A stretch of DNA of 64,000 bases from Azolla caroliniana (lineage: Eukaryota > Plantae > Polypodiophyta): NCBI GenBank assembly GCA_043228905.1, contig JBHGNT010000003.1:744001-808000 (forward strand). The letters are read 5' to 3'. Every line of letters begins with the position of its first letter. Within the stretch, counting starts at the first letter, position 1. A program made the position numbers and the translations under genes. Positions 1-64,000 of the stretch are shown piece after piece. Below the pieces are notes generated by a model. The model saw only the letters and a program-made list of their open reading frames with translations, did no database searches and was not told the DNA's origin.

Positions 1-2493
1 AGGACCAAGTACGCAAGGGATTCATAAAGAACCCAAGATCGACCTTCCTATGAAATTTGATGGAACGCAATCACAATTTAGAGGATTCCTTAATAAGGTA
101 CTATTAGTCATTCAAATGCATCCTTCTCGATATCCCACCGATGCATCACAAGTGGGTCTAGTAGGCATGTTGCTAAGTGACTCAGCTTTGGCATGGTTCG
201 CTCTGTTGTTAGAAAAGGAATCTCCATTACTAAATAATTTTGAGGAGTTTATAAGCGAGTTTAAAGCTTGTTTTGGAGATACTGATAGGATAGCATAAGG
301 ACGACAATCAACAAAATCCGACGATTACATCAAGGTAATCACCCAACCTCCGCATACGTTATAGATTTCTGTCTACTTGCCTCCGATATCCCCTGGGATG
401 ATCAAGCATTAATGGAACAATTTCGATACGGCCGACGAAATTATGTCAAAGACCTACTCCTGACTTTCCCTGAAGAACCAAAATCGCTCACAGAGGCAAT
501 CAATTGAGCGGTAAGATGCAATAATCGGCTTTTCGAGTGACATTCAGAATGCCAATTACAAATGCCAAGGACCAGGTTGGAGCCCACATACACCTCGGTC
601 GCAACAAAACCATTTGCAAGGGAGTCATACAATGCATCTCTGGCAAATACTCCAATAGAAATTTTTGATACTTCTAATAGTACTAATAGCCCAAATCTAT
701 TAAACAAATTTGAAGTCCTTAGTCAATTAGAAGAAGAGTTAAACGACTAAGTTCATCCAAAATTGGAGCCGTTTGGTTGGACAACCCTAGATCTATGCAA
801 CCCATTAGTGGTTCCATTCCCTCTAAGCAAGTTAACAATGTGTTCTTAGCTCAAGTAATGGTTAATACTAAAAGTACTCCTCCAATACATGACTTGGCAC
901 TCTTAGATTCCGGTGCCAACTCTTGCTTCATGGATAGGAATTTTGCCTAAGCTCATCAGATATCCCTAAGAAAACTTTCTTGCCCAACATTTGTAGTAGT
1001 TATTGATGGTCGTCCCATTGCTTCCGAAAATATCGTAGAAGAGTCAGAGCCGATTCAGGGTGTCCTAGATAATTTGGTGTGTGTAGTATCATTTAATATA
1101 ATTAATAATCCAGATCATCCAATTGTCTTGGGGTTACCATGGTTCGAATTACATAACCTAGACATAGATTGGAGAACAAGAGAAATCCGGTATCGACAAA
1201 CCCAAGAACCTACTCATAGGATTGCAACCATTTTGCTACATCAATTGCGTGAGGAAGGATGCAAGGAAGCAATGTTTGTCTTCGTAGTATCAGTAAAAAC
1301 TTCCAACACTACTAAAGAGTAATCCACAGTTCAGCTTCCAAAGAAGTATCGTCATTATGCTGACGTGTTCGATAAGGTACAAGCCAGTACACGCTTCCTC
1401 ACCACCAACCGTATGATTGTCCCATTGATTTACAATCAGGAAAAGAACCACCATGGGGACCAATCTACAACTTGTCACCAACCGAGCTAGAAGTCCTTTG
1501 AGCCTACATAGAGGAGAATTTGGCAAACGGTTCCTTTCGACATTCGAAATCTCCAGCCGGCGCACCCATTTTCTTTGTCAAGCAAAAGGATGGATCACTT
1601 TGTCTCGTTGTAAATTATCGTGGCTTGAATAAGGTCATTATTAGGAATAAGTATGCACTTCCCCTTATCTCGATTCTTTTAGAACAGATCAATGGTGCAA
1701 AATTCTTCACAAAGATCGACTTACGAGGAGCATATAACCTCATACGGATTCGACCAGGAGATGAATGGAAGACCGCATTTCGCACCAGATATGGGCACTT
1801 CGAGTATACGGTTATGCCATTCGGTCTCACTAATGTGCCATTAGTCTTCCAACACATGGCAAATGATATATTCTGAGATCTCTTGGATATTTGTTTGATC
1901 ATCTATTTGGATGATCTACTGGTTTATTCGAAGACTCAAGAAGAACATGATTCTCATGTAGTATTAGTACTAAAACGACTTTGAGAACATGGTCTTTATG
2001 TAAAACTAGAAAAATGTAGTTTCGAGTGCAACCAGGTGGAATTTCTAGGCTATGTCATCTCCTCGAAAGGCATCTCTATGGATCCAGCTAAGGTCACAAC
2101 AACGGTAGAGTGGCAGACTCCATGTTCGTTGTGAGATGTGCAATGCTTTTTAAGGTTCGACAATTTCTACCGCAAGTTTATACAGGTTACTCAAAGCTTA
2201 TTCTACCTCTCACACAACTTACCAAGAAGGGGCAATCATTTGTTTGTTCTAAAGAAGCAGACATGGCTTTTGTGAGTCTTAAGAAAGCATTTACATCAGC
2301 TTCTATTCTAGCTCATGTTGATTTGAAAAAACCGTTCATCATTGAGGCAGACACGCCAGATTTCGCCCTGGGTAGCATTCTGTCACAACAAGGCGATGAT
2401 GAAAAGCTACATCCTATGGCTTTCCACTCACGCAAGTTTGACGCCGCTGAAATCAACTACGAAATACATGACAAGGAGCTATTAGCAATAGTG
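1..2493 (+). mobile_element. Ty3/gypsy chromovirus (Tcn1-like) LTR retrotransposon, degenerate gag-protease-RT-RNase H (5' part)
   Basis: Gag-like KFDGTQSQFRGFL...LLSDSALAWF (50-298); protease LALLDSGANSCFMD (~893-935); RT motifs [13 protein letters not shown]...[23 protein letters not shown] and YLDD (~1905); RNase H FIIEADTPDFALGSILSQ...YEIHDKELLAIV. Many stops and frameshifts. Homology ends abruptly near 2493. Confidence 0.95.
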
Positions 2494-2789
2494 CCCTCTT
2501 TTACACAATCATTGTTTTAAGTATAAAAGGTAATATTGCAATCCTTAATGTCATCATCTATAAATTAGTGCTCATTAACATCCATAAATTCACAACTCAA
2601 GAAATCTAGACAATATTCATAAACAATTTTGATAAATCCACAACTCCTAAAATGTAGACGATATTCATAAATTGTCAAACTTTAGATGTGAACATTAATA
2701 TATCAATTTGAACATAACACATAGTTATCAAGGTATCTATAATGTTATAATCATCTTCCTTATAAGAATTCCCCTTCAAAATTTGTGAA

Positions 2790-3365
2790 GTAAATGGCAT
2801 TTGCAAAGTTCAATTACCATCAACACAATTATTAATGGTTTTCTTCTAATAAATGAAGCACATATTTACCATAAGGTATCTTGTTGTGCAACATACATCT
2901 TTAAAAACCTCTTTTATTTGAAAAACAACAAGAGTTTTAAACATGAACACGATGTGTTGTATTGAATTGATGTAAAAAATAGAGTTTTCATCATAACTCT
3001 ATACAATATATTAAATTCATGTTCAAAGTTTTTTTACCGGATTTAAATAATAATAATAATAATAAATTAAGCTTGAGTTCATTGAAAAACCAGATTTTTC
3101 ATCACAATTCAATACAATGTATCGAGTTCATGTTTAAAGTAATTTTTTCTAATTTAAAAAAAAAACATTTTCAATTTGTTTCAATTTTTTTTATTTTTTT
3201 TCAAATTTTTTTTGTTTCTTTTTGTTTCTTTTAATTTCTTTTATTTTTTTTATTTTTTTTATTTTTTATGGAAAAAATAATAATTTTAAACATGAACTTG
3301 ATACATTGTATCGACTTGTGATAAAAACTCAGGTTTTTTCATCACTTATCAAAGCTCAAAAACAA
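2790..3365. repeat. Left arm of a long diverged inverted repeat (partner 8335-8890)
   Basis: 2790 gtaaatggcatttgcaaagttcaattaccatcaacacaa is the near-perfect reverse complement of 8851-8889. Reverse-complement similarity continues for about 570 bp. Confidence 0.88.
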
Positions 3366-3519
3366 AATTCTAAGACAGAGACGAAATTAGTACTAAGAGA
3401 GAAATATTAGTACTAAGAAGAATTTAAGGTGTAGAACACTTGAGAAAAGAAGAGAGAGAGAGAGTGAGAGAGAGAGAGGGACTGAGAGGGAATGATGATG
3501 ACATGAGTTAATCTACGAC

Positions 3520-5294
3520 GTATCGAGTTCATGTTGAAAGTGTTATTTCCGATTTATTTTTGTAAAATAATTACATTTTTTCCTATTTTATTTTGGTATT
3601 TTGTTTTTTTCTCTAAAAAGCTTTGAGCTTTAATAAGTGAGGAAAATAATATTTTATGTATTACAATGTATCGTCTAATGGTCAAGAGCTTGACCCATGT
3701 AGTAGAATGTCATGGGTTCAAGTCCTACATATCACGACATGAACGAAGTTAACTTTTTTACATGAACTCGATACGCCTTTTCAACATGAACTCGATACGG
3801 CGTATCGAGTTCATGTTTAAAGTCTAACTTTTTTACATGAACTCGATACGGCGTATCGAGTTCATGTTTAAAGTTTTATTTCCGATTTATTTTTTTAAAT
3901 AATTACATTTTTCCTATTTTATTTTGGTATTTTGTTTTTTTTTCTAAAAAACTTTAAGATTTAATAAGTGATGAAAATAATATTTTATGTATTACAATGT
4001 ATGGTCTAATGGTTAAGAGCTCCACCCATGTAGCACAAGGTCAAGGGTTCAAGTCCTAGCATATCATATCATCAACTAAGCTAACATTTTTACATGAACT
4101 CGATACCCCTTTTCAACATGAATACATGAACTCGATACGGCGTATCGAGTTCATGTTTAAAGTTTTATTTCGGATTATTTTTTTTAAATAATTACATTTT
4201 TTCCTATTTTATTATGGTGTTTTGTTTGTTTTCTAAAAACAAATTAAGCTTTAATAAGTGATAAAAATAATAGTTTATGTATTACAATGTATGGTCTAAT
4301 GGTCAAGAGCCCCACCCATGTAGCAGAAGGTCATGGGTTCGAGTCTTACTATATCATGTCATGAACTAAGATAACCTTTTTACATGAACTCGATACCCCT
4401 TTTAAACATGAACTTGATACGCCGTATCGAGTTCATGTTTAAAGTTTTATTTCAGATTTTTTTTTAAAAATAATTACATTTTTTCCTATTTTATTATGGT
4501 GTTTTGTTTTTTTTCTAAAAATAAATTAAGCTTTAATAAGTGATAAAAATAATAATATATGTATTATAATGCATGGTCTAATGGTCAAGAGCTCCACCCA
4601 TGTAGCAGAAGGTCATGGGTTCGAGTCCTACCATATCATGACATATAAAAAAGTTAGCTTTTTTACAAGAACTCGATACTAACTTTTTTACATGAACCCG
4701 ATACGGCGTATCAAGTTCATGTTGAAAAGCTAACTTTTTTATATGAACCCGACACGGTGTATCGAGTTCATGTTTAAAGTTATTTCGGATTTTTTTTTAA
4801 AATAATTACATTTTTTCCTATTTTATTATGGTGTTTTGTTTTTTTTCTAAAACAAAATTAAGCTTTAATAAGTGATAAAAATAATAATATATGTATTATA
4901 ATGCATGGTCTAATGGTCAAGAGCTCCACCCATGTAGCAGAAGGTCATGGGTTCGAGTCCTACCATATCCTGACATATAAAAAAGTTAGCTTTTTTACAA
5001 GAACTCGATACTAACTTTTTTACATGAACCCGATACGGCGTATCAAGTTCATGTTGAAAAGCTAACTTTTTTATATGAACCCGACACGGTGTATCGAGTT
5101 CATGTTTAAAGTTTTATTTCGGATTTTTTTTTTAAATAATTACATTTTTTCCTATTTTATTATGGTGTTTTGTTTTTTTTCTAAAACAAAATTAAGCTTT
5201 AAGAAGTGATAAAAATAATATTTTATGTATTACAATGTATGGTTTAATGGTCAAGAGCTTGACCCATGTAACATAAGGTCATGGGTTCGAGTCC
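3520..5294 (+). repeat. Tandem array of six ~280-335 bp units, each with a tRNA-like A-box/B-box cassette, a downstream oligo-T run and a palindrome
   Basis: A-box TGGTCTAATGG-like at 3671, 4002, 4292, 4574, 4906, 5240. B-box GGTTCRAGTCC-like at 3715, 4046, 4336, 4618, 4950, 5284. Palindrome aacatgaactcgatacg-g-cgtatcgagttcatgtt, e.g. 3783-3817. Confidence 0.92.
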
Positions 5295-5321
5295 TCACGG
5301 TCTAGAACTCACAATTCTTTG

Positions 5322-5369
<48 letters not shown>

Positions 5370-5954
5370 ATTCTCACTCTTAATCTCACATTCACCCACC
5401 GATTGTATACCGTTCGCACTCCTTGTATTGACCTCACGGTCTAGAACTCACAATTCGTAGTAATTTCTATGGAGGACCAATCCACAGAGACGTGAACCCA
5501 CGATGGCATATGATCGACGCCCTTCGAGTATCCACTTCATGTCGAGTTCCCTCATTTCAAGTGGAAGGCATTTGCAACGGCATCATCGGCATCCCAACAT
5601 GCCTTCAACATATTATCTCTCACTTCCTTACATCTTTTCATTGTAAGCATGGGACTACATTCGGTAGCCATGCATTCCCTTTTGTCTCTTTTAGTATGTG
5701 TGCATATGGACTACTTTCAATAGTTGGCATTTTGCATAATCTTAGTATTTCCTTTCCTTTCCAATGCACGGGATTACATTGTAGCCGGCATTTGTATTCA
5801 ACATATGTTCTACCCTTCCGTTGTAACCAATATACCTTGCATCACTCTCCCTCCCACTCACTTTCTCTTGCATGATATCCTTCCCCCATAGTCTCTCTCT
5901 ATATTAACTTTACCCCTCTTTTATCTTTACCTAATTCTCAACATACCCTTACCT

Positions 5955-6420
5955 ATTTTCAACTCTACCCCTTCCCTAACTTTTCGATATTTCCACTATA
6001 CCCTCCCCCTTACTTTTCCTTATCTTTAACTCTACCCCTCCCCTAACTTTTCCATATTTTCACTATACCCTCCCCCTTACTTTCCCTTATCTTTAACTCT
6101 ACCCCTTCCCAAACCTTTCCATATAATTTTTCACTATATCCTCCCCCTTATTTTTCCTTATCTTTAACTCTACCCCTTCCCAAACTTTTCAATATTTTCA
6201 CTATACCCTCCCTCCCCCTTACTTTTCCTTATCTTTAACTCTACCCCTTCCCTAACTTTTCCATATTTTCACTATACCCTCCCCCTTACTTTTCCTTATC
6301 TTTAACTCTACCCCTTCCCTAACTTTTCAATATTTTCACTATACCCTCCCCTTACTTTTCCTTATCTTTAACTCTACCCCTCACATTTTAACTTTTAGCA
6401 TCCTCCCCTAATTCAGTTTT
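5955..6420. repeat. C-rich minisatellite, ~66-71 bp unit, about 6-7 copies
   Basis: Unit tttaactctaccccttccctaacttttccatattttcactataccctcccccttacttttccttatc recurs at ~6024, 6092, 6163, 6233, 6301, 6367. Confidence 0.9.
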
Positions 6421-7143
6421 CTCCTATTTTCCAATTCTACCCCTCACCTCTTAATTTTTAGCCTCTTCACCTCATTCTCCTTTTTCCTATTTTCTAATCC
6501 TACCCCTCCCCTCACCTTTTATTGTTTCCAAATTTTATTTTATTTTATTTTTTCTAACCATCACCTCCCCCTTATTTTTCCTAATTTGATCTTCTACCCC
6601 TCCCGTTACTTTTTCATTGCCACTCTAACATTACCCCTACCTTTCCCTAACTCACGCCAAGTATAGGAAACGATTTGGGTGCGCTTGAATCGTTCTTGGT
6701 GATCTTTTCACTTCATTCCCACTTTGTCAATTTACTCTACCCCTGTCTCGTTCACTAATTTCAATCTACCCCTTTCCCCCTTCCTTTTTTCCAGAATTAC
6801 ATTCATACCCCTCCCTCTTTTAGTAAATTTCTCGTACCCCTCCCCCTTTCATTTTTCTTAATCTCACTCTACCCTTTCCTTCTCCACTTTAATTTCCAAT
6901 ATACCCTCCAATTCTTCCTACCCCCCTCCTTTTTTCAAAGATCTCCATACATTCTAACGTACTTCACCATCCCTAACTCCCACCTCACACACTTCTCTCT
7001 TACCCTTCCTCTCTCTTTCTCTCTCACACTCCCCTACATGTTTTTCAAATAACCCCAAAAAATCTTCTATCCCACACCAAATATATCAAACCCCATATCT
7101 CCTACATCATCAAATTTGAACACACACACACACACACACACTA

Positions 7144-7199
<56 letters not shown>

Positions 7200-7232
7200 G
7201 CACACACACACACACACACATCCTTATCTTCC

Positions 7233-7241
7233 CTATATAAA
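7233..7241 (+). promoter_or_regulatory. TATA box immediately upstream of hammerhead 1
   Basis: ctatataaa consensus, downstream of (CA)n(CT)n(CA)n and ~15 nt before helix I of the ribozyme. Confidence 0.5.
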
Positions 7242-7255
7242 CCCCTCCAATTCTA

Positions 7256-7314
7256 AATGGTCTTGTGCACTGATGAGCTCCGTAGGAGCGAAACTAGTTG
7301 CCACATCGACCATT
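7256..7314 (+). ncRNA. Minimal type I hammerhead ribozyme (copy 1, one-nucleotide irregularity at the cleavage junction)
   Basis: CUGAUGA (7270-7276), helix II gcucc-gua-ggagc, GAAA (7290-7293), palindromic ACUAGU helix III, helix I aaugguc..ugugca / ugc-c-aca..gaccauu. Confidence 0.82.
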
Positions 7315-7388
7315 TCTTTGTATTACTTTTTAAGTTTCTTAATATGAATTAGTCTTTAGTCTATTTCTCTCTCTCTAAACTTTGTACA

Positions 7389-7432
<44 letters not shown>

Positions 7433-7523
7433 ATTCTCACTCTTAATCTCACATTCACCCACCAATTGTATACCGTTCGCACTCCTTGTATTGACCTCAC
7501 GGTCTAGAACTCACAATTCTTTG

Positions 7524-7607
<84 letters not shown>

Positions 7608-7691
7608 ATTCTCACTCTTAATCTCACATTCACCCACCGATTGTATACCGTTCGCACTCCTTGTATTGACCTCACGGTCTAGAACTCACAA

Positions 7692-7744
7692 TTGGTAGCA
7701 CTGATGAGCCCCGTAGGGGGCGAAACTAGTTTGCTCATGACCAT
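7692..7744 (+). ncRNA. Minimal type I hammerhead ribozyme (copy 2)
   Basis: Helix I uggu-agca / ugcu-caug-acca, CUGAUGA (7701-7707), helix II gcccc-guag-ggggc, GAAA (7722-7725), palindromic ACUAGU, cleavage triplet GUU (7729-7731). Confidence 0.9.
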
Positions 7745-8034
7745 TACCCATCGTATTGTAATTGTTTCCTTTTTCTTAATGAAAATTAGTCTCCTTCTTA
7801 ATCTCTCCCTCTTTCTAATCTAGACTATTTAGCTTATGGTTATGTTTTACCTTGTTTCTAATTTTAATGTTAGTGATTAATCCCTCGTCTCTCTCTCTCT
7901 CTCTCCCTCCCCTTCCTCTATCTCTTATTATGCCTCACTTACACCAAGTTTGTCAAATGATTTGGGTGTGCTCAAATTATTCTTGGTGTTTCTTTTCACT
8001 TTATCCCCTCTTGCACTTAATCGTAAACCCTTTT

Positions 8035-8145
8035 ACCCTCTAAACCCTAAGCCCAAAACAAACACTAAACCCTAATTCTTAAACCCTAACCCTAAACCTA
8101 AACCTAAACCAAAACTCAAACCCTAATTCCTAAACCCTAAACCTT
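8035..8145. repeat. Degenerate interstitial plant telomere-like repeats (CCCTAAA/CCTAAA)
   Basis: taaaccctaa...aaaccctaaccctaaacctaaacctaaacc...cctaaaccctaaacc. Confidence 0.8.
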
Positions 8146-8334
8146 TTTTCTCTATAACTCTACATCTTATATATTGCACCCACCGATTGCCTACCGTCCG
8201 CACTCCTTGTTTCGACTTCACGGTCCAATTGAAAAGTTTAATTTTGGATTTTTTTTTAAAAATAATTACATTTTTTTCTATTTTATTTTGGTACTTTGTT
8301 TTTTTTTCTAAAACAAAATTGAGCTTTAATAAGT

Positions 8335-8890
8335 GATGAAAAAACCAGAGCTTTTATCACAAGTTGATACAATGTATCAAATTGATGTTTAAAAAATAAA
8401 ACAAAATCAATAAAAAACTATAAAAAATTGAAAAAAATTGAAACAAAATTGAAAACAATTAGAAAAAATTACTTTAAGCATGAACTCAATACATTATATC
8501 GAATTGTGATGAAAATTATGGTTTTCTAGATGAACTCAAGCACAATTTATTTTTTTATTTTTTTTTAAATCTAGTAAAAAAAACTTTGAGCAAGAATTCA
8601 ATACATTGTATGGAATTATGATGAAAACTCTATTTTTTACATCAACTCGATATAACATATCGACTTAATGTTTAAAATCTTGTTGTTTTTCAGATAAAAG
8701 AGGTTTTTTAAACATGAACTTGAATCGTACTAAAATCTTTGTTTTTACAAGAGAAAAAGATGCATATCGATAGTGCAAACAAGTATGCTGTACAATAAGA
8801 TACTTTATGGTAAACATGTGCATCATTGATTAACAAAAAACTATTAATAATTGTGTTGATGGTAATTGAACCTTGCAAATGCCATTTACA
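8335..8890. repeat. Right arm of the long inverted repeat (partner 2790-3365)
   Basis: Reverse complement of the left arm, e.g. gatgaaaactctattttttacatcaa (8620-8645) versus ttgatgtaaaaaatagagttttcatc (2967-2992). Confidence 0.88.
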
Positions 8891-9742
8891 CGGTCCATAA
8901 AGTGTTCGTGTGGTTCTCAATCACTACTTAATGTTGATCTTTATAGTTGGAACGAATGATGACAACACAAGCATAACTCAGGTGACAAGGAAACTTGCAA
9001 GAAGTCAAGGTGGGGATATTAATAGCTACACATGTAGATGGCCATGACCTAGGGTACCAATTCTGCATTGGTAAAGTTTTGGACGTGATGATGCATAAAA
9101 CCTTTGTAATACATCTATCATTGACATTAATGAGGTGGATATCATTATGTATGACTTTACACAAATAAAAGTTGGATGTATAAGGACAACAACGATATGC
9201 ATAATAAAAGAGATATTAGCAAGTCTAGAAGATATCTCAGATTGAAGACGAAGAAGATTTATTGCACAAAATTTGGAGATACCATTTGGTGAAGACAATG
9301 ATTTGATTGGTACATTAGAAGATGAGGAGGAAGAGTCACAATTGTATATTATCTATAGTAGTGATTCTCATGAAAAGAATGATGATAGTCATGCAGATAA
9401 CTCCCAAATGTATTTGTTGTGCAACTATATGTAACAAATTTAGACAACATTTTATCGAATGGAATAAAAACGTTCATTGTTTTGAAATATTCTACTTTGA
9501 TTTCTTTAAGATCTAAAAACTTATTAGTTGTCATTTTTCTTTAAAAATCCACAAAGTTACTTTTCATATTTTACCCAAATTTGGCATTTTTCAATTTTAC
9601 CAAATGGTGAAAATTTCAACTTTTTCATCAAGTTTTGGAGAACATGTGATACTAGTATCAAGATGTTTTGTGAAATGGCAAAAAAAACCCCAAAATCAAA
9701 CAGAATATTCCTTATCCTTCCACTTGTGAACGCAAACGTGTT

Positions 9743-11520
9743 AATGGAGGCATTTTTTAGAGGGATCTTCTTATCAAGTCACTATATTCAATGATCACAA
9801 AAATCTGGACTACTTTTGGAATGCTCATGACAGTATTAAATCGACGTCAAGCTCCATGGGCCTAATTCCTCACTCGTTTCAACTTCAAAATTACATATCT
9901 TCCTGGGAAGCAACAAGGGAAGGCAAATGTGTTATCACGACGCTCATATCTAGCACTAGGTCCCGGGAGCCAATATTCAATAATCAAAAGCAAGTAATCC
10001 TGGGACCGGCACGACTACAAGCAACGTGGGTTTTCGATACACCATTGGATTCCCACATTATCGATACCATATGTGAAGACTTGAAGACAAACGCTTTCGC
10101 TCAAGCCATTCTTCTAGCACAAATTGATCCCTCTCGAGCATCTTGTTCACAATCGCAACAACCAGGTATAGACTATCGACAATTCGAATGTCATGATGAA
10201 TTACTAGATTCTTTAAGAAACTCTTGTATGTTCTAATGGTTCTTGTCGCCTTCAAGTAGTCCAAAATTGTCATGACACATATACATGGGGGCATTTCGGT
10301 AGTACTAAAATGTTGGATTTAGTACAATGATCATTCTGGTGGCCTCATATGCGACGATTTGTCGAAGACTATATTCAAACATGTGATACATGTTGCAGAG
10401 CAAAGATGCCAAGACATCATCTATATGGTTTATTGGAACCATTACCAATTCCATGCAAGTTGTGGCAATCCATTTCTCTAGATTTCATCACAGATCTTCC
10501 AGTTTTAAAGGGATTCGATGCGATCTTAACAATAGTAGATCGATATATGAAGATGGCACAATTTCTGCCTTGTACTAAGGAAATCACTAGTGAAGAAACC
10601 GCCGAAACTGTCATGCGTGAGGTATGTCGGCATCATGGCCTCCCCGATAGTATTATCAACGACCGTGGACCCCAATTCGTCTAGAAATTCTGGAAGCATC
10701 TCTCAAAATGCTCAAGGTCACTTGTAACCTCTCCTCTGGCTACCACCCGCAAACAGATGGACAAGCAGAACGAACAAATCAAACGTTGGAATAATATCTT
10801 CGGTGTTTTCTAAGCTATCAACAAGATGACTGGGCGGATATTCTCCACTTTGACGAATTTGCATATAATAACTCTATCCACTCATCAACTAGGGTTACAC
10901 CATTTTATGCTTATATAGGCTATCATCCTCAGTGATGTGTATTCAAAACTCCAGAGTTACCCACAAATCCTTGTGTAGAGGATTGTTTGGAGTGGCTACA
11001 CAAGATACATGCAGACTTATCTACTCATTTACAACAAGCTCAACAAGCATAGAAGGATTATGCAGATCGTCATCGGCTTCCATTTAGATTTAACATTGGA
11101 GATCGGGTATGGCTATTACGACGACACATCAAGACTACTTGCCCATGTGATAAATTAGACTATCAACGATTAGGTCCTTTCCGTATTATCGGAAAAATTA
11201 ATGAGGTTGCTTTTCGTCTCGATCTACCTCCACAACTACGGATACATCCGTTTTTTCATAGTTCTCTTCTCGAACCGTATCAAGACAACACTATTCCAAA
11301 TCGTATTACACCACCTCCACCCCCGATCAAGCGTGAAGTAGGACCGGAGTACGAAGTAGCTATCATCCTTGATTCCAAGATTGTTCGCAACAAGCTCTAC
11401 TATTTGGTCGATTGGCTAGACTATAGTCCAAGCGAGTGTACTTGGGAACCAATCGAGAATGTGGTAAATGCTTGAGTTCTTGTTGAGGACTTTCATCGGC
11501 AATATCCCGACAACCCAGCC
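9743..11520 (+). mobile_element. 3' part of the same chromovirus pol: end of RNase H, integrase and chromodomain (degenerate)
   Basis: WRHFLEGSSYQVTIFNDHKNLDYF..LNRRQAPW continues the RNase H broken at 2493. Zn-finger CDTCCRAK; core WQSISLDFITDLP...IINDRGPQF; [14 protein letters not shown]; GPF motif; chromodomain EYEVAIILDSKIVRNKLYYLVDWLDYSPSECTWEP (~11345-11510). No LTR seen. Confidence 0.95.
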
Positions 11521-11534
11521 CGAGCTGCCGCAAA

Positions 11535-14500
11535 TGCTAGGGGTGGTAGTCTTGCACGGCTAGACCGCATATACATCAGCTCGTCCCTTGAAGAGTTGGG
11601 GGGCTCCTTCGCTATCTTGGCAAGTCTTACCTTCTTTGATCACCAGCTGATGAGACTAGACCTTAACCCACCCCGCGGTAGCAAGGGGAGTCTCAATGTG
11701 AAAATCCCCACAAAGATCATGAAGAGTGCAAAGGTGAAAGCAGGGTTGCAGAGCGTACGACAGGAGACCATTGTGAGTGAATCGGCCAGTGAGGATTTGC
11801 AGAAGAAATTGGCCCTCTCCTCCTCCTTTTTACAACAGGAAACCAAGTTGGCCCTCTAGCAGGCTAGAGCCATTGAAACAAAATTATGGAAGTCCGTTGC
11901 GGCCGCGCAACGATTGCTACAAGCAGACCCTAGTTGCAATTGGTCTAGAGCTAAGTTGGAGGAAGCAAAGATGAAGCTGCGGGAAAGGACGTTGGAGAAG
12001 AACCGAATGTTATTTCCAAGGACCGCAGCATGGTGAGCTAGAATAGACAACAAGGTCAACCATCATTTCTTTCACTCCAGGGCACCCAAGGGTGGTGGTG
12101 GACATATACAAGATCTGGGCAAACAAGATGGCTCAATAACGGAGGCCACACAATACTATCGCGACCTGCCCGCACCCATGCATATGCGGCAAATCATAGA
12201 GTTGGCCGAGAGGGCGTTGGCTTGCATTCACCCCAAGGTAACCCATGAGATGGAAGTTGTGCTCGATAGCCCCATTTCTCGATTAGAACTCTCAGAGGCA
12301 CTTAGGGATTTGCGGAGAGGAGCATGCCCAAGCCCCGATGGTCTCTCACGAGATTCTTTGGGAAACTGTCATCCCGTCATTGGAAGTCGGGATTCAGGAG
12401 ATTTGGACCTCAGGAGCGATGCCAACTGTCTTGGCTGAGGGGATGATCTATCTCATCCCTAAAGCGGCAGGGCGAAGCCTTGAGTTGCGCCAATGGTGTC
12501 CAATCACGATCCTTAATACGGTATACAAGATACTCGCAAAATTCCTAGCTAGGCAGATAGCAAGCTTCCTACCAGACATCATACATGAGAATCAAACAGG
12601 GTTTATCAGGGAGTAGGTGTATCTTTGATAATGTGTTGCTTCTCTGGGAAGTTATGGCATTGGCAGATCGCGTCGTATCAAGCTCGTCTATTCTGATGTT
12701 AGACTTTGAGAACGCCTACGATGGGGTGTTATGGCCCTTTTTGGAAAGAGTGATGAGAGCTATGGGCCTTCCCCAACAATGGAGGAATTGCACTTCTGCA
12801 CTCTATCGGATAGGTACCAGTAGCATGTTGGTATCTGGTGCTAGGGGCCACGCCTTCCAACTACATCGCTCAATGAGGCAAGGTTGTCCCCTAGCCCCAT
12901 ATCTCTATCTATTTGTAACTGAGGCTTTCTCTGCCTACTTACAAGCACCAAGCAGCGGACTGAGGGGATTGCCCATCCCCAATGTGACTGAGGATCTTCT
13001 GTTATTTGAATATGTCGACGATATGGTCCTTTTCTTGCAGGGCGATGATGCAAATTGGCAACGAGATGGACATCTTGTTGATGACTTTTGTCAGGCTGTT
13101 GGTGCCAAGGTCAATTGGGATAAAACCCAAGGCCTTTGGATTAACGAACAAGAGAAGCCAAGGTGGCATCCCCATGTTGATTTTGCATGGGTCCCTGATG
13201 GGAGGACATTCAAGTACCTTGGATTTATGATGGGGAGGGCAATCCCCAAGGGAGCGCAATTGTCCCATGTGCCAGCCAAACTAAGCAAGAAGTTGAACCA
13301 ATGGAGTAGGTCTAAACTATCCAAGCTGGTAGGGTTCTTATTGTGAACCAAGTGATGCTCGCCACCATGTGGTACTCAGTCTCCTACTGGATTATGAACC
13401 AAGTATGGTAGGCCTTGGCCTGACTCCTTGAATTGGTGTTGCACGAGCGAATCCCACCCAAGATGGCTTGTCATCCGGAGGAGAGGGTCACGAACTCCAT
13501 CTTGCGAGCATGGTGTCACGTACAACATCATTTGGTCAAGCACACGCCGGAGACACTAATCGAGTGGTCTAGAAAACCATTATTTTGGAACCCTCAAGTG
13601 CAAACAAGTGACAACATGATGTTAGGGCAACTTAAGGTCCTAGAATGGGGAAAGCGGGCGCAAACAGGTCTCCACTCTATAGATGATTGGAGACACATGG
13701 TGGCATTAGGAGGATCCCAGGAGGTCCCATTCCCTCCCCTCAAGGGAGCCATGAAAATGCGGAGATTGATAGTTGAGGCAGTTGATAGGGTTCCGATGGG
13801 GGAGGTGAGAGAAGATGCTTGGTTCAGTTTCTTTGATGAGGCTGGAAGGGTTAAGTTGCTGAAGGGTGCGAGCGAATCAGGAAGAGATACAATTTTTGGG
13901 AAGAGTAAGAGTAGGGGCTCTTGGCACCCAATCCGCGTGGTGGCGCAGGTTGATAACATCTGGAAGACAGACCTAGATGTTGCTAAGGTGGAACCCCATT
14001 GGAAGTTATCGGTATATGGTTGTTGTCCCCTCGTAGAACTAGAATGGGACCCAGGGGATTTCAGGTAGAAACATGATGGTAGATTTCGCCATTTCTTCGA
14101 GTACAACACTAAACTGGGCCGGACTTTTCAACTGTAGTTAGACGGCCCCTTAAGCAATGGTTAGTGTACATTGGGCATCCCTGATGAGGTGCTCATTACC
14201 TTTTGGAAGGGTCTCTGGCGTCTCCACATGCCGGGAAAGATAAAGTTTTTTTGGTGGCAAATCAGTCATAATGTGGTTCCCGTTGGTGAATGGCTAGGTA
14301 AACGTGGCGGCCCGTTAGGCTGCCCTCTTTGCCATTCATCTATTGAGACTTTGAGGCATTGTCTGTGGGATTGCCCTCAAGCTCAAAAGGTATGGAATAG
14401 AGTGACTCGCCTCCTTGCGGCATGTGAAGTGGAAGGAACAACATCGTGGAGTGTTGCGGCATGGATTGATCACTCCGTTGATAGGTGAACGGACGCCTTC

Positions 14501-15128
14501 AATGCAGATAGTTAGTGCTACGTATGCATGAGAGGCAAAATCGCCAAGATTCGATTTAAGAGAGGCTTGCAATCCGCATCCCCTAGGTTCTCGGAAATTT
14601 GGATGCTAATCGCAGGCTTCACCCTGTGGTATGTATGGAAAGCGTGTTGCCTAAAGGTCTTTCAGGATCTAGTGCGGTCCCCGGAGGAAGTGATAATGGA
14701 CATATGGTTTGTGCTTATCAATAGCCTACGAGGGCAATTGGACGAGGTTTGCAACCATTCCAATGACGTGGTCACTGCCCGTTTGCGCTTTTGGTAGAAA
14801 TGGCAGAACACGCCTATAGTGACACAAGGAGGAAGTGGCCCGAGGGGGAACTACCAACCCCCACGCTGGCTGTTTCTGACTCACTTACCACCCTCCCTTC
14901 ATTGTCGACCCCAGGAGTTGTCTCATACTAGCCAACACTAAAGGGCGTCGTTTTTAGCTATAGGTACTTACATTAAGTAGTCAGTCGGAAAGGCGATGTA
15001 ACTAGTCTCATTTTCTTGAACTTGATCAGAGGGAGATTCCTCGATCTATGTGTAAGCCTCCTTGTACAGTCTCTTTGTAATAATCCTTCCTAACTAATGG
15101 GAAAGTAGCTTCATTTTGGAAAAAAAAT
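11535..15128 (+). mobile_element. 5'-truncated L1-like LINE (end of endonuclease, RT, zf-RVT, A-tail), pseudogenised
   Basis: ARLDRIYIS (endonuclease end); PSPDG; WCPITILNTVYKILAK; LDFENAYD; RQGCPLAPYLY; EYVDD; FKYLG; zf-RVT KIKFFWW...CPLCHSSIETLRHCLWDC; 3' end taactaatgg...ttttgg(A)n. Confidence 0.95.
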
Positions 15129-15219
15129 AATCATGAGTCAAATCTATGCTTTCTTAATGATCAAATTATCACAATATAGAAAACATTAGCCTTACATATG
15201 GTTATTTTATATTAGTATA

Positions 15220-15605
15220 CATAGATCCTAATATTCGTGTACGTCCAATTTGGTGGACGTATGCGAACGTTTGCATACATTCACGTATGATACACGATAT
15301 TCATTTTGGACCCTTTTTTTCCTTTTTGGTTTTTTTGGGGGTTTTTTTCTGATATTCATAATTCGTTGCAAACAGAAGTGACGTTTGACACACGTACACA
15401 CACACACACACCCTCTCTCTCACACGAAAACTGACAAATCTTCTCTCTCTACATAATCTAGATACACACTCAACTTTCAAGGACTGACAGAGCTTCTCTC
15501 TCCCTCACACAGACAAAACCCATAGCTCCTCTCTCTCACTCTCGCTAGACATATACTCAACCACTGTCTCCTCACACATGCAAAACAAGGCTTCTCTCTC
15601 TAGAC

Positions 15606-15656
<51 letters not shown>

Positions 15657-15700
15657 TCCCTCTACCACTTTAAGTGAAGAAATAAAAAATAAGAATTCGG
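15220..15700. mobile_element. Probable left end of a hAT-type non-autonomous element
   Basis: Starts CATAGAT like the TIR at 38637, followed by ATTCG/CGAA-type subterminal words and a CT-rich leader. No right end found. Confidence 0.3.
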
Positions 15701-15759
15701 TCTAATACAACTATACCTAATATTTATTGAGTTTAACCATTGAGTTGGTTGACAATATT

Positions 15760-16514
15760 ATTATTTTTTCAATAAAAAACTACTTCCATTAGTTAAGCAA
15801 TGTACAAAGGATAATTTACAACTCATATCTTACAAGACATCTTGCATGACGAAGGAAAACAATATGTGTAGATGAAACAACAAAAAAATAAAACAACTCC
15901 AAAGCACCACATCATTCGATGTGTATAGAATTACTCGAACGCATATTCTCCACGTGAGCCTCATACAAACAAAATTCAGCATAGATGTCCTTCATTCACT
16001 CCTCATGGCAGCACCCATCTAGATGTTAGGTACACTTGGAGGGAACAGCCACCGTGGTGGTTGATAATTCCACTTCACTTTACCATCCATTATCTGCAGC
16101 ATCGACGAACCACTCCATTTCAGCAAGAAACGAGCTCTAGCTTCTTCACTTGCGTCAGATGGCCCTTGAAGACTTTCAAACTCACCTCGCAACGTAGAAA
16201 TAAGATTGAACTAGATCATCATTAAATTTTCAGCCAGTGGGGTTCGTTTACCTGCGAAAGTCTCCTTGCACCTAGATACCCACACTTGCCAGACCGTAAG
16301 GCCAACCACTAATACCCATATGTCCACACAACGTTCCTGTAAGAAGAATAAACCTCCTTGCGATGGTTGCACAGATCCTTGCATCACCTTTAAAGAAGGA
16401 CTGTTTCCATTCCACCCTTGAAACCACGAGGCCGATTCAATGGCCAACCAAGTGATTGCTACGCTCGTTACATGAACCTCAACCCCGAACCGAGCCAAGA
16501 TTCTTAAGCTTCTC
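15760..16514 (-). mobile_element. 5'-truncated L1-like LINE 3' end with 14 bp TSD
   Basis: TSD tggttgacaatatt at 15746-15759 and 16515-16528. Minus-strand ORF has GLTVWQVWVSRCKETF and WNYQPPRWLFP, and the same taactaatggaag tail as 15091. Confidence 0.92.
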
Positions 16515-16829
16515 TGGTTGACAATATTTAATTAGTTCTCAATAATATAATGATCATCTTCATTTTGCCTTCCTAAATTTAAGACCAATTGCCAATATGT
16601 CATGAAAAATAGACATTTTCCCTTTATTGAAAGGATAAGCTTGAATAGGTTAGATTGATATCCAAATACCGGAGATTCAAATTTATAGCTTATAGTATTT
16701 GTGGTCAGTAGTTGGATACAGTGTGAAAGAAGAAGATTATCTTATGTGCAAAAGGGGACCACCAGACAGACTCGAAGGCTCTGAATTGCGAGACACTGAG
16801 ACACCAACACAAAATAACACAATTCAGTA

Positions 16830-17872
16830 CTCGCGTATACTGGTCATAAATGGATTGTAGATCCTGATCCGATCAAAGTACAACCCAATTGGCACATATG
16901 TATTCATGAAAACACATGGCTACGTAAGGTCAGTTGGGACCCTTTGCAATGGACATGGCGTGATCCCTATGCGGGGCAAGGAAGCAAACCCATCCCTTTC
17001 TTCCAATTCACAACTAGATTGGGTCGCCACATTCTAGCCGCTCAAACTGCCCGAGAGTCGGCTGTTGCGAAGGTCTGGCACACATTTCAAGTTCCTCCCA
17101 CAATAATCACCAAGTTTTGGCAGAAAATCTGGAAACAACAACACGCGAGGTGAATTACCAAGTTCCAATGGCTATTAATACATAAGTCCCTACCGGTGGG
17201 AGCATGGCAATGTGGGAACCTTAGCTCTCCTAATTGTGTAGAGTTCCCACATGCAGTAGAATCAATACAACATGCTTTGTGGGACTGCCCAACGTCCCAT
17301 CAAATATGGCAGGGGGTTGGCCACTTGTTGCAATTATGCCAAGTGCAAGGCTCAATCAAGTGGGGAAATATATGTTGGCTATCATGGCAAGCCGCAGTTG
17401 GCTGATACGAGCATCAGGAGGAGGGGATGACTTTGGTGATAAAAGCACAAGAGGTTTTTTTCTCCTCCAGCAGCAATGTCCACTCCACTCCTCTTAATGA
17501 CAAATCTCAAGAGGTGTTGGAATTGGTCAGCCCAATAACTCTTTGGATTCTATAGAAACAACGATGTAGGCGAGTCTTCTCCAACCAAACCGCACATCCA
17601 ACAAGGTTACTGCAAGAGATATGAAGTGAAATTGTAGCCACTCTGAAGAGCCAATATGATGGCCTTAAGGGCGGCTCCGAGGGAGTTGAAAGACAACGAA
17701 TAGCCTTCATCAAACAATGGTCGTCCTCTCCCTTTCTTGAGTTAGTGGGCATCCACATAAGATGGAACTATCACGTCCCTTCAGGGATTTGTACATAATC
17801 GTCTCATTTGTAAAATTGTATAACTAATGGAAGGAGTTTTTTTTTGGAAAAAAGAAAAAAGAAAAGAAAAAA
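16830..17872 (+). mobile_element. 5'-truncated L1-like LINE (zf-RVT and 3' tail)
   Basis: FWQKIWK..ITKFQWLLIHKSLPVGAW, ESIQHALWDC; tail taactaatggaagg...ttttgg followed by an A-rich run at 17848-17872. Confidence 0.9.
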
Positions 17873-18629
17873 GGTTTAGCCTATTTAGGTGCAATAAGAC
17901 ATGTACCAAAGACATTGAATTGAAAACCAAAATTACGGTCTCTTTTGTTAAGAAAATTTAAGGCCAGAGATTCCAAAAACATGTTTTCATTATATGAGTA
18001 CTATCTAGTATGAAGACTTAGAAACTTTAACATTGTCTAATAGTCCTTGGAGTTAAACTTTTCATACAAGTTGGAACTTTATTGTTGCTATTAGTATTGT
18101 GATATACCATTCGGTCTTTTATCGAAAGTTTAGAATTTATAGTAAATCGTTATAAAAAATAAAAAACGGTACAAAAATCAACATAAAATTGCCTTCACCA
18201 ATCAATGCCTTTCACATACTAGAATATGGAGCTTGCAGGTCAAATCATTAAGAGCTCCTTACTATATTTTTAACATTTATTAATATTCTCGGTTAGAATT
18301 AAGGAATAACTTGAGCTGACAAGGTAATCATTGCCTTAAAGATGAATATCAAGGAAACATATAGCCATGGAAGTTAATCTTGTTGTTAGCATCGATTCAT
18401 TAGTTATCTAAACTCATATCTATATATCCATCATAACATTGTTTTTCAAGGTTTAACTTTACTTTTCTATAATCTCTAAATGATTATGAGCATTTAATTT
18501 AAGCTTAATATGCATTGGAAACCATGTTATGATCCCAATTATAATTAAACTTCCAGTTTAAATATTGAGATAATGAGTTCTAACTTCTAAGTCTTTTATA
18601 CAAGCTTCTAACCACTTGAATTTTTAGAA

Positions 18630-20040
18630 GGGTCCACCAAATGGAGCCTCATTCCATTGGCACAGTTCGTTGGATTGTGAAAGGGGATCCATTAGACCCA
18701 TCCATCCCCTCGACTTGGGTGAACTAAGAACGTGACCAAATGTATAATTGTCCGAGCTGCATTATAGTCCTTACCTGACCAAATATAATTGTGCACCAAT
18801 CTCTGAATTTGATGTATACTTCCTTTGGAGATCATCTAGCACAATAGGTTGTACCATGTTGTTGCAAGCAATACATGATTTCCCACTATGATGAAAGTTT
18901 TTTCAAGCTCCAGGGTATTAACTTTTGTTGAATGGAGTGAATATCTTGTGCAATCATCCTCTCAGGAGGAGTGTTGAAGCCAATTTGGAAATCCAAATAC
19001 CCGATCCTTGCTCCTTAGTTGACCCATGTGAAATTGGGATCTGGGCACCAAGCTGGATATGGTTCATCGTATAGCCATATTGCACAAGATTTATGCCAAT
19101 TGATCATGGTGTTCGATCTCTCGCAAAACAAAGATAGTCCACTTTCTGCTTCTATAGATTCTCCACATCCCCTTGCATTTAGACTACGAAAAGGTCTACA
19201 AATGCTATATCCAAGAAGCATTAGTGTGAGTGCAACACAAGAAGACCAAGTAGCTTTAAATGCCTCACGTTGACGAAGCTAGAGAGTGTTTCTGTGTATA
19301 TAGAAATTGGGAGCATGCATCCCTATTGCACAGAGTGTGATATTTGGAAGAAGGGGCCACTTTCACTAGCTAGTGATGCGCGACTATTGATATTCTATAA
19401 AGGGTTGTAGTGCCTTTAATCCATGACTCTTGGAAGCAAAATTTCCCATCACTCTTTCTAGAAAATCCCAGCATACCCTATTGTATGCTTTCTTGAAATC
19501 TAGAAACACCACATCTACATGGTTGTTGGTATACTTGGCAAGGGCTACTACTTCCAAGAACGAGAAGAGGTTGGTTAGGATTCTCCTATTTTTAACGAAG
19601 CATATATGGGAGGGGTGAATGAGTTGAGGGAGAAGGGGTGTTAGGCGATGAGCCAGGATTCTTGCTAGAAGTGTGTAAACAATATTGAGAACAGTTATGG
19701 GCCACCACTTACTGATGTTGTTGGCCTTCCCACCACCTTTGGGAATGAGATGTATCATCCCTTGTCCAAATTCCTTCGACATATTACCAAATGTGATAAT
19801 CTCCTCATATTCCTGGAGGAGGTCTTCTTTAATAATATCCCAAAGGCTAGTGGAGAAGTGAGGAGTTAGACCATCGATATTGGGGCAACTATTTGCATCC
19901 AACTCGGAGAGTGCATCCCATATTTCAATGATCAATAGGGGGCGAAATGATCAATAGGGGGCGAGTAAGCCATGTGTTCATTTCAGTTGTGACTTTTTGG
20001 GGTATGCTTTGGACGAAATCTTTATATGGAAATCTGTTGT
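18630..20040 (-). mobile_element. Degenerate L1-like LINE RT fragment
   Basis: ORF 19384-19935: CPNIDG, IHLIPKGG, WWPITVLNIVYTLLARILAHRL, LDFKKAYNRVCWDFL. Downstream INWHKS and YLDFQIG motifs. Confidence 0.9.
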
Positions 20041-22503
20041 TGAATGATGAGTAGGAACTTTGAAAAGCAACTTACTTTGAATTCAATAACGCCATTTCAT
20101 CATCGAAACAACATCATATTCAAATTAAGTCACCTTTGACTCATTGACATCTTAAAGATGTATCGATGAATTAGAATTTACATATCACAATGACATTGTT
20201 ATTTATCAAAGCATGAGAATGCTAAAAAGAGAACTTTTATCAAGACATTATTTGTTTCACCTCAATATTCTATTCATTAACCTTCTCATCTTCTCTATTA
20301 CCACATTAGTCCATTTTCTTTTGTTGCTAGTTATAAAACATTTATTTTCTTCTCTATTATTACGTTCATTTTAACATCACACAAAAAGCTTTATAACCTT
20401 TCCATGCACATGACTGTATCTTTTTGCCCCGTACATTTAAAGGAACCCCTTGTATAACTACACATTTCCAAGCTTGATGAAAACCATTAAACTATCATCA
20501 GTCTATTTCATCTTAATGTAGCTTGGCCAATGTTACATGTGCCCCAATGCCATTATCATCAGTTATCGACATGGCCAAATCAAGTACCTACTTTGATCAT
20601 CATTCAAACCTTTAAAAACATATCAATATAACAAAATGGGAAATTTCTATGTTTCTTGTATTGCATGTACCAATGTTGGTTTTCATATTTGTTGGAAATT
20701 TTGAAAATTATTGTTGATATTTCTAGCAATTTACTAAATTAATAATGTAAAAAAATCAAATGTTATTGAAAATAGCTTAATTAAAATATTTATGTTTTTG
20801 AAATTCAACAATTACGAAGATGAAATTTGTCGGTCTTCCAATAATGTTGACATTTTCGGCTTTTTGAAAAAGAGTTTGAAGTGTCACTAAATTTGTACCA
20901 CACTTTCAATCACTTAAAGGCAATGATATTTTAATATTGTATTAAACATGATCAATATGTCTTATGCTTGTTAAAACACTCTTTAATGACTAGGAATGAG
21001 TTAGATTTGAGGATTCCCACTAGTTATAAAAGTCTTACTAAAAAGATAGGAATTCCCTTGCATTGTATTTTGAATCATCGTTTTATTTAGAATCTAGATA
21101 ATATGTAATGCGGGTTTTCTCCCCCACAATCACTAACAATGCTATAGTTCCGTCTTCTATGATACTAGAATGGGATGTAGACATAACAAAAATGGATATA
21201 TGTATATATATATATATATATAAAAGATATCTGATCAGGATGCTTTGATGTCTAAACATACCAAACAATGATACATGTGAAAGAACTATGTAGAAGTAAG
21301 TAATGGTTTTGTGCAAATTATTTCTATTAGATTCATGTAGTTACATATTCATGATAATGTACTGATTGAATTTTATTATTGTAGCTGGAGTAATGGAAAC
21401 TTACTTAGGATTCTTGAAATCATTATGGTTCTTTTGTTTTAAAGTAAGTTGGGATTTAAGATTGAGGGTTAAGACCACTCTATGCTTCAAGTTCAAAGTA
21501 TAGGATTTTTTATTGAGCAAGTGGTGCTTTAGGTCTTGGGTTTTGCATCATACATCTATCAAAGCATTATACAATATCATGTCAGTGTTGGAAGGATAGT
21601 GTTCACGCATATTGAACCCTCATGTTGCAAACTAACACATTACATAATCGTAAAGTAATTCAAGAGGTATTTAGGTGAAGACGTCACATAGTATCATTGA
21701 ATTTAACATATTATCACTAGGGAGACCTCTCTCTCTCATTATAAAAACTATATAAGCATTTGAATAGCCTTATTACCACAATCCATTGAATTTCAGCTCC
21801 TCATTGCACTGATTTGTCTAAAGGTCCGATGGGTCAAATTTGATTTGAGGACATAATAAAATCAATTTGTGTCTCTCAAATGATGTAATAATGCACAATT
21901 GTAGAACTAACAAATAGACTAGATGCACAAACTAAATATCAAGGGAATCGAACTGAGAACACAACTTGCATATTCATAGGACACCTAAACATTGGCAACT
22001 CCATTATTCACAACAATCTTACTCCCACTTTCAATTCCATGGGTGTGGAATCATTGCAAATCTTTTATTGAACAAAGGTATTACGCATGGGACAATTATA
22101 CCGTAATCCACACTATTCCTCAAAAATAAAAATAACATCATTTTTTAAGTTGGGGTCATAAACTTGTGGTGTTAGAGGAAAAACCCATTGTCGAGGTGTC
22201 AATCACCAATTTGCCCAAAATCTAGCAAATCTTAAAGATGTACACACAACATTCTTACAATGAATTAGACACTTAAAAACGTGAATGCAAACTATATTTT
22301 AACTTACACACATGAGTACATTCACTTCTCTCTCAAAATTATTGTTACGCCTATATTGGAAGTTCACCATTGGCCACCTAGGGTACGAGTCCAAATCCAT
22401 TAAAGCTAGGATTTTCCAAAATTTGGCCTATTTTGTAGGTAGGCCAAGTCCTAACATAGATGTATATATGTTAGGCTTGCCGTCTGCGAAGACTTTGATC
22501 ATA

Positions 22504-22543
22504 ATAACTAATGGAAGGTATTTTGTTTTGGAAAAAAAGAGAG
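22504..22543 (+). mobile_element. ~40 bp ultra-truncated LINE 3' tail with 14 bp TSD
   Basis: taactaatggaagg-tattttgttttgg-(A)n between TSDs agactttgatcata at 22490-22503 and 22544-22557. Confidence 0.82.
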
Positions 22544-22899
22544 AGACTTTGATCATATGTTTATGCCCCAATTGGTTCTTCACATAGTGCTCAAGAGTAC
22601 AATATTGATTGAAAATGTCATGCCCCTTACTCTTAGCTAACTACACCATCAATTTGATTGACATCCTGTTAATGGTACATGATGGACATTGACACGGTAA
22701 GACAACATTTAAGCCTTGTAGTATAACATAGAAGGGTGTCTCCATGCACTCTAGCATCTCTCTCTAACTAGTCATTGACCAAATAGATCTAATCGATGTA
22801 AATATCTTATCTTTCAACGTAAATTAGTCACACAACAATGTTCAAGTTCAACAACTTGAATACTAGATGGTAGAAATCAATCACCATAATTAATTTATA

Positions 22900-25500
22900 C
22901 CTTGATAATTGACGAAACACACTCATAATACTTTCAACCGATTTGCAAAGTTATACATTATCATAAATGTGTCAACGGCCACAATAAAAACAAAAGAATA
23001 GTAAATTCTTGTATTGATTATTGTATACCATAGTATGTGTACCATACTCGCGTAGATACATATAATGCCTAATGCCTAATACATATGCATATCAAATGTT
23101 GTATAGACAACAAACATGCATTTATAAATGCATACCCATAATTAGGATGCGAATATATGTTCTTAAATATAGAAGAACACTTTGAAGATTGTGCATTACC
23201 ATACATGATAACTTGCTTTATGTTTCAATAATGTTTATTGCTACTGACTTGAATATCGAGATTCAAAATTTAAGAAGTGCATCTAATCAACAAGCTTGGG
23301 CCACTGGAGGGCTTATGCTTTTCTAGTTATAAAAAGGTGTACTATATGTATCACACATTGCCCATCTTGGCAATAGTATCGATCTTCTTTCCGTTTTTTA
23401 ATATAATTCGTCGTTTATATGCCAAAAAAGAAGAAGATTCAACCTTGACATGTGGATAAAACTTCAAAGTTGAACAAAAGTCCAATTATACAATTGCTGA
23501 ACATTCCTTCCGCTAGCTTTATTTGACTTATTGACAAATTTGTGAGTTGTTTTCACGAGTTTTTCGAAGGCAAGAGTTGATTATTCTTACGTACATCAAT
23601 CTCCACTTTTTTTTACCATTAGTATAGTGTGTTTTTGGTAGAAAACAAGTGTCCTTGGACGCAATTAATGTAACAGATATTTTTTTGCAAGATTCAAGAT
23701 GATATTTGCTAGGAAACCATCTAGTTACATAAGTTAAGTCTTTTCGTTAGGTCTTCATCTCAAACTTTTTCGAGTTCCTTAATACAAGATGAGGTCAAAA
23801 ACATTGAGAAAATACACACTCCATGAAAGTTTGATTAATTAGGTTCCAAAATTAATAGGTCATTGCTATATCTATCACAATATCATGTCCCTTTGGTTTC
23901 GTATTAATTAATATTGTTTTTGTATTACTTAATATTCATATGAAAATATTCGCATCATGTACTGGAAATATAGTATTGGGATTTACATTGGATTTAAGAA
24001 AAAAAAATATTGACCTTTTGTGACAATTGCTAAGTTCATCAACTTATTTTTTCAAAACGAAGAGAGAAGAGATGATAAAAAACCATATAAATCATAGGTT
24101 AATAGAAACTTTCCTACGTAATCAAGGATGGGTTGATAATTTGAGTGAGTGATATTTTTAAATGTAGAGTGAAACAAGAAAGAAAATTTGGGTTACATAT
24201 TTTAATCAACATTTCTTTGTTTTCAAAGCTAAATAGTGATTTCTCGGTAATTATTGGAATTGATGCATATAAATTTCGAGAGTCGACAAGCAAAGTGCAT
24301 TGTCTTAAGGGCAAGTTGGACTGACACCTAGGTAAAAGGTGAAAATACATATAGATCAATACACACAAGGGGATGAGGGATATAGATAAATACACGAGGG
24401 GAGTCACCCACTTGTTTTGTAGCGGAATGAATATGTGTCATGACATCTCTTTGTCATCTTGAATCATTGTTCAAGTTTGGCATTATAAGATTGCGCATAT
24501 AAATAAGTGCTCTCCACTATTTCCTCATCCCATGATATTACACATGCCATGTTTCAACATGTATTTTGCTCTCGGATCAAGTTTAATCAAGGCTTAGGAG
24601 CATTGATTCTTAATGGGACGTTTTGAGTGATTAATATTGGTATTTGATTATTAACATACAAAAGGAAATGTAGTACACTCAAGTGTACAATTACTCGATA
24701 TTTGTCCTAAAACCATTAAAGTTCTTTACTTCGGACGATGGGAAGTTTTGAGCATTTGTCGTTGTTCAAATCTCCCGTGAATACTACATACAAATATATT
24801 GTATATCGTCAACCAAGAGACAAGTTGTCCTAAAAACTACATGAAAACTCTAAACTTATTGTGTCCATGGTCTTCTATTTAGTGATGACAAGTATTTTGA
24901 TGTCCATGAACTAATAAAAAAAACTTGGGTTTTCGGTTGTATAAATCTAAGTGCGTATGGATACTTTTTTTCAACTAAGTTAACTCTGGAACTAAAGCAC
25001 TTTTACCTAAGTACTTTGGGAGTAGATAAGAACAATGAAAGATCTAAGAAGACCACGATACTCTAGTGTGGGTTGGTTGATAAAGCGAGAATAGAACACA
25101 TGTTATTTTTATTTTAGTTTATGTGTACCTTTGTGACAAGACGAGTGTTATGCATCAAGAACACTATTTATCATCCACCAATATCATTTGGATCCTTCCT
25201 ACCACTTGGCTTCGTGAAGAATATGCAACATGGCATTACTATTGATTAACCCTACTCTAAATAGTATGACTTATGGCGATGAATATTCTCGGCTTATTGC
25301 CGAGATATGTGGCACTAAGTCTAGAAACTTGCACGCTATACAAAAAGACAACGTTTGCCTCACATTGTGCCCTCTACAAGATTGAATCTTACATCATGAA
25401 CTACATAAAAATAAATTTGATCTCATTACAATGTGTTGGCTCGCATACAAATGCATCATTAGCTTCCATTGAAAGACAATTTAATCCAACCCAAACTTGA
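22900..25500 (-). pseudogene. Highly decayed Ty3/gypsy-like pol remnant
   Basis: Only faint RT-like words on the minus strand (FMDIKILV resembling the YxDD region near 24900; a possible FLG linker near 24710). Boundaries approximate. Confidence 0.25.
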
Positions 25501-26104
25501 GCTAACTAGACTTTATATGATCAGTGTAAATACTAGTTCTTTATCATGTTGATTGATTGTATGCATCCATCTACCCTAATTATTAACGTCTTCTAGCGTC
25601 ATTCTAAGACAAATACAGTGAAACATGTTGCATAACACAACGTGGTGCATGCAATGCCTTGCCTGTTTCTAACAAGCATACATAAATAAGTACGCATCAA
25701 GGCCTATGCATTGGGCCGGAATATCGTAGACGGGGCATGGCCCACTTCCAGTAATCGAAGGTAAAAAAAAAAGCATTAGAAGCAAAGAACAATGAGCTGA
25801 GTCCAGATGTGGGTCCAAGAGCATAGGCATAGGCGACGTGGTACTCATGATTGTTTAGAAAATTTTACATGGACAAGAAGACAGGACTCAAGGATATAGG
25901 ATTAAATCAAGAAATAGATCGTATCCATGGATGGGGTTTATATGTGATGATTGTGTAGTAAAATCAAAATGGTCAACATGTATGTATATATGTATGTATG
26001 TGAAAAGGAAAGGACTTGATAATATAGGCTTTTAGGTTGGTACCAACCCAATTAGAAGTCTTTATTCACTCTCCACAAATAACCTAGTTAAGCTCAAACT
26101 GAAA

Positions 26105-26489
26105 CCTCTCTCTCTCTCTCTCTCTCTATTTATATGTACATATGTGTAATTATTTTCATCAACAATCTAATTAATATTATTGAATAATGAAATTGACCTG
26201 CTATGATATTTTTGCTTACAATTTTTATTTAATTAATATTGTACAAAAATTAATTACTTCATTACTATTTATTCTGTCTATATATATTATTTATTTAATT
26301 TGATCCTCTCTCTCTCTCTCTCTCTATTTATATGTACATATGTGTAATTATTTTCATCAACAATCTAAGTAATGTTATTGAATAATGAAATTGAGCTAGT
26401 ATGATCAATTTTTATTTAATTAATATTGTACAAAAATTAATTATTTCATTACTATTTATTCTGTCTATATATATTATTTATTTAATTTG

Positions 26490-26526
<37 letters not shown>
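26105..26526. repeat. Tandem duplication of a ~195 bp AT-rich unit bounded by (CT)n
   Basis: tatttatatgtacatatgtgtaattattttcatcaacaatc... at ~26127 and ~26325. Confidence 0.9.
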
Positions 26527-26532
<6 letters not shown>

Positions 26533-26555
26533 CTCCCTCTTTCTCTATAATTGCC

Positions 26556-26565
26556 ATATAAATAT
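26556..26565 (+). promoter_or_regulatory. Candidate TATA box of the MIR169 transcript
   Basis: catataaata after a CT-rich tract, ~500 bp upstream of the hairpin. Confidence 0.4.
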
Positions 26566-27059
26566 AGGTGTATGGCTCCTTCTTTATCATACATGATATA
26601 CTTTACCTGCCTTTTAATCCATCATTAACCACCTAAAACCCATCTCTAATTAGTAGTCTTCCTCACTAATCTCCTCACTGATCCCTAATTTTCAAGAACT
26701 TAATTATGTTGATAGTTAGCATGCATTGTGCTCATATTTTCCTATATTCACAATTAGGTCTTCAACCCAATTAGTTAAACGGTTCTCTGCAGTTAATCTC
26801 TCCCCTGGCCTCCTTATGCACTTTACTATCTATCAATTAGTATGTAATTACTCCAATTAGACTGTATATTTCAGCACCCCTTCTATGTCTAGCTAGAATG
26901 ATTACAGCCATTGAATAACTATCCCCGACAGTATATATATACACACAGAGATGAATTAGTTTCCTTATAATATTAGCTGGTTATGTTGAGGCGTGGGTGG
27001 AGATGAAGAATTTGATGATTAAATTAAGTATCAATGGTTAGCTGAGAAGTTAATGCAGA

Positions 27060-27397
27060 CCATGAAATGCAGCCAAGGATGACTTGCCGGATTACATATT
27101 AGATACACACATATATATACATGTAATCAGTCTTGATTAATGATCACACTCACATATATATGTAGGTAGTTTAAATGAATGATTCTGTGTATAGTTCACA
27201 CTATTGATCCTATACACGTATATAATTTGACCAGATTAATTACCTGTATATGCATAATCTAAATCTAAATTATCCTCTAATAATATATGCTCAAATTAGC
27301 TGTTTAATTTGCTCCCTACTGAACTAATTATAAAAAGCAGCAATGATATTATATCTTCTTTCTTACCGGCAAGTTAGACCCTGGCTATACATCATGA
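27060..27397 (+). ncRNA. MIR169: MIR169 precursor hairpin
   Basis: Mature CAGCCAAGGAUGACUUGCCGG at 27070-27090 matches the canonical miR169b/c sequence. Star arm ccggcaaguu-agacc-cuggcua at 27366-27387. Lower stem caug(a)/(u)caug. Confidence 0.93.
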
Positions 27398-28659
27398 TCC
27401 CCTTCACTTCTAAGCTTTAGCCCTTGATGATCAGTCAATTTCAACATACAAAATGCATATGAAATCTCTGTGTCCAATCTTTTATTTTATTTTATTTTGT
27501 TATTTTTTCTTGTGATTTTGCAGATTGCCATGTCTGCTACTAACTAATCATGGGCGAATCAGTTAATCAGAGTTTGTTAAGTATATTATAGTGATTTATT
27601 CCACGAGTGCAGGCGAGATTAATACTATATACATTAAATCAAATCAAGTGTTTACAGTAATCGCGAGTTTAATTTGACAAGACCGAATCAATACTATTCT
27701 GCTACATAATACGAGAATTTAATAGGTTACACCACACAAGCCCTAATTTTGAAGTACTTGCCTTTTTGCTATTTTTATTTATCTGTGTGTTTTGATTTCC
27801 TGGTTACAATAATAGCGATTTGGTAAAACTACGTCGCAGTAAACAGTCTGATCTGTTTTTTCTTTTTAAATTCTTTTTGTTTTTTTGTTTTGGTCATCTA
27901 GTTGCTACTAGTACTGATTTGGTCGAGAATTCAATGTTAAGTTCAAAGGCACTAATGTATACAGTTATATGATCCAATTGACTGATTTTATTGAATTACT
28001 AGACTTGATTTGATTGTCTGTAGCAGGATGAAGAAATCAATCCGTGAGAATGATGATTGATGATGATGGGATGGGATTGAATAAGAATTGAATGCATTTA
28101 TATCTGTGTATCTACTACACATAATCCATCATATGCATTATGTGCTCGTGCAGAAACTGAACTGAACTGAACTGAACTGAACTGAACAGATCAACAAACT
28201 AGAAGGTTTCTGATCGGATGTTGCTTTCTCAATCGAAAAGTACAGAGAGACAAGCAGTCCAAGAAAAAGGAAAAGGGAAAAAATAATAATCTTCTGATCG
28301 AATTTGCAGACTTTTAGTGTGAAAAGAGGGAAAATGACAGAGGGGGGAAGACATAAAAGGCAAGATTTAATACCCAATTAAACAGAGAGAGTACAGTCCA
28401 AAACAGAAGGATTTAAATCCTAAATTTTTATTATTGATTGATTTGATTTTCTGTCTGTGAAATCGCATCCCCCCAAAACATTCGAACCCCGAGTCCCAAC
28501 AGGATTAAATTGTTTTTTTATTAAATTATGACAGCAAATACAATTTAAATCTACGTATTCTATCCGGAAAAAATTAAAACTCCATAGATTTCCATCTGCC
28601 CGATAAATTAGAAACAACCTAATTACAGTAATAATAATCATAGTAATAATAATATTAAT

Positions 28660-29255
28660 AAGTTATTAAATTATTATTAACTGTTCTTAGTTTTGGGTCA
28701 TTTCCTAAAGCTTAGTCCTGAAGTGTTTTGGGTTCCTCAAGTAATTGTGAGAAATTAGAATAACATAAATTATTGTTATATTATTAAATTTTTATTAACT
28801 GTTATTAGGTTTGGGTCATTTCCTAAAGCTTAGTCCTGAAGTGTTTTGGGTTCCTCAAGTACATAATTGTGAGAAATTAGAATAACATGAATTATTGTTA
28901 TATTATTACTAATAATATTATTATTAAGTGTCATTAGGTTTTGGGTCATTTGCTAAAGCTTAGTCCTGAAGTGTTTTTTGGTTCATCAAGTAATTGTGAG
29001 AATAACATGAATTATTGTTATATTATTACTAATAATATTATTATTAAGTGTCATTAGGTTTTGGGTCATTTGCTAAAGCTTAGTCCTGAAGTGTTTTTTG
29101 GTTCATCAAGTAATTGTGAGAATAACATGAATTATTCTCATTATTAATTTATTATTACTAATAATAATATTATTAACTTGTTATTAGGTTTTTGGGCCAT
29201 TTCCTAAATCTTAAGTGTTTTTGGTTGTTCCTCTAGTAATTGTGAGAATAACATG
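28660..29255. repeat. Tandem repeat, ~115-130 bp unit, about 5 copies
   Basis: ttaggttttgggtcattt(c/g)ctaaagcttagtcctgaagtgtttt...caagtaattgtgagaa repeated at ~28687, 28805, 28934, 29054, 29184. Confidence 0.92.
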
Positions 29256-31399
29256 TCTAGTAGGTTAAAGTATATGGACTTATACAAAAGATTGGTGTGA
29301 TCATAATGTAACTTATAAATATCATAATGTAACTTATAAATATCATAAGATAAATGAGATACTAGAGGGATTATACACGAAAGAGACCACATACCCTCAT
29401 AAAATATAGTTAACCTCTCGGTTTAATGCTCAAACAAAGTGCACTATGCCTGTTGTTGGGCATTCGATCGATCACTTATGCATGCTTCATGTCTCTATAT
29501 GTATATACTTGTCTTAGGTTAATCCATGCCTCCATATATAATTGTCTCGAGACATGAAAAGAAGAAAAGTAGTGGAAGGGATATTCACTCACATGGTTCT
29601 TACAAGAGTGTCTTGAGGATTGGCTCGTGACACAAAGTGGTAAATTATAAGGGAATATGACATGGTACACGTAGGTTCAATCTATACCCTATGAAGCTCT
29701 TTGGGATTATCTATGCTCCACATATGAAACCTCATGCTTAGGCATATATTGCATGAGCACTCAACAATGTGGTCGATAGACTTGTTTGTATGAAAGTGTA
29801 TTCTTCATGACAATATTACAATTTCAACCTTCATTATTGCATGTTGCCTAGTCATAATACTATAGACATTTGGTTAACTGCAAACAGTCTTTGATCTCGG
29901 GGCAAAAGCGTGCACTTAACCAAGCTATGCACTTACGGTTTTTTATGTGTTTATTTGAAAAAATATGTTTCTCTCTACAGCTTTGAAAGTACAACACCCA
30001 GAACCACTTCAGTAATTGCTCCATGATTATAATCAGATCCCCACAACCATAGAACATAATATTCGCTTTCTTCTACTCAAACATTTGTTTTTATAAGTTT
30101 GAAATTTTTTCTCACTTTTTCACCTTTAGTAAATAATGAATACAAAAGTATTGTATTTAACATACTCGAATGTGAATGCATATATCGTTCATACTATGCC
30201 CACAACCACGCTAATAGCTTCCACAATAGTGATCAACCACTCTAATTGCTCCCATATTGTTGTTTGAATCGCATCAAGATTATATCTCCAGGTATGAAGG
30301 TTTTTACTTATTGTAAAGCATGTACATATTCTCTGTATATAATTGTGAACATAAATTTTAAAATGTAATAGTAGTTTCTAAACATTGAGATTGTAAATTG
30401 AACAAACTTATGTTTCTTTTCAAACAGTAGGCAAATGGCATTACATGATTTTGGTATGCAATAGAGAAAGACCTAGAAATCTTACTGTTGTTGATGATAT
30501 TGTTGTTTTTGAGTGTTTGGGACATCGTTTCAATTTGGTTTGATGTACTTTTGTCATCAAATAAATGTAAGTTTTTTTATCTAGATTTTGGTCTCCATAG
30601 AAAGCACACTTAAATGGGCACACACTTAACCGAATGTTTACTATACATATGTATATGGAGGTGCAAAATATATGGAGATATTGTGGTCGTGTGAAAAATG
30701 TCATTTACATTTAGTGTTTATATCTACATGTGGTCACATGTACTATTGTAGGTATAATATACTGACCTAGTCATAATATATGGAGGTGCAAAATACATGG
30801 AGAGATTGTGGATGTGTGAAAAATGTCATTTACATTTAGTGTTTATATCTACATCCACTCATTGTTCATGTGTATTATCACGCATATATTATACTTCCAA
30901 CCTGATGCGGTTCGCGTGTATTATAAAGTCTATAATATACTTCCAGTTCCAACATTCATCATGTCACCCAATCATAACATATTGAGATAATATCATGTTG
31001 TGAAAAGTGTCATTTATATTTTGTGTTTATATCTACCATGCCCACTCATGTTTATTATCATGCCTTTAATAAAAATTTCAATTGTGATGGGTTGTGACTC
31101 TGTGAGGTGTGTTATACTTGAATAAAGGGCACATTTTGATAAGAATTTGGCAAATGAATGCTAAGAATGTTGGTGTTAGAATTGCACACAGATGTGCATT
31201 ATTTGTTCATTGGAAAATGAATTGATCAAAGTTGGAATTCATTAATAAATTGTGATGCATTTTTTATATCATACAATGGTGTATGAACCGTACAATACAT
31301 AATATTAATAAATTAGATTGTAACAAATCATTTTTATCTTTATCATACTTTGCAAAATCATGCATTACGTTGATATCATTATCTCATAAATCCAAATCA

Positions 31400-34000
31400 A
31401 TGAAGAGATTCAATCCACTACCTCTATTATCAAGATCATAGTCATTGTCCCATGTATATTCATCTTCTTGACCCTCATATTCTTTGACTATTTAGGTGAA
31501 TTTCCTACTTGCTCTTTGAACGTCCAAGCCTTGATTGTAACATTTTCGTCGTTCAATAAACTCATTGACAATTTGATTGTTGGGAAATATGTGTTATATT
31601 GCCAACATTACCATGGTTGCGAAGTTGTGTAAGAACATTTGTTTACATGACTCATATACCATATCACAATGAGATGGGAATATGTATATTGTGTTTTCGT
31701 ATGAACCTATTCAAAAACTTTGTAGAGTCAATTGACATGAATCGAGTCCATATTAATTACACGCCCCTTACTCTTTGAACAATTGCACAATAATAATGAT
31801 AAACTTCAAAGATGCACAATTCTTACTTTATAATGTTTCGCAACAACATATTGCCATAGAACTACACCGATTTACCTTTTGCAACTTCAAGTGCCGATCA
31901 TCTACTATCCTAGTGCATGATAATAAGGTAATCTCTAGCTCAACTAGCGAGATATGTTGATATAGTCATTAATGATTAATCTAGGACCTGAATCAATGTA
32001 GTTTTGTGTTAATGCTCATACCTTGGGTTATGTCTCCATGATGAAAAACATCTACTTTGTATCATATATCACCTTTTTATCCGCTATGTGAAGACCAAGG
32101 TCATGTGATTCACTTGTGGCTCGTGACTATGATTAATCTTAAGAAATGTATCCCGATTCCCTAATCAAACATTCATTAAACCGATAACTTATTTGATGTG
32201 TTTCTTTCAAGGATTTATTAAACCATAAATTGACTCATAAATTTAAGTAATGATTATTTCCTTACTCATAATTTGATCCATGGTTGAAAGTACATCAAAT
32301 TGAAATGTCTGAATATATTCAAGACAACCATTAGTCTTGTGTGAATTACTATGGTGTAATTTCAAACCATATTATGATTTCTCTCAACCTAGGCTTCAAC
32401 TAAGCTTTGGTGAAAATGCTACTTATTTGAGACTAACATTGCGTTTATTGTCAATTGGTTTCATAAGGAAGATTGGACAACTAAAACTACATCTGTAAAT
32501 AATATACAAGTTAGTTTGGGACCATTTTTATTTGACAAGAGCGTGAGCGCTCATGAAAGCTACCTCATTGTCAAGTTCACAAGTTCTAAGAGTCAAACGC
32601 CTAGGCTTTGTCGACAAACAAAACAATGGGGTAGCGAATCACCAGGGTGTAGGCAACACGACCGTCGATTGTAGACTCGCCATACCAAAACTCAAATATA
32701 CCCCCCGAGACTCTTTTGTTCTTCTTTCTTTCTTCTTTTGGTCTTCACACCCTATCTACAATTCTTAGCCAACTCATGCCATTTGAATGATTCAAGTCAT
32801 AATGTTGAATTTGATATAACAACTAACTCGGGGTTTTTTAACTACACAGTACACTTGTCCTTGTGTTTTCCTTGTATATTTTTGAAATGTGTAATTTTGC
32901 CATTTTAATGTTTCATTTTTTTGACCTATTGTAATACGAAGGAAACTGTAGCAACAATTGTACTTGAAACACATTCACAAAACTCTAGAATATATTCTAT
33001 CATGGATCTATAGGTGGTTTTGTTTGAGAGAGGAAATGCTTCAACATCAACTTCCTCCACTCCCATCACCATTAAGGAATCATTCATAGAAACATCTTCC
33101 ACGAAAACATCTTCCACGAAAGTAGGTTTGAATGCATAATCAATTCCATAGATCTCGTTGCGCTAACTATGGTAAAATACCTCTCATTATGTAAAAAGGA
33201 AAGTTTGTTTCAAACAATTGAATACAACATCACATTAGCACCTAGGGAGGATACAAGCCAACTATAAGGTTTGAACCAATCCCACTTTCTTCTTGCCCTC
33301 ACTCCGATGACCCTAGCCAAGCCAAACTGCACTACAACTCAAACATTGTATCTCAACCTCCCTTTCAATTGGCCAATACTCCCATAACTACCACACATGC
33401 CAATCATTGATGAGGATCCAATAGCTACATCCATATAACTAATTTTAACATCCAATTCATGATTTGCATGCTCTAGCTACTATGCATCCTCATCAATGGC
33501 CCTACATTCAACGCACCTAATTATTGTAAATGCAATTGTCCTTGCACAATAAGGATAATGGCATTCTTCACCAACTCAAGCATCGATATAGTTAATCTTA
33601 ATGTCAAACCAATGATTTGCGTACCCCGGATACTACGATCATCCTCAATGTCGACCCAACATTCAAGATACCTAATTAAGGACACCTCAATTTAATAGCT
33701 TTCAACCTAAATCTCAAGCCCACGCGGTATCAATTCATTGGCCTTTGGTTTTATGCTCATGTCTTCCCCAATAGAGATATCATTGTGACTTTGAAACCAA
33801 GGTCAATATTGGGGTTTGTTCGCCTATATGCAAATGGAGACACCCTTTGTCACTCACCCCTCACATTATTGCTTTATCAAGTCTTTATGCTAACAATGCT
33901 GAATCCGGCCTCTCATGGTTCGATGATGCACTTAAAGGGTTAAAAACCTAATTATACCTGTGAATGACATAATTATTGGCTTTGGTGCCCAAATGATCAC
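31400..34000 (-). pseudogene. Highly decayed LTR-retrotransposon pol remnant
   Basis: Minus-strand protease-like IDLGFKVTMIS (~33775-33808) and CNCSKSK, resembling an integrase Zn-finger (~31790). No open frame. Confidence 0.3.
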
Positions 34001-34756
34001 AATTACCCTAAACATACTATTAAGAAATATAAAGATGAAATGATAACCGTTTTACTTCTTCTTCTTCTTCACTTTCCATTTTTAGAGAGAATCTTTCTTC
34101 CTATATATGCCCATCTCAATTTAATTTTGATCGTCTTCCATGACCCCGAGCTTAAGGCTTAAGGCTTAATCATAAGCGCTTAATCTCCATCTGATCATTT
34201 TGTGAGAGTGTGGGTTGTGTAGCCCACATGTGTTAATAATAGAAATGTATATATTCTTGATTCCTTATGTTAATGTGTTTGTGAATTAAGTGATTAACTA
34301 GGCGCTGATTAAATTAAGTCTTGATAATATAGATATTTGTTACTAATCGTGTTGATAGTTAGAGCGAGGATAGGATTAGAATTTGCCCAATTGAACTGGC
34401 TATAATTATATCAATGCACTCATGAGCAATTAATAACATGCCATCAAAAGGTCATCAGTAGTTACTCCACCTCTAACCTCCCACCCAAATAAATCATAGT
34501 TCTAGAAGAAGAAGAAGAAGAAGAAGACAATGAAAAAAAACCTTCTAATTTCCCAAAAAAACTCCAAAATTACCCATATAGCTCAAAAAAGGAAAGAAGA
34601 AAAAGAGATCCTAAAACAAATTAAGAAATTGACACAATAACTTGTATGTTCCTTTTGTTCCACAATCAAGGGGCTTTTGAAGATGTGTTGAATCTAAGGG
34701 ATGATAGCGGAGAATCAGCAACCAAATTTCAGGGGGGCTACCCTATATGTATCAAA

Positions 34757-35145
34757 TCATCTTGATTACATTACTAGCATTGGATTTTCATCTTTCCTCG
34801 AATCACCTACCATCCAATATACAATCATTTGCAAATGCTTAAATTAAGCTGTAATCCATCCCAGTGAATGATAATAAATTTCTAGTTACTAATGGAAGGA
34901 TAATTTGTTTTGAAAAAAAATAAAAAAAATAAAATTCTAGTTGCATCGGGCCTTAGGAATGGAGTTTATTTAATGTATCATCTTGATTGCATTACTACCA
35001 TTGAATTTTCTTTCTTCCACAAATTTCCAATTATCCAATATACAATTTGCAGATGCTTAATAAATTAAGTTGTAGTTCATCCCCATGAATGATAATTAAC
35101 TTCTAGTTGCATCCCTTTGTCATGAATGGAGTTTATTTAATGTAG
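34757..35145. repeat. Diverged ~170 bp tandem duplication; copy 1 carries a tiny LINE-tail insertion at 34888-34934
   Basis: atcatcttgatt(a/g)cattact... at 34757 and 34977. Insert actaatggaagg..ttttg(A)n is flanked by ttctagtt. Copy 2 has a single ttctagtt at 35101. Confidence 0.82.
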
Positions 35146-38100
35146 TAAGCAAAACTCTCTTCGATCACCTAAATATACCATGAAGGCAACAATAAACATC
35201 ATTCATAAAGTTGTTTTGGAATCGAAAGATTTAAGTGATAAACAATGGCTCCACATTAAAATGGATGGACCCCATGTAACATTTGAAAAACAAGGCGAAA
35301 TGTAAATGGAACCCAAAGTACAAGGTATTTTAAAGTGGAGAGTTTAGCTTGCTCATCATCATGGTCGAGGGTTGAATTCAAATAGGCACGTTGAAGGACG
35401 GGGATCAATGTGTCATGTGAAAGTGGTGCATTATCTAAAAGTTGAACCCTGGCATAAATCTCATTTACTTAAACTTTTGCCTTTTGTGTGTGTATGATGG
35501 CATAAATCTCATTTACTTAAAACTTTTGCTTTTTGTGTGTGTGTGTGTGTGTATGATGTCTCGAGTAGGTGTGCTTGAGTGCATTATGTCTTCCATGGTC
35601 TTTTCCTTGTATATTTCCATACTCTTTTTATGGTCTTCTCATACATCTATTTTGTTCCCTACTTCCATTTAATGTGTGTTTTGTACAATTTGTCTTTTCA
35701 TGTTATTTTGAATACCTTTTATTGCTTTTTCATCAATTAACCAAGTACTTGCTTTTCTTTTCTATAAGAATGTTGTTCTACTTATTAGAGTGCTTGCATG
35801 TAATTTGTCCCACGTTGTCTTTCCTTTCTGCCTTCCAACACCTTTTTTGGGTCTTGTTATGACTCCCGATGGCTTTTTCATCCTATTTTTTTAAAGTCCA
35901 TTCTTTTTTGAGCAAGACGTCTTCGATTAAGCCTTTTTAAATGTACTATCATCTTTTCTTGCGCGTTTTCATATCCTTTGGGTTTTTTTTGTGTTTTTGA
36001 ATACTAATATCACTATTTTGGCGTATCTTTTTTTTCTAACAGTTGAGTTCTTCTATAAGATGAATTGAGTTGTGTGTTCACGTTGTGTTTTTCGTTCCCT
36101 ATCATGTTTTCTTAAGAATCTATTGATTTATATTAGATTAAGATTAGAGAAATCAATACTTGTGACCCATAACTGGTAGCATGATTCAAGTAGATCAAGT
36201 GGATTGTGGTATGCAATGTGTGTAAGATTCGTGGGTGCATTGATGTCCACAATTTTAGACTAGGTGGAGATAGATGAAATAGACAAAATTCGAGAAGAAG
36301 AATGTGCTAAACAAAAGAAATATGAACGATTAGGTAAGGAGCATAATAACGTAATGTACGATCTAACCTCCGACACCTTTATGTAGAAAAAAGATAGTTA
36401 ACCACAAGAACAATATTGCTAGACAAAAATAACTATGTATTAAAGTTAACTCTTCCTATTGTTTGTTATATGATAGCAGAAAACTTTATTTGCTTTCGTT
36501 TTGCCCCTACCCTCATAATGGCCTTTAAATATGGTTTTCCCCGTGTAACAAAGCATGCTTTAACCTTCTCATGCATTTTAAAGGCTAAGCATGTGTTGAC
36601 ACTTGGTGCACATGCTATAGCGTGCAATTTAAGAATTCCTTTTTCATTTGTTTTTTATGGACGTCTTATGATTTTTCAATATATAGTTGCTATCTTATTG
36701 GTATTTGCATTGGTTCGTATTTTGGAGGTACAAGTTGGTTCAAATCTTCTCTCAAAGTTATAATTTATATGTACAATGTTGATAAATGAAGTTAAATTAT
36801 TAATTTTGTACACATTACAATTGGTGTTCTGTCTTTGGTTTAAAGGCGGTTGATACTGTGTGTCGTATGCAATGAGACAACCTATATGTGTCACAATGCT
36901 AATGATCAATATATGTCTAACAATGTAGTAATAGTAAAGGGTCAACCTAGTATTGAAATGGTTAAGCCTTATCAATTAGCTTGAGCTTCTCTCATGCACT
37001 AATCAAATGGAGGATCATAAAACCAATATGATAATAGTAGATCTTGCTTTCAACATACATTTTTCTTTGGTGTCATGTCCAATCAAGTTGCGTTATATTA
37101 TTAGAATCTATAGACTCAACATGTTCCATTGTTCTTAAAGTTTGGTGGTCACCCAAAGAAAACCAGCGAAGTAGACACGCCCTTGCTTCAAATACTGAGT
37201 TTTAGAAGGGTATGGCACTATAGAGGTTTATAGCTATGCATTATTGTTATATCCAATCGTCTATCTTTGTCTGTTGTTGCATGGTAGTGGATATCGAGAA
37301 GTCATAAGCTAGGAAACACAATGTTGTCTTTTAGAGATATCATGGCTTGAATGTGGAAACATGGTTATGATTTCTTATAACAAGCATGTTGTGTCACTAA
37401 TTGCAATTTGAGTAGGCATTAATGATAGAGAGGATTTTGAGGATGAAGACAACGATAACTTAACACAAATGACCCAACAATAAACAAGAATATCCACAAA
37501 ATAATGATGAAGAATATGTAAGTATATATGTGTGTGTATGTATATATATATTGATATTGTGAATATGTTAACTATGACTTAAAACATGTTTTATATCAAT
37601 AACATTGATCTCACCAAAACAAAATACGAATGATGGGATATTGCATGCAAATTGGTACATAGAAACAATATCAGGTAAAGAGTAAAGGGAGAAGTATAAC
37701 TTGGATAACCATAGATGGGAACTTGAACTCACAAAGTTCATTGCATGTAAGACAATGTTGGATGTTGAAAGTCAACCATGCTATATGTTGCATTCTTGAA
37801 ACGAAGAGATGTGCAAATAATTCATAAATGGAATCCAACTATAGGTGAATGAATGGGTCACTTATGTAGCTAGTGGAGCTAAAAGGTGTACTCTTTACTT
37901 CATCAAAAGGATGGTGACATAAGGAAATTAGAAGAAAGAGGATGAGTTGAATTGTCCTTGCAACATGGGTATACTATACATAATCTAGAAACCAACTAAA
38001 AGAAAAATTACAGTGGTAGAAATAGGATAGCTAGCCCTATTTACGTACATGATTTCACTTCACTTGTTATATCCAAAATTTAGATACTACATCAGGGGCA

Positions 38101-38636
38101 TGTACAATATTGTCTTGCCTTTTAACCCAAAGGCGACACTAGATGTGGTAGTTAGCATCACATGTTAATTGTGACGTTTAGCATCACATGCTCAATCTTT
38201 TTTTTGTTTTTATAATGGAATGCAACATTAAAGTCATGATAAAAGCTCAATGTTAGCATCATGTTTAAAAAAAAACTGAAAAGGCAAATTCAAAATCCCC
38301 TTTTCATATATTCCATTGGTCAACAATACTCCCAATTGCCATCAATGAAAGAAGTAAGTGCTCCAAGATGTATCTCCGCTCTCTCTCTCTCTCTCATACT
38401 TTACTTTATCTATCTCAATGAAAATATAAGGGTTTAGTTTTAAGCATACATGCATGTGCATACAAACAATACAATGGATGAATATATACAATGCATGAAG
38501 TTAGGGTTAATATATATGCATAAATACATTCATGCATGTAGATTCATGCAACATATGCATATATAGTCATACACATTCATACATAGCTACTAATGTTCAC
38601 ACATTGATCATACCTAATATCATACATACATATATG

Positions 38637-39674
38637 CATAGATTGAAATATTCGCATTCGTGGGGCCTCCCCCACGAATCCCAACGAATGCGTATACGAA
38701 TATTTCTTCTAATATTCGTTAACTTTTTTTTCCCCCTTTTTTTCCCCTAATTTTTTTTTTGGAAAAAATTCAGTCGACGAGTAGCGAACAGAGACTTTCT
38801 GTTTTCTTGCCTTTCTCTCTCGCCTGCTCCCATTGAAGCTCCAATCCTCCTCTGCATCTTCCTGCGCGCAATCTCTTCTTCTTCGCAGTCTACAGAAACA
38901 ACAGATTCAGGTATGCTCTTGCTTCTCCTCTGATTTTCATGCAAGAAATATATGCTCTTTCGTGTAGTTTTGTTCTCTCACGAGAGAGAAGAGAGAGAAT
39001 TTTTTGTTCTCGAATTTGGTTTTCATCGAATTTTTTGTTCTCGAATTTGTTCTAGAATTTCATTTCATAAATCATAATTCGTTCCTTGTAGTCAGATTTT
39101 GTTTATTCTGCATTATGCAACAAAATATAGAAATGAAAAAATCCATGTGCATATGTACTATGAAGAAGTTGCTCTAATAAACAATGCAACCAAAGGAATG
39201 AAGAGTCTCCTTTGCTTGTGCATGTTCCAAAGTGCAGAAAAAACCAAATCAGAGTGCAATGAAAGAACATTGCATTATGGAATAGTTCAAAATGAAGCTC
39301 ATAAGGACATTATGGATGAGCTTGAAGATACGGATGATGAATGTGATAGTGCATAGAGTCTTAAGCATTTCGAAGCATTACTTAGAAGTTAGAAGTTAGA
39401 ACCTAGAATTTAGAAATTACAATATAACGGCTCATAATCGCTTTAATTAAAACTTTTCTTGCTTATGTTAGTGTGATTTTGAAGACCTTCCATTTTTCTA
39501 TAAATTGGTGATTTTTCCTTTTTTTTTTGAGTGAATTGAATAATTTTTATTATATAAATTTATTTTCCATAAACGAATGGTTTTATAATATTCTTGGAGC
39601 AATTTTATATTCTCGAATACTACGAATATTGCGGATGTCGAATACCACGCATATCACGCATGCTTCAATCTATG
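38637..39674. mobile_element. Non-autonomous hAT DNA transposon (internal deletion derivative)
   Basis: TIR CATAGATTGAA (38637-38647) / TTCAATCTATG (39664-39674); 8 bp TSD catatatg (38629-38636, 39675-39682); subterminal ATTCG/CGAAT words; internal leader with a CAG|GTATG donor. Confidence 0.88.
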
Positions 39675-39734
39675 CATATATGTATGCGATCATATGAATA
39701 TAATTGTTAAAACATAAAAATAACATCAGACATG

Positions 39735-41305
39735 AATGTTCAACTACAAGAAGTCTTCTCTTATGATGAAGTGAGAGAAACATTTCAAGCCTTGCCCAAA
39801 CATAGTTGCCTAGGTATCGATGGTCTAACCACAACATTTTTCCTTAAATATTGGGATTTGATCAAAGTGGACTTATGTACAACCTACCAACATTTTTTCT
39901 GATGGTTGTATGCCTTCACATTTTACAGAACCTGACTATTTTATCTTATACCTAAGTTTTAGGATCCTTCACTTGATATCAAATTGACGCCCTACTACAA
40001 TACTCAACATAGTTTATAAAAATTTGTGGAAAATACTTAGTATGAAATACTTCAAATTATGTTACCTACAATTATACATCCAATGTAAGGAAGTTTTGTT
40101 CGTGAATGAAGTATCTTGGATAATGTTTATATATTTTGGGAATCAACTGATATAGTTGCAAAATCCAAGTAGAAGTTGGCAATTGTTATGCTTGATTTTG
40201 AGAAATCTTATGACTATGTTGATTGGGACTTCTTATAAGGTACATTGGCTAAGTTTGGTTCAATCACGAGCAGATTACATGTATTTCCTCATATTGTACA
40301 ACATAAAGCTTGGTTTATTGGTAGAGAACTATGGTTCTTTCTTTATCATCTCACGATCAATTAGACAAAGGTGCGCTTTGGTTCATTTTCTATTCATTCT
40401 CTTTGTTGGGCCAATGACTTCCTTTTTTATTGTTGATGGCATTGGTTTTCAAGGGCAGAATTAATTCAAGGTGCGCTTTGGCTAATTTTCTATTCATTCT
40501 CTTTGTTGAGCCAAGGACTTCCTTTTTTATTGTTGATGGCATTGGTGCAGATTAGGTAATCCCATTTTCAAGGGCAGAATTAAGAGAAGCCGAATTTGTT
40601 GATGATACTTCCTTATACCTGCAGGGTGATTTGGATAATCTACATAAAGTTGAACTATCCCTCTCTATGTTTTGAAAGTCTTTTGGTGCTCTTGTTACTG
40701 GAATAAATCAATGGGAAACACATCCACAATTTCGATGGATTACACGAGGTACCCCAATTTGCTATTTAGGTTGCACAATAAGCATTGTTTTATCGTATTA
40801 GAATCAAGCAACACCCCTCGTAATGATGCTTAGGAAAAATTGTTGGTATGGAGTTTAGGCAAAATTTCTTTTGCAAGTCATATTATAGTTGTAAACCAAG
40901 TATTATCGACAACATGGTATGAACTATAAGTACCATACGTGCATTCGTATTCGAGAATGTTGCAATCATTCGAGTATGGTAAACACCCTCAAAGTATGCT
41001 AAATACCATACTTTTGTATTCATTATAAAATCAATTGTTTTTTAAGGTTAAAAGTGAAAAAAAAACATAAGAATGTTACATACGCATTCGTTTGAATTCC
41101 TATGAAAAAGAATGTTTGCCAATGCATTCGAGTATATTACGTACTGTGATCGGCAACAACAATATATTTATTGTCTTGCTGGATCTTTTCCAAATCATGC
41201 ATTTTGTCAATATGAAGGTTGAGACAAAACTCCTAGTGGTTTGGAAAAGTTGATTCAGGTCATGCTCAATCCAAAGTTAAATGGGATGTAATTACCTTAC
41301 CTCAA
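39735..41305 (+). mobile_element. Degenerate L1-like LINE RT region
   Basis: SCLGIDG, PTTILNIVYK, LDFEKSYD, RQRCAL, EFVDDT, CYLG and VVNQVL motifs with many stops and frameshifts. Confidence 0.88.
40913..41148. mobile_element. hAT-type MITE inserted in the LINE
   Basis: Imperfect TIR catggtatgaactata / tatattacgtactgtg; 8 bp TSD atcgacaa (40905-40912) / atcggcaa (41149-41156); ATTCG subterminal words. Confidence 0.65.
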
Positions 41306-41696
41306 TCGTTTAGGGTTTGGGGTGTAAGGTTTAGGGTTTAGAACTCCTCTATTAGACTATTAGGTGTACCTTGGGTGCAAATAGACACGACCTACACATA
41401 ATCATACATACATACATAGACAGATACATACATACATACATACATACATACATACATACATACATTATTACATACATACATACATACATTATACATATAC
41501 TGTTATACATATGTATATATATATATCATACGTACAATTTTACTACATAGAACTCGGCCAAGCCTTTGCGTGAGCGAGAGCACACTGTCTTTCTCCCTAC
41601 AGAATGCGCGAAGCGACTTTCTCTTTCTTCAGCGATTGAATTTCGTTGCAGTTTCTGTCCTGCCAATCAATCGGATTAGCTCAGATAAGATCTGCG

Positions 41697-41734
41697 ATGG
41701 AGGACGATGCTATGGACATAGAATCTCAAGTCAG

Positions 41735-41779
<45 letters not shown>

Positions 41780-44700
41780 TTTTGCATACGTTTCATTGTG
41801 CCGTCTCTCTCATGCAGTACTTGGAGTTCCGCTAATCACCATAAGCAAAAAGAAAAAATTCATTCTCTTTCCATTTCAGTCGTAGTTTTCTAATTTTTCT
41901 TCTTCTCTAGATTAATACATGAGTTCAATATCCGCACGAGAATTTCGGTAAAACAAATATGTATGCGTGTGTATATATTTTCCATATGTTTTGCTTATAG
42001 ATAATATATATACATTTGAAACTTTCAGTCTGTATATACATTGTAAGCTCATATGTACGTGGGAAAAGTTTGTATATATGGATATACTGCACATATCTTG
42101 CTTTATAGAAATTGTAGTTCATATGCTGATCTCCGTTTGCAATGAAATTCTCTCTTTTCTTCTTTAGATGAATTTACAGGAAGTGGTTTTGGTTGTGCAT
42201 TTGTATGTTCTCAATGGTTTAACACAGAACCTGTGTTAATCTGCAATACATTCCACATGAAAGCTTAATCATTTCTCTTTCATTTTCTCCTTTTGATATA
42301 TTTCTGTCGATGGACAGAGTCATTTTAATGCTAGATTTGACACGTAACATTTAATTAGGATTTGAAGAGATGGTAGTTGATATGCTCTGCAGACGTGAAC
42401 ACTAATCATATCTCTAAAGCATAGAAGCAGCGCATTTTTGTATATTAATTTGCACCTATATTTACTGTTAATTGTGAAGGTTTTGCAATATATCTATTCA
42501 ATGTGATTTACAAAAGCTTAATAATTTCTCTTACCTATTCTTCATTACATGAATGCTCTGAAAATAGGTGCATTTCTGTGTAATCATTTGCAAGAATTTA
42601 CTATTACCTTTGAAGTTTTCGCATAAAGTATACAATTAACAGTAATTTGAGAATTAGTGTAATTTACAAAAGCCGATGTCTCTTTAGCTTCACAGAAAGT
42701 AGGTGTATATCCGTGTTTTGCTTGCTCTAGTGTTAATTTTTCATAGAAATGTTCATCTGCTCTATATATGTGAAATCGAACAGTATTTGTTTCTTTTTTC
42801 TTTATATGACTGCTGTTCATGCATAAGAAATTATTTTGAAATTTCTTTTGTGTTTCTTTGCTAATTGTAGTATAATGAGAAGACTTTACAGAGGTGTAAG
42901 TAAATCTCCTCTAATTTTGCAAAAGTCTTGTTTTCTCCACCTTTTCTGCTTTAGGTTAAAGCACAGAAAGGTGTATGTGTGTGTTTTTTGCTCAATTTAG
43001 CCTTAAATTTGAAGGTCCTAAAGAGGTCGGTACACAATCTCAATATTATTTGTGGAAATTTTGTTTTCTCTTCCTTTTTCCTCCTTCAGAGGATGATGTC
43101 CATGCACAGATATTCATTTCACAGGCATATTAGACGTACATCGTGTTTATGCTTTGCCACATTTAGTGCTACTTTGAAAGAATTACAGGAATCATAGTTA
43201 TAGCTGCTCTACACTTGTAAAAGTGTTTATTTATAGCTACTTTTCTTCTTTACATGATGCTGTCAAGGTTAACTTTGTTATATTTAAGGTGAACTAATTG
43301 CTATACATCTCTATTTTTGGGAAATCTTAATAATTTCACGCCAATTCACAGTGCATTGGATCTACATTTTGTGTGAATGTTACTATATTGAAGTTGAATC
43401 TGATGGTTTCAATAAAGATTTGTGGTAGGATCATAGCTGCTGGATAATTCAGTTCACATCTTCAATCTTGCATGACTTTTATCTGTAGGTTTACATGGCG
43501 TGTATTTTGCAAGGGCACAGGTAATTCACATGTGGTAGAAGAATGCATAATTAGCTTATCTGCATCCTATCAAAGATCTCTAACTTTTAATTTTTAGGTT
43601 GAGAAGTCCAAAATATACATCTTGACTTAGATAAGTTCATAATTGACCTTATTTCATATTCTTAACAGACTTGGTGTTGCATATTACGATTGTTTAAGCC
43701 AGAAACTAGCAGTTTTAGAAGTCTGGGAAGGGGATAATGAATTATTTGGTGTACAAATATGTAAGTTAAATAGTTGAATTAGATCCTTTATGAGGTTAAA
43801 TTTCATATATCTTAATTTCTGGCATTTTTTATTTCGTATGAACAATTTCCCACCTCTCAAATATCATTGTTACAGTGAAGCAGCAAGTACAACCTACTTT
43901 GATATACACAAGCACAAAAATGGAGGAAACATTTTTGGCAGCCCTCAGGAAAAAGGGTATGCGTTTTGTGTGAGAGAGAGGAGGGGGAACTTAAACTCCC
44001 TTATTCCCTGGAAAAGGGAATTTAAGAGAAATATATAGTTGAATATTTTACCCTTGCTATTTCATCAGTATCAGAAGATACCAAAGAGACAACAGTGAAA
44101 ACATTGAGAAGTTCAGTGTTCAGTTATGAACAAGCTTGGCACAGGTCTGTACACAGGACATAATACCTAATTTGATTGTTATCTCCAGATATTCTAAAAA
44201 TAACCAATTTCCGTTACATAATCTTATATATAATGAACCAAGATGGCTAGAATTTATAGAAGGATTGATTGGAATGCTCCAAAAAATCTTGGAGCTGGCA
44301 TTTAGATTGATATTTGTTCAGGTTAATGGGATGGCAGATGATCTTGGTGTGAAGGAAAGAGTTTGGCATGTAAGTTTTAAGAATTGCCTTATTCTATGCA
44401 TGAATAATAGAGAGGGATATTCTTTTACCGTCGGATTGTTAATATGTAAAATATTAATGCTGTTCTGGAACATGATACTGTTCCTTTGCTTTATTAAATA
44501 AATAGTATTTTGTTTTTTCTTGTTTTGTAGTTCTATGATGAACCCTGCATGTAATTTTGTACTGAGCATATCATGCATTTTAAAATAGAAACGAATGACG
44601 AATATACATATAAATAGTAGGGCGTCTTTAAAATCTACTTTTTATATTATGAAATTTTATTTCAAAATATCTTATGGAAATGTACTATGAAACTTAATTA

Positions 44701-47700
44701 TAAAAATATAGTATAAAAATTTAATTAGAACATATAGCATTGAATTAGAAAATTTACTAGGAAAATTAAATTAAAAAATGTATTATTTGAAAATCAAATT
44801 CAAAACTATGTCACAGCTCAAGTCTATGATGAACTTAGAAAGTGAAATGCAAGTCCGGGCTGCCGGAGGTCTCCTTCAAGTTTTACAAGATGAGATGCTG
44901 ATTGATCCTGTCAAGAATACAGAGTGTGGAGTTACTCTGCTCCAGATACACAATATATCTGAGCATTCTATGTATACACAGCCATTCTTTTATTCAGATA
45001 TAGTTTTCTGAACTCTGTATAGTTCTTAAACTACACTTATTTGTCTGAAATCAAATACAGGGACAAATTTCTTACCTTAGATATGACTTCCTATGGCACA
45101 TTGCAAATCTTTCAAACTGATAAGCATCCAAGCTACATGGGCATTGGCAAAGCGAAAGAAGGGTATGGAAACAAAGCTGGAAGAATGATGCAATTCTCTT
45201 GATATTACAACTTATGACTTGTCAATTCTATGGTTCTACAGATTTTCTTTGTTTGGGATCTTTGCTGATAAGGTATGGGGATTGCACACTTTTGTTTCTG
45301 GAAATGCTCTCCTTTTTGAATAACCAAATTGTCTTTGCTTTGTTAAACTTTGACAGTGCATCACCTTGATGGGTCGCCGTCTATTAAGGTGTGAACTAGA
45401 ATTCATATACTGTTATCTTAAATTTATAGTTTTATTATTAGGTATAAAACATGACACCCATTCCAAACATTATTTAAATCATCAAATGAAAAATTGGAGT
45501 TCTTAATTTTTTCCACACAATGTGGTTGAAGGTAAGCCATATAACATCTAAAGAAAATTAAAATCGATTTAACCTGATGAGTGCTTTTAAATTTGCCTCA
45601 GGACGTGGTTTTTAAGACCGTCATTGGATCTTGATATTCTCAATGATCGGCTTGATTCTGTATCCTATCTCATGTGACATTTGTTCTTCAGCCTGTTTTA
45701 TTACCCTCTTGTTATAGTTATCATCTTTGAGTGGTAAACCTGCAATTGCATAAACGCTGTTCTCTTTAAAGCAAATCTAGATTTCTGTATTCTCAAAGCT
45801 TGATGAGATGGTTATTGCATTGCATCAGTCACTGAAGCATGCCAAAGACATACCAAAATTGTTAAAGGTAATGAATCTAGTCATTCTTTAATCTATGCAA
45901 ACAATTGGAAATTTTTCCCTTCCAATATAGTTGCATTTTCTCATAAAAAAGTGTTTTTTGTATAGTTTAATCAATCAATAAAGCACTTTTGAAACTCTAC
46001 ATAGACCCACTGAGATTCTCTATAGTGGTAAATAGGTGGCCAAAAAAGTATTCCTTGAATTTTCCAGCAAGCTTTGAATAGATTTCTACAGTATACCTTT
46101 CTCAGGAGATTGTGCAATGCTATAGATGTGTCCATTCTTGAATTTGTGAGTATGCAATATTGTCTTGTTGGTGGACAGTCATTACTAGTTGAACTGCCGA
46201 TGTTTTTTCTGTTGGAGATTTTGACTGACTTTTGGAGGTATAATATACCAATTCTGAACTTTCAAATTTTCCTGACAGAGGTTATCCTGTCCTAGCATGA
46301 CATCCACAAGTAATGATTGGCATCAGCTGTCAAAGGTATCATGGGATATGAAAAAGTAATTTCTTTATTATTGGATGAATTGTATAAACATATGCAATGC
46401 ACTTGTTGTATGCAGACTATTAGCTGTTACTTATATCTTTGGGAAATTTTGGAGGTGGGGTCTAGGCTTAATAAACACACAATTCAAGGGTTGCGGATTG
46501 TTGAAAAGGTTGGAATCTAACTTTAGGGTTTCTTTTGCTGTCGATTTAAGGCTGCTCAAATTGATGTTGACCTGAGTCAAATCATCTTTTTAAGCCAGAT
46601 ATTTTGCTAGAATCACACTCTCTTAATTATATAATTAACTCAATAAATACTATTAATTAAATTACCATGCACAATACTAGAGATTTATTTTCTACCAAAC
46701 ATCTATACCCCTAGCTGAGGCCTATCATCTGGGTAGAATGGTGGACACATCACATACTGTGCCCAAGCATGCTACCTCATAACTTGGGTTTCATGTGCAC
46801 AATATATATTTGAAGTGACACATGTTAAAAGCACATCTCAAAATACCATTGCATTGCCAATGGAATTACATTTCCACATTGTTTGTGAAACATGTATGTG
46901 CATAGTAATGCTTGAGATTTCATATGCTGTTAAAACCACATCTCAAAATAGCATTGCCTTATGGAATTACATTATAACATTGTTTGTGAAACATGTATCT
47001 GCATAGTCATCCATTTTATGATCCTTCATACAGAATTCATTTATTAACCTTGGCTTTTTAATAAAATTTGAGATATGCCATTAGGTTTGAATGAGAGTAT
47101 TATATGTTTAGAAATCTACGAGTTCGAGAATGAGCTGCGATTGCACTGGGAATGCCAAAATTATTTGTTGCTCATTTTAATTTAAATGTAAAACACCAGA
47201 AAATATTGCTATAATATTTCAGATTATATGGTGAGAAACAAGATGGACATATTTATGAGAATCAAAATGAATTATTTTGCAGTTTATGTCAATGGATATG
47301 GAAGAGCTTGTTTCATTAAATGATCTGGTAATGTGGTAGTCAATTATATTGAATTCTTTATTTTTCTTCGATGTATGTCACTGTCCTAAATTCTTTAATC
47401 GTCCATTTAGTTTTATTGGGGCTTCATATAGCATTGTTTTTTCCCTTAGAAGCGAATATTGCCTAACATTGTTGATGGAAAGAAACAAGAGGTATATTAA
47501 TACGTCTAAGAATTCACACCGAATGATGAATATGATTGAGAATGGTGTCTCATCAATGAGAACTACAACATAGAAGATCTGATAAAAGTCTTTGGTATGG
47601 CTTATTAGACATCTACCCAAACAATGAATATGATTGAGAATGGTGTCTCATCAATGAGAACTACAACATAGATCTGATAAAAATCGTTGGTATGGCTTAT

Positions 47701-50700
47701 TAGACATCTGATCATATGAGACTCTTCACCGTACAATGTCTCAAACATGCAATTGAATGATGGATGGAAATTATAAAGAACTCGAGAATATAGTCCATAT
47801 AGTGGAATAGATTAAGTAAGATATATGTTTGTGGTTGTGTATGTGTGTGTGCATGTATATTAAAGGAGAAAGAAAGAAAGATATATTATATTATATTAAC
47901 GTCTTTTAAGAGGCCAAAATTTCCTATAAGACCAAACACGAGATTACATCTTAATTGTTGTCTCGTCTTTGAGAACAACAAATGAAAATAAATAAATGTT
48001 ACGAATTAAAAAAGGTAAATAAGATAAAAAGAGACTAAAGAAATTCTTGTTATCGATCCATCTAAAATTCTCAAGTCAGATATATTATAATTTTTTACTT
48101 CGAAATATCTAGCATAGGTTGATCCAGAATGGAGAGGTCTCCAAAGTGAGGGAAGCACATGCGGTGGCAGGAGATAATGGCCGTTAACTGTCGATGACAA
48201 TGGTAGTGAGATCGTGGTCCATGGGGCCAGGGCCTATGTGCATGACAAATTGCTATTGCCCGATCTAGTGTAATCCCTTTGTTATGTCTTGGTTGGGAGC
48301 CCATTTCTATAGTCCTTGAGTGACTTGTAGCATGAGGAGTGATGGGGCTAAAGAAAGTTACGATTGTTCTTTGTGGATGAGCTTGTGTGGTTGTATTGTT
48401 GTCCTTCAACATTTTTTCCCTATGTCTCTAGAGTTCTAGCAAGAAAAGTTGCAAGCACCGTTGGTCCGCATATTCCATTACCTTTTGAAGTAGGCCAAAG
48501 CTTTTTATAAAGAGGCAATAGTATCTCCCTCTTAATTCATAAAAAACACCGAAGTAACAAACATAGTGTTCGCCAGATTCCACTCCCTAATGACACAGTT
48601 GGCAAATTCTTTCTTCTAAAGATATTTGTGCATATTTGCCTATCTCAATCTCTAGCTGATGTGATGAAGTTTGTGGCTGCCCTATCACACTGAGCAGTGC
48701 ATAGGATAGATATATGTCCATATAGGATGGCCTGGTGATGAATACATCATCTGATGTGTATAAAAAGTGAATCTTATCGTGGACCATCTTTGTATGAAGT
48801 GAAGTTTTCGGGCTGATCCATGTTATCTTATTTTCCAAGTTAATAATATCAGTTCGTATCACTCTTATTTTTTTCCACTTTGGTCACGTTTAGACGGGGA
48901 CAATCCAAGCTGTATTGAAACAGGGTAGTGCTGTTATGCTTATGCCCGTGATTCAAACCATTGTTGCATTTCAGCATACTAACAATGAAAGTTTCCATGT
49001 TCAGCAAGTTGTCTTGATGACATAAGGCCAACCTTGAGTACCTTCCTTTAGGGAGATCCCAAAACCATTCGATACAAGTCACTGATTGGAATAATGTCTC
49101 AATGATTATTGGAGCTGCTCCCATCTCTGCCCGGTTTATATCATGAGGCACCAATGCTTTGCTCCTTATCATCGCGGGCAGTCAATAAGACTAAAGGTTT
49201 CTCTAAATCTTTCCTGTTATTTGCTTGTTAAGAATTTATCCCCACATTTCTACTCGATATAGAAGAGTCGGTGTCACAAGTGTATCAAATATCCACAGTT
49301 TAGTTCGTGGCTGTTGGAACTAAATGTGTACACATTGTCTTTTGAGAGCACCAAGGGCTGCATATCCATGAGAAAGTTGGGCACAAGCAACCTCCCATAA
49401 GGAGAACCTGCACTGTTATTCCTAGGTATGCGTTAGAAATCAGCTCAATATCACCAGCATATAGTAATATTTGTATAGCTATACCTGCTAGGCATGCACC
49501 TGAACTCCCGTATCTCTTTATGTAATGTGATACCTCATCTATATAAACACTGGAGAGAGTGGGCAATAGTGGGAGATAACACTTCTCCTGACAACCCAAT
49601 TGTGCTAGTCACAACCTCTGACAACACATTGGGAGATCACACTTTTCCTGACATGGATTCATACAGAGCATAGATTCTTCATTTCATATCTACGAGGACA
49701 CCAAGGGCTTCTAGATGCTGCATGAGCCAAACACGCAGTATAATGTTGAAGGTTATTTGAAAATTCACAAAGAAGCAGTAAATCTTCTTTTTATGGGCTC
49801 TGCTCTCCTTGATAAGGGCTCAGAGGGTTAATAAGTGATCCAAAGTTGTGAACTTATTTCAAAAGCCGGCTTTTCTGGCTCAGTGGCAACCCTTCCTCTT
49901 TGCTCATACACTCATTTCTGATTCTAGGATCGAGCCATATAGTTTAGTCAAAGTAATGTCCAATTATGATTGTCATACAATTGCTCAGCATCATTGGGTC
50001 TACACTCTTGAAGTTTGGCACTATGGTATGTATCTGTTCAGCTAGTAGGGAAACTTTCACATATAGCTCTATTAAAGATTGTTGCTAACAGTCGAAGCAA
50101 GATGTCCTGGGCATAGATAAAGTCCTAACTTACCAATCCATCATGAACTTGGTCCTTATCAAATTCTAATCGATCAATGGAGTTTCTTACATTTTGTGGA
50201 GCAAAAAAGGTAGATTCACATGGGAATGAACCATGTGGATGGGAAATTGGGGGCTGCTTGAGTACATCGTATAGTGCCTTTGTATATTCATGGCACACCT
50301 AAGACTAGGTCAGTTGTCTGGTACATTAAACATTTTCCATGCTCTTTTACTCTCGTCTTCTAGGAACAAGGGATACACATGCTTCAAGTCAGCCCAGCCA
50401 ACTATGATCTCTTCTTCCTCCCAAGACGTTAGAAGGTTGGTCTTGTTTGTTTGTATGTAGGAAACATGTTACAAGTGTCTTCTTGTATCACAACATTCCT
50501 CATCATACCAACTACTTTGTGTGAGTAACAAGGTTTGGGTGCTGGTTGTGTGGGGAAATGCATTTGTGGCATTTGACAATCCTTGTGTGACATTTGCTAA
50601 GGGTGCAAAAGAATCCAAGTCTAGCATGCCATTGTATACTCCACAGCTAAATACATCAACTAGTTCTCTCTTTCATGAACTAGAAATTCTCTTTTAACTA

Positions 50701-53700
50701 CTTTTAGGCATGGTCGAAGGTGATAATTCAACTTCTCTTTTTTCTGTTTCCTATTTTTTTCTTATGACTGTTTTTGTTTGAATTTTTTGCATTGAATATT
50801 TATTTATTGGGATTGCTCTGTGGATGTAAGTGCAATGGTCATTCAACTAAATATGGCCTTGTTTTTTTAATGACTAACCATGTATGTCATCTTAAGAGAG
50901 TAACTTAATTGTTCAAGGACATCTTGTTGAGAAATAATTTATAGAACACTGGTTTGTAATACATGCATATTTCATTTCATGTCCTTACATGATGCTTATA
51001 TCTTCATGCGAATTGAAATATGTTGACAGATAGGTAGAGCTATTGATTTTGATCAAACATGTGGTGAAAGCACAGCGACTTTTATTTCAAAAGGGGTCTG
51101 TGAAGAGGTAAACTGCTTTGGTGTCTCTCAGTGATATAGCTGACTTTCTTCGCTTTGGCCATTGTATATGTTATGCTTTACTTCTCCCAAAATTCTGAAG
51201 TATGTTCGTAGTGATAAGATGGAACCCTGTTTCGTTAAAGAAAGGCCCTACTTTGGCTTTGATGATTCTCCTTTAAAAATTTAAGCGCTGGTGTTCTGTT
51301 TTATCAGAGAAAGGTTAAGTTTAATATTACGAATTGACTTCTCCATTTCAGAGAAGTCCTGAATACAGTCTGAATTAGAAGCCAGCCAAAAAATGTGCAA
51401 ACACTCCCAATTGTCTGAACTGTTCTAGTGGAGAGACAAGTCTATGAGATAAAGTGAGAAGAGAAACAAAAAATATGTTCTTCCTCGGATAGCTCATCCA
51501 AAAAATGTTAACTTCCATATTAGTTGTTTAAATAGAAGGCAACTAAACACCAAGGTTTGCTGTCATTGTGGGGCTGCTGAGTCATTACTTTTGTAAAATA
51601 TGAATGTCAAGAACTCACTTTGTTTTGTGACTCATGCAAAATTGAGAAACGTATTAGCTAACATCCTCTCTTTGGTTTGGTGAAATAGGAACTCCTCTTA
51701 CCTAATGCACTATATTTCCAACGTGTTGATGAATAGTTCTTTCATATCTCCATTTGTGGTAATAGCTTATGAATGCCTTGAAGAGTATGGGCTTGTGTCA
51801 TCTCTTTTCAACAGATGCTTGCCCTGTGGTTGTCTGGCACTCTCATTAACCCCCTTTCTCATTCATTCAAGGAAAGAAATTCACAAATATGCATTCATGG
51901 ATACAATATTCTCCTCATGTGTTGTAACTTGTGTGAGTTATATTCCAATAAATGTAGTTGTAAAAACACAAACGTTAAGGGGCCAGACCTTGGCTCATGA
52001 TAAATAAGCTCCTTATTTTTCCTTGTACATCCACATCCATGATATTATCTTTCCTCAATCGCAAATATTATACAAACATGAGCCACTTTGGCAATTATGA
52101 TTTAGAACTTTATAATTAAATAAGAAAACCTAGAAGAATAAATAGGTTCCTCCCTTCATTGCAGCAAATCAATCACGTGGATACCCACAGTGGGCATTTA
52201 TTTTGAGTATCTCTCCTTGTTGTGTAATTAATAGAAATGAACCCAGAATTCAAGATTAAACTAGTTAACAGTTAACAGCTAGAGATATCTCATCAACACA
52301 AGAATATTCCCGAATCTGAGGCCAATCAGCTAGTCAGAAGGTTTGGAGAATCCTATACTACATCCGAGGGGTAATTAACTCATTTGTCTGGCATTAAAGA
52401 ACCATCATCATAAATGAAATATCTATGTCATGAGAGCATGGAGAGTAGAATAAACAATAGAATGCCTTTCAATGGAGACCTTCACCATAAATAGTTTCAT
52501 CTGTTCAAGAATTGTTTCTGTAACTTTATGGCATCATGTCTATCTATTGGTTTTGCCAGCTTGATGAACTGAAGCATATCTATGAAGGATTGCCAGACTT
52601 TTTGGAACAGGTATTCTTTTTTTTTTGTGTGAAGAGGGCAAGTGGAAGGTGCATTGCGTCAGAATTGATGCTTCACAGTTAATCTGGACTGAGTGGATCT
52701 ATATTTACAGACAAGTTTGCATGGAATAGGGACATCAACACTCTCACTACTTGATTTTTCACATTTTTTTGTAGTTACACTTTGTATTAATTTGAAAAGC
52801 TGCAAAAATAAGTTCTGTTGTACATACTTTATAGTGCAACATTGCATCTTGGAGAACATCAAACCAAAAGAAAACCATATTAACATCTTTTAAGAAGCCA
52901 GAATGGCATATAAGACCAATGAAGAGATTGCATCTTACAATGTTTTCTTGTTTTTGAGAACAAACAAAAAAAATACAACTGAACATGTGTTACTAGAGAA
53001 TCTCTTTATCAAGGAAATTAAGATTCTAAATTTAGATAGACTAAGACATTTTTTCTCTGAAAAATATTCAACATGAGCTGCTCCAAGATGGAGCTATACA
53101 CTCGTGTGAGCTTTGTGGCTGGCATAGTCATTTTTCCAAGGACAGAAGGTGGCATGCAATCTCTTACAAGGTCCTCATACGTGTCCCCCCTCATCATTGA
53201 GTCTCTTAGATGGGTTCCTTCAGGTTTCTCTTCATTGAATCCCTCATCATATCATATGCAACACTTCATGCCCTCCATTTTACAGATTTGGGGTTCTTGT
53301 GCGTTGCTCCCATATTCAGGGGCAATGACCTCTCTGTGATGAGATGTATCATGGAGCCATATTTGGAATCCCATGGTACAGATTTTCAGGGAAGTCATTT
53401 GCAAACATTGATTTGGCTGTTTTTGATGCCAGATCTCACCCTTGTTTCTCACGGTAGACCTTGACCTTCTCATTCCATGCAGGCTCTATTCCCAACATTA
53501 TGTTATTTATTGGGGATTTTCCACCTACATTACAGATATTTTTTATGCCATTCTTCCCCCATTCTACAGGCCCATGAGCTGGCATGGCCAGACGTCATGG
53601 TATTGTTATTATCATATAGCATGTAGATTGGTAAAAGTATTTTGATTTGTAAGAAAGATATCATTCCAACACAGTTACACCATTGGTTGCATGTTGCACC

Positions 53701-56700
53701 TAATCACATGTTGCCCGGTGGGGCTTGCATTTGGGTTCTTTCCATCAATTTCCTGGTGGTTTATTTCCAATGGTAGACTGTCCATGTGGTCTATAGGTGG
53801 ATATACTGAATTGTCACTCACGAAATTCATCCCACCTATTTTCCTCTAGAAAGAGTATGATGTGAGCTTGTTCACAACGTGAGGTGTCAATGGTATGCTT
53901 GTGGATCATCAAATTAGAAAAGGAAAGAAGGCCGGCTTTTCTCACTTCCTGGGGTCATTCTCACTCACACCAACTCAGGAGCCTCATCTCATGTTGTTTC
54001 CTCTAGAAAGTGTATGGTGTGAGCTTGTTCACACCATGAGGTGTCATCAGGTTACAAAAGGAAAGAAAGCCAGCCAGCTTACCTCTCTTCCTGGCGTCAT
54101 TCTTTGTCACAATGACACCTGTGGACACATTTGGAGACACCCGGTTCGGTTCGGTTTCTTGGCCTTGAAACCAAACCAAACCATTTATTAATAAAAAAAA
54201 CCGAACCAAACTGTTTTAAAATTTATGAAGCCATTTAAACCGAACCGTTTAGAGCCGAACCGTTAAACCAAACCGTTTAAAGCATAGGAGAAACCAACCG
54301 TTTACGAAAAATTTAAAACCAAACCAAACTAGTTTATCATAAATCAAAACCAAACCAAACCAAACCATTTTTTATTGATATTAATCATTATACTTATTAT
54401 AAATTTGTGTGAGAAAATCATCATAAATTTATTCATCATACTCATCATAAATTTTGTCATCATACTTATTATAAAATTTGTCATCATACTTATCATAATT
54501 TTGGTCATCATACTAATCATAAATTTGATCATCATACTTATCATAATTGATCATCATAAATGAAAAAGAGACTCTACATATAATACATATAAAATTTAAT
54601 AAGTTAAAACAAGAGTTTAAAATTAAAAGTTGAAAGTTATAGCTTATAGAAAATATTTATGAGTATTTTTTAACCTTTAAAGCTTTAAACCGAACCACAT
54701 AAACAGAAACCGATAAGCCGCTAAATCCCTAAACCACTAAACCGGTCAATTCAAAACCAAACCAAACCAAACCAAACCGAACCGAACCGAAATCGATTAG
54801 TAACATTTGAAACCAAACCAAACTGTTTAGTTATCTTTGAACCTATAAACCGTTAAGCCACGGTTTTTTGGTTCGGTTCGGTTTGAGCCGAAACCGGGCC
54901 CATTGCTAGAGACACCTCTAGTCTCAATGATTGCCCACATGTAAGGACCAAAGCATTGGTGACCCATGATATTATTTGGGCGAGCAGCCCCAATAGTGAG
55001 GCATTATTCCAATTAGTGTCACATATCCAAGGGCTTTGGGAAGTCCCTAAGCAAAGCTACTGAAGGGTTGGACTTATGTCATCAAAACAGCTTGCTGAAC
55101 ATGGAGATAATCATTATTAGTACACTGAAATGCAACATGATTTCACCACACTTGTCATTGACAAATAAAGGTCATTATGTCCCACTGTGGCAGGTGCTTC
55201 TCTCGCTTCAGCGATCCATGCCGGAGATCTTTTGAATAGAAAAATTATAATTTATCTGACTTTAGAATCTTACGAGTGTAGACAATGCAATTCTTTAGTC
55301 CCTTTTTTAATTTACTATTTATGTCGTTTACATTTATTTTGGTTTGCTGTTCTCAAAGAGCAGACAATATTTTAAGATGTAATCTCTTGTTTGGTCTTAT
55401 AGAACATTTAGCCTCTCAAATGATGTTAATATTTCTTTCCTTGATTTGTCTCTTGGAGACATTAATATTGGTTTGGCATAACTTCCATTATCATTGATTG
55501 ACAACTGAGATACTCTAGTTAGAGTATGTGTATTTAATAATTGTGTACAATCATCAGAATTAGACCATGTGGCGATTCTGATCATTTTTGGTACACTTAA
55601 TATACAACCCTGTTTTCTGAAAAGGAAAGAAGGATCTGAAGTAGTAATTGTAGGTCAAATCCGCCTATGAGACAAATGTTATTTACAATGCGATGAATTA
55701 TTAGTAATTGTAAGCTATGATCAATTTAAGTGCTGTACTCTCATGAAAATATACAATATGTAGCTCAATCCAACAATTATATGTAGGTTTCAAGTATGTG
55801 ATACCAAGCTTCTGGGGTAATTTATTTTCTAGATAGGGATGCTAGGGGGTTAAGCACCAACTCGTTATCCACAAATAGAGATCTCAATTGGACTCCTGAA
55901 GCTGAATTAGAGTTAAGCAGGATCCCTGGTTTTGTAAGGGGTAAAATCAAGAGAAATACTGAAATATTTGTGAAACAAAAAGGCATTGTAGAAATTACAG
56001 TCAGTGTTATGTATGCAGCCAAAGCAAGCAATTTTAATTCATCATTTGGAATCATTGCTAATAGCATTTAGGTAATACTGTGATCTCCCTTGCCTAGTCC
56101 TTGAGGAGGCAAAGGGATATTGATTCCTAACTGTGTTCCCCAAGTATGTATTTGAATGGTATACTATCAATTCTTTATTTTTTCCATACCAAAAAAATCT
56201 TAAGGGGTAAAGAGGCATCATGATATTGGAGGGAGGGTAAATTGTTCATGTCCAACCACACACACATTTACACATACGACATTTGCTTGCCTAGTAAAGA
56301 TCCAGCCTAAACTGCAAAGGACTTTATTTTCTATTAATATCATATAATAGATATACTTCAGCTTCATAATCTGTAAAGCTATAGAAAACCCATCCATTTC
56401 ATAGGATGTCGACATGCCATATTATGCTGATTGCATAGTAGCGTAACTCAAAATACATGATTCTCGCGCATAGTTTTTGGAAGTTATTCAATTTGAAATT
56501 TATATTTGTAACTTAGATAAACAATTATTGAACTTTAAGAAATTTACAAAGATCTTTTAACATGAATGAGGTTGCATCTGCTGAGCTGGAGAGGCTTCCA
56601 AAGCAAGATTTAAGCAAATATACCGGATCGATCATCTATTTTCCACAGACAGGTTTATTTGGAAAAGGATAATATTTGGGACAACATAATTGTATTGACC

Positions 56701-59700
56701 ATAGTATTCTCGGTGCCTGATAAATGTAAATAGAAAGGAATTTGAACGTAAATTCTAAGAAATCTATGCATTTTCTATATGTGCAGGATATCTAATGCGT
56801 TTAAATGGGAAAAGACTTGCAGACAGTTTGATAAATCTTCCAGATTTTGAGTTTGTGGTAGAACTCTTTTTTTTATCATGTTCTCATTAAAATCATTATG
56901 TCAATGCTGAATTGATCCCTCTGGATCTGCATTAAACTAGATTATCTAACTGCTCAGTTCTACTAATCGCTCAAATGAAGAGTAGACAGCAATGAGAAAA
57001 TCTTATCTGTAGAGCTTGTTAAAATCCGATCCACTGAAGATGTTGACTACTGGTACATAATCAAATAATCATTTTTGCAAGTGGAAAGGAAAATAGAAAT
57101 GAAGTCAAATATTATATAAACGTCTTCAAAAGGCCAAAGTGACCAGTGAGACAAATACAGCCATGTATAAATCATGTAAGCTAAAGAAAAATGGAATTGT
57201 ACATTAACTAGGTAGTTATATGTAACTATCTATGACGAGTGGAATGATATAGAGACCTTGTTCAAAATAAATGCATATGTAGGAGAGTAGAACATGAATG
57301 CATCAGCCCATGAGCAATGTCATAAGATGATGCCATATCGTTATGTGAGGGTAGGTCACTAATATTTACAAAACATAAGTGAAGGGTATATTCACTAATG
57401 TTAGAAAGGGACTACTATGATTGGATAGAAGGAATGATACTTGTGACAGTAGTATCTTTCAAAGTGAAGCATCTAGGGAATTGTGTGTTATCTTGGGGAA
57501 TGGTACTAGTATTTTCTAATGTATGTTTCTATGTGATCATCCGTGTATCCTAGGGTGTTTGGAGCGTGCTAAATGAACTGCTCTGTCAAACAACATTTTC
57601 TTGATCTGCTGGTTTCTGCTTGCTCTGAGGTTCCTGAAATCTGTTTTTTGAATAGACCCTCCTGGCCATCTACTACTCAAGGGAGATTCTCTAAATTCAT
57701 GGATCTCTAGAAAAAACAGCCCCAAACATCAATTGTTATGGAATTCCATGACATGGGAGAATAGTTCAAACCATCTTTGGATCTCATAGTAAAGTGTGTT
57801 GCGCTATATGTAGTGCTCGTCGATCTCTGGCTCAGGGGGTACACCCCTATAGCTGCATGTCTTTATCCATATATCCACATTGTAGGACAATTCCATCGTC
57901 AAAGATGTGCACAGGATGGTCTAATAGAAGGCCGTCTTCGTACTACTCATGCATAGGTTCCTCCATCCCCTAGTCCTTTAGCTGAAGGAGATCTTGCCTT
58001 GAAGTTGTGAATCCCTGGGTAAGTTAATATGAGAGATGGTGCATCCAAGGAGTATTGGAAGGGAAGTGGTTTGTCAATGCTGAAACCATGGTACTATTTG
58101 GGCATCCCAATATGAAGTGTCAATTGATCCTATAATATTTCCATTCATGCTTTAGGATTATTCAATTGTTAGTGCCATATATTTTCCTACGCTTAGTTTA
58201 TAAAAGAATATAACATTAATCTCCTTAGATGAGCAGTGATTAAAATTTGAAATTTCTCATGGACAGTTTTCAAATGGAGCAAATGGTGGTGATGAATTTT
58301 TTTATAGAACAACAAAGACAAAGGAGCTGGATCAAATGTTGGGGGACATACTTAATAAGATTTTGGGTATACAAACGTATTCTACTGTTGATTTCATTTT
58401 AAAAAATAGTCAAGTTCATGTGTTAAGTATTAAGAAAATTGTAGAGGAAGATGCAGTATTATTGTCTGTGCCATATTTAATTCGTTATAAAATTTGTTCC
58501 CATAAGATTTCAGTGTCTTTGCTTCCTCTCTTTTCCATGGAAATTTTAGAAAGTCAAGCATAAGACAACATTTTAAGATGTAATCTCTTGTTTGGTCTTA
58601 TGGCATCTTAAAAGACATCAATATATCTTTACTTCTTTCTCTCCCCTCCCAAAAAAAATAAAAAATAAAAACAAGAAGTTCGAAGAAGAAAAAACAAAAG
58701 CCTGCTCACCGAAAATGAAAGAAAAATGAAGAAAATTAAGTTCGATAAGGAACTTGGAAAACGTTAGGTCTGTTATGGGAAGAGGAGCTAATGTATTGCC
58801 AACTGGACATTGGCATGAGTTAAATTGGAGAACCTGACACCATTCCAAGACTGACATACTAAATGAAATTTGACCCATTCCTTCACTATACATACCTGCA
58901 TGGGCCCATTATGGGGAGGTTTTATTCTATATTTTTTCTACCTTATTTACTCATATTGTAGACATGGAAAGAGAAATTTTGAGGAGTTTGGAGTCCCACA
59001 TAGCAAGATCAACTGGACCACTATTGGAAGTATCTGAGATTGTTGCTGAACTTGATTGGTAATCATAAAAGCTGTTTGTGAACTTTATTGTTGCTGACCT
59101 TCATTTGTTTATTTATTTTATTAAAGTAAAGAAAAACGAAACCTTTGGGAAAGAAATTGAAGATGAATTTTGTCATGAATTATGCAGCCTACTCGCATTT
59201 GCTTCAGTTGCCAAAGACAGCGAGTATATACGTCCTAATTTAACTCGTGATGATGTGTTACAAATCAAGGGTGGAAGGTAAGGTGTCATGTGGATTGCAT
59301 GCCTCCACTAAATGTGATATGTTTACAGATTATTATCTGAGCTTGTAGGCATCCTTTACAAGAGCTCCTATTAGACACTTTTGTGCCAAATGACACTGAA
59401 TCATCTTTCGATAAAGGTTTAGTTGCAAATTTTGTTTTATATGTAGTGGATCCAGTTCCCTTTTTAATTTACATAAAGATACCACGTTCTAATGAGGTGG
59501 CCAAGCTTTTAACTAATGGAATCCTCTCATGGACTCTAGGACGGATAAACATTATTACTGGTCCAAATTATTCTGGAAAAAGTGTGTACGTAAAACAGGT
59601 ATATATCTGCCTGAGAAATGGATATCAAGTATTGTTAAATTTTCATGCATCTATGGAACATTTTGCTTTGGACTATCCCTATTATGAGATTAAACAAGCT

Positions 59701-62256
59701 GGTTGCCAGATTGTCTTCCAAGAATACTGCTTTCACTGCTTTCAAGGAACTCTTTACCAGTTACCTCTGATCATTTTGTACTTCTGAGGGACGTTAATAA
59801 ATCATCAGCATCACTGGATTATTTTATTCTTTTGATCCCATCTCTCTGATAATTTTATTCTTTTGTATGGGTTAGATATCACATCACCTCAATGCTGTAA
59901 TTGGCACAAGAAACATTGCATCACTTTGGAATTAGAATAAATTGGTGCAAACTACATGTTGTGAATCTACGTTTAATTTGAACATCATAAATCTGATCAT
60001 CGGCACAATCTAATCTCCAATTTCGTAGGTTGCTCTGATCATTTTCCTTTCACACATTGGAAGTTTTGTGCCTGCTGAAAAGGTCACAATTGGCATTGTG
60101 GACAGGTAAATCAAAATGAAATTTTGAAGTGTTTTGCATTTAGGCCCTGGTATATATATTGTACTTGTAAATTTGAAAGCTTCTTTCGTTGAGGAAATGC
60201 ATTAATACGTTTCGTGTTAGAATCTTCTGTGCATCTGCTTGTAAACATACTACAAGTATTCCTGAATCAACTTTCATGATGGATCTCCACCAAGTTTCTA
60301 TTATGCTCAGGTTTATACATCCTTCAGGGAATTTACAAATGACAATAGATATATCCTGATTCTCCCAATATTCCAAGTGCTAAAAACTTCCTTTTGCTGC
60401 CTTTCAGAAATAGCACAGGAAAATCATTTTGTATTCTTGATGAGTTTGGGGAAGGGACGCTTACAACAGGTTTTGTTTTGAAATTCTTGCATAAAATTAG
60501 ATTAATTGCAATGAATGATAGAACTTACGGTGTGTTTCTTTTATTTTGTATTACAGATGGTATTGGGATACTCTGTTCAACTTTGACATACTTTGCCCAC
60601 TCTGCTCATCCTCCAAGGGTACAAAAAGTGCAATAAGATATTAGTTTCCTTCTTTATGACATAAGTAAACTATCCCTCATTCTGAATTATTATCTTTAAA
60701 ATTGCCATTTTGTATCATGCATAGTTTATGTTCTTAGCATTTGGCTAGCTTCTATAACTAACCACTCCCATCTACCTTATTGGGTATTCTGATTTGATGT
60801 TTTAAAATTGCCATTTTGTATGATGCATACTTTATGTTCTTAGCATTTGGTTAGCTTCTATAACTAACCACTCCCATCTACCTTACTGGGTATTCTGATT
60901 TGATGTTTTAAAATTGCCATTTTGTATCATGCATACTTTATGTTCTTAGCATTTGGCTAGCTTCTACAACCAACTACTTCTATCTACCTTATTAGCTATT
61001 CTAATTTAACATATTCTGAAAAGTAGTGTTGGTGCGTACCAAGAGGCAATTTCCACTTGGATTAGCAGATGGATGTCCGTTTACCATTTTATAATGCTAA
61101 TACATATACTCCAAAGTATCTTATAATGCTAATATTTCTATCCATGAAGGACATATACTTAGCAGAATGCGCTTTTAAGACCTATCAGAAATTTGGAAAA
61201 CCGTGGTAACCTCAGAAAGAGAGAAAAGGGGATGAAAAAAAAGCATATTGGTGCTCAAATACCACACTTCTCAAAAAAAAGCTTGGGTTTTTTCGGAGGG
61301 TTATTTCCTATTGATTTAATATTGCAGAGAAGAAATATAATGATTGCCATTGAGGATTTTCCATCGTTGTATGGAAGATAATCAAATTTTCTTAATTCTA
61401 TAACTGCAGGTATTTGCTTGCACACATTTCTCTGAGGTGTTTGATGATCTTTGCCTCCCAAAGGTTAAAAGTTTCATTGGGATTTACATTATATACTTTA
61501 CATTTAATGATGCAATTTCCTGACTGTGTTGTATATGCACTTTGCAGACTCAGAACATGTCATTTTATACAATGAGTATCTTGGAGAGGAGTGCCAATAG
61601 CAAAGATGAACAAAACATCACATTTCTCTACAGGTCATCAAATTAATTTATTCCATTTCTGTGGTAATTGCATGAAATCCGATAGATACATAGCATCTTT
61701 TATGTGATGTTTCTTGTTATTGACCCACAGGGGAAAAATGCATTTTGCAGACTTATTTCTGGACATGCTCTTCCCAGCTATGGTGAGTATTCAATATTAC
61801 TATCCTACACATATTTTATAAACTTATATAAATATTATAATGGATTCATTGGCAGGATTGCACTGTGCAGAGCTATCTGGTATTTGCATCCTTTTCTATT
61901 GGTATATTTTGAGAACTTTAACAAATTATGTTCCGCGTGTATCACATTTGTTTGTTTTCTTTTTGAACTTACCACAAACTAGGCATCCCCAATAATGTGG
62001 TGGATCGTGCCTCTAAAATTGTGGGTTTGATTCAAGATGGAAATCCTATTGATCGTATCTCTACCAATAATGTGAAACTTAAAGAAGTGAGCTACAAGGT
62101 ATGTTTTACAATTGTATATTTATTGCACAAAAGATATGTTTTTAGCTAAACCGATTTAATTAACTCCAGGTGCTTATAGAGAAGCTTTTGAGTTTCGATT
62201 GCAAGAATGGGGATGTCAAGTTGTTCCTCCATGATATAATTGCCTCCCACATATAA
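41697..62256 (+). CDS. MSH5: MutS homolog 5 (meiotic crossover MutS-gamma subunit), 34 coding exons, 807 aa
   Basis: Exon model, all GT-AG and in phase (2424 nt): 41697-41729, 43489-43520, 43669-43760, 43876-43956, 44069-44144, 44306-44369, 44817-44971, 45061-45162, 45242-45272, 45357-45388, 45602-45659, 45781-45867, 46279-46335, 46416-46508, 47283-47327, 51030-51107, 52560-52610, 56571-56652, 56787-56857, 58267-58366, 58962-59058, 59188-59277, 59349-59416, 59540-59598, 60029-60105, 60221-60310, 60408-60469, 60557-60618, 61410-61463, 61548-61633, 61751-61782, 61856-61879, 61983-62098, 62170-62256. Motifs typical of plant MSH5: [36 protein letters not shown], Walker [35 protein letters not shown]. 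Confidence 0.96.
47524..47710. repeat. ~100 bp tandem duplication in MSH5 intron 15
   Basis: atgaatatgattgagaatggtgtctcatcaatgagaactacaacataga... occurs twice. Confidence 0.9.
47880..50650 (-). mobile_element. Degenerate non-LTR retrotransposon (RTE-X/L2-like C-terminus), antisense in MSH5 intron 15
   Basis: Minus strand: WYDEEC linker (~50500), [14 protein letters not shown] (QG..LSP motif), LLYAGD (YADD), YLGI, and [12 protein letters not shown]...[18 protein letters not shown] zinc knuckle. Confidence 0.85.
54142..54908. mobile_element. hAT-type MITE with (AACCG/AACCA)n subterminal repeats in MSH5 intron 17
   Basis: 8 bp TSD gagacacc (54134-54141, 54909-54916); right end gggcccattgcta; cggttcggttcggttt and aaaccgaacc arrays; internal 24 bp tcatcatact..ataaat repeats (54380-54560). 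Confidence 0.8.
55800..56150 (-). pseudogene. Small decayed LINE RT fragment in MSH5 intron 17
   Basis: Minus strand FASSRTRQG, resembling the RG.RQG motif, near 56085-56112. Confidence 0.3.
60695..61020. repeat. ~105 bp tandem triplication in MSH5 intron 28
   Basis: tttaaaattgccattttgtat(c/g)atgcata..ttatgttcttagcatttgg at ~60695, 60801, 60907. Confidence 0.9.
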
Positions 62257-64000
62257 TTCATCTCCAAGGGAAAAGGTTTATCGTTCAATTAATTAGAATT
62301 TAGATATCCTTTAAACATCCGTGGGAATAAACCAAATGTGATCTATGGGATGGGGCCTGACCCCATGGCAAGGATCAAACTTGGGTTTTCTCAATTTTGT
62401 TTTGATGCTAAGGCATAAATCATCAAGGCAACAGCCAGAGATGCAAAGTGGGGGGTGCCATACACATGCAGTGCTAACATTTTATCTTAGTTAGAAGTAT
62501 GGTGACATTCTGTCAATCAGGTGGTAAAATGATATCGATGACATGAAAACTGTATGATAATTAGCTATTTATAGTTTGGTGATTTTATCAAAATGCTTCT
62601 CTCAAGTTCATACGACATTGCAGCCTACTGTTCTATTTCAATTTAGATAGATTTCCTCCAAATGAAAATCCTCTTTACATCTAAACATCACTCGTTCATA
62701 GTGTGAAATCTTGATGTCTAGCTATTGATTGAAATCTGGATTTGAAACCTTCAAAAATTTGCAAGTCCTCCCAAAGAAAAGGATTATTTAAAAGCAGTAT
62801 TTTTGTTAGATGTACTGGCGGAAGCTTAAGCTCTCTATGTAGCTCCATGGGAACTTGGTGAGAAGGAAGAAAGAAGATATAGCATGTATGGGACATGGCA
62901 AGCTAAATCCTGCTACCTTTTACGAACACATAAATACCATTGCTTTTGTAAAGTCTTACTTCGAGAAGTATTAGCCTCAACAACTTCAAAACTCTCATGT
63001 GCCTATTTTCATGTACCCGTTTTCACAGTAGATTTTATTATCTCCATATTTTTTGTTTTGAGCTGTTTATGCTATGAGCTAGACGTCATGTTTAGATGTA
63101 GATCTATGTGGTATATTTGTGCCAGTGTTTTAATCAAGCTTTGAATCATATTTAACCATTTAAAATACTAATGGATTCAAACGAAATAACATGGGGAAGA
63201 AGCTCTAGCAAACATTTGTATGACAAAGCAGTTTCTTTCTCAATTGGTGTTCAAAGGTATCTTACAAGAGACATTTGAACAACATTCAAATCTGGAATTG
63301 ATTTGTGTTAGAAGAAGTAATTGTTTTGAATAGCCTACAATAAATTCTTGATGGAACTACCCTCTTTGTCATGATTCATGCTGTGGAGAATTTTCAAGTT
63401 TAAAATATGAGCATATAAGTATTTAACAAATTATAGGAATTTTAATAAACATAAGTTTGCATACTTTTGGCAAGGATTTCAAGCATGCTCACATAGAAGA
63501 CAATTTTGATTTTCAATTTAGTTTATGTTTTTGCTTACCCCACATAAATAAGCAAAGTTGATGTCAATGGATAAGGCATTAGAAATGATTATGACTCGTG
63601 AGTATGACCATGCCTTTCACCATGGATGCACTATTCAAAAAATAGGCAAATAGATAAGCTATTTGACTTTGAATCATAATGCTATGGGGTTGGGTCACGT
63701 CAATCATGAGTTTTTTTACTCCTAGCTAGTAGGACATAATATATGAAAGATAAACAAGTTTGCATCCACATGGCCAATTGTGTAAGGTGTTTGAAATTAT
63801 TTGATAGTTGATGCTCTTTGACACTCATGGACACATAAGGATATAAATAATTTATGAACAATTATTGACATAATTAAGTGAACCACATCAAATAAAAAAT
63901 ATGATCAAGCTAGTGTGAGCCACTTAGGCACCATGAAAATATCTAACAAATTAAGAAGTGGAGCTTTGTCAATCCCCCAAGCAAAACCAATTATCCATTG

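Follow-up and report, generated by a model that had tools for sequence, protein, structure and literature searches.

The 2.9-kb insert at approximately 5296-8230 of the window (a 64-kb stretch of Azolla caroliniana assembly GCA_043228905.1, contig JBHGNT010000003.1, positions 744,001-808,000, + strand) is well supported as a head-to-tail pair of protein-less copies of a family that derives from Penelope-like retroelements (PLEs) lacking a nuclease. A probability of roughly four in five was assigned to the reading that both are ORF-less members of a multi-copy family derived from endonuclease-lacking PLEs. The upstream copy (part A, 5296-7693) is a 5'-truncated, more than unit-length copy of a ~1.8-2.2 kb ORF-less family. 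The downstream copy (part B, 7694-8230) belongs to a second family; it is a solo pseudo-LTR that begins at the predicted transcription start. The modules listed in the original prediction from the sequence are real, each being found on the + strand, in the order given and far above chance expectation.

Boundaries and target site

Other copies of the flanking tRNA-like 332-nt repeat continue differently from 5293 onward. The left junction (5293-5295, +) is a 3-nt microhomology (cct) common to this repeat unit and to the R module described below, so the element proper begins at ~5296. The right end was placed at 8229/8230, similarity to another copy stopping at 8229, and the 332-nt unit resumes at 8233, ~146 nt further along. 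The insertion target was a tRNA-like tandem repeat, of which ~146 bp were lost. The insert originally delimited as 5293-8228 is confirmed, but both of its ends had to be moved. Inspection by eye identified neither a target-site duplication (TSD) nor TG..CA ends in the insert, in agreement with the original prediction, and the features of LTR retrozymes are absent. CCCTAA words occur 13 times in the element and TTAGGG words not at all. The 64-kb window holds no PLE reverse transcriptase (RT), the two RT remnants present being L1-type LINEs, so that it is relatives in metagenome contigs that connect the insert to PLEs.

Organisation of the two copies

Repeat comparison within the window located R copies at 5367-5456, 7430-7518 and 7605-7693 (+), a partial R consisting of its 25-nt end at the left edge (5293-5317, +), and a diverged copy, R' (8149-8230, +; invariant core CGCACTCCTTGT), which terminates both part B and the insert as a whole on the 3' side. 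R opens with ctctataa, closes with cacaatt and carries an invariant 12-nt core; a 30-nt R core gave four matches in 64 kb against none expected. A short hairpin in R displayed little covariation (three pairs, one compensatory change). (CT)n runs lie at 5326-5366, 7144-7197, 7391-7429 and 7528-7604 (+). In coding and non-coding relatives alike the R core is followed by tctATGGAGG. The R copies are present as predicted, but R does not stand alone as a repeat: it is at once the 3' portion of the pseudo-LTR and the 5' UTR directly upstream of ORF1.

The upstream pseudo-LTR of part A (5296-5456, +) is 5'-truncated and consists of the R end to 5317, a spacer, (CT)n 5326-5366 and R 5367-5456; 5293-5366 is 100% identical to 7495-7568, and 5326-5460 is 99.3% identical to 7564-7698. 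The internal region (5457-5880, +), previously described as 420 bp of unique sequence, is present but opens with a remnant of the ORF1 start (ATGGAGG 5469-5475, stop 5493-5495) that retains the ATG, eight codons and the stop; the remainder is non-coding. A blastx comparison of 5448-5552 with the ORF1 N-terminus gave 43% across a 35-aa stretch (E=0.001; the database was small), the longest ORF recorded for the region was 127 aa and its predicted fold was ordinary (z = -0.65). A C-rich, nearly G-free tract follows (5881-6645, +), comprising a 67-nt minisatellite at 5954-6381 (6.3 copies, with a CCCTAAC word in every unit) and 63-nt repeats at 6373-6513, and is collinear in the relatives L039, L047, L048, L009, L042, L031 and L050. 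The minisatellite had been called a G-run minisatellite; it exists, but is C-rich on the + strand, G-runs occurring only on the minus strand.

Hairpin H (6655-6701, +) has 18 predicted pairs and a conserved G-rich apical loop. Across 17 non-coding relatives the loop was invariant and the inner stem variable, and the hairpin was found only in ORF-less families. Its counterpart in part B, H' (7942-7988), shows 77.5% identity; the differences include one compensatory pair and four one-sided changes, which leave the pairing intact. A C-rich 3' untranslated-type region (6702-7233, +) ends in (CA)n-(CT)n-(CA)n microsatellites (7116-7222) and leads to the TATA box of the downstream pseudo-LTR (7234-7241, +), 36 nt upstream of the hammerhead CUGAUGA; in other copies position 7696 is preceded by the TATA box at a distance of exactly 30 nt. 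The coding relative L010 likewise has a C-rich tract, (CT)n, TATA box and hammerhead in this order. Beyond the hammerhead, the remainder of the downstream pseudo-LTR (7314-7693, +) comprises a tail, (CT)n 7391-7429, R 7430-7518, a spacer, (CT)n 7528-7604 and R 7605-7693; the R unit is duplicated here and part A ends at 7693. The independent copy L042, with flanks that differ from those in the window, likewise terminates at the R end. Where coding relatives have ORFs, part A has ~1.8 kb of non-coding sequence, rich in C and poor in G, that contains one conserved hairpin.

Part B starts 28-30 nt past the position of the TATA box in its closest relative, L012. Its tail, a (CT)-rich patch (7888-7925) and H' together occupy 7746-8039 (+), which is 90% identical to and collinear with L012 and 77-83% identical to L001, L004, L014, L021 and L036. 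They are followed by a degenerate CCCTAAA-like, C-strand telomere-type tract on the + (sense) strand (8040-8144; 16 units, 73% matches), the homologue of which sits between two R copies in L012. Junctions of an R end, telomere repeats and R were found in L019, L024, L028 and L052, and the R-end/(CCCTAAA)n/R junctions of five loci all have the polarity expected for priming on the telomeric G-strand. In the window copy the tract lies ~85 nt from the 3' end and is not terminal, which makes a role in priming doubtful there.

Hammerhead ribozymes

CTGATGA..CGAAAC was matched only twice in the window (7270-7299 and 7701-7731), against 0.03 matches expected. The first hammerhead (HHR1, 7256-7313, +) comprises the core 7270-7276, helix II 7277-7289, GAAA 7290-7293 and the palindrome ACUAGU 7293-7298, with a predicted cut after 7299; the second, that of part B (HHR2, 7694-7745, +), comprises the core 7701-7707, helix II 7708-7721 and the palindrome 7725-7730, with a predicted cut after 7731. 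Direct reading identified both as type I by CUGAUGA, GAAA, A15.1-U16.1 and a cleavable NUH, helix I being open and helices II and III closed. HHR1 lacks one U (U1.1) directly after the cut site, an extra T that all close relatives possess. HHR2 begins 7 nt before its core and is missing the TATA box and the distal 5' strand of helix I; L012, which has the TATA box and a full helix I, gave a helix I duplex of -17.6 kcal/mol versus -6.4 kcal/mol in HHR2. Judged from these losses, both would be expected to be poor cutters. An Rfam search returned no match at the gathering score; the only hits, of 23 bits, were ill-fitting ones to the type III model, since helix III is minimal in this type I motif. 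The low score weakens the formal call, not the structural reading. PLE-type variants with minimal helix III are poorly covered by Rfam models.

A scan of metagenome contigs with a hammerhead-core pattern yielded 53 loci with 54 hammerheads, in which the core letters were fixed by the search pattern and the UG after the site, the inner helix II pairs and helix I were free to vary. TATAWA was present 34-38 nt upstream of CUGAUGA in 48 of the 54, and all except one (53/54) continue with UG, pairing with CA before the core. Helix II pair 10.3/11.3 was C-G in 10 and U-A in 11 of 21 variants, with no mismatches, and the helix I strands gave -14.2 kcal/mol when cognate versus -8.7 kcal/mol when swapped between variants. 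The motif is present in all relatives, coding and non-coding, and in contigs from public runs the core 7696-7744 is retained in other copies where both flanks diverge.

Coding relatives and assignment to Penelope-like elements

Coding relatives share the end module of TATA box, type I hammerhead, tail, (CT)n and R, and are laid out as hammerhead, R core, ATGGAGG, ORF1, ORF2, TATA box and hammerhead, with ~4.7 kb from hammerhead to hammerhead in coding tandems. ORF2 is a reverse transcriptase of ~660 aa, 63-99% identical among copies, which gave a weak match to RVT_1 in a Pfam scan (L007, L010, L043, L053) that found no GIY-YIG or other nuclease domain in ORF1 or ORF2. The class of ORF2 was set by its homologues and their domain sets. 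Homologues without a nuclease were identified among Selaginella, Cryptomeria and Ginkgo proteins; the nearest plant homologues measure 580-626 aa and lack PF01541, and the nearest named ones include a Selaginella protein (39% identity, E=5e-111). More distant homologues of 800-950 aa carry RVT_1, PF28514, PF26215 and GIY-YIG, the canonical PLE architecture. Look-alikes in a protein atlas belong to rotifer and chordate clusters with the same families; a comparison with the PDB gave no match.

An RT in relatives, no nuclease, pseudo-LTRs, a hammerhead and a fixed 3' end with variable 5' truncation were found together, as in an endonuclease-deficient PLE. The original proposal of a non-autonomous, Penelope-like hammerhead retroelement is upheld by the end module that the insert has in common with elements coding for ORF1 and a nuclease-less RT of Penelope type. 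The long RT-coding copies whose search had been suggested exist in the metagenome relatives (ORF1 plus the ~660-aa RT, GIY-YIG absent), and the modules occur together there between independent flanks.

Proposed mechanism and alternatives

RNA polymerase II would start ~30 nt past the TATA box, at the foot of the hammerhead, and the transcript would pass through the body into the downstream pseudo-LTR, ending ~14-16 nt after the short hairpin in R; such an RNA would be terminally redundant. The ORF1 protein and RT of coding relatives may recognise the shared end module and mobilise the RNA in trans, the invariant R core being the candidate mark of the 3' end. The RNA would then be copied from its 3' end onto a free DNA 3'-OH, at a telomeric overhang or a break, with no need for a nuclease. 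Nuclease-less PLEs attach to telomeric overhangs, with C-strand repeats adjoining the hammerhead (PMC8557442, PMC6431247). Variable 5' ends may reflect incomplete copying, and head-to-tail composites may arise when the RT, at the 5' end of one RNA, jumps to a second RNA as template. As helix III is only a palindrome, the hammerhead probably acts as a dimer, and its most likely role would be to trim read-through or tandem transcripts to unit length.

A wider scenario, which we consider rather unlikely, makes the elements the plant counterpart of animal non-LTR retrozymes, an ORF-less RNA lineage parasitising nuclease-less PLEs; the hammerhead would process read-through RNA, possibly to circles, hairpin H would recruit the RT or ORF1 protein, and insertion would occur at telomeres and chromosome breaks, so that the elements would serve as break-healing patches in a large plant genome. 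Less likely still is that the insert is such a counterpart in which RNA between two hammerhead cuts would be ligated into a circle and serve as the template, explaining the copies longer than one unit. This model has been suggested for PLEs (PMC4209133), and the type I hammerheads with palindromic helix III, the occurrence of copies exceeding one unit, and the L048 unit, bounded by two hammerheads, are consistent with it; one of the L048 hammerheads moreover combines two families, changing from one to the other within 15 nt that contain the cut site. However, in three subfamilies independent copies share a fixed 3' terminus, the R end, as would be expected of a linear RNA that stops at a defined point; part B begins uncut at the predicted transcription start; and the units measure 1.8-2.2 kb and carry pseudo-LTRs, as opposed to tandem monomers of 170-400 nt (PMC7229834). 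In contrast to such one-hammerhead monomers, L048 has its hammerheads 1755 nt apart, and in coding tandems the spacing is ~4.7 kb.

Copy number and independent insertions

Close relatives of both halves of the insert are among the 53 metagenome loci, the contigs of which probably come from the same or a close host, and contigs from four public runs cover most of the family at 85-99% identity; among the runs recorded as RNA, none contains the element. The claim of two diverged subfamilies in tandem is borne out, each being multi-copy elsewhere with different flanks. L048 contains a full unit between its two hammerheads. Flanks are unrelated among L009, L042 and the window, and these insertions are independent; their 5' starts vary (inside R, in the R core and in the tail), and the 3' ends of L042 and the window copy lie at the R end, L009 running off its contig. 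That the insert is a single coding PLE, internally deleted and rearranged and never amplified in ORF-less form, is very improbable: the ORF1-start remnant at 5469-5495 does show coding ancestry, but the same ORF-less interior recurs, collinear and 85-96% identical, at 7 loci with unrelated flanks and different 5' truncations, and hundreds of contigs from run X3 match at 85-99%. An LTR-type retrozyme, TRIM, Helitron or low-complexity DNA with chance hammerhead-like words, suggested by direct repeats with a ribozyme motif and the weak 23-bit Rfam type III matches, is still less probable. The repeats lack TG..CA ends, neither a tRNA primer-binding site nor a polypurine tract adjoins them, and there is no 4-bp TSD. 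The hammerheads have type I topology, and the type III matches skip helix I. The end does not fit the Helitron 3' CTRR, and more than 50 loci conserve the motif, its spacing and its helices, with covariation.

Significance and comparison with known systems

In the textbook view, plants have type III hammerheads in LTR retrozymes, and animals have type I hammerheads in PLEs and their derivatives. The element had been proposed as possibly undescribed in kind, which does not hold: Selaginella is known to have nuclease-less PLEs whose pseudo-LTRs carry type I hammerheads (PMC4209133), and non-autonomous PLE derivatives have been published for animals (PMC7229834; bioRxiv 10.64898/2026.07.22.740005). 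The insert is a new member of a known design and leaves the known categories unchanged. The natural variants bear on the role of the PLE hammerhead, as they include a copy starting uncut at the predicted transcription start and a possible join at the cut site, and the locus and its relatives provide natural material on what marks the 3' end and on how nuclease-less retroelements enter internal sites.

Angiosperm LTR retrozymes (PMC4918200) are likewise non-autonomous plant retroelements with a hammerhead in each terminal repeat and a promoter there; their type III hammerheads, true LTRs, PBS, PPT, 4-bp TSDs and Gypsy dependence are all absent here. Animal non-LTR retrozymes are also non-coding and have type I hammerheads whose helix III is weak and palindromic; they derive from PLE pseudo-LTRs, and a PLE RT is presumed to mobilise them. 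They differ in forming 170-400-nt monomers in long tandem arrays, with nuclease-bearing PLE partners and abundant circular RNAs (PMC7229834; bioRxiv 10.64898/2026.07.22.740005), whereas the present elements are 1.8-2.2 kb units with two pseudo-LTRs and a nuclease-less partner.

The Athena PLEs and Terminons of bdelloid rotifers are RT-only and form 5'-truncated head-to-tail chains (PMC6431247, PMC8557442), with a hammerhead near the 3' end accompanied by reverse-complement telomeric repeats, and ORF1 and ORF2 joined by a frameshift. There the telomeric stretch directly follows a 3'-terminal hammerhead, whereas here the hammerhead lies 190-500 nt from the 3' end, the end is set by the R module and the telomere-type tract lies within the pseudo-LTR of part B.

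The closest likeness is to the endonuclease-deficient PLEs of Selaginella moellendorffii (Gladyshev and Arkhipova 2007, as cited in PMC12477314), which are land-plant elements with no GIY-YIG, with type I hammerheads in pseudo-LTRs (Cervera and de la Pena 2014, PMC4209133) and with sense-strand C-strand telomeric repeats at junctions. Unlike these, the insert is ORF-less, its body consists of a C-rich minisatellite and a conserved hairpin, and the window copy sits inside a tandem repeat of a host from a different plant lineage. Among plants, a 2025 review (PMC12477314) cites telomere-associated PLEs from Selaginella only; the locus and its relatives reveal, in another lineage of non-flowering plants, diversified nuclease-less PLEs that have ORF-less parasites and numerous subfamilies of hammerheads.

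Organisation of the insert

All modules listed in the original prediction were found on the + strand of the window, at ~5296-8230, where part A (5296-7693) is followed head to tail by part B (7694-8230). Repeat comparison identified three near-identical copies of R, the repeat ending each pseudo-LTR (5367-5456, 7430-7518 and 7605-7693), together with a 25-nt R end (5293-5317) and a diverged copy, R' (8149-8230). The same strand carries four (CT)n runs, a C-rich minisatellite with a 67-nt unit (5954-6381), the two homologous hairpins H (6655-6701) and H' (7942-7988), a TATA box (7234-7241) and a CCCTAAA-like array with a 7-nt unit (8040-8144). The hammerhead motif CTGATGA..CGAAAC occurs just twice in the whole 64 kb against 0.03 occurrences expected, once in part A (HHR1, 7256-7313) and once in part B (HHR2, 7694-7745). 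The + strand of the insert is G-poor (7.2% G), with its G residues concentrated in R, the unique part, the hairpins and the hammerheads; the unique region folds no better than shuffled sequence (z = -0.65).

The TATA box is embedded in telomere-like words (CCCTA-TAT-AAACCC, window 7231-7245), and a CCTAAA word lies directly upstream of it in most hammerhead subfamilies among the metagenome-contig loci L001-L053; in appearance the putative pseudo-LTR promoter is close to an altered telomeric repeat or telo-box. Directly upstream of each (CT)n run stands ctttgtRcat (window 7519-7527, 5318-5325 and 7381-7390), a word similar to the 5' strand of helix I in HHR1. The duplication of the R-spacer-(CT)n-R segment may have arisen from slippage, or from a switch of template between (CU)n and the CU with which CUGAUGA opens.

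Relatives in public contigs

The element is mostly covered, at 85-99% identity, by contigs of four public runs with three organism codes, which were available as contigs only and of which none is on record as RNA. In these copies the hammerhead core (7696-7744) is conserved and both flanks differ. Other copies place TATAAAC exactly 30 nt upstream of this core, one has a helix I that is perfect over 11 bp, and the similarity of another stops at 8229. A scan of metagenome contigs, with a pattern that prescribed the letters of the core and both outer helix II pairs and left the remainder free, returned 53 loci, nearly all from one ENA study and evidently host plant DNA. L006 (contig AP72_2010_repI_A10DRAFT_1000029) was the sole match without TATA box, UG after the site and helix I (-6.4 kcal/mol), and probably arose by chance or is unrelated.

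Coding relatives

Many other metagenome loci are coding, several of them in tandem, in the order hammerhead, ~200 nt, ORF1, ORF2, C-rich 3' region with (CT)n, TATA and hammerhead. ORF1 encodes 650-880 aa and ORF2, which overlaps it in the -1 frame, ~660 aa; in many loci the overlap spans ~13 nt (L010:3129-3141, L043:3280-3292, L029:2487-2499 and others), a pattern that would fit a programmed frameshift. ORF2 identity is 63-99% across ten loci. Its match to RVT_1 was below threshold, and no PDB relative was found by sequence or by profile. A large protein search returned uncharacterised Cryptomeria, Selaginella and Ginkgo proteins without nuclease and, at greater distance, 800-950-aa proteins joining RVT_1, PF28514, PF26215 and GIY-YIG; Penelope-like elements canonically combine RT with GIY-YIG (PMC8557442). 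Look-alikes in a protein atlas were rotifer and chordate clusters of the same families. A Pfam scan of ORF1 and ORF2 from four of the coding relatives (L007, L010, L043 and L053) found no nuclease domain, and this absence, together with the homologues and domain sets of ORF2, identifies them by homology as endonuclease-deficient Penelope-like retroelements (PLEs). The long copies with a Penelope-type RT that the original prediction proposed to look for are present among the metagenome loci, with GIY-YIG absent.

The 12-nt R core, CGCACTCCT[T/C]GT, is invariant across coding and ORF-less relatives, and wherever the element continues tctATGGAGG lies 45-55 nt 3' of it, and in coding copies ORF1 (MEGLSSE...) starts at the ATG of this motif. 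As the R core is followed by this start codon, R serves at once as the 3' portion of the pseudo-LTR and as the 5' UTR of ORF1. ORF1 of coding relatives also contains in-frame CCCTAA hexamer arrays on the sense strand (L043:1798-2098, L007:1430-1466 and L010:1839-1881), which are translated as long Pro-Asn repeats.

A PLE partner within the window was considered and rejected, the RT remnants at 12585-14488 (+) and 19384-19935 (-) being L1-type LINEs. One of these carries RVT_1 and zf-RVT, and in the PDB they match LINE-1 ORF2p best; like them, an integrase-core remnant at 10349-10684 is unrelated to the element.

The ORF-less family of part A

The modules co-occur elsewhere: 5296-7693 has collinear counterparts, 85-96% identical, in seven loci (L039, L047, L048, L009, L042, L031 and L050). 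In L048 a complete unit lies between two hammerheads 1755 nt apart, in the order hammerhead, tail, (CT)n, R, unique part, minisatellite, hairpin H, C-rich tract, TATA, hammerhead. The window retains the ATG at 5469, followed by 8 codons and a stop, and the ~100 nt that come after it retain a weak alignment to the ORF1 N-terminus (43% over 35 aa); part A is thus a member of a derivative family in which the interior was replaced and the ORFs are missing. The flanks of L009, L042 and the window are unrelated, and their start points differ (one in the R core, one in the tail and, in the window, one in the R end), indicating that the family was amplified after loss of the ORFs. The 3' stop falls at the R end in both L042 and the window, and comparable 3' ends, 14-16 nt past the small R hairpin, occur in two further subfamilies (L017/L052 and L012). 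Apart from (CT)n length, part A has terminal repeats (5293-5456 and 7495-7693) that match each other at 99-100%, which fits a young copy from one terminally redundant template.

Hairpin H was found in ORF-less families only. The hairpin loops (window 6672-6686 and 7959-7973) carry an invariant GGGUGCG complementary to CGCACUC of the invariant R core (e.g. 5414-5425), with 7 bp possible, one of them G-U. This pairing is not claimed, its chance level being ~0.06 and covariation being impossible as both motifs are invariant.

Fold and state of the hammerheads

An Rfam search of the window gave no match at the gathering score and, at a relaxed E-value, two 23-bit matches to the type III model that omit helix I, plus noise. 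The type III reading was rejected, as these matches are mis-fits without helix I; on manual reading HHR1 and HHR2 are type I, the two flanks forming helix I. Helix II forms a hairpin of 5 bp, one of which is U-A in HHR1 and C-G in HHR2, and helix III consists of C-G plus a UA loop only, within the palindrome ACUAGU. The same layout, with a reduced helix III, has been described in dimer-acting animal and PLE hammerheads (PMC4209133).

In the metagenome loci, TATAWA lies 34-38 nt upstream of CUGAUGA in 48/54 hammerheads, and UG, which pairs with the CA preceding the core, follows the site in 53/54. At helix II pair 10.3/11.3, 10 variants have C-G and 11 have U-A, with 0 mismatches, and helix I reaches -14.2 kcal/mol with cognate strands versus -8.7 with strands exchanged between variants. 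Given this covariation and cognate pairing, the ribozyme fold is under selection across many subfamilies. In 7/7 close relatives ACTAGTT precedes tgcc; HHR1 lacks the t of this tgcc, U1.1, immediately 3' of the cut site. In HHR2 the 5' strand of helix I lacks its distal part (-6.4 kcal/mol versus -17.6 in L012). Both are predicted to be probably poor cutters.

The second hammerhead of L048 (L048:1774-1830) is a chimera of two families: its 5' portion and helix II match the part A type, its 3' strand and the downstream pseudo-LTR match the L034 type, and the switch falls inside a 15-nt stretch that holds the cut site. It would be equally compatible with joined cleaved RNAs and with recombination in a conserved stretch.

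Part B and telomere-type tracts

Part B is 90% identical to L012, whose hammerhead has a TATA box and full helix I, and 77-83% identical to five other loci. It starts 7 nt upstream of CUGAUGA, that is 28-30 nt past the position at which the TATA box of L012 would begin. We read part B as a full-length retro-copy whose template would have been a short RNA, initiated at the pseudo-LTR promoter and terminated in R of the same pseudo-LTR; we infer that it was attached to part A at the 3' end of the latter, a template jump being the simplest route.

In L012 a telomere-type tract lies between two R copies, and junctions of the form R-end/(CCCTAAA)n/R recur in L019, L024, L028 and L052, always with the polarity expected for cDNA primed on the telomeric G-strand, as has been reported of PLEs that lack a nuclease (PMC8557442, PMC6431247). 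In the window, the tract is a degenerate, inherited piece of the part B pseudo-LTR, of which the first R was lost. As it lies ~85 nt from the 3' end, it is not claimed to have primed the window insertion.

Insertion site

The insertion target is a 332-334-nt tRNA-like tandem repeat (window 4500-5295 and 8231-8345), which forms the left flank and has 3 nt at the junction in common with R; from 8233 the repeat unit resumes ~146 nt further along. Other copies of the flanking repeat continue with different sequence from 5293 onward. No TSD was found at the insert ends, which fits nuclease-independent entry at a break. Each repeat unit comprises a head with tRNA-like A and B boxes, a run of T and a long palindrome, and ARAGORN found no tRNA in the window despite this tRNA-like flank. 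The summed contig depth of the repeat in X3, one public sequencing run, is ~44,000 versus ~400-3000 for the element.

Comparison with known elements

The finding is real. LTR, Helitron and satellite readings were all rejected, and the interpretation first put forward, of a Penelope-like, hammerhead-bearing element present as two diverged subfamilies, is supported by the ORF-less relatives and by the coding nuclease-less PLEs. A literature search for Penelope elements in ferns found no paper, and Selaginella is the only plant cited in a 2025 review (PMC12477314). Nuclease-less PLEs with type I hammerheads have already been published for Selaginella (PMC4209133), as have non-coding PLE derivatives for animals (PMC7229834; bioRxiv 10.64898/2026.07.22.740005).

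Follow-up and report, generated by a model that had tools for sequence, protein, structure and literature searches.

Two damaged hammerhead ribozymes in a gene-less insertion of Azolla caroliniana that probably derives from endonuclease-less Penelope-like elements

The occurrence of hammerhead ribozymes in Penelope-like elements (PLEs) is already known. The closest described relatives of the locus considered here are the endonuclease (EN)-deficient PLEs of the Athena/Coprina type (Gladyshev & Arkhipova 2007, as cited in PMC8557442), which have been described as carrying reverse-complement telomeric repeats on the same strand (PMC8557442). In Selaginella moellendorffii, the terminal repeats of such PLEs (pLTRs), a repeated end module, bear type I hammerheads (Cervera & de la Pena 2014, PMC4209133). 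Gene-less derivatives of PLEs have been described in animals (PMC7229834; bioRxiv 10.64898/2026.07.22.740005), and the hammerheads of metazoan PLEs and of non-LTR retrozymes are characterized by a palindromic, vestigial helix III and by the need to act as double hammerheads (PMC4209133; PMC7229834; bioRxiv 10.64898/2026.07.22.740005). These non-LTR retrozymes are ORF-less and non-autonomous, share only the end module of PLEs, consist of short tandem monomers (about 170-400 nt) with one ribozyme each, and give circular RNA. The plant LTR retrozymes are likewise non-coding plant retroelements with two hammerheads on one strand, but their hammerheads are of type III and reside in true LTRs, and the elements have a tRNA-Met PBS, a PPT and 4-bp TSDs (Cervera et al. 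2016, PMC4918200).

The window analysed here is a stretch of 64,000 nucleotides from the fern Azolla caroliniana (contig JBHGNT010000003.1, positions 744,001 to 808,000), in which two hammerhead motifs, copy 1 and copy 2, are found on the same strand. With a probability of roughly 0.8, these are genuine type I hammerheads from the end module of plant EN-less PLEs, both of them damaged, in a gene-less chimera of two subfamilies, E1 and E2. The family shares with EN-deficient PLEs the type I topology, a helix I with an internal loop, a helix III in which 1-2 bp close a palindromic loop, and a hammerhead module located beside a reverse transcriptase (RT) that lacks an endonuclease; partial tandem copies, the absence of TSDs and same-strand telomeric repeats in reverse complement are further common traits. 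Unlike those elements, the window element has no ORF of its own, its telomere-like tract does not directly adjoin the ribozyme but follows it at a distance of about 300 nt, and its family has a conserved TATA box 34-38 nt upstream of the core. It differs from the Selaginella PLEs in its host and in that the best named RT homologues of its family are just 38-40% identical. The family resembles the metazoan elements in helix III and in its gene-less derivatives, but its units measure about 1.1-2.2 kb. None of the LTR retrozyme hallmarks is present in the window element.

Two hammerhead motifs and the structure of their family

A scan of both strands of the 64 kb with the pattern CTGATGA-N(8-24)-GAAAC returned exactly two matches, both on the + strand (7270-7294 and 7701-7726), with 431 nt between the starts of the cores. 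The conserved core, C3-U-G-A-N-G-A9 together with G12-A-A14, is present in both (7270-7276/7290-7292 and 7701-7707/7722-7724), as is the self-complementary AACUAGUU (7292-7299 and 7724-7731). Helix II is formed by GCUCC 7277-7281 and GGAGC 7285-7289 in copy 1, and by GCCCC 7708-7712 and GGGGC 7717-7721 in copy 2, so that the two helices differ by a single, fully compensated change, U7279-A7287 versus C7710-G7719. In copy 2, A15.1-U16.1 is followed by an unpaired H17, the last nucleotide of a GUU triplet (G7729 U7730 U7731), after which UGCU pairs with AGCA 7697-7700 just before the core; cleavage is predicted between 7731 and 7732. Copy 1 is one U short at the equivalent place. The initial annotation, which had described two same-strand cores 431 nt apart, a covarying helix II, the palindromic segment kept in both copies and the GUU triplet of copy 2, was correct on each of these points, the first of them being evident from direct reading as well as from the scan.

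Relatives of the two motifs were collected in two ways. Metagenome contigs scanned with the core pattern yielded 67 loci (numbered with the prefix L below), about 45 of which share flanks with the window at 70-96% identity, the flanks being homologous over hundreds of bases. As the search pattern fixed the core and ACUAGUUUG, these loci are uninformative on the conservation of those bases. A view free of this pattern bias is offered by Logan contigs of four runs, of uncertain contig type, that were aligned to 7225-8232 and among which neither joints nor pile-ups of ends were seen; contigs of both subtypes, copy 1-like and copy 2-like, are present in the four runs, and no variant of ACUAGU is listed among them, a segment that the metagenome pattern had fixed. 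Another 22 of the metagenome loci (L001, L002, L004, L007 and other JAAUYA01 contigs) form a second, unrelated family that has the same GAAACUAGUU|UG end, a helix II of UUCA-loop-UGAA, a helix I of CCCA/UGGG and no TATA box, and that probably comes from another organism. A motif on the minus strand of L018 (offset 1224 of the reverse complement), composed of CUGAAGA, helix II GCUCA/UGAGC and GAAAC-AUG-U with the palindrome ACAUGU, may be a further variant with a minimal helix III.

The structural alignment of the family comprises 27 distinct sequences. The pairs of the core, helix II, proximal helix I and helix III are formed in 92% of cells, compared with 33-41% when partners are slid. Helix II has both-sided changes in three of its five pairs while 94% of its cells remain paired; pair 30:42 occurs 17 times as U-A and 10 times as C-G, and the helix is closed by G10.1-C11.1, as G-C, in all 27. 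Compensated changes are found in five pairs overall, and the observed covariation score was reached by none of 500 shuffles, a statistic that is inflated by the kinship of the copies. Distal helix I is indel-rich and could not be aligned by MAFFT, and was therefore assessed by swapping partners between copies: the duplex energy averages -13.3 kcal/mol with a copy's own 3' flank and -7.8 with the flanks of other copies, and the own-partner mean was reached by none of 10000 permutations, the kinship of the copies again inflating the test. Changes on both sides of helix I are also visible by eye, as in GGUC/GACC versus GACC/GGUC, GGCCAC/GUGGCC and GAGGAUG/CAUCCUC. As judged from this alignment and the partner swap, the family ribozyme is of type I and is maintained through selection on structure, and an intact member has a long, interrupted helix I, a helix II of 4-6 bp and a helix III made of no more than A15.1-U16.1 and the palindrome ACUAGU.

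Against this background, the expectation of stem covariation among copies holds for both helix II and helix I across the 27 sequences, and the assignment of the motifs to type I, Penelope-style hammerheads with a vestigial palindromic helix III is borne out by the family covariation, by the fit to a type I Rfam model and by the PLE-linked module described below. The related claim that helix I still pairs in spite of its differing sequence stands for copy 1, with a duplex energy of -14.2 kcal/mol. For copy 2, the energy is just -6.3 kcal/mol, the weakest of all 27, because the distal 5' strand was lost at a junction at 7693/7694.

That the two motifs might be chance matches in a low-complexity, C/T-rich region has a next to negligible probability. 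Shuffled windows contain a mean of 0.2 pattern matches, with at least two matches in 3 of 100 shuffles, and there is no Rfam call at gathering score, both of which would be compatible with chance, but the reading is refuted by dozens of relatives with conserved cores and compensated stems and by flanks that are homologous over hundreds of bases. A search with the Rfam hammerhead models, which the initial annotation had proposed, gave no match at gathering score for either window copy; the similarity that it did reveal, in E-value mode, is sub-threshold in both, the best model being Hammerhead_3 at 23.4 and 22.8 bits versus a threshold of 48.5. This preference for a type III model, together with GUC and GUA triplets at the aligned site, would agree with type III hammerheads of a plant LTR retrozyme, in which AAUUGGU/ACUAGUU forms helix III and cleavage follows GUC or GUA (7262, 7697). 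Such an assignment is nevertheless very improbable: the scores are half of the gathering score, the Hammerhead_3 alignment forces a type III fold in which only 0-2 pairs are left for helix I, and the upstream strand of the family covaries with sequence downstream of GUU and not with ACUAGUU. Moreover, no tRNA-Met PBS is found within two mismatches anywhere in the element, nor an LTR pair or a TSD, for which reasons an LTR retrozyme was rejected and the analogy with plant retrozymes that had been drawn earlier is not upheld. Full copies of the family instead align best, at 24-32 bits versus a gathering score of 52, to Hammerhead_HH9 (RF02275, canonical type I, amniotes), with which they share the interrupted helix I with its internal loop, helix II and the core, but which has a 3-bp helix III with a loop where the window family has ACUAGU. 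No copy, whether in the window or among the intact relatives, reaches the gathering score, a shortfall that is due to helix III being vestigial and reduced to ACUAGU.

Anatomy of the insertion and its probable Penelope-like kin

The two type I hammerheads lie within an insertion that interrupts a tandem array of tRNA-like units of about 330 nt, which stops at 5293 and restarts at 8233 (self-BLAST). Compared with an intact array unit, no TSD is present at the insertion junctions and about 95 nt of one unit are missing, as would be expected of an endonuclease-independent insertion at a DNA break. The longest ORF inside the insertion encodes 127 aa and has no Pfam match. The insertion is strongly strand-asymmetric (GC skew -0.71), and a stretch of about 2 kb is nearly free of G on the + strand. 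The units of the surrounding array (3520-5293 and 8233-8400) each contain a tRNA-like T-arm, GGTTCGAGTCC, and a long palindrome, and ARAGORN detects no tRNA in this flanking array. Elsewhere in the window, the sole ORF longer than 220 aa (12585-13346, +) matches RVT_1 (E 1.7e-19) and is probably a fragment of another retrotransposon.

Table 1. Features of the insertion and of related contigs (window positions unless a locus is named)
Feature	Position	Strand	Remarks
Whole ORF-less insertion, putatively Penelope-like, non-autonomous	5294..8229	+	both ends placed to within about 4 nt
5'-truncated terminal repeat (end of B, ctttgtgca, (TC)n, B0)	5294..5456	+	99-100% identical to 7495-7693
Non-coding E1 body	5457..7233	+	colinear with family copies in metagenome loci; parts: internal region, minisatellite, box A, C/T-rich stretch, (CA)n(TC)n
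Minisatellite of E1 body	5954-6520		
Box A of E1 body	6646-6724		
TATA box TATATAAA, putative promoter	7234..7241	+	36 nt upstream of C7270
Hammerhead copy 1, subfamily E1	7255..7315	+	direct reading, Rfam E-value mode, pattern scan
Copy 1 helix I, 5' strand	7255-7269		
Copy 1 core CUGAUGA	7270-7276		
Copy 1 helix II	7277-7289		
Copy 1 GAAA	7290-7293		
Copy 1 ACUAGU	7293-7298		
Copy 1 helix I, 3' strand	7299-7315		
Local tandem duplication [ctttgtRca-(TC)n-B]	7380..7693	+	B1 7425-7516, B2 7600-7693
Hammerhead copy 2, subfamily E2	7694..7745	+	direct reading, Rfam E-value mode, pattern scan
Copy 2 proximal helix I	7697-7700 with 7732-7735		
Copy 2 core	7701-7707		
Copy 2 helix II	7708-7721		
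Copy 2 GAAA	7722-7725		
Copy 2 ACUAGU	7725-7730		
Copy 2 U17	7731		
Copy 2 helix I, 3' strand	7732-7745		
3' part of subfamily E2	7746..8229	+	tail, box A' 7933-8012, (CCCTAAA)n 8040-8144, diverged B3 8149-8229
266-aa ORF	L017:1365-2162	-	
266-aa ORF	L005:629-1426	-	
266-aa ORF	L038:4779-5576	+	

The insertion is best read as a head-to-tail chimera in which a copy of E1 would be followed by a piece of E2 (Table 1). The E1 copy (5294-7693), which carries copy 1, is a pseudo-LTR-like copy of 1.09 units whose ends are nearly identical and whose period is 2201 nt, 5293-5366 being equal to 7495-7568 at 100% and 5326-5460 to 7564-7698 at 99.3% (self-BLAST). Its body is matched, in conserved order and at 79-96% identity, by L061, L048, L037, L063, L053 and L060; the C-rich minisatellite within it has a period of 67/138 nt and about 6 copies at 88-90% identity, and it belongs to the 2-kb stretch poor in G. 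The E2 piece (7694-8229), which carries copy 2, corresponds to the 3'-terminal 536 nt of a related element; 7696-8143 is matched at 77-90% by L013, L014, L003, L022 and L043. A tRNA gene with anticodon GUG (64.5 bits) lies about 650 nt downstream of the family hammerhead in L013 (1456-1527, +). An alternative reading of the segment ctttgtgca (5317, 7517), that it belongs to the 5' flank of copy 1, was rejected, as the segment is the end of tail 1 (ctttgtaca, 7380); the duplicated segment is therefore a plain tandem duplication.

The link to PLEs comes from relatives that do have genes. The same TATA-hammerhead module is found between head-to-tail units of ORF1 and RT in L047, L011, L062, L017 and L067, and this shared module of about 100-160 nt is the full extent of the link between the window element and autonomous relatives. 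In these units, ORF1 encodes 650-930 aa and ORF2, the RT, 658-685 aa; a weak match to RVT_1 is the only Pfam match of ORF2, and no endonuclease domain, GIY-YIG included, was found in it by Pfam. Among the 157 homologues of this RT, the best named ones are proteins of Cryptomeria, Selaginella and Ginkgo with 38-40% identity, and distant homologues carry GIY-YIG (PF01541). The combination of GIY-YIG and RT is the architecture typical of EN+ PLEs. In a PDB profile search, prokaryotic RTs (E 3e-11) rank above TERT (2e-3), and the assignment of the RT to PLEs is one by homologues and domain architecture rather than by phylogeny.

Several further traits of these contigs deserve description. In L047, L011, L054 and L062 (for example L011:853-3141 and 3129-5114), the two ORFs have 13 nt in common, the RT being read in the -1 frame. 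One autonomous subfamily has a third ORF, which encodes 266 aa, has no match in Pfam and is situated after the RT ORF and before the hammerhead. L049, which shares the tail and the internal region with the window element, was considered as an autonomous partner and rejected, its large ORF being that of an L1-type LINE (APE endonuclease, RT and zf-RVT). L1-type ORFs of this composition adjoin family copies in L049 (3758-8101) and in L044 (6636-10469), as neighbours and not as partners.

In the window itself, the PLE features are the (CCCTAAA)-like tract at 8040-8144 (+), a telomere motif of plant type, the partial-tandem copy, the 5' truncation and the lack of a TSD. The orientation of the tract is constant in the family: in 8 loci (CCCTAAA)n follows the hammerhead on its own strand at a distance of 290-560 nt, the opposite orientation does not occur, and the contig of L005 terminates in nine (CCCTAAA) repeats. 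Of 45 family copies, 40 have a TATA-like motif 34-38 nt ahead of CUGAUGA, and such a motif is also present in loose ends of related contigs. By the features compared, the window element is probably a non-autonomous derivative of EN-less PLEs.

Origin of the 431-nt interval and predicted activity

Both window copies are damaged, each in a different way. In contigs related to copy 1, an extra T follows 7297 (3314 of 3321 depth units in run X3, and also in run X4), the metagenome relatives all read GAAACTAGTTTGCCAC, although the search pattern itself required TTTG, and the family consensus at this site is GAAACUAGUU|UGCCAC. Read against these relatives, copy 1 has an intact core and has lost nucleotide 17 through the deletion of one T, in agreement with the earlier observation that it is one nucleotide short at the cleavage junction. 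The damage to copy 2 lies upstream. Upstream of 7696, contigs matching copy 2 depart from the window sequence and have a TATA box and AAUGGUCAU instead, as does L013, and AAUGGUCAU is fully complementary to AUGACCAUU (7737-7745); contigs matching the B repeat go on as the window does at 5457. This divergence on both sides indicates that 7693/7694 is a junction between two subfamilies, at which the distal 5' strand of helix I of copy 2 and its TATA box have been replaced by B2. The sequence GTAG at the junction is common to both partners. The E2 piece starts 7 nt before CUGAUGA, a position that in L013 (90% identical) is 30 nt after the first T of the TATA box. The junction could record a reverse transcriptase that reached the 5' end of its RNA and then switched templates; a later recombination or deletion at the GTAG microhomology would be an equally possible origin.

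The 431-nt interval is accordingly composed of the tail of one element, the duplicated (TC)n-B segment and the junction to the other subfamily. Most of it is the duplication 7380-7693, in place of which family copies such as L048 have a single B. The junction is found in no contig of the four runs and at no metagenome locus, and a spacing of about 431 nt is likewise absent elsewhere in these runs and loci, where cores on the same strand are 1097, 1149, 1755 or 2156 nt apart. As reconstructed from these comparisons, the 431-nt spacing is a by-product of the subfamily junction and the local duplication and not a ribozyme-bounded unit.

The defects bear on what the two copies could do. Under the hammerhead rules, copy 1 is without the unpaired nucleotide 17 next to a paired helix I, and helix I of copy 2 has just 4 bp and three chance pairs, and neither copy should cut well alone. 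In the minimum free energy fold of 7250-7750, the ACUAGU tracts of the two copies are paired with each other (probability about 0.82), and the helix I strands also pair across copies, 5' of copy 1 with 3' of copy 2 (about 0.91). This predicted fold has the geometry of a double hammerhead, in which copy 1 would supply its intact core and complete 5' strand and copy 2 its intact site, and a transcript spanning both copies would, in silico, yield a single composite hammerhead with its cut after U7731. In the reciprocal composite the two defects, in nucleotide 17 and in distal helix I, come together, so that at most one cut is predicted, after U7731, and no release of a 431-nt RNA. The initial annotation had suggested a double hammerhead that excises an RNA of about 430 nt; the pairing of the ACUAGU tracts is retained in the predicted fold, while with one cuttable site the excision is unlikely.

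A more ambitious alternative is that the interval is a working, retrozyme-like unit, in which the two motifs, combined in a double hammerhead, are both active and free a circularisable RNA of about 431 nt that can be copied into DNA. Both cores are intact, the ACUAGU tracts are predicted to pair at about 0.82, and small-circle-forming, non-autonomous PLE derivatives are known in animals (PMC7229834; bioRxiv 10.64898/2026.07.22.740005). The alternative is nonetheless improbable, if less so than chance or a type III origin: copy 1 is without nucleotide 17 of the family consensus, the composite that would be needed for its site also lacks distal helix I, the interval is made of a two-subfamily junction and a local duplication, and neither its spacing nor its junction recurs in any other contig or locus. 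An animal-type tandem retrozyme was rejected on similar grounds, there being no short monomer, the 431-nt interval not being a repeat unit, and the spacings of relatives ranging from 1097 to 2156 nt.

The preferred reading of the window copies as damaged members of a PLE end module leaves a role for their intact relatives. For an intact family ribozyme, cleavage would be predicted to follow GUU and to be slow in the monomer, or else to take place in a double hammerhead, and, by analogy with the known family, it would process multimeric or read-through transcripts to unit length. Transcription, if driven by the conserved TATA box 34-38 nt upstream of CUGAUGA, would start inside the 5' strand of helix I. 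It may be, as a tentative and on balance doubtful extension, that the ribozyme is crippled in the element's own transcript and complete only on upstream read-through, and that the defective copies of the window complement each other. Transcripts would then be terminally redundant over a short, R-like segment between the start site and the GUU cut, with processing confined to a single end; the E2 border at 7694, exactly 30 nt past the TATA position of L013, would fit a jump of the RT from the 5' end, and the two defective copies would amount to one composite hammerhead that cuts only after U7731.

Significance for hammerhead-bearing plant elements

The locus adds a plant lineage to the few with documented Penelope-type hammerheads, EN-less PLEs and gene-less derivatives; the published plant cases of Penelope-type hammerheads are essentially those of Selaginella. 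It also provides a well-covarying alignment of type I hammerheads that is missed by the Rfam models because helix III consists of the palindrome only. The window copy is a fossil-like chimera whose value is that of an annotated example, one in which template switching or recombination between subfamilies would have created what appears to be a twin-ribozyme unit. What possibly goes beyond published work is confined to the conserved distance from the TATA box to the core and the possible start of transcription inside the ribozyme. This fixed TATA-to-ribozyme distance could newly inform how such elements control the site at which their RNA is cut.
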